A stretch of DNA of 21,973 bases from a virus (Duplodnaviria > Heunggongvirae > Uroviricota > Caudoviricetes), in IMG/VR virus record IMGVR_UViG_3300044445_000054. The stretch is one strand, 5' to 3'. This document shows positions 1-21,973 of this stretch, piece after piece. Position 1 is the stretch's first letter; each line of letters opens with the position of its first letter. The translations under genes were made by a program, and so were the position numbers. The notes beneath the pieces are model-generated. The model ran no database searches, was not told the origin of the DNA, and saw only the letters and a list, made by a program, of their open reading frames with translations.

Positions 1-2
1 TC

Positions 3-71
3 GTCCTGACCGAAGAGTTGATGTACGGCGACACCAAGCGGCTGGTGCAGCACATCGTGAGGGAGGGGTAA
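3..71 (+). CDS. 3' end of a gene running in from the left edge, probably the tape measure protein
   Basis: Frame from 3 reads VLTEELMYGDTKRLVQHIVREG* with GC-rich codon usage. TAA (69-71) overlaps the next ATG (TAATG). The tape-measure identity is inferred only from position upstream of minor tail genes. Confidence 0.45.
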   Translation, partial: VLTEELMYGDTKRLVQHIVREG

Positions 72-472
72 TGGCGATCTTCAACTTCTGCCCCACCGGG
101 ACGGTGCCAGAGACATTGCCGCGCGATGCGCCGCAGACTGCCATGACCATGAACGGCTGGCAGTTCGCGGCCCGTCCGACCACGCCGTACCAGCGCAAGT
201 TCAAGCTGACGCTCTACGGCCTGCGGTGGTTTATTCGTGAGACCGACGGTAGCTTCGACACGACGACGCAGACCAGCATCAACGCCCGTTTGCTTGAGCT
301 ATTCTATCAGGAGCACGAGACGTGGAAGCCGTTTACTTATCGACATCAGCACTTCGGTGACCTCGAATGTCGTTTTGCTACCCCGCTGATCGTGCCCGCT
401 GGTATGCCCAACAGCAACGGCCTCATCAAGTCGGTCGAGGCGACCCTCATCGAACACAATCCGGGGTACTAA
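71..472 (+). CDS. Minor tail protein (distal tail / lambda gpM-like by position and size)
   Basis: 133 aa, translationally coupled. Aromatic beta-rich pattern (F..FY..H..WKPF.Y.H..FG.L.CRF) resembles gpM-type proteins. Lies between the probable tape measure and J. Confidence 0.55.
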   Translation: MAIFNFCPTGTVPETLPRDAPQTAMTMNGWQFAARPTTPYQRKFKLTLYGLRWFIRETDGSFDTTTQTSINARLLELFYQEHETWKPFTYRHQHFGDLECRFATPLIVPAGMPNSNGLIKSVEATLIEHNPGY

Positions 473-473
473 G

Positions 474-1025
474 ATGGTCTCGCTCACCTCCGTCAGCCGC
501 CGCTTCGAGCTGCCCTTCACGGTGATCGAGGGCGGGCGCGGGCGCGTCATGGCCATCCTGTCCGAGACGGACCAGAACTCGCAGCCCAGCTACGTGTTCG
601 TCCAGCCCCGCCACGTTCTGCGCACCCCGGCCCAGACCGCGTTGCGCGCCGGGATGGTCCTGCGCTCGCCGGGCGGCGCGACGTTCATCGTCGGCGAGAA
701 CGGTCCGTCGGAGCAGGTCGAGGGCACGCTGTGGCAGAGCTTCCGGCTGTTCGAGCCGACCGGCCGCTACCGCTGGGAGCGTCGCAGCCGCATCATGGAC
801 CCGATCGCCAAGCAATATAAGGAAGGCCCGATCGAGCTGCTCGGCATGATTTGGGCCGCTGTCGAGCCGCTGGACCGCGAGCAGTCGGACCGCGAGATGC
901 GGGTCAACTTCGAGCAGGCACGGTTCATCACCGGCTCGCCGGTTGCCAGTGGTGATCTGATTGGCAACCGCACCATCACCAAGCTGGACAAGCAGCTTGG
1001 TCTTCGGATAGGCGTCGTCACCTAA
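474..1025 (+). CDS. Virion structural protein of unknown function (tail region)
   Basis: 183 aa, tightly packed with neighbours, phage-typical codon usage. No family recognised with confidence. Confidence 0.5.
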   Translation: MVSLTSVSRRFELPFTVIEGGRGRVMAILSETDQNSQPSYVFVQPRHVLRTPAQTALRAGMVLRSPGGATFIVGENGPSEQVEGTLWQSFRLFEPTGRYRWERRSRIMDPIAKQYKEGPIELLGMIWAAVEPLDREQSDREMRVNFEQARFITGSPVASGDLIGNRTITKLDKQLGLRIGVVT

Positions 1026-1034
1026 GAGGTGTCG

Positions 1035-4000
1035 ATGTTCATTGGTTCCAAGGGCGGCGGATCAGCCTCCTTCAAGCAGACCCCGGATAACCTGCGCTCG
1101 AACGACACGTTCGAGGGCGTCCTCGGCCTGTGCGTCGGCCCGATCAAGGGGCCGAAGCGCGGCCTCAAGTCGATCAAGATCAACGACACGGCGCTGGAGA
1201 ATGCATCCGGCCAGCAGAACTTCGAGGACTTCGTCGCGACGTTCGGCGACGGCGACCCGCTCAAGTTCCCGCAGAAGGTCCAGCTCAAGCTCGGCGCGGG
1301 TGCCGCGCCCAGTCAGGTCGGCATCACGCTCGGCACGGGCGTCACCGTCACGCGCACTCTGGCGAACATCAACGCCGACTTCGTCGACATGCGCTTCATC
1401 GCGCAGCAGCTGTTCCGGCAGGACGCCAAGGGCCAGTACAACGCCACCGCCACGCTCAAGATCGAGATGAAGCCGGTCGGCTCCTCGACATGGATCAACC
1501 CCACGATCGGGACGCCGACCTACACCTATCAGGAGCAGGGCGTCACGATCGCGGGCATGTTCGCGCGCATGCTCCTGCCGCGCGACTACTTCGACGGCGC
1601 GGGCAACTACCGCCCCGGCCCGACGAACTACGCCATCACCGGCAAGACCAGCAGCCCCGCCGTCTACGAGCTGCGCATCGGCCTGCCCAACGACGGCGCG
1701 TACGCGAACACGGCGTGGGACATCCGCGTCACCCTGATCGAGCGCGACAGCTACGTCGGCGGGAAAGACAACGCCGATCAGGAGAAGCGCACGATTACGT
1801 GGGAGTCGATGGCGGCGGTCTACGGCACTCAGATGGGCGACCACGAGGACTGGCGTGGACTGGCGTGGCTCCAGCTGTACGGCAAGGCGTCCGACGCGCT
1901 GACGGGCGTGCCGGAAGTGACGGGCGAATACGACACCAAGATCGTGTCGGTGCCGCCCTCGAATATCTTCAATCCCGCGACGCGCGCGTACACCGCGGGC
2001 GTCTGGGACGGCTCGTGGGTCAAGGCCTTCACGACCGATCCGGCGTGGGTCATCAATGATGCGATCTCGGACAGCCTGTCCGGTCTCTCGCTCGTCGCGC
2101 GCGGCTCCTACCTGAACAAGTGGGACGCGCTGGAGCTGTCGAAGTATTGCTCGGAGCTGGTGCCCAACGGCAACGGCGGCACGCACCCGCGCTACAACAT
2201 GAACCTGACGGTGACCGAGCCGCAGAAGGCGGAGGAGTTCATCCGCTATCTCGCGGGCGCGGTCGGCGCGCTGGCCTGGGATCAGGGCAACGGCGAGTGG
2301 CGCGTCAAGGTCGACAAGGCCGACAACCCGGTCGACCTGTTCACGCTCGACAATATCGAAGGCGAGTTCCTCTACTCGCACACCGACGTCGACACGCGGT
2401 TCAACGACATCACCGGCAAGTTCAAGAACGCTGCGATGGATTACCGCGAGGACGCGGTCCAGCTGTTCGACAACACCTCGATCGCGCTGATCGGCCGCAA
2501 GCCGACGACGATCGCGCTGGTCGGCTGCACCGATCGGCAGGAGGCGATGCGCCGCGTCAAGCTGCGGCTGCGCTCGACGGTGAACGAGAACCGCAACGTC
2601 ACCTTCACGCTGAACCGCCGCGGCCGGAACATCGAGCCGCTGTCCACCGTGCTGATCGCCGACGGCGACCTCGGCGATCTGGACAAGCAGACGACGGGCC
2701 GCATCGTCGCGCTCTCCGCTGATCGCAAGACGGTGACGCTGCGTGACCCGGTCTATCTGGCACCGGGCATCCCGTACAAGCTGTGGTTCGCGCAGATCAA
2801 TCCGAGCTACTCGCCGGACCGCTCGACGCAGCCGACCGACCCGAACTGGAAGCTGCCGACCGTCGCGCTCTCGCGCACCGTCACGAACGCGGCAGGCGCG
2901 GGCATCAAGGTCATCACGCTCGACACCGCGCTGCCGACCGACATCGACCTCAATGCCAACGTCGCGCTGGAAGCGCCGGGTCTGCCGACGATCCCCCGCC
3001 TGTTCCGCGTGATCTCGGTCATGCCGCAGGACGACGGCGAGCGCGTCTCGATCTCGGCCATCAACATCGACACCGGCAAGTGGTCGGCGTCGGACAACGT
3101 GTCGAAGCAGGACACGGTCTTCCAAGACCTGCGTGGCGCGGTGCCACCGCCCGAGACCGTCAACAGCGCGCCGCTGCTGTCGCTGGTTCGCATCCTCGGC
3201 GACCGCTCGATCCAGATCGGCTTGCAAGCCAGCTGGGTGCGCCCGGCGGGCGCGTTCATCAGCGGCTTCCGCGTGCGCTACAGCGTCAACGGCGGCGCGA
3301 TGCAGACCGCAGTGGACCAGCAGCAGACGACGACGTGGGAGCTGCCGGACGCACCGATCGGTACCTACTACGTCGAGGTCACGACGATGGATCGCCGCGG
3401 CGGCTACAGCCTGCCGCTGACGGGCACGATCGACGTGACGCAGAGCGCGATCGACGAGCTGCGCAACCGCGTGGACGCGATCTACGCCGACAACCTCATC
3501 ACGGCCGGTCGCGAGAAGGAGCGGCTGATCGCCGACTTCGCTGAGATCACGGCCCTCTTCAACGCGCTGTCGACGCAGTACAGCAACCTCGGCTCGCCGA
3601 CGGATGTGACGCCCTCGCGCAACAACGCGGTGGCGGCGATGACCGCGCTCGGCACCTACCTCAACACGCTGTCGCCTGCGTGGAATAACGCCGCCGTCGA
3701 CACGCCGATCGTGCGCGACGAATACAAGAGCGTGTGGCAGACCGCCCACGCCCGGCTCGCCACCTTCTCGGCGACCATCACCGGCCGCGCAGGCTCGGAC
3801 GGCGCGAGCGTCTACAACCTTGTGGCCGACACCGCCGCCACGTTGATCGAGGTGAACAAGGTCAGCGGTGTGGGCGGAGGCGGCTGGGGCCAAGCACATG
3901 CCCACACGATCGAGAAGTACAAGGACGGTGCGGTCGCCTCGTGGATCATTCCGCCGGACGGCAGCAACGCCGCTAACACGATGGCTGGTCTGACGACGCA

Positions 4001-6185
4001 CCCGAACGACTATTTGTCGGGTGGTGCGTACAGCTACTTCGACATCAGCTTCGCGATCCACCGCAACGACATCGGTCAAATCTACATCTACAGCGACGGT
4101 AACCAGCTGGGGCCGATCGTCAAAACTGTCGATCCCAAGACCCAAGCCACTCGCTGTCAGGTGAAGTACGACGGGCTGAGCACGGTGTTCTTCTACGTCG
4201 ATGACGTCGAGGTGCGTCAATTTACGTGGGCCTTTAACCAACCTTTGGCCTTTTCGGTGGCGCTCGCCTCGAACCGGCCCAGCATCACCGACATCACCTT
4301 CGCTCCGATGGGCGCACGCGGCGCGAACGGGACCAGCGCCTACTCGGCGATCCTGTCGAATGAGGCGCACCCGCTGCCCGCCGACAAGGACGGCAACGTC
4401 ACGAGCTACGCAGGTGCGTCGACTTCGGTGAAGGTCTTCTACGGCGCGCTCGACGTGACCTCGTACTTCAGCGCGTCGATCGTCGGCGGCGACAATCCCC
4501 AGAACCTGTCGCTGGGTGGTAGCTACCCGAACTACACGCTGACGGGCGGCGTCGATGCGAACGAGGACAGCGCCTCGATCACCTTCACGCTGACGGGCAC
4601 GGCGGCTTACAGCGGCGTCATCCTCAAGAAGACGTGGAGCTTCGCCAAGTCGCGGGCAGGCACCGACGGCAGTCCACCGCCGCTCATCACGCTCACGTCT
4701 GACAAGGACGTGGCCGCCTACGACACGAATGGCACCTATGTCGGCGGGCCGATCCGTTTCACTTCCGTCCGCCAGAACATTCCCGGCCCCAACACCTACT
4801 TCAAGATCGTTCGGGTGTCGGACGGAGCGGTGCTTGTCGCCAACACGCCGGAAGCGCTGGCATCCGGCGTGCCCAGCTACTTTGCGGGCAGCGGCGGCGA
4901 CCTGTTCATCCTGTCGGCCACTGCCGTGCGCGATTACATCAATGCCTACGGCACCATCCAGATCGTCGCGTATCGCGACGGCTATGCGGTCGTCGACACG
5001 GTCAGCATCGGCAAGGTGCAGGATGGCGCGCCCGGCGTCAACGCACCGCTGATCGTCACGCAGTGGTCGGTCGACGGCCTGTCGAACTGGCACCCGAATT
5101 ACGCGGCGGGCGACCTGTACCAGCGCCAGTCGAACAACGGCGGCACGACGTTCGGCGCGGTCTATCGCGTCATCGGCGAGGATGCGACCGGCAACGATGG
5201 TGTGACCCCCGTCATCGTATTCAGGCGGTCCGCTACCGCGCCTGCCTCGCCTGTCAACAACACCGGCTTGACGCCCTCCGGGTGGTCGGATGGCCCGCCG
5301 CCGGGCGGCGACATCCTGTGGCAGTCGAAGGCCAACTTCCTCAACAATGTGCAGCAGACCGTGTGGTCGACGCCTGTGCGGATCACCGGGCCTGACGGCC
5401 CTCCGGGCAACCCCGGCACGCCCGCGACGGTGGTGACGGCCAGCACCACGACACTGATCTATCTGCGTAACAGCGATGGTTCGATCAAGGTCGGCAGCGA
5501 CTTCAAAGAAATCGTCATGACCATGAAGCGCGGCGACGTGGACGTCAGCGGTTCCGCAACGTGGTCCGTGGCCGGTGTCGTCAACGGTGCCTCGGGGTTT
5601 GGTGTCGGCGGACGGCCCGTCAATATGGCGATCATCGATCAGGTCTCGGGCAACGGCTACGCGGATTTCACCGGCACCTATCTGGGTGTCAGCCAGACCG
5701 TGCGCGTGGTCTTTACCATTCAGCGTGACGCCGCACCGCCTGCGGGCAACACCTCGCTGTCGACCGCAATCGACGCTGGCTTGGGTTCCAGTCAGACCTC
5801 GTATCCGGCTGGTCAGCCGAACGGTAAGGTGCTGACGGTGGCCGCCAGTCCGAGCGGTCAGCTGCAAGTGTTGTATTACAACACCTACTATGCGGACTAT
5901 AATTTTAGCGGAAACCGGCCGGTGCGCTTTGTCGTCGCGGGCATCCCCCGTTACCGCATCCCCGGTGGTACGTGGATCGATTTTCCTGGTGGTGAGAATG
6001 TCGGCAGTGACGCCCGCGGTACGGCGTTGGAGCCGATCGAGGGCACCCTTGGTATCACCAGAACAGTCACTGGACTGAGCGCCAACATTCAGTACGAGGT
6101 TGGCGTCGCCATTCGATGCGCCGCAGCGGCCAACACAGGTCAAGTTGGTATGTCCGGCGACCTTACTGTAAGGCAACCGCTATGA
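1035..6185 (+). CDS. Tail tip / central tail fibre, lambda gpJ-like host-specificity protein with a long modular C-terminal extension
   Basis: N-terminus (GSKGGG...PDNLRS...GPIKG..GLKSIKINDT) follows the lambda J pattern. Internal DPAW and F.FT..N motifs and an FN3-like segment are present. SD AAGAGG lies 5 nt before ATG 1035, preferred over GTG 1029. Confidence 0.85.
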   Translation: MFIGSKGGGSASFKQTPDNLRSNDTFEGVLGLCVGPIKGPKRGLKSIKINDTALENASGQQNFEDFVATFGDGDPLKFPQKVQLKLGAGAAPSQVGITLGTGVTVTRTLANINADFVDMRFIAQQLFRQDAKGQYNATATLKIEMKPVGSSTWINPTIGTPTYTYQEQGVTIAGMFARMLLPRDYFDGAGNYRPGPTNYAITGKTSSPAVYELRIGLPNDGAYANTAWDIRVTLIERDSYVGGKDNADQEKRTITWESMAAVYGTQMGDHEDWRGLAWLQLYGKASDALTGVPEVTGEYDTKIVSVPPSNIFNPATRAYTAGVWDGSWVKAFTTDPAWVINDAISDSLSGLSLVARGSYLNKWDALELSKYCSELVPNGNGGTHPRYNMNLTVTEPQKAEEFIRYLAGAVGALAWDQGNGEWRVKVDKADNPVDLFTLDNIEGEFLYSHTDVDTRFNDITGKFKNAAMDYREDAVQLFDNTSIALIGRKPTTIALVGCTDRQEAMRRVKLRLRSTVNENRNVTFTLNRRGRNIEPLSTVLIADGDLGDLDKQTTGRIVALSADRKTVTLRDPVYLAPGIPYKLWFAQINPSYSPDRSTQPTDPNWKLPTVALSRTVTNAAGAGIKVITLDTALPTDIDLNANVALEAPGLPTIPRLFRVISVMPQDDGERVSISAINIDTGKWSASDNVSKQDTVFQDLRGAVPPPETVNSAPLLSLVRILGDRSIQIGLQASWVRPAGAFISGFRVRYSVNGGAMQTAVDQQQTTTWELPDAPIGTYYVEVTTMDRRGGYSLPLTGTIDVTQSAIDELRNRVDAIYADNLITAGREKERLIADFAEITALFNALSTQYSNLGSPTDVTPSRNNAVAAMTALGTYLNTLSPAWNNAAVDTPIVRDEYKSVWQTAHARLATFSATITGRAGSDGASVYNLVADTAATLIEVNKVSGVGGGGWGQAHAHTIEKYKDGAVASWIIPPDGSNAANTMAGLTTHPNDYLSGGAYSYFDISFAIHRNDIGQIYIYSDGNQLGPIVKTVDPKTQATRCQVKYDGLSTVFFYVDDVEVRQFTWAFNQPLAFSVALASNRPSITDITFAPMGARGANGTSAYSAILSNEAHPLPADKDGNVTSYAGASTSVKVFYGALDVTSYFSASIVGGDNPQNLSLGGSYPNYTLTGGVDANEDSASITFTLTGTAAYSGVILKKTWSFAKSRAGTDGSPPPLITLTSDKDVAAYDTNGTYVGGPIRFTSVRQNIPGPNTYFKIVRVSDGAVLVANTPEALASGVPSYFAGSGGDLFILSATAVRDYINAYGTIQIVAYRDGYAVVDTVSIGKVQDGAPGVNAPLIVTQWSVDGLSNWHPNYAAGDLYQRQSNNGGTTFGAVYRVIGEDATGNDGVTPVIVFRRSATAPASPVNNTGLTPSGWSDGPPPGGDILWQSKANFLNNVQQTVWSTPVRITGPDGPPGNPGTPATVVTASTTTLIYLRNSDGSIKVGSDFKEIVMTMKRGDVDVSGSATWSVAGVVNGASGFGVGGRPVNMAIIDQVSGNGYADFTGTYLGVSQTVRVVFTIQRDAAPPAGNTSLSTAIDAGLGSSQTSYPAGQPNGKVLTVAASPSGQLQVLYYNTYYADYNFSGNRPVRFVVAGIPRYRIPGGTWIDFPGGENVGSDARGTALEPIEGTLGITRTVTGLSANIQYEVGVAIRCAAAANTGQVGMSGDLTVRQPL

Positions 6186-6781
6186 AGTATTGGGCCGTCT
6201 ACCTGACCACGACGGGTGAGATTGTCTCCCAAGTCAACTGTCCCACACACCCCCGGTTCAACGGGTTTCCTTGGGATGGCACCATCCACACGGCTAAAGA
6301 ACTGCCTGCTGGTGGTGACGAGGCGTACCAGACTTGGAACAAGACCACCAAGACTTGGGAGGAAGACCCGACCAAGGTCGAGACCATGCTGCTCGACGAC
6401 ATCAAGCGCAAGGCCGAGCAGCTGAAGATGGGGTCGCTGTCGCCGGGCGGTGCGAAGAAGACCGAGTACGCCGACAAGGCCCGCGAGATTGTGGCGTGGG
6501 ACCAGCTCGGCGGCACGCTGGCGGCGATCCTCGCCGCGCTCGCGCTGCTGCCGCCCGACGTGCGCGCGGTGCGGTTCGCCTATGCCTATGCGGATGCGGC
6601 AGCGCACGGCGACACGCCGCAGGCGGCGATCGCGCGCTTCAAGGCAGGCATGACGAAGTCGAACCCGGTGCCGCGGCTGGCCGCCTTCGAGGCAAAGCTG
6701 TGTCTGGACATAAAAAATGCCGCGACCGCCGCGCAGAAGCGGGCGGTCGCGGCGGCAGCTGCCACGAAGTGGCCTAGCTGA
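6182..6781 (+). CDS. Tail-fibre assembly chaperone-like protein
   Basis: ATG 6182 overlaps the J stop (ATGA); 199 aa. The W..D...W..D segment followed by an Ala-rich helical C-terminus is typical of proteins encoded right after tail fibres. Confidence 0.55.
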   Translation: MKYWAVYLTTTGEIVSQVNCPTHPRFNGFPWDGTIHTAKELPAGGDEAYQTWNKTTKTWEEDPTKVETMLLDDIKRKAEQLKMGSLSPGGAKKTEYADKAREIVAWDQLGGTLAAILAALALLPPDVRAVRFAYAYADAAAHGDTPQAAIARFKAGMTKSNPVPRLAAFEAKLCLDIKNAATAAQKRAVAAAAATKWPS

Positions 6782-7247
6782 GCTTCGTCTCGGGCGCGAA
6801 CCGGCGGATCATGTCACCCGCCTTGCCCGGCAGCGGGCGGTCGTCGGACAGGTTGCCGGTCTCCATCGCGTCGAGCACGATCGCCGAGCAGGCCATCGCA
6901 TGGCCAAGGTGGTGGACGTGGCTGATCGGATCGTAGTCCTCGCCGTCGAGGAACTGGAGCATGTGGCGCATCGCCGCGGCGACATACACGCGGGCCAGCA
7001 CCGGGTTCTCGCGCCAGTTGAACGGCCCGTACTTCTTGGCACCGTCCATCATGGCGGTCGCCAGATGCAGCGACGCCGACGGCGGCACGACCGACAGGTC
7101 GACCTTGGTCGCACCGATCAAGTCCTTGGGGTTGATCCCGGCCGGGGTCGGGGCAACGCGCTCCAGCACTTCCTCGGTAATGTCGATCGGGACGGGGATG
7201 CCCTCGGCGCGGAGCGCGGCGGCGGGGTCGAAGGGAGTGTCGGTCAT
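6774..7247 (-). CDS. DUF5664-like (dATP/dGTP diphosphohydrolase family) protein
   Basis: 157 aa with the family pattern K.DLS..P...GAKKYG..NWR...Y..AA.RH...F..GED.DP.S...HL.HA.AC. ATGA-coupled to thyA. Confidence 0.75.
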
Positions 7248-8200
7248 ACGGATACCTCTGCCTTGATGGTGGGGTGGGGGTTGTAGTCGGTGAGGATGAT
7301 GTCCTCCGGCGTCAGCTCGAACAGCGTCTTGCCGTGGTTCAAGCGCCCAGCCTGCGGGAACGGACGCGGCGTACGCGACAGCTGCTCCTTCGCCTGCTCG
7401 ACGTGGTTGGCGTATAGGTGCAGGTCGCCGAAGGTGTGGATGAACTCACCCGGCTGGAGACCGACTTCCTGCGCGATCAGGCCCGTCAGCAGCGCGTAGC
7501 TCGCGATGTTGAACGGCACGCCGAGAAAGATGTCCGCGCTGCGCTGGTACAGCTGGCACGACAGCTTGCCGTCCTCGACATAGAACTGGAACAAGCAGTG
7601 GCAGGGGCGCAGCGCCATGTCGTCGAGGTCGGCCACGTTCCACGCACTGACGACGTGACCGCGGTCGTTCGGCTTGGTGCGCAGGTTCTCGATCAGCTGA
7701 CTGATTTGATCGATGGGCCTGCCGAGGCTATTCTCATATCCCCAAGCACGCCACTGGCCACCGTAGACCGGACCCAGCTCGCCGAGTTCGTTCGCCCACT
7801 CGTTCCAGATGTTGACCCCTTGTGACGCGAGGTCATTGGCATTCGTCGAGCCGGACAGCATCCAGAGCAGCTCGGCGACGACGCCCTTCCACCACACGTT
7901 CTTGGTGGTCAGCAGCGGGAAGCCCTTGGTCAGGTCGAAGCGTATCTGGCGGCCGAACACGCTGAACGTGCCGGTGCCAGTGCGGTCCTCGCGCGGGGTC
8001 GGGTCGGCCTCGTGCTTGTCGACCAGTTCCTGCAACAGGGCGAGGTACTGGAGTTCTTCGTGGTACGCTTCGCCGCCGGGGCCGCGCAGCATGGAGGCGT
8101 CGACCGACAGCTCCGCGCTGTTGCCGCCGAACGGCGTGACCATGCCGCCATTCGGATCGATCACGGTCACACCGTGGGTGATGATGAGGTCATGCTTCAT
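7244..8200 (-). CDS. thyA: Thymidylate synthase (ThyA type)
   Basis: Motifs [22 protein letters not shown], catalytic [24 protein letters not shown] (dUMP-specific Asn kept) and GDLHLY. Start at 8200 from the ATGA overlap with the upstream stop. Confidence 0.95.
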
Positions 8201-8622
8201 GCGAGTGGCCTTCCAGTGAAGTAGCCCGGCCGCGGCTTGCGGTGACGGGACAGGGGGATCGAGCACAGGTGCAGCCATGCGCCGTCGCGGTGCGTGGCCA
8301 TGTCATGCGTACCTGCCTCGAACAGGATGCGGGCGCGGTGGACGCCGGGGTCGGTGTTCTCCCAGCCGCGGTCGTTGATGCGACGGCTGGCGACGATGTA
8401 CGGCTCCAGCTCCGCGCGCCCGACGCCGCCACTATGCTCGGACGACTCGGTCGTGTTCAGGCTGTGACGACGAACAACGGCCATCACTTCCTCGACGGTG
8501 GCACCCACCGTCTTGGAGGCTCGGAACGGCGAGAACCGCTTGGGGTTCAGACCGTGGATGCGCAGGATGTCTGCCTCGATTTCGGGGGTAACGCTCACTG
8601 ATATTCTCCGGTTGAATAACAT
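8197..8622 (-). CDS. Hypothetical protein, possible N-terminal helix-turn-helix
   Basis: 141 aa, stop coupled to the thyA start. [13 protein letters not shown]...[22 protein letters not shown] has three-helix HTH-like spacing (inference). Confidence 0.6.
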
Positions 8623-8648
8623 GCCCTTAGTCGATCGACAGAGGGCAT
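8621..8648. repeat. 28-bp near-perfect palindrome (operator or RNA hairpin)
   Basis: ATGCCCTTAGTCGA|TCGACAGAGGGCAT; 12 of 14 positions pair. Covers the RBS and part of the AUG of the 8622 gene. Confidence 0.75.
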
Positions 8649-8649
8649 C

Positions 8650-8678
8650 AATATAGATCGACGAAACTACCCTGTAAC
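8650..8678 (-). promoter_or_regulatory. Candidate sigma70 promoter for the hypothetical-thyA-DUF5664 operon
   Basis: GTTACA (8678-8673), 17 nt, TATATT (8655-8650) on the minus strand. Confidence 0.45.
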
Positions 8679-10586
8679 ATCCCAGACATGATCCGCTACG
8701 CCCGCGCCCCGGTGCGTCACGAGGATAATCTGGGACAGGTGTTTCTTCAGTCCGACCAGTGCTTGCAGCGTCGCCTCGCGGCGGCCCGCGTCCATGTCGC
8801 CGTCGATCTCGTCGGCAAGGAACACCGGGAAGACGTGCCCGACCAGCGCCATGCCCATCGCCACGCGCAGCGCGATGTTCGCGACCGTCACGCCCGCACC
8901 GGACAGCGTCTCGATGCGCTGGCCGCCGACCACGATCTCCATGTCGTCGGTCAGGACCAAGTCCTTGAGCTTGCCCATCGTCATGTCGCGGATCAGGCTG
9001 GTGGCGATGTGGCTGATCTTGGGCGCGAGCATCGCCTTGACCGTGGCACGGGCGGTCGCGATGTCCTTGGCACCAGCCGCGTACTCGTCGGCCAGATGCT
9101 GGGCGTCACGCACCTTGGCGCTCGTATCCTTGAACGTCTCGTTCGCCAGATCGTAGGCACGGCACTCGGCCTCGTACCGCTCCGCCTCGCTCAGCCGCTC
9201 GTACAGCGCCGTCAGCTCGTCAGGCGTCGGCACTACCCCCAACGCGTCCAGCTGGCCCTGTAGCACGGCGTTGGCGGCCTGCGCCGTCTCGTACAGGTCC
9301 AGCTGTTCCTTGTACGCCTCGAAGCGGGCATGGTTGGTGCGCAGCGTAGCCAGCTCGGCGGACTTGTCCTCGGGTATGTCGAGGGCATCGAGCGCGGCAC
9401 GGGCCGCCGCGTACCGGGCGTCGGCGGCGCGGGACTCGCGGTGTTGCGCGATCTCCCGGTCGGTCATGTCCGGCCCATCCGGCAGGATCAGGGCCGGGCC
9501 TTGGTGGCGCTGCCGCTGGCGGTCGTCATCACGCAGGGCCGTCTTCGTCCACGCAGGCACGGCGGGCGGCGGCCCGTCGACGTGGAAGACGTGGCGGCAG
9601 CTGGGGCAGGTGATCGCCTCGCTCGGCTTGTAGGCGTCGTAGATCGCCCACGCCGCCCAGTTAGCCTCCGACTGGGCGGCGGTGAGCTGCGGTGCCGGAC
9701 CGCGCGCTTCGATCGCGGCGCGGATTACGTTGCGCTCGGCGGCGGCAATAAGCTCGCTCTCGGGCTTCGCATTGGCCACGAAGATGCGGCACTCCTGCAA
9801 GACGTGGTTGAGCCGCTGGCGCTCACCCTCCGCCGCAAGCCGCCGGGCCTCGCTTGCCGCTAGAGCTGCAATCGCCTCGACTCGGTAGACGGGGACGTTC
9901 GGATTGGTCGGCTCCACCCACGTCTTCATCCGCGAGCGGATCGCGTCGGCCTTGGCGACGACGTCGCGCAGCTGCGCGAGGTCGGCGCGGGCCTGCGCGC
10001 TGGGGAAGTAGTTGGCGGGCGGCTGCGGCGCGTCGCCGGGGGCGCGCAGCGTCTTGGTCAGCGCCTCGACCTCGCGCTTGAACCCCTTGGCCTCGTCACG
10101 GCACGACTTCTCGGTGGCCTCGGCGGCGGTGAGCCGCGCCACCTTGTCGATGATCGCCTTGCGCTCGGCGGGACGCAGCTTGCCCAGCCGCTGCACGTCG
10201 CCCTGCGTGGCGGCGTTGCACAGGTCGAACACGTCGAGGTCGTAGCCGAGCAGATCGACGGCCTTGGCCGTCGTCTCGGTCGCGCCCTTGGCGATCATCG
10301 ACCCGCTCGCGTCCTTCACCCACTCATGGCGGCCACGGCTGAACGTGTACCGCGCACCGCGGATGGTGAACTCGCCGGTGGCGTTCGCTTCCTTGTAGTC
10401 GTCGGCGACGCCGCGCAGGGCCGCCTTGCCGAACAGGAGCCAACGCACCGTCTCGACGGACAGGTACGTCTTGCCGCTCCCGTTCTCGCCAACCACGGCG
10501 GTGATGCCGGATTGGGGTTGATAATCTGCGTTCAGGGTTGCACCGCTAAGCGGGAAGAACGCGGCGGATGTGAGTCGGTTTATCAT
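8667..10586 (-). CDS. SbcC/Rad50-like ABC ATPase
   Basis: Walker A GENGSGKT, central CPSC zinc hook between coiled coils, signature LSGAG, Walker B FLADEID, D-loop, H-loop ILVTH. Confidence 0.9.
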   Translation of the reverse strand: MINRLTSAAFFPLSGATLNADYQPQSGITAVVGENGSGKTYLSVETVRWLLFGKAALRGVADDYKEANATGEFTIRGARYTFSRGRHEWVKDASGSMIAKGATETTAKAVDLLGYDLDVFDLCNAATQGDVQRLGKLRPAERKAIIDKVARLTAAEATEKSCRDEAKGFKREVEALTKTLRAPGDAPQPPANYFPSAQARADLAQLRDVVAKADAIRSRMKTWVEPTNPNVPVYRVEAIAALAASEARRLAAEGERQRLNHVLQECRIFVANAKPESELIAAAERNVIRAAIEARGPAPQLTAAQSEANWAAWAIYDAYKPSEAITCPSCRHVFHVDGPPPAVPAWTKTALRDDDRQRQRHQGPALILPDGPDMTDREIAQHRESRAADARYAAARAALDALDIPEDKSAELATLRTNHARFEAYKEQLDLYETAQAANAVLQGQLDALGVVPTPDELTALYERLSEAERYEAECRAYDLANETFKDTSAKVRDAQHLADEYAAGAKDIATARATVKAMLAPKISHIATSLIRDMTMGKLKDLVLTDDMEIVVGGQRIETLSGAGVTVANIALRVAMGMALVGHVFPVFLADEIDGDMDAGRREATLQALVGLKKHLSQIILVTHRGAGVADHVWDVTG

Positions 10587-10668
10587 GGTCTGCCTCTACT
10601 CCTATTCATTCTTTATTCCTTTCTCAATTCTCATTTCTACCGAGTAAAAATAGGAGTTACCCCTTACC
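10587..10668. promoter_or_regulatory. AT-rich divergent intergenic region bounded by a 9-bp inverted repeat
   Basis: 82 bp, strongly pyrimidine-rich on the + strand. ACTCCTATT (10598-10606) and AATAGGAGT (10649-10657) each supply the AGGAG Shine-Dalgarno of one divergent gene. Confidence 0.6.
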
Positions 10669-11232
10669 ATGAAGACGAACCCCGCAGGCTTTTTCAAGAA
10701 CACCATCCTCGTGCACGAGAGCGCGCGGCACTCGGTGGATCCAGACGATCGCGGCAACTGGCACGGCGGCCGGATGGTCGGCTCCAAGTACGGGGTGACC
10801 GGCGACGCACTGGCACGCCACCGCGGCGTGGCTCGCGTGACACGGCAGGACATGGCCGCGCTGGGTGAAGCGGAAGCGATCGCGCTCGGCCTCAAGGGCT
10901 ACTACCACACCAACGGCATCGACAAGCTGCCGTGGGATGCGGTGATCGCGGGCGTCGTCGATCTCGGCTTCAACGCCGGACCGGGTGCCGCCGTCAAGGT
11001 GCTCCAGCGCCTGATCGGCACGGGCGCGGACGGGCAGGCAGGCGACGGCACGAAGCGGGCGTACGAGAAGTGGCGCGCCGCGCGCACCGAAGAGAAGGCG
11101 ATGATCGACTGGACGTCGGCTCGGATCGCCTTCTACGTTGGCCTCAAGAACCCCAAGTATATCAACGGCTGGACCAACCGCGCACGCAGCTTCGTGCCGG
11201 GCGGGTCGTGGTGGAAGGCGAACGTCGGATGA
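10669..11232 (+). CDS. Endolysin, glycoside hydrolase family 108 with C-terminal peptidoglycan-binding segment
   Basis: HE..H..DP.D.GN...GSKYGVT N-terminal motif, VVD.G.NAG.G.A...LQR, and C-terminal Y..GW.NR. SD AGGAG; first gene of the lysis cassette. Confidence 0.85.
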   Translation: MKTNPAGFFKNTILVHESARHSVDPDDRGNWHGGRMVGSKYGVTGDALARHRGVARVTRQDMAALGEAEAIALGLKGYYHTNGIDKLPWDAVIAGVVDLGFNAGPGAAVKVLQRLIGTGADGQAGDGTKRAYEKWRAARTEEKAMIDWTSARIAFYVGLKNPKYINGWTNRARSFVPGGSWWKANVG

Positions 11233-11618
11233 GTGCTGCACCAATCGCAACCGGTCATCGTTTTCGCTGGACCGTGCTCGCCTTCGTCGCGGCCGGGATA
11301 CTCGTCAGTGCTCTCGTCGTGTGGCAGCTGTACGAGACAACCCCCGCGCGCTGGTGCGCAATCGCCCTGCAGGGTACGAACGAGGGCTGCTTCACGGTCC
11401 TGCTCAAGCTCTTGGAGATCAAGGACCACGCCGTCATTGGCCTGCTCGCGATCCTGGGGCTAACCGTGCTGTCGCTCGTTGCAGTGGCGTTGGGTGTGAA
11501 CATCAAGGCGGCCGGACCCGGCGGCACCAGTGTGGACATTGGGGCCGACGATACGACGATCACCACACCTGACGCGTCAGTCACCCTCCCCACCCCTCCT
11601 TCCGAGGAAACCCGGTAA
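11229..11618 (+). CDS. Holin candidate (two transmembrane helices)
   Basis: ATGA overlap with the endolysin stop; 129 aa. TM segments WTVLAFVAAGILVSALVVW and AVIGLLAILGLTVLSLVAVALGV; acidic C-tail. Lies between endolysin and spanins. Confidence 0.6.
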   Translation: MSAAPIATGHRFRWTVLAFVAAGILVSALVVWQLYETTPARWCAIALQGTNEGCFTVLLKLLEIKDHAVIGLLAILGLTVLSLVAVALGVNIKAAGPGGTSVDIGADDTTITTPDASVTLPTPPSEETR

Positions 11619-12049
11619 TGTTCGGCCTCGCCTTTCCCTCCCCTTGGAAGCTCGCCACCGGCGGCGCGGCCATCATTGCGCTGCTCCTCACGGTGTTGCT
11701 GTTCTCCAGCTACAAGGTCAACCAAGACCTGACGCAGCAGCGCGCGGTCCTCCAGAAGTCGATCAACGACCCTGAGACCGGCTTCATCGTCCAGCTGGCG
11801 CAGGCCCGCACCAACGTCGAGACCTTGAAGGTCGAGGTCGAGCGGCAGAGCCAAGCGTACGACAAGCTCTCCAAGGACAGCGAAATTGCGCTGGCCGCGG
11901 CTCGCGCGAAACTTGCGGTCGCGCAGCAGGAGACCAAGGCTATCGAACGGAAAGTAGCCGGTTTTCTCGCAACCAAGCCACAAGGGGCTACCCTCGAAGA
12001 TCGCATTCGCGATATTGACGACAGGGCCATGAAGGAGTTCCTGCCGTGA
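11618..12049 (+). CDS. Inner-membrane spanin (Rz-like)
   Basis: N-terminal TM anchor followed by a long predicted coiled coil; immediately precedes a lipoprotein gene. Confidence 0.75.
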   Translation: MFGLAFPSPWKLATGGAAIIALLLTVLLFSSYKVNQDLTQQRAVLQKSINDPETGFIVQLAQARTNVETLKVEVERQSQAYDKLSKDSEIALAAARAKLAVAQQETKAIERKVAGFLATKPQGATLEDRIRDIDDRAMKEFLP

Positions 12050-12345
12050 AGTTCATACTAGCCCTGATGCTCCTTCCTCTGGCCGCCTGTGCCACGAAGG
12101 AGCTGCCGCGGCCGGAGCCGATCGTCGTGGTCAAAGAGGTGAAGGTGCCCGTCGCAGTGTCCTGCATCCCCCAGACCTACAACGAGAAGCGTCCCGACTA
12201 CGTGGACAGCAACGAGGCCCTGCGCGCTGCGCTGGACCCCGGTGACCGATACCAGCTCCTGTGGGCTGGGCGCGCACAGCGCATCGCCCGCGAGGGCGAG
12301 AACGAGGCGGTCATCTCTGGATGTCCGCGAGGGAGTTTGAAGTGA
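12046..12345 (+). CDS. Outer-membrane spanin lipoprotein (Rz1-like, only 4-bp overlap with Rz)
   Basis: Signal peptide MKFILALMLLP, lipobox LAAC, Pro-rich linker (LPRPEP..VKVPV..SC), further Cys near the C-terminus. GTGA overlap with the Rz-like gene. Confidence 0.8.
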   Translation: MKFILALMLLPLAACATKELPRPEPIVVVKEVKVPVAVSCIPQTYNEKRPDYVDSNEALRAALDPGDRYQLLWAGRAQRIAREGENEAVISGCPRGSLK

Positions 12346-12346
12346 G

Positions 12347-12739
12347 ATGCCCGATCAGTACGTCGATCAGGTCGCCCGCGATCGCGCGGGCGACGCGGTG
12401 CATGACATCAGGAACTTCCGCGCGGTAGCGGAGGTCCAGCTGCGCCAGCTGGACACGAAGATCGAGACCACTCACGCCGAGACCAACAGCAAGATCGACC
12501 GGATCGAGAGCGCGATCAAGTGGGCGGGCGGCCTGATCCTGTCGACCATCCTCGCCGTACTGGCGTGGGCGGTCAGCCAGCAGATCAATGCCAACGAGTC
12601 GCAGAAGCGCGAGATGGCCCAGCAGATCGAAATCTTGAAGACTCAGGAGCGGGCGCGTGTGGACGCCCGCTCCGAAATCCTGTCGAGGCTACCGCCCCGT
12701 GCTACCGAAGCCCCCGCTCCCTCGGAGGGTGGCCGGTAG
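12347..12739 (+). CDS. Single-TM coiled-coil membrane protein of the lysis cassette (second holin/antiholin or XhlA-like candidate)
   Basis: 130 aa: N-terminal coiled coil, one TM (WAGGLILSTILAVLAWAV), C-terminal coiled coil. Last 51 bp overlap dUTPase convergently. Confidence 0.6.
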   Translation: MPDQYVDQVARDRAGDAVHDIRNFRAVAEVQLRQLDTKIETTHAETNSKIDRIESAIKWAGGLILSTILAVLAWAVSQQINANESQKREMAQQIEILKTQERARVDARSEILSRLPPRATEAPAPSEGGR

Positions 12740-13141
12740 TTCTTCGACCGCCGTCACTGCTGGGCCGTAGACCTCGGAGAAGGCCAGCTGGGCGATGCGG
12801 TCGCCGACCTTGATGTGTAGGACTTCGCTGCCGAAGTTCGATAGCACGACCATGACCTCGCCGCGGTAGTCGGAGTCAATCGTCCCGATCCCATTGGTCA
12901 CGAACACGGCGTGCTTCGCCGCTAGTCCACTTCGGCTGCGCACCTGCATCTCGTATCCCTCGGGCACGGCGAACGCGAGACCAGTGTGAATTGCGGCGGT
13001 CTTGCCGGGCGGTAGCGGAAAGTCCTCCGCCGACTGGAGGTCCATCGCCGCCGCACCCGCCGTGGCGAACCGGGGCAGATCGTTCGTCGTAGGAAAGGTC
13101 GACAGGCGCTGAACGAGCACCGGGGGCATTGTCTTTCGCAT
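12689..13141 (-). CDS. dut: Trimeric dUTPase
   Basis: All five motifs: AMDL, RSGLAAK, GTIDSDYRGE, GDRIAQL, RGSGGFGSTG. SD GGAG about 8 nt upstream. Confidence 0.95.
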   Translation of the reverse strand: MRKTMPPVLVQRLSTFPTTNDLPRFATAGAAAMDLQSAEDFPLPPGKTAAIHTGLAFAVPEGYEMQVRSRSGLAAKHAVFVTNGIGTIDSDYRGEVMVVLSNFGSEVLHIKVGDRIAQLAFSEVYGPAVTAVEELPATLRGSGGFGSTGR

Positions 13142-13415
13142 AGGTCATCTCCAACCATGATATGCCAGTGGTAACGGCCGACCGGAGCAGGTCCGGCCGG
13201 TGTACGCCCAGGCACAGGGCGTAGCGATTTTCAAAGGGACGGTGACTGCTGATGCGGATCACCTTCCGATCTAGGCTGTCGGGGTGCAGAATGAGATACC
13301 GGCTATCCGAGTGCAAGACGTGGCTCGCCTGAATGGTGCAGGGCACCCCCAGCGCACGAGCCGCATCATAGAGCTTTACTGCAACCTCAGCGCTGTTCTT
13401 TGGCGGCTGAGACAC
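12876..13415 (-). CDS. Hypothetical protein; the first ~90 aa fill the sbcD-dut gap, the rest overlaps dut out of frame
   Basis: GTG with AAGGA 9 nt upstream. S.SRYL...VIRISSH resembles a common small phage protein pattern. Atypical codon usage and no stop before dut. Confidence 0.35.
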   Translation of the reverse strand: MSQPPKNSAEVAVKLYDAARALGVPCTIQASHVLHSDSRYLILHPDSLDRKVIRISSHRPFENRYALCLGVHRPDLLRSAVTTGISWLEMTYAKDNAPGARSAPVDLSYDERSAPVRHGGCGGDGPPVGGGLSATARQDRRNSHWSRVRRARGIRDAGAQPKWTSGEARRVRDQWDRDD

Positions 13416-14358
13416 GGAGGGACATCCTTTCTTCGATGAACCCCCGGACGCGGGGGTCGCGATCGGCGATGCGCTCTCTCACAATACGATGGAAGTCGTA
13501 ATCGTCAACTGACACCGTAATATCATCATCTTCCTGCTCCGCCTGTAACCGCTTGTGGGTCAAAGCGAGGCAGTCAACCTCCGGCAGGTCAACGCCCTGC
13601 GGCAGGAGCACGCGGACGTGCTTGTCGTGGAGGTCGGTGCGGAACATCGCATCCTCCAGCGAGAGCGTGACATACATGTCGCCCTCGCCGTGCGCGTACG
13701 GCTCCATCGAGCCGGTGCAGTTCACTTCTCCGTATCGACCGGAGACATGGTAGTGCCCTGACCAAATCCCACCAAGATCGGGCCACGCAGCGCGCAGTGC
13801 GGCAACAGGAGCGAGGTGGTCGTCCTTGCCGTCGAAGACGGACAAGTCCCAGTGCCCGACGGCGTGCTCGATGCCCACAGCATTCGCAACATCAGCGACT
13901 TGATCGTCAGCACGGCGGTCCCACTCCCACGGAAAAAAGGCGATGCGGCCGACCGCGGCGGGTCGGTCGAGGATAATCAGATTGGCGAAGCGCCCCTGCG
14001 TCATTTCGCGGAAGGCATGCCACGCGCCGACCAGCGCCAGATTGCGCGGCTTGTCGTGGTTCCCGGCGATGAAGACGTAGACGGTGCCGCTGTTGCGCTC
14101 CGCGGCCGACAGCGTGGCGCGGGCGGCGGCGACGATCACGGCGTCGGGGACGTACGGGTTGTCGAACAGGTCGCCGATCATGACGACGAACTCGACGTCC
14201 GCTTCCAGCTCGTCGGCGAAGTGCGCGGCCTGTCGGCTCTCACGCTCGCCCAGCCGGTGCTGGAGGATGCCCTGATCCTCGCCGAACTTTTTGCCGAGGT
14301 GCGGGTCACCGATCAGGTGAACCCGCTCGCCGGTCGATAGGGTGAAGTCGTTGTACAT
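13387..14358 (-). CDS. SbcD/Mre11-like metallophosphoesterase nuclease
   Basis: Motifs GDPHLG, GDLFD, AGNHD, GHW and SGHYH; the partner ATPase is in the window. Confidence 0.9.
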   Translation of the reverse strand: MYNDFTLSTGERVHLIGDPHLGKKFGEDQGILQHRLGERESRQAAHFADELEADVEFVVMIGDLFDNPYVPDAVIVAAARATLSAAERNSGTVYVFIAGNHDKPRNLALVGAWHAFREMTQGRFANLIILDRPAAVGRIAFFPWEWDRRADDQVADVANAVGIEHAVGHWDLSVFDGKDDHLAPVAALRAAWPDLGGIWSGHYHVSGRYGEVNCTGSMEPYAHGEGDMYVTLSLEDAMFRTDLHDKHVRVLLPQGVDLPEVDCLALTHKRLQAEQEDDDITVSVDDYDFHRIVRERIADRDPRVRGFIEERMSLRVSAAKEQR

Positions 14359-14367
14359 GTTGCCCCT

Positions 14368-14397
14368 AAAACGAAGAGGGGAGCCGAAGCTCCCCTC
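14368..14397 (-). terminator. Rho-independent terminator with cUUCGg tetraloop
   Basis: Minus strand GAGGGGAGC-TTCG-GCTCCCCTC then TTCGTTTT, 6 nt after the stop at 14403. Confidence 0.8.
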
Positions 14398-14402
14398 AAA
14401 GG

Positions 14403-14576
14403 TCAGCCCGTGATCGCGCCGGGGCGGACCTTGCGGACCTTGCCGCCGCTGTCCTTGGTCACGACGAACTGGCCGTCGTGGCCGGTAACCTCGGCACCGC
14501 TGACGGCAACGCGCGTCGGACCGGCGAGGAAGGAAACGTTGCTGCCAATGGCGAACTCGGTGGGGGACTTGCTCAT
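14403..14576 (-). CDS. 57-aa small basic beta-rich protein (below the ORF-track cutoff)
   Basis: MSKSPTEFAIGSNVSFLAGPTRVAVSGAEVTGHDGQFVVTKDSGGKVRKVRPGAITG. SD AGGAG 7 nt upstream, optimal codon usage, own promoter and terminator. Confidence 0.8.
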   Translation of the reverse strand: MSKSPTEFAIGSNVSFLAGPTRVAVSGAEVTGHDGQFVVTKDSGGKVRKVRPGAITG

Positions 14577-14610
14577 GTTCAATCTCCTGCGCGGACGTGC
14601 GCTGTCAGGT

Positions 14611-14638
14611 TCAATAAGACCTAGAACATATAGGTCAA
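14611..14638 (-). promoter_or_regulatory. Sigma70-like promoter overlapped by an inverted repeat
   Basis: TTGACC (14638-14633), 16 nt, TATTGA (14616-14611). GACCTA-N7-TAGGTC palindrome at 14618-14636. Confidence 0.55.
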
Positions 14639-14641
14639 GGA

Positions 14642-14881
14642 CTAATCACGCGCAGTCCAGATCAGAAGAACCAAAAGTCCTGCGAGCGCGGAGGCGATGG
14701 CCCGCGCGCCGCCGATCGTCGGCGTCGACCAAGTCGAGAGCATGCAGGCCGTGTCGCCGTCCTCCATCGTCGCGAGGCAGATCGTGGCCCCGTCGCTGGC
14801 GAACCAGTACCACAGGATGTATCCGAAGGCGGCGACAACGATCGTCAGCAGCACACGGATGATGAGGTCGAGCGGGTTCAT
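14642..14881 (-). CDS. Small membrane protein (79 aa, two TM helices)
   Basis: MNPLDLIIRVLLTIVVAAFGYILWYWF...IASALAGLLVLLIW. Start from the ATGA overlap with the exonuclease stop; Cys pair in the loop. Confidence 0.65.
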   Translation of the reverse strand: MNPLDLIIRVLLTIVVAAFGYILWYWFASDGATICLATMEDGDTACMLSTWSTPTIGGARAIASALAGLLVLLIWTARD

Positions 14882-15441
14882 GCGATCGACGCCGTCACAT
14901 GAGCGCGCTTGGCCTTGAACATGCAATCGATCTGCCACGCCACGTCGTGCAGGGCGTTGTGCTTGGAGCCACCGGCGGGGAAGGGCACCTCGTCCTCGAT
15001 CGTGGTCTTGGTCGCCTGCCCTCGCAGGCCGCTGATCCAGCTATGCATGTCGAGGTACTTGCCGTGGGCGAACGGGAAGACAATGTCGAGGTCGAGCATG
15101 TTGCTCTCGATCAGCGGCCAATCGAACTTCACCGGCTTGGCGACGAAGATGTAGCCACCGAACGGCGCGTCCTTCGAGCAGAAATCGGCGAAGGCTTGGA
15201 AGACCTCGCGCGCCGGGCGCTGCCGGGCGATGATTGAGGACAGCACGTCGCGGTTGTCCTGCATCCAGAACTTGCGGGTGCTGTCGTCCCACCGGCGGCG
15301 CGGCAGGATCATCGGACACATGTCGAAGGCGGCCCCGACCTTCAAGGTCATGGGGTTGAACTTCATGGCGGCGATCTGAATGATGCCTGCGAGGTCGGGG
15401 GTCACGCCGGTTGTCTCGACGTCGACCATGATGTGTGTCAT
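14878..15441 (-). CDS. DEDDh 3'-5' exonuclease (RNase T / DnaQ-like)
   Basis: ExoI MVDVETTG, ExoII KFDWPLI, ExoIII HNALHD. Start 15441 from the ATGA overlap. Confidence 0.85.
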   Translation of the reverse strand: MTHIMVDVETTGVTPDLAGIIQIAAMKFNPMTLKVGAAFDMCPMILPRRRWDDSTRKFWMQDNRDVLSSIIARQRPAREVFQAFADFCSKDAPFGGYIFVAKPVKFDWPLIESNMLDLDIVFPFAHGKYLDMHSWISGLRGQATKTTIEDEVPFPAGGSKHNALHDVAWQIDCMFKAKRAHVTASIA

Positions 15442-15851
15442 TTCGTCCACGGGGTCATATCCTCAAACTTGATGGAGCGCTTGCCCGTCTTCAGGGCGTG
15501 CGCGTACTGGGCACACGTCATAGTGTACCAGCGGCCTAATGTATAACTAAATATGTAGAACGTGTACGCGCCGTGGCCCTTGAGATATTCCTGCTGGGCC
15601 GCTGCATCCTGTCCGCTCTCGATCTGCTTGAACGGGAAGGCGTCCTTGTGCCACGTCGACTTGACCTCGGCGTAGTGCAGGGGCACGTCGGGCGCGGACA
15701 CGAGGAAGTCCGACGGTTTCTTGAAGTCGTTGATGCGGGCACCCGCATTGATCGCCATCAAGTCCTTGCGGTCCCGCAGCCGCTGGATGTGGCCGCGTGT
15801 CGTCCAGTAGGCGACGAAGGACCGCTCGGCTTCCTTGCCATCGTTCTTCAC
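15438..15851 (-). CDS. PD-(D/E)xK nuclease, probable Holliday junction resolvase (RecU-like)
   Basis: G..AE...PSDF...YAEVKST...FPF..I...Q pattern. GTG start overlapping the upstream TGA; 137 aa. Confidence 0.65.
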   Translation of the reverse strand: MKNDGKEAERSFVAYWTTRGHIQRLRDRKDLMAINAGARINDFKKPSDFLVSAPDVPLHYAEVKSTWHKDAFPFKQIESGQDAAAQQEYLKGHGAYTFYIFSYTLGRWYTMTCAQYAHALKTGKRSIKFEDMTPWTK

Positions 15852-16069
15852 GCCTCCGGCTCCGCAAAGCGGATGCTGACGTTGCGCACGATCAGCGCGA
15901 AGGCGACGAAGCCCAGCGCCGTCCCCCGTGCACCCGCCGACCATGCGCCGGGGTTCAGCTCCCACCACACCCACGCCGTGCACAGATACGAGGCTGCGAC
16001 GATGAGGGTGGTCAGGATCAGCATACCCAGCAGGCGGCCGACGACTTCACGAGGGACGGTGATCTTCAT
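15848..16069 (-). CDS. Small membrane protein (73 aa, two TM helices)
   Basis: MKITVPREVVGRLLGMLILTTLIVAASYLCTAWVWW...ALGFVAFALIV. ATGA overlap with the polymerase stop. Confidence 0.65.
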   Translation of the reverse strand: MKITVPREVVGRLLGMLILTTLIVAASYLCTAWVWWELNPGAWSAGARGTALGFVAFALIVRNVSIRFAEPEA

Positions 16070-18666
16070 GCGAACATCCAATCTAACAGTTCTTCGACCT
16101 TATGATCGTCGAGCTTCGTTCCTTCAAGCTCTTTATCGACCACGCCGTCAATGAACTGAGCCTCGTCCAGCTCGACCTGACTGAACGCCGTGCCGTCGAA
16201 GGGGCGGAACGTGCGCCCGATCGCGACTGTGCAGTTGAGCGGGAAGTGCTTCACGATGTCGCCGTGCTCGCCCATCGCCTGCCGCAGCATGGGGATGAAC
16301 GCCATGACGTCGTCCTTGTGGACCGAGAAGACCAGCTCGTCGTGGATCGGCATCATCAGACGGTAGCGCAGGTCAGCGGCGATCTTACGCAGGTTCAGGA
16401 GCGACCGCTTGGCGAGCGTCGCGCACGTCCCTTGGATCATCGCGTTGACGACCTGATTGCGACCGCGGGCCTGCACCCGCTTGACCGCCGTCTCGGCGTA
16501 CTCGACGAGGCGCGGGCTGGCTGACAGCGCCATGAACTTGCCGATCATCGCCGACCGCCACGCCTGCGTGCACTCGAAGCGGTTGCGCTGGTGGCCGTCC
16601 GGCAGGGTGATGAAGCCGTTCATGCTGGCCTCGTTCTGCAGGGCGACACGCCACTGTTCCTCGTCGGGGAAGCGCTCGCGGTACTTGTCCACCAGCTCCC
16701 AATGCTCGTCGTCGGTCAGGCCCGCGTTGTTGGCGACCGTCGACATGGCACCGGAGTACCAGTAGCCGAAGTTCATGCCCTTCCCGATCGCGGTGCCGCG
16801 CGACCACTTGTGGAAGTCCTTGGGCGTCAGGTCGCGGCCAGAGAAGTCCTTCATCGGTCGGCCGTTGGGGTTGCGACCGAACTTGAACTCCTTGAACTCG
16901 GCCTCGGTCAGCCCCGGCATCGCCTTGATCGAAAGGCAGTCGACGGCGGCACCGGAGTGGGCGTCGCCGTACGGCAGCTGGCCGTAGATGGGCTTGAACC
17001 CACCCTGTCCGCCAGCGAAGTCGCCGATCAGGACTAGCTCGATGGCGCTCCAGTCGGCAGAGACGACCACATGGTCGTCGGCATCGCCAAGATAGAATGA
17101 CCGAATGTACGCGCTGTCACCCGATCGAGCCAGCTGCATCGGATTGGGGAAGGAGGTGGCGAGGCGACGCGTCGCCAGCTGGGAGGAGAGGCTGGGGTAA
17201 ACACGGCTGGTCTCCGGGTCCATGAGCTGGGTGTAGGGGGTCAGGTACAGCTTCACGCGCTGCTCGATGTCGGCCATCGTCTGCAGGTCACGCATGATCT
17301 GCTTGGTGTTCTCCAGCATTTCCGCGTCGTGCGTGTTGCCGGGCACCTCCCCGTCCAGCTTCTCGCGGATGCGGCCACGCGCCTCCTTGTCGGACGCGAC
17401 GCTGCCTTCGTCGTACTGCATCGGCACGCGCAGCAGATCGTACATGATCGTCCGCATGGCGTGGTAATAGACGATGTTCAGCTTGCCGGACGCTGGCACC
17501 TTGCTGCCCTTCTCCGCCGCCCACGCATTGCCGATCGGGTTCGACACCTGAAAGACCTGTGTGAAGTCGTCGTCACTGTCCGGCGAGCGCGCCCAGTCCT
17601 CGATCTGCTTGCGCTTCTTCTCCCACCCCTTCGGATACCATGACAGCTCCTTGCGCATCAGGTCGGGATGCGGCTCGGCGGGGAACGGCAGCGCGCAGCG
17701 CACGCGGTCTTTGAACTCGCGCAGCAGCGTGGCCATGTTCTCGCGCTCGACGTCGCGGCGCTTGAACACCTGCTCCAGATCAAGGCGGATGCCCTCACGC
17801 CACGAGTCGGCGTAGATGTAGACCATCGGGTTCTCTTGGACGAAGAACGCCTTGAGAGCCTTGGGGTTGTTCTTAATCATGTCGTCGAACATGCGACGGT
17901 AGTGGCGCACGGCCCAGTACGCGTCGTCCGCACCGTAGGCGGCGACCTGCTCGCCGGTGAGCTGGCCCATGTGGGTCTTCTCGCCCAGCACTTCCTTGAA
18001 GGTCGTCTGCTCGACGCCGAAGGCCGATTTCGTCAGGGCCTTGAGCGAGTAGCCCATCGCGATCGACTTGACGAAGCCGTTGTACGAGTGCTCCGCCTTC
18101 GACTCCTTGGCGATGAACTTGCCCAGCAGCTCCTTGTCGATGCCCTCTTCCTGCTGCTTGATGACCTCGGCGGCGATCTTGTGGAAGGCCTTGGGCAGCG
18201 GCGCGTCGTAGAAGGCACCGATGTCGTACTGGTCGGGGCCGTGATGCGACACCGCCATCTGCAAGGTGCAGACGAAATCCTGGAGGTCGATGTCGTGGCA
18301 CTGCTTGAACATGACCAGCTCGAACGGCAGGTTGTGCGCGACGCCGATCACGCCCTTGCCCGCCTCGACGATGAGCTTGACGATCGCCGGGTGCAGCCGG
18401 TTCTCCACGTCCGCGTGCGCGAGGTTGTAGTAGTAGGCGGTGTCGCTGCCCTCGACGTAGGTCGACATGCCCGTCATCGTCGTGCGGCGGTGGTCGAACA
18501 CCAGCCGCATGGCGTTGCAGTAGGCGTTCAGCCCCTCGTGCCGCGTCTCCACGTCGGTCGTCTCGCAGTCGAGACCCCAGAGCTTGGCCTGCCGCAGCTC
18601 TTCGAGGATGCCCGGCAGCAGGTCACGGACGTTGCGGTTGTCGACGAGGACGGTCTTGATGGTCAT
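16066..18666 (-). CDS. polA: Family A DNA polymerase with 3'-5' proofreading domain and no 5'-3' exonuclease
   Basis: ExoI GLDCET, ExoII AHNLPFE, ExoIII YGADD. Motif A SADWSAIEL, motif B KGMNFGYWYSG, NAMIQGT, motif C IHDELVF. Confidence 0.93.
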   Translation of the reverse strand: MTIKTVLVDNRNVRDLLPGILEELRQAKLWGLDCETTDVETRHEGLNAYCNAMRLVFDHRRTTMTGMSTYVEGSDTAYYYNLAHADVENRLHPAIVKLIVEAGKGVIGVAHNLPFELVMFKQCHDIDLQDFVCTLQMAVSHHGPDQYDIGAFYDAPLPKAFHKIAAEVIKQQEEGIDKELLGKFIAKESKAEHSYNGFVKSIAMGYSLKALTKSAFGVEQTTFKEVLGEKTHMGQLTGEQVAAYGADDAYWAVRHYRRMFDDMIKNNPKALKAFFVQENPMVYIYADSWREGIRLDLEQVFKRRDVERENMATLLREFKDRVRCALPFPAEPHPDLMRKELSWYPKGWEKKRKQIEDWARSPDSDDDFTQVFQVSNPIGNAWAAEKGSKVPASGKLNIVYYHAMRTIMYDLLRVPMQYDEGSVASDKEARGRIREKLDGEVPGNTHDAEMLENTKQIMRDLQTMADIEQRVKLYLTPYTQLMDPETSRVYPSLSSQLATRRLATSFPNPMQLARSGDSAYIRSFYLGDADDHVVVSADWSAIELVLIGDFAGGQGGFKPIYGQLPYGDAHSGAAVDCLSIKAMPGLTEAEFKEFKFGRNPNGRPMKDFSGRDLTPKDFHKWSRGTAIGKGMNFGYWYSGAMSTVANNAGLTDDEHWELVDKYRERFPDEEQWRVALQNEASMNGFITLPDGHQRNRFECTQAWRSAMIGKFMALSASPRLVEYAETAVKRVQARGRNQVVNAMIQGTCATLAKRSLLNLRKIAADLRYRLMMPIHDELVFSVHKDDVMAFIPMLRQAMGEHGDIVKHFPLNCTVAIGRTFRPFDGTAFSQVELDEAQFIDGVVDKELEGTKLDDHKVEELLDWMFA

Positions 18667-18836
18667 AGCGGGTCTTTCGAGAAAGGCTCATTGGCAGCGA
18701 CCCACCGGACGAAGTGGCGGTTCGATGGCGTGTCGGCATAATACATCGTCACGACGCTGCCGTCCTGCTGAATGATCGGGCAGGGCAGCAGGTGGCCGGA
18801 GAGCGATGGCACGACGGTGTCGTTGAGCAGGCTCAT
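18663..18836 (-). CDS. 57-aa hypothetical protein (below the ORF-track cutoff)
   Basis: MSLLNDTVVPSLSGHLLPCPIIQQDGSVVTMYYADTPSNRHFVRWVAANEPFSKDPL. Fills the gap exactly; its TGA overlaps the polymerase ATG. Confidence 0.65.
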   Translation of the reverse strand: MSLLNDTVVPSLSGHLLPCPIIQQDGSVVTMYYADTPSNRHFVRWVAANEPFSKDPL

Positions 18837-18838
18837 GG

Positions 18839-19024
18839 CTATTCCATTTCATAATGGATGTCGAGGATCAGCTCGACCTGTGCGGTGCGGCTGCGCTTGC
18901 CCGCCTTGGCGTCCTTGTCCAGCTTCTTCACCAGCTTGCGCGGAACGCGAACGGTGAAGGCGATGAACTCGGCCGGAGCGGGCGGAGCGGTGAGCTTGTG
19001 CGCCGTCTGTGCGCGCTGGGTCAT
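18839..19024 (-). CDS. Ribbon-helix-helix (Arc/MetJ-like) DNA-binding protein
   Basis: FTVRVP strand, then RKLVKKLDKDAK helix, GKRSRTAQVELIL turn-helix. 61 aa; ATGA-coupled. Confidence 0.75.
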   Translation of the reverse strand: MTQRAQTAHKLTAPPAPAEFIAFTVRVPRKLVKKLDKDAKAGKRSRTAQVELILDIHYEME

Positions 19025-19230
19025 GCCTCGTCCTTCTCCTTGGCCACGACCGCGGCGATCGCGGCGTCGCGCGCCTCGCGGTACGAGGACGGGTTGCGAC
19101 GCAGGTCGCGGAAGGTGTCGAACACGGCGTGGTTCAGCGCACGCGGCACGCGACGCCAGTGCGGCCAGCACATCAGCTGACCGTCCTTGGCGGGCTTGGG
19201 GCAGTTCGGGATGGCGCAATCATGCGGCAT
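19021..19230 (-). CDS. Small Cys/His (zinc-binding-like) phage protein
   Basis: C.IP.C...LMC..HW..VP; 69 aa; SD GGAGG 6 nt upstream of ATG 19230. Confidence 0.7.
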   Translation of the reverse strand: MPHDCAIPNCPKPAKDGQLMCWPHWRRVPRALNHAVFDTFRDLRRNPSSYREARDAAIAAVVAKEKDEA

Positions 19231-19456
19231 GGTATTCCTCCCACTTCGAGGTGTCGTCGTTCCACTTCTCGACGAAGATGCAGCCACAGGTGTGTGGCTG
19301 GAGCATGCGGCGCAGCACCATAACCTCTTCGGCCTCGTGTGCGTAAAAGGTGGCATGCAGATCGTCGATGATGCACCGCACCGCGTAGCGCGGGTGACGG
19401 CGCAGGCCGAGCGGCAGGTCGTTGTGATCGGCGGGGCCGAAGGCTGTGTCGGTCAT
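19220..19456 (-). CDS. Hypothetical protein (78 aa)
   Basis: ATGA-coupled to the 5'-3' exonuclease; fills the gap. Confidence 0.6.
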   Translation of the reverse strand: MTDTAFGPADHNDLPLGLRRHPRYAVRCIIDDLHATFYAHEAEEVMVLRRMLQPHTCGCIFVEKWNDDTSKWEEYHAA

Positions 19457-20226
19457 AGGAAAAACTCCGATAGACGCTCGTGAGCGGCCATGAGGTTGGG
19501 GGTGCCGCGGGTGATGCCACCCTCCAGCTCATCGTCGGGGACGTTGCAGAAGTGGGTGACCGTCAGCATGGCACGCAGGGTGTCGATGTTCTCCTGCTCC
19601 AGCAGCCACGCCTTGACCTTGGGCTTGAAGGGCAGGTCGACGAAGCCAGCGGGTGTGCCGTTGACGATCGCGCGCTCGATCTGTGCCCGGTGCGGTTGCA
19701 TCGAGAGCCAGCGGCCGGGGCCGAAGCCGGGGATGCCTGCGATGAAGTCGCTGCTGTCACCGCACATCGCCTTGTAGAGCGCGATCCACCGCGGCTCGAC
19801 GCCCTTCATGTTCACGCCCTTGAGCGTGCATAGGTGCGCGACCTGACCGTAGTCCATGTCGTTGGTGTGGACGGTGAACAGGCCGGGGCGCTTGCGCACC
19901 AGCGTGCCGATCACGTCGTCCGCCTCCCAGCCATGCACTTCGATCTGGACGGCGCTGGTGTGGGCCAGCAGCTCGCGCCACAGGCGCACCTGCGCGTACA
20001 CGTCCATCGGGGTCGGCGGCCGGTTGGTCTTGTAGCGAGGGTAGATGGCCTGACGGCGGGCGTTGTGCTCCTTGCCGTCCCACACCCAGATTTGCGTGCC
20101 GGGCGCGGCGGCGGACGTCGCCTCCAACCGTTGGCGCAGCGACATGGGTCGCTCGCCGGGCATCTGGTACTTCGTCTCCATCGCACGGCGCATGACGTTG
20201 TTGCCGTCGTACAGGTTGATGGTCAT
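19453..20226 (-). CDS. Stand-alone 5'-3' exonuclease / flap endonuclease (T5 D15 / T4 RNase H family)
   Basis: Motifs YDGNN, VWDG...RR..IYP.YK.NR, EADDVIG, NDMDY.Q and H3TH GDSSDFIAGIPGFG. SD GGAGG before ATG 20226. Confidence 0.9.
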   Translation of the reverse strand: MTINLYDGNNVMRRAMETKYQMPGERPMSLRQRLEATSAAAPGTQIWVWDGKEHNARRQAIYPRYKTNRPPTPMDVYAQVRLWRELLAHTSAVQIEVHGWEADDVIGTLVRKRPGLFTVHTNDMDYGQVAHLCTLKGVNMKGVEPRWIALYKAMCGDSSDFIAGIPGFGPGRWLSMQPHRAQIERAIVNGTPAGFVDLPFKPKVKAWLLEQENIDTLRAMLTVTHFCNVPDDELEGGITRGTPNLMAAHERLSEFFL

Positions 20227-20237
20227 GATGGCCTCCA

Positions 20238-20275
20238 ACGAAAAGACCCCGCCGCAGGTACGCCGCGGCGGGGTC
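20238..20275 (-). terminator. Rho-independent terminator
   Basis: 11-bp stem GACCCCGCCGC / GCGGCGGGGTC with a 9-nt loop followed by TTTTCGTT on the minus strand, downstream of the putative SSB. Confidence 0.8.
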
Positions 20276-20299
20276 CAGAACAGCCCGAGGGCGGCGGCC

Positions 20300-20944
20300 T
20301 TACTTGGCCTTGCCGATCAGCTTGAAGCCGACGACGCCCCACTCGTTGTTGTTCTTGTTGCGCTGCGGCAGGCATTCGATCTCGACCTCGACCTCGTCGA
20401 GGGCGAAGCCCTTCTCGCGCACGTCCTGATAGAACGCGTTCCAGAACTTCACGCCGGTGATCGCCGGAGTGATGCCAAGGCGCTGGCCCTTCTTCGCGCC
20501 GGGGACGTCTTCGCCCAGCAGGAAGGGCACTTCGACCGTACGGTACGGACCGTCGACCTTGGTGTTGTTGGCCTGCAGACGCGCCGTCGCCTGCTGGAAG
20601 TTCTCGCCCTGCGAGGTCTTCAGGCCGTCATACGACTTGATGAAGGTCGTATTGCCACCCGTGTTGGCACGGACCGACATGATGACGGCCACTTCCTTCA
20701 TGTTGATGCGGCCCTTGGCCTTCTGGAAGTACGGGTTGGTGTCGATGCGGAGGCCCGCATCCTTCACCGAAAGGTACGCATCGACGACCATGCCGGAACT
20801 GTCGGCGAGATCATCAAGGGTCAGGGCGGCGGGTGCCGTGGTCTGCGTGAGGGCCGTACCGGCGACCTGCGTCGAAGGCAGGTTCGAGGTGGCGTCCGCA
20901 GCTGCGGCGGCCTGGTCCATCACGGAGTCGAGAGCAGAGGTCAT
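20300..20944 (-). CDS. Putative single-stranded DNA-binding protein
   Basis: 214 aa with a flexible Ala/Thr N-terminus, beta-rich core and aromatic C-terminal hairpin (RNKNNNEWGVVGF). Followed by its own terminator, suggesting high expression; replication-module context. Function is inferred. Confidence 0.5.
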   Translation of the reverse strand: MTSALDSVMDQAAAAADATSNLPSTQVAGTALTQTTAPAALTLDDLADSSGMVVDAYLSVKDAGLRIDTNPYFQKAKGRINMKEVAVIMSVRANTGGNTTFIKSYDGLKTSQGENFQQATARLQANNTKVDGPYRTVEVPFLLGEDVPGAKKGQRLGITPAITGVKFWNAFYQDVREKGFALDEVEVEIECLPQRNKNNNEWGVVGFKLIGKAK

Positions 20945-20996
20945 GTAAAAGTTCCAGTTCATTATCGGTTGCGTTGAAACCCCGAGGGGTGAGGCC

Positions 20997-21024
20997 CTTC
21001 TACAGGCCGGATCAGATCATGCAA
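20997..21024 (-). promoter_or_regulatory. Candidate promoter for the putative SSB
   Basis: TTGCAT, 16 nt, TAGAAG on the minus strand between the tmRNA and ATG 20944. Confidence 0.3.
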
Positions 21025-21054
21025 ATCTCCATTTAGATACTACAGTGTAAGATT

Positions 21055-21273
21055 GGAGTGGCCCGTTTTTGTGATCGGTGGGCCAAGCCGCCGGTGGGTC
21101 AGGCTGCGAGAGCCATGACCTCCGAGGAGTCGTTGTCGTTGGCAGTTATTCAGATCACGGCATGCCTGTCGAACCAATTCGCCCCCAGTGAACGACCCTG
21201 CGGACAGAGCCGATGGTGGAGGCGGCGAGCTACGAACTCGCGTCCAGACGAACCGCCCGGCCTTGCGACCGGA
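21055..21273 (-). ncRNA. ssrA: Circularly permuted two-piece tmRNA (acceptor piece ~21273-21214, 27-nt intervening segment 21213-21187, coding piece from 21186)
   Basis: Acceptor piece ends GGAC-GCGAG-TTCGTAG-CTCGC-CGCCTCC-ACCA. Coding piece starts GGGGGCG-AATTGGTTCGAC, giving a 7-bp acceptor stem with G3.U70. CAGGCATGCCG pairs with CGGTTCGTCTG (9/11). Resume context AATAACT-GCC is present. Outer ends are approximate. Confidence 0.93.
21099..21143 (-). other. tmRNA tag reading frame, ANDNDSSEVMALAA*
   Basis: GCC AAC GAC AAC GAC TCC TCG GAG GTC ATG GCT CTC GCA GCC TGA; starts ANDN and ends LAA, as SsrA tags do. Confidence 0.92.
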
Positions 21274-21278
21274 TGACC

Positions 21279-21307
21279 GATCTAGGCTGGCGCTTACCGC
21301 TTGTCAA
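21279..21307 (-). promoter_or_regulatory. Sigma70 promoter of the tmRNA
   Basis: Perfect TTGACA (21307-21302), 17 nt, TAGATC (21284-21279). Predicted start near 21273, at a GCAA-tetraloop hairpin (21257-21272). Confidence 0.75.
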
Positions 21308-21329
21308 CAGATTGGACAGGGTGTAGTGC
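21301..21329 (+). promoter_or_regulatory. Candidate divergent promoter of the LAGLIDADG gene (leaderless transcript)
   Basis: TTGTCA (21301-21306), 17 nt, TAGTGC (21324-21329). ATG 21336 falls at the expected +1 and has no well-spaced SD. Confidence 0.4.
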
Positions 21330-21335
21330 CGACCC

Positions 21336-21740
21336 ATGTCCAACATTCATTACGTCGCAGGCTTGTTCGACGGAGAGGGTACGGTCTCAATGGCCAAGCC
21401 CTCTACCGCTGAGTTCTATGTGCCTGTCCTGTCGCTCAGCAGCACCGATCGTGTGCTCTGCGAAGTCATGACCACCGTGCTTGGCGGCGGCAACGTCTAC
21501 GAGAAGCGGCAGAACACCCGCCCGGCGCACCACAAGCGGTGCTTCGAATGGCGATGGAAGGGAGCGGGAAGCCTCGCAGGCATGGAGCAACTGGCTCCGC
21601 ATATTCTATGCCCAAAGAAGCGGGCACGGATGGCCTTCCTGCTGGATCGCTACGCCGCGGTCACCCGCCGCAACGGTAAATACAGCGCGGAGGAAGCCGC
21701 GGTGAAGGCGAACCTCCACCACGAGTTCTTCACGGTCTAG
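21336..21740 (+). CDS. Free-standing single-motif LAGLIDADG homing endonuclease
   Basis: YVAGLFDGEGTV motif at the N-terminus; 134 aa; opposite strand to all neighbours; codon usage more A/T-ending than the core genes. Confidence 0.85.
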   Translation: MSNIHYVAGLFDGEGTVSMAKPSTAEFYVPVLSLSSTDRVLCEVMTTVLGGGNVYEKRQNTRPAHHKRCFEWRWKGAGSLAGMEQLAPHILCPKKRARMAFLLDRYAAVTRRNGKYSAEEAAVKANLHHEFFTV

Positions 21741-21973
21741 CAGAACGTCTCCTTGGCGTACTTCTCCCAGCGGGAGAACATGGTGGGGTCGGGCGGTGCC
21801 GCCCAGCCGACGCCGCCGAAGCAGATGTGCGGCGGGATGTCGTGCTCGTACGTCTCCAGCCACGAGCGGTACAGCCGCGTCGCCGTGGTCGCCATGATGC
21901 CTTCCATCGTGCGCGTGTCCAGCTTCACCATGTAGCGATAGACCACGGTGATGAAGCCCTCGTCCATATTCAC
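21737..21973 (-). CDS. C-terminal part of a hypothetical protein (probably truncated by the window edge)
   Basis: Open to the edge with typical GC-rich codon usage. Its stop overlaps the endonuclease stop in a shared CTAG. Confidence 0.6.
   Translation of the reverse strand: MNMDEGFITVVYRYMVKLDTRTMEGIMATTATRLYRSWLETYEHDIPPHICFGGVGWAAPPDPTMFSRWEKYAKETFC

What the first reader, a model, noticed from the sequence alone, without database searches (positions are those of the whole stretch)
21055..21307. Phage-encoded, apparently intact two-piece (permuted) tmRNA with its own promoter and tag
Seen in sequence: on the minus strand, promoter, then acceptor piece ending in CCA (21214), a 27-nt spacer, and a coding piece (21186) carrying the tag ANDNDSSEVMALAA. 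Also present are a G3.U70 acceptor stem, P2 pairing between the pieces, and a possible pseudoknot (GGCCC/GGGCC stem whose loop GATCAC pairs with the upstream GTGATC). Established: permuted tmRNA is the alphaproteobacterial form, C-terminal LAA is a ClpXP degron, and Caulobacter tmRNA affects the timing of replication initiation. tmRNA genes are known from some phages, but I know of few permuted examples in phages. Inference: the phage supplies its own ribosome-rescue RNA, using host SmpB (none in this window), directly upstream of its replication genes. It might counter defences that cleave mRNA or tRNA and stall ribosomes, or redirect proteolysis. ORF-based annotation misses it entirely.
Basis: partly seen in the sequence, partly recalled or inferred. 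Interest (0 to 1): 0.9.

Follow-up and report, generated by a model that had tools for sequence, protein, structure and literature searches.

The report
Phage-borne compact two-piece tmRNA gene
This uncultured phage, a distant relative of Caulobacter phage Seuss that probably infects sphingomonads, carries a real and structurally conserved split ("two-piece") gene for tmRNA, the RNA that rescues stalled ribosomes; such phage genes are already known and common, so this is a new, stripped-down member of a known kind.

Summary
On the minus strand, 21272-21057, lies a circularly permuted tmRNA gene (Rfam RF04321, 53.5 bits against a cut-off of 47). The acceptor piece ends in CCA at 21214. A 27-nt spacer hairpin follows, and the coding piece starts at 21186. 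The acceptor stem has G3.U70 and the tag is ANDNDSSEVMALAA.

Six related phage contigs, two of them complete with terminal repeats, carry a homologue at the same spot. Every helix pairs in all seven genes, with compensatory changes, and the Ala codons differ only at synonymous positions. It is therefore phage DNA under selection, not host DNA or an integration scar.

The form is reduced: short P2, no PK1, one 3' pseudoknot. This copy alone has a non-alpha T-loop (UUCGUAG).

The kind is known. A 2022 survey found 53 unique two-piece forms in phage genomes. Sphingobium phage Lacusarx has one (90.7 bits). At least 89 IMG/VR contigs show the alpha-type layout. This scan has reported phage two-piece tmRNAs many times, including another on this same record. 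One close relative has lost the gene.

Most likely function: trans-translation with host SmpB, AlaRS and RNase P. This is inferred, not shown. Interest is modest.

The parts
21279..21307 (-). Host-type promoter: -35 TTGACA (21307-21302), 17-nt spacer, -10 TAGATC (21284-21279)
   Evidence: Read. The same layout, a TTGAC-like hexamer (degenerate in L008), 16-17 nt and TAGAT(C/G/A), stands before six homologues; L362 keeps only the TAGATC, with no clear -35. It is not called by the E. coli consensus scan. It resembles the Caulobacter sigma-73 consensus, from my own knowledge.
21257..21272 (-). 5' leader hairpin of the acceptor piece: CCGGUC-GCAA-GGCCGG
   Evidence: Present in the MFE fold. All 7 homologues have a hairpin here, each with a different but fully paired sequence. 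The alpha_tmRNA model RF01849 has a hairpin at this place (alignment).
21214..21256 (-). Rest of the acceptor piece: P2b 5' strand GCGG (21256-21253); P2a 5' strand GUCU (21249-21246); GGAC; T arm GCGAG-UUCGUAG-CUCGC (21241-21225); acceptor 3' strand CGCCUCC (21224-21218); A; CCA (21216-21214)
   Evidence: Rfam alignment and helix table. The T stem shows compensatory changes among homologues. The T-loop UUCGUAG is unique among the 7 homologues but recurs in an unrelated viral tmRNA-like gene, L340.
21187..21213 (-). Intervening segment, to be excised: 8-bp hairpin CGGCUCUG-UCCG-CAGGGUCG (21212-21193) plus UUCACU
   Evidence: MFE fold. The spacer in relatives is 45-140 nt, each with a closing stem.
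21144..21186 (-). 5' part of the coding piece: acceptor 5' strand GGGGGCG (21186-21180); D-loop analogue AAUUGGUUCGAC (21179-21168); P2a 3' strand AGGC (21167-21164); P2b 3' strand CCGU (21160-21157); 13-nt linker with no PK1
   Evidence: Bacterial sphingomonad ssrA genes have about 70 nt with PK1 at this place.
21099..21143 (-). Tag reading frame: resume codon GCC, then ANDNDSSEVMALAA, stop TGA
   Evidence: Translation. ARAGORN at -ps80 gives the same tag. Homologues encode ANDN...(A/R/L)(L/R)AA, with synonymous third-base variation in the first and the last two Ala codons.
21057..21098 (-). 3' pseudoknot and end of the coding piece: S1 CGG (21090-21088) with CCG (21078-21076); S2 GGCCC (21084-21080) with GGGCC (21064-21060); then ACU
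   Evidence: S2 shows double changes in 5 of 7 pairs. S1 covaries as CGGU/ACCG, CGGC/GCCG and CAGG/CCUG in relatives. It is only 3 bp in the window. The hairpin is almost the same as that of Sphingobium phage Lacusarx.

Best explanation
This is a functional, phage-encoded, compact two-piece tmRNA.

Host RNA polymerase starts at the conserved TTGACA-17-TAGATC promoter and makes a precursor of about 215 nt. No terminator follows, so transcription probably runs on into the replication genes.

Host tRNA-processing enzymes then cut out the 27-nt spacer hairpin: RNase P at G21186, and 3' trimming back to the encoded CCA at 21214. This leaves an acceptor piece of about 59 nt and a coding piece of about 130 nt. 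The two pieces are held together by the 7-bp acceptor stem and a short two-part P2.

Host AlaRS charges the RNA through G3.U70. Host SmpB and EF-Tu deliver it to ribosomes stalled on broken mRNA. Translation resumes on GCC and adds ANDNDSSEVMALAA. The ribosome is released, and the ...LAA end marks the product for ClpXP-type proteolysis.

The phage thereby raises the rescue capacity of the infected cell.

Shown here: the gene, its anatomy, its conservation and covariation, and its location on phage DNA.
Inferred: transcription, processing, charging, SmpB use and the benefit to the phage.
For: - RF04321 hit above the cut-off. ARAGORN finds a permuted tmRNA with the same tag at a relaxed threshold.
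- Six relatives carry a homologue at the same spot, just upstream of the 220-aa gene. Two of them are complete genomes with direct terminal repeats.
- All six helix classes are 100% paired within each phage, against 49-96% when strands are swapped between phages. RNAalifold finds compensatory changes in the 3' hairpin and the T stem.
- G3.U70, discriminator A and CCA are invariant.
- The tag keeps ANDN at the start and AA at the end, and its Ala codons vary only synonymously.
- The promoter layout is conserved in six of the seven.
- No SmpB, no integrase.
- No near-identical host ssrA in 401 alphaproteobacterial genomes.
- Precedents: phage two-piece tmRNAs in PMC9004378, and Lacusarx.
Against: - No expression, processing or tagging data exist.
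- PK1, important in E. coli tmRNA (my own knowledge), is absent, and P2 is very short.
- This copy is the most divergent of the seven. Its T-loop UUCGUAG lacks the usual A58. Its D-loop analogue differs from the alpha type. S1 of the pseudoknot is only 3 bp, and the conserved loop GAGCAACAGAA has become GAUCACAAAAA.
- It scores 53.5 bits, against 127-155 for bacterial alpha ssrA, and it fails RF01849 and default ARAGORN.
- Helix boundaries were chosen by eye, which favours pairing.
- A close relative (L361) has deleted the gene. More distant relatives and phage Seuss lack it.
Confidence: 0.7

Rival explanations
1. A tmRNA mimic that re-routes or blocks host trans-translation instead of boosting it. 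It would compete for host SmpB, or replace the host tag (ANDNEA(F/L)AIAA) with a phage-specific 14-residue tag, so that rescued products meet a different fate.
For: - Phage tags differ from the presumed host tags in length and in their ending.
- The unrelated sphingomonad phage Lacusarx has a similar ANDND...RLAA tag.
- The L009 tag ends in ARAA, an atypical degron.
- A TLD-only phage tmRNA (DS6A) inhibits host tmRNA (PMC4131195).
- The Lacusarx authors suggested counteracting host tagging (PMC5648845).
Against: - The full tag frame, resume context, stop codon and ...LAA ending are kept here, as expected for ordinary tagging.
- Nothing in the sequence separates a decoy from a working tmRNA.
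Confidence: 0.13
2. In this particular phage the gene is a decaying, no longer functional copy of a tmRNA that still works in the sister phages.
For: - It is the only one of seven with a non-alpha T-loop and D-loop analogue, the weakest pseudoknot S1 and an altered conserved loop.
- It has the lowest-grade hit: RF01849 fails and default ARAGORN fails.
- The gene is dispensable in L361.
Against: - Every helix is still fully paired, including compensatory T-stem and P2a changes specific to this copy.
- G3.U70, CCA, the resume codon, the frame and the stop codon are intact.
- The D-loop and T-loop changed together towards the standard UUC/GG pattern, which looks like co-adaptation more than decay.
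- The T-loop UUCGUAG occurs in another viral tmRNA-like gene, and Lacusarx has yet another T-loop.
Confidence: 0.13
3. It is host chromosomal ssrA picked up by misassembly, or an attP-type fragment of a temperate phage that integrates into ssrA.
For: - ssrA is a frequent integration site (PMC4383910).
- The window's record is 131,277 bp while relatives are about 83 kb. Earlier notes place the same genes about 83.9 kb apart, so the assembly may be longer than one genome unit or may join two strains.
Against: - Both pieces and the promoter are complete, not a 3' fragment.
- The same locus sits between the same phage genes in six other contigs, two of them with terminal repeats.
- No integrase in the relatives.
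- No matching host ssrA.
- The gene is about 105 nt shorter than sphingomonad ssrA genes.
Confidence: 0.02

Closest known systems
Two-piece (circularly permuted) tmRNA of Alphaproteobacteria (prototype Caulobacter; Rfam RF01849, general model RF04321)
   Same: - Gene order: acceptor piece, spacer, coding piece.
- 5' hairpin.
- Acceptor stem with G3.U70 and an encoded CCA.
- GGAC...UCGAC junctions, and P2 between the pieces.
- ANDN...AA tag.
- Terminal pseudoknot with a CAACAGAA-type loop.
- The sister phages carry the alpha T-loop GGCAGUA and pass RF01849.
- The 3' pseudoknot motif is that of Sphingomonadaceae: 15 of 101 genomes of that family against 2 of 401 across the class.
   Different: - The coding piece is about 130 nt instead of about 235 nt.
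- No PK1, only one downstream pseudoknot, and P2 reduced to 4+4 bp.
- The tag is 14 residues and ends in ALAA; the sphingomonad tag is 11 residues and ends in AIAA.
- The window copy has T-loop UUCGUAG and UGGUUCGAC, and fails RF01849.
Phage-encoded two-piece tmRNAs: Methylophilales phage Melnitz and pelagimyophages (PMC9004378); Sphingobium phage Lacusarx (KY629563, 74849-75121; PMC5648845)
   Same: - A permuted tmRNA on a lytic-type phage genome, with no SmpB gene found in the window or in three essentially complete relatives of this phage.
- It sits behind an early, host-type promoter.
- The Lacusarx tag is ANDNDVVTAEVRLAA, and its 3' hairpin GGCCC-loop-GGGCC almost matches the window's.
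   Different: - A different phage lineage: Seuss-like, PolA 40% identical to Seuss.
- No blastn similarity to any INPHARED phage.
- Lacusarx keeps a region of about 70 nt upstream of the tag where PK1 lies, and scores 90.7 bits.
- No riboswitch as in Melnitz.
Mycobacteriophage DS6A TLD-only tmRNA (PMC4131195)
   Same: A reduced phage-borne tmRNA derivative that depends on host SmpB.
   Different: DS6A lacks a tag frame and acts as an inhibitor. The RNA here keeps a complete, conserved tag frame.

Membership tests
Permuted (two-piece) tmRNA, Rfam RF04321 | Covariance-model score at or above the gathering cut-off | tested here: met
   53.5 bits against 47, full model. Relatives score 47-66 bits, with L007 at 35. 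Bacterial genes score 127-155.
Permuted (two-piece) tmRNA, Rfam RF04321 | Circular permutation: T arm, 3' acceptor strand and CCA lie upstream of the 5' acceptor strand and the tag frame | tested here: met
   CCA at 21216-21214, G1 at 21186, tag at 21143-21099.
Permuted (two-piece) tmRNA, Rfam RF04321 | 7-bp acceptor stem with the G3.U70 alanine identity pair, discriminator A and 3' CCA | tested here: met
   GGGGGCG/CGCCUCC plus ACCA. Invariant G.U in all 7 homologues, with one compensatory G-C to C-G change in L009.
Permuted (two-piece) tmRNA, Rfam RF04321 | T arm with a tRNA-like 7-nt loop, and the D-loop analogue GG..UCGAC | tested here: inconclusive
   The 5-bp stem, a 7-nt loop and UGGUUCGAC are present. 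The loop UUCGUAG is neither the standard type (with A58) nor the alpha type (GGCAGUA). The same loop occurs in the viral tmRNA-like gene L340.
Permuted (two-piece) tmRNA, Rfam RF04321 | Tag reading frame starting at an Ala resume codon and ending in a hydrophobic ..AA degron plus a stop | tested here: met
   ANDNDSSEVMALAA followed by a stop. Conserved with synonymous codon changes.
Alphaproteobacterial tmRNA, Rfam RF01849 | Score at or above the cut-off; alpha T-loop GGC(A/G)GUA and AGGAUCGAC | tested here: not met
   No RF01849 hit in the window at gathering threshold. The sister phages do pass, at 53-73 bits.
Canonical tmRNA architecture | Pseudoknot PK1 between P2 and the resume codon | tested here: not met
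   Only 11-13 nt lie between P2b and the resume codon in all 7 phage genes. Bacterial sphingomonad genes have about 70 nt there.
Canonical tmRNA architecture | Pseudoknot(s) downstream of the tag | tested here: met
   One H-type pseudoknot. S2 covaries and S1 covaries in relatives. S1 is only 3 bp in the window.
Functional tmRNA | Processing into two pieces, alanylation, SmpB binding and tagging of stalled products | not testable with these tools
   No expression or biochemical data. SmpB is absent from complete relatives, so a host partner would be required.
Phage-encoded (not host or attP) tmRNA | Located inside a phage genome, syntenic in relatives, with no integrase and no identical host ssrA | tested here: met

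The most novel reading that the evidence does not exclude
Sphingomonad phages of unrelated lineages (this Seuss-like clade and Lacusarx) share a phage-specific tmRNA lineage whose tag (ANDND...A/R-LAA, 14-15 residues) differs from the host tag (ANDNEA(F/L)AIAA). The minimal, PK1-less RNA would then not be a spare copy of host ssrA. It would be a takeover device that gives rescued products a different fate, or that keeps ribosome rescue running when a host defence cuts mRNA or tRNA. In this phage the tRNA-like domain has in addition been retuned away from the alpha type.
Probability: 0.12. Interest if true: 0.6.

Novelty: new member of a known kind. Interest (0 to 1): 0.3.

Why it matters
The result adds a high-GC lineage, probably of soil or freshwater sphingomonad phages, to the phages known to carry two-piece tmRNA. 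It also shows how far the RNA can be trimmed while all remaining helices stay under selection: no PK1, 4+4-bp P2, one pseudoknot.

The family is nearly invisible to the usual finder. ARAGORN at default settings called 1 of 5 related genes, and gave that one the wrong tag. Surveys based on ARAGORN therefore under-count such genes.

A natural loss (L361) beside natural carriers offers a ready comparison for asking what a phage gains from its own tmRNA. None of this changes the picture of what tmRNA is.

Tried and rejected
- Exact-pattern scan of viral contigs for the window's T arm plus acceptor end: no hit.
- Scan of bacterial genome contigs for the T-loop plus CUCCACCA motif: 120 hits. None of the four hits that even have a paired T stem looks like a tmRNA, ARAGORN finds nothing in 117 of the 121 extracted stretches (tRNA only in the rest), and the count is near chance for 17 specified bases. 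This scan was wasted.
- blastn of the window's and L009's tmRNA against INPHARED phages: no match.
- Megablast of the whole window: only thymidylate synthase hits.
- Metagenome scan with the 220-aa protein: returned only contigs already held.
- Search for a GGUUCGAC-type coding-piece start in 151 Sphingomonadales genomes: noise at the level of the control. The single exact hit lies inside a protein gene.
- Look-up of the window's own 220-aa protein to read the rest of its 131-kb record: not on record.
- Idea that tmRNA travels with RNA-repair genes: RNA ligase and the CCA-enzyme family were not found in tmRNA-bearing relatives.
- Idea that tmRNA and the neighbouring LAGLIDADG-like gene move as one cassette: rejected. 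L361 has the endonuclease gene without tmRNA, and six relatives have tmRNA without it.
- The E. coli-consensus promoter scan does not see the promoter.
- The MFE z-score of the precursor is unremarkable at -1.19.

Full report
**1. What is there**

Rfam's general model for permuted tmRNA (RF04321) matches 21257-21099 on the minus strand over its full length: 53.5 bits, cut-off 47, E 4.2e-8. Reading the strand gives, in order:
- TTGACA (21307-21302), 17 nt, TAGATC (21284-21279).
- A 6-bp GNRA hairpin (21272-21257).
- Two short strands, GCGG and GUCU, then GGAC.
- A T arm, GCGAG-UUCGUAG-CUCGC.
- The 3' acceptor strand CGCCUCC, then A and CCA ending at 21214.
- A 27-nt spacer that folds into an 8-bp hairpin.
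- From 21186, GGGGGCG, the D-loop analogue AAUUGGUUCGAC, and the partner strands AGGC and CCGU.
- A 13-nt linker.
- GCC AAC GAC ..., which translates to ANDNDSSEVMALAA plus stop.
- A hairpin GGCCC-15 nt-GGGCC, ending near 21057.

The acceptor stem has G3.U70. ARAGORN finds nothing at default settings. At an 80% threshold it calls a permuted tmRNA with exactly this tag.

**2. It is phage DNA**

The window encodes a 1718-aa tail-fibre-like ORF (assigned from its size and sequence only; no family search was run), thymidylate synthase (from the phage annotations under the matches), SbcCD-like nuclease subunits, a lysozyme, dUTPase, exonucleases, a family A DNA polymerase and a 5'-3' exonuclease. 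The nearest cultured relative is Caulobacter phage Seuss, with PolA 40% identical and the same gene order.

Four IMG/VR contigs have PolA 81-84% identical. Two of them are 83-kb genomes with direct terminal repeats, rated 100% complete. In these relatives, and in two further assemblies found through the adjacent 220-aa protein, a permuted tmRNA sits at the same place, just upstream of that gene.

Complete relatives have no SmpB and no tyrosine integrase. blastn of the window's tmRNA against 401 alphaproteobacterial genomes gives only short weak hits. Host DNA, a phage-host chimera and an attP fragment are thus excluded for practical purposes.

**3. It is under selection**

Seven homologous genes could be compared. 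The 5' hairpin, P2a, P2b, T stem, acceptor stem and 3' hairpin are each 100% paired within every phage. When 5' and 3' strands are swapped between phages, pairing falls to 49-96%. There are 7, 7, 4, 4, 2 and 6 different versions of these helices.

RNAalifold, run on each piece separately, recovers the 3' hairpin with double changes in 5 of its 7 pairs, and the T stem with compensatory changes. I chose the helix limits by eye, which favours pairing, so the swap control is the fairer number.

The tags are:
- ANDNDSSEVMALAA (window)
- ANDNDSQVAYALAA
- ANDNGEAVSLRLAA
- ANDNSEVYHLRLAA
- ANDNDTSEVYARAA
- ANDNDSSERMLLAA
- ANDNHEVSDLRLAA

The resume codon and the last two Ala codons vary only at third positions, as expected if the peptide is what matters.

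The promoter layout is conserved in six of the seven genes; L362 keeps only the -10 box. An E. coli-consensus scan does not call it. It fits the alphaproteobacterial type, from my own knowledge.

**4. How it differs from bacterial genes**

Bacterial alpha ssrA genes score 127-155 bits on RF04321. Sphingomonad examples have a coding piece of about 235 nt, with PK1 and two downstream pseudoknots, and the tag ANDNEA(F/L)AIAA.

The phage genes have a coding piece of 130-145 nt. Only 11-13 nt lie between P2 and the resume codon, so there is no PK1, and there is one downstream pseudoknot. That pseudoknot is of the sphingomonad kind. Its motif occurs in 15 of 101 genomes of the family of a named Sphingomonas, against 2 of 401 across the class. 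L009's first 20 bases of the coding piece equal those of sphingomonad ssrA. The likely host and source lineage is therefore Sphingomonadaceae.

The conserved partner of the hairpin loop is the CGG(U/C) or CAGG just upstream.

**5. What is special to this copy**

All six sister genes have the alpha T-loop GGCAGUA and AGGAUCGAC, and five of the six pass RF01849 on the fetched loci. Only the window has UUCGUAG and UGGUUCGAC, and it fails RF01849.

It also has the shortest spacer (27 nt against 45-140), the shortest P2a, a 3-bp S1 and an altered loop. This could be decay. However, every helix is intact with its own compensatory changes, and the two loops that touch in a tRNA-like fold changed together.

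The same T-loop occurs in an unrelated viral tmRNA-like gene. Phage Lacusarx has yet another, AGCGUUA.

**6. The locus is variable**

- A LAGLIDADG-like ORF (21336-21740, plus strand; phrog_5046) is inserted between the conserved upstream ORF and the promoter. It is absent from the fetched flanks of the IMG/VR relatives and of Seuss.
- L361, a close relative, has this ORF (71% nt identity) but has lost the tmRNA.
- More distant relatives (92-98% complete) and Seuss have no permuted tmRNA.
- Some relatives have a tRNA gene right after the tmRNA, and long spacers with a T-arm-like element.

**7. Comparison with what is known**

- Buchholz et al. 2022 (PMC9004378) found tmRNA in 402 of 18,146 phage genomes, with 53 unique two-piece forms.
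- The 2025 tmRNA database lists 79 unique phage sequences (PMC11915505).
- Sphingobium phage Lacusarx was reported with a tmRNA (PMC5648845). I find it is permuted, at 90.7 bits, with tag ANDNDVVTAEVRLAA and a 3' hairpin almost identical to the window's.
- In IMG/VR, 89 of the first 120 hits to the alpha coding-piece motif have the acceptor piece upstream. 27 more permuted genes turned up with a second motif.
- This scan has itself reported many phage two-piece tmRNAs, and another on this same record.

**8. Verdict**

This is a real, conserved, phage-encoded two-piece tmRNA of reduced architecture. It is most likely functional with host factors (about 0.7). It is a new member of a known kind, so interest is modest.

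A caveat on the record: it is 131,277 bp, while relatives are about 83 kb, and earlier notes describe the same gene 83,945 bases apart. The assembly may exceed one genome unit or join two strains. I could not read it. The local context is nevertheless confirmed by the relatives.

Noticed in passing
window 21336-21740 (+): A 134-aa ORF with a LAGLIDADG-type motif (YVAGLFDGEGTV, read by eye) matching phrog_5046, with no Pfam hit. It is inserted between the conserved upstream ORF and the tmRNA promoter. It is absent from the fetched flanks of the IMG/VR relatives and of Seuss, but present (71% nt identity) in L361, which lacks the tmRNA. It therefore moves independently of the tmRNA.
   Followed up: partly
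window 20985-21050 (-); also L006-L009, L361: A conserved block lies between the tmRNA and the 220-aa gene: GGAG-N-TTTGCATGA (a strong Shine-Dalgarno sequence plus ATG of a 2-7-codon mini-ORF; MI-stop here), followed by a hairpin GGCC-UGUAGAA-GGGCC. It occurs once in the window and is kept even where the tmRNA is deleted. It may be a translational leader or regulator of the replication genes.
   Followed up: partly
window 20300-20962 (-): The 220-aa protein has no Pfam or PHROG family and heads the replication module. It has 79 homologues, all in uncultured phage-like contigs. Its true start is probably the second ATG (near 20947), because relatives begin MA(N)xSALDS.
   Followed up: no
L362:1044-1173, L008:4619-4758: The spacers of some sister tmRNA genes are 130-140 nt. 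In L362 the spacer holds a T-arm-like GGGTTCGACTCCC element. tRNA genes (Leu-CAA in L007, Ile-GAT in L005, one more in L362) follow the tmRNA directly.
   Followed up: partly
L001/L008 (IMGVR_UViG_3300034069_001161): Default ARAGORN calls a permuted tmRNA in only one of the related phages, and assigns it a wrong 25-residue tag (AQGLTREPGN...). The real frame gives ANDNSEVYHLRLAA.
   Followed up: yes
window 6774-7247 (-): An ORF matching PF18909 (dATP/dGTP diphosphohydrolase N-terminal domain, E 4.8e-27) lies next to thymidylate synthase, with a dUTPase gene about 5.5 kb away. This hints at a nucleotide-pool editing module and perhaps at modified DNA.
   Followed up: no
whole record (not readable here): The window's record is 131,277 bp, but complete relatives are about 83 kb. 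Earlier notes describe the same 3954-base gene at two places 83,945 bases apart, and a different tmRNA about 62.6 kb before the window. The assembly may be longer than one genome unit or may be a join of two strains.
   Followed up: no
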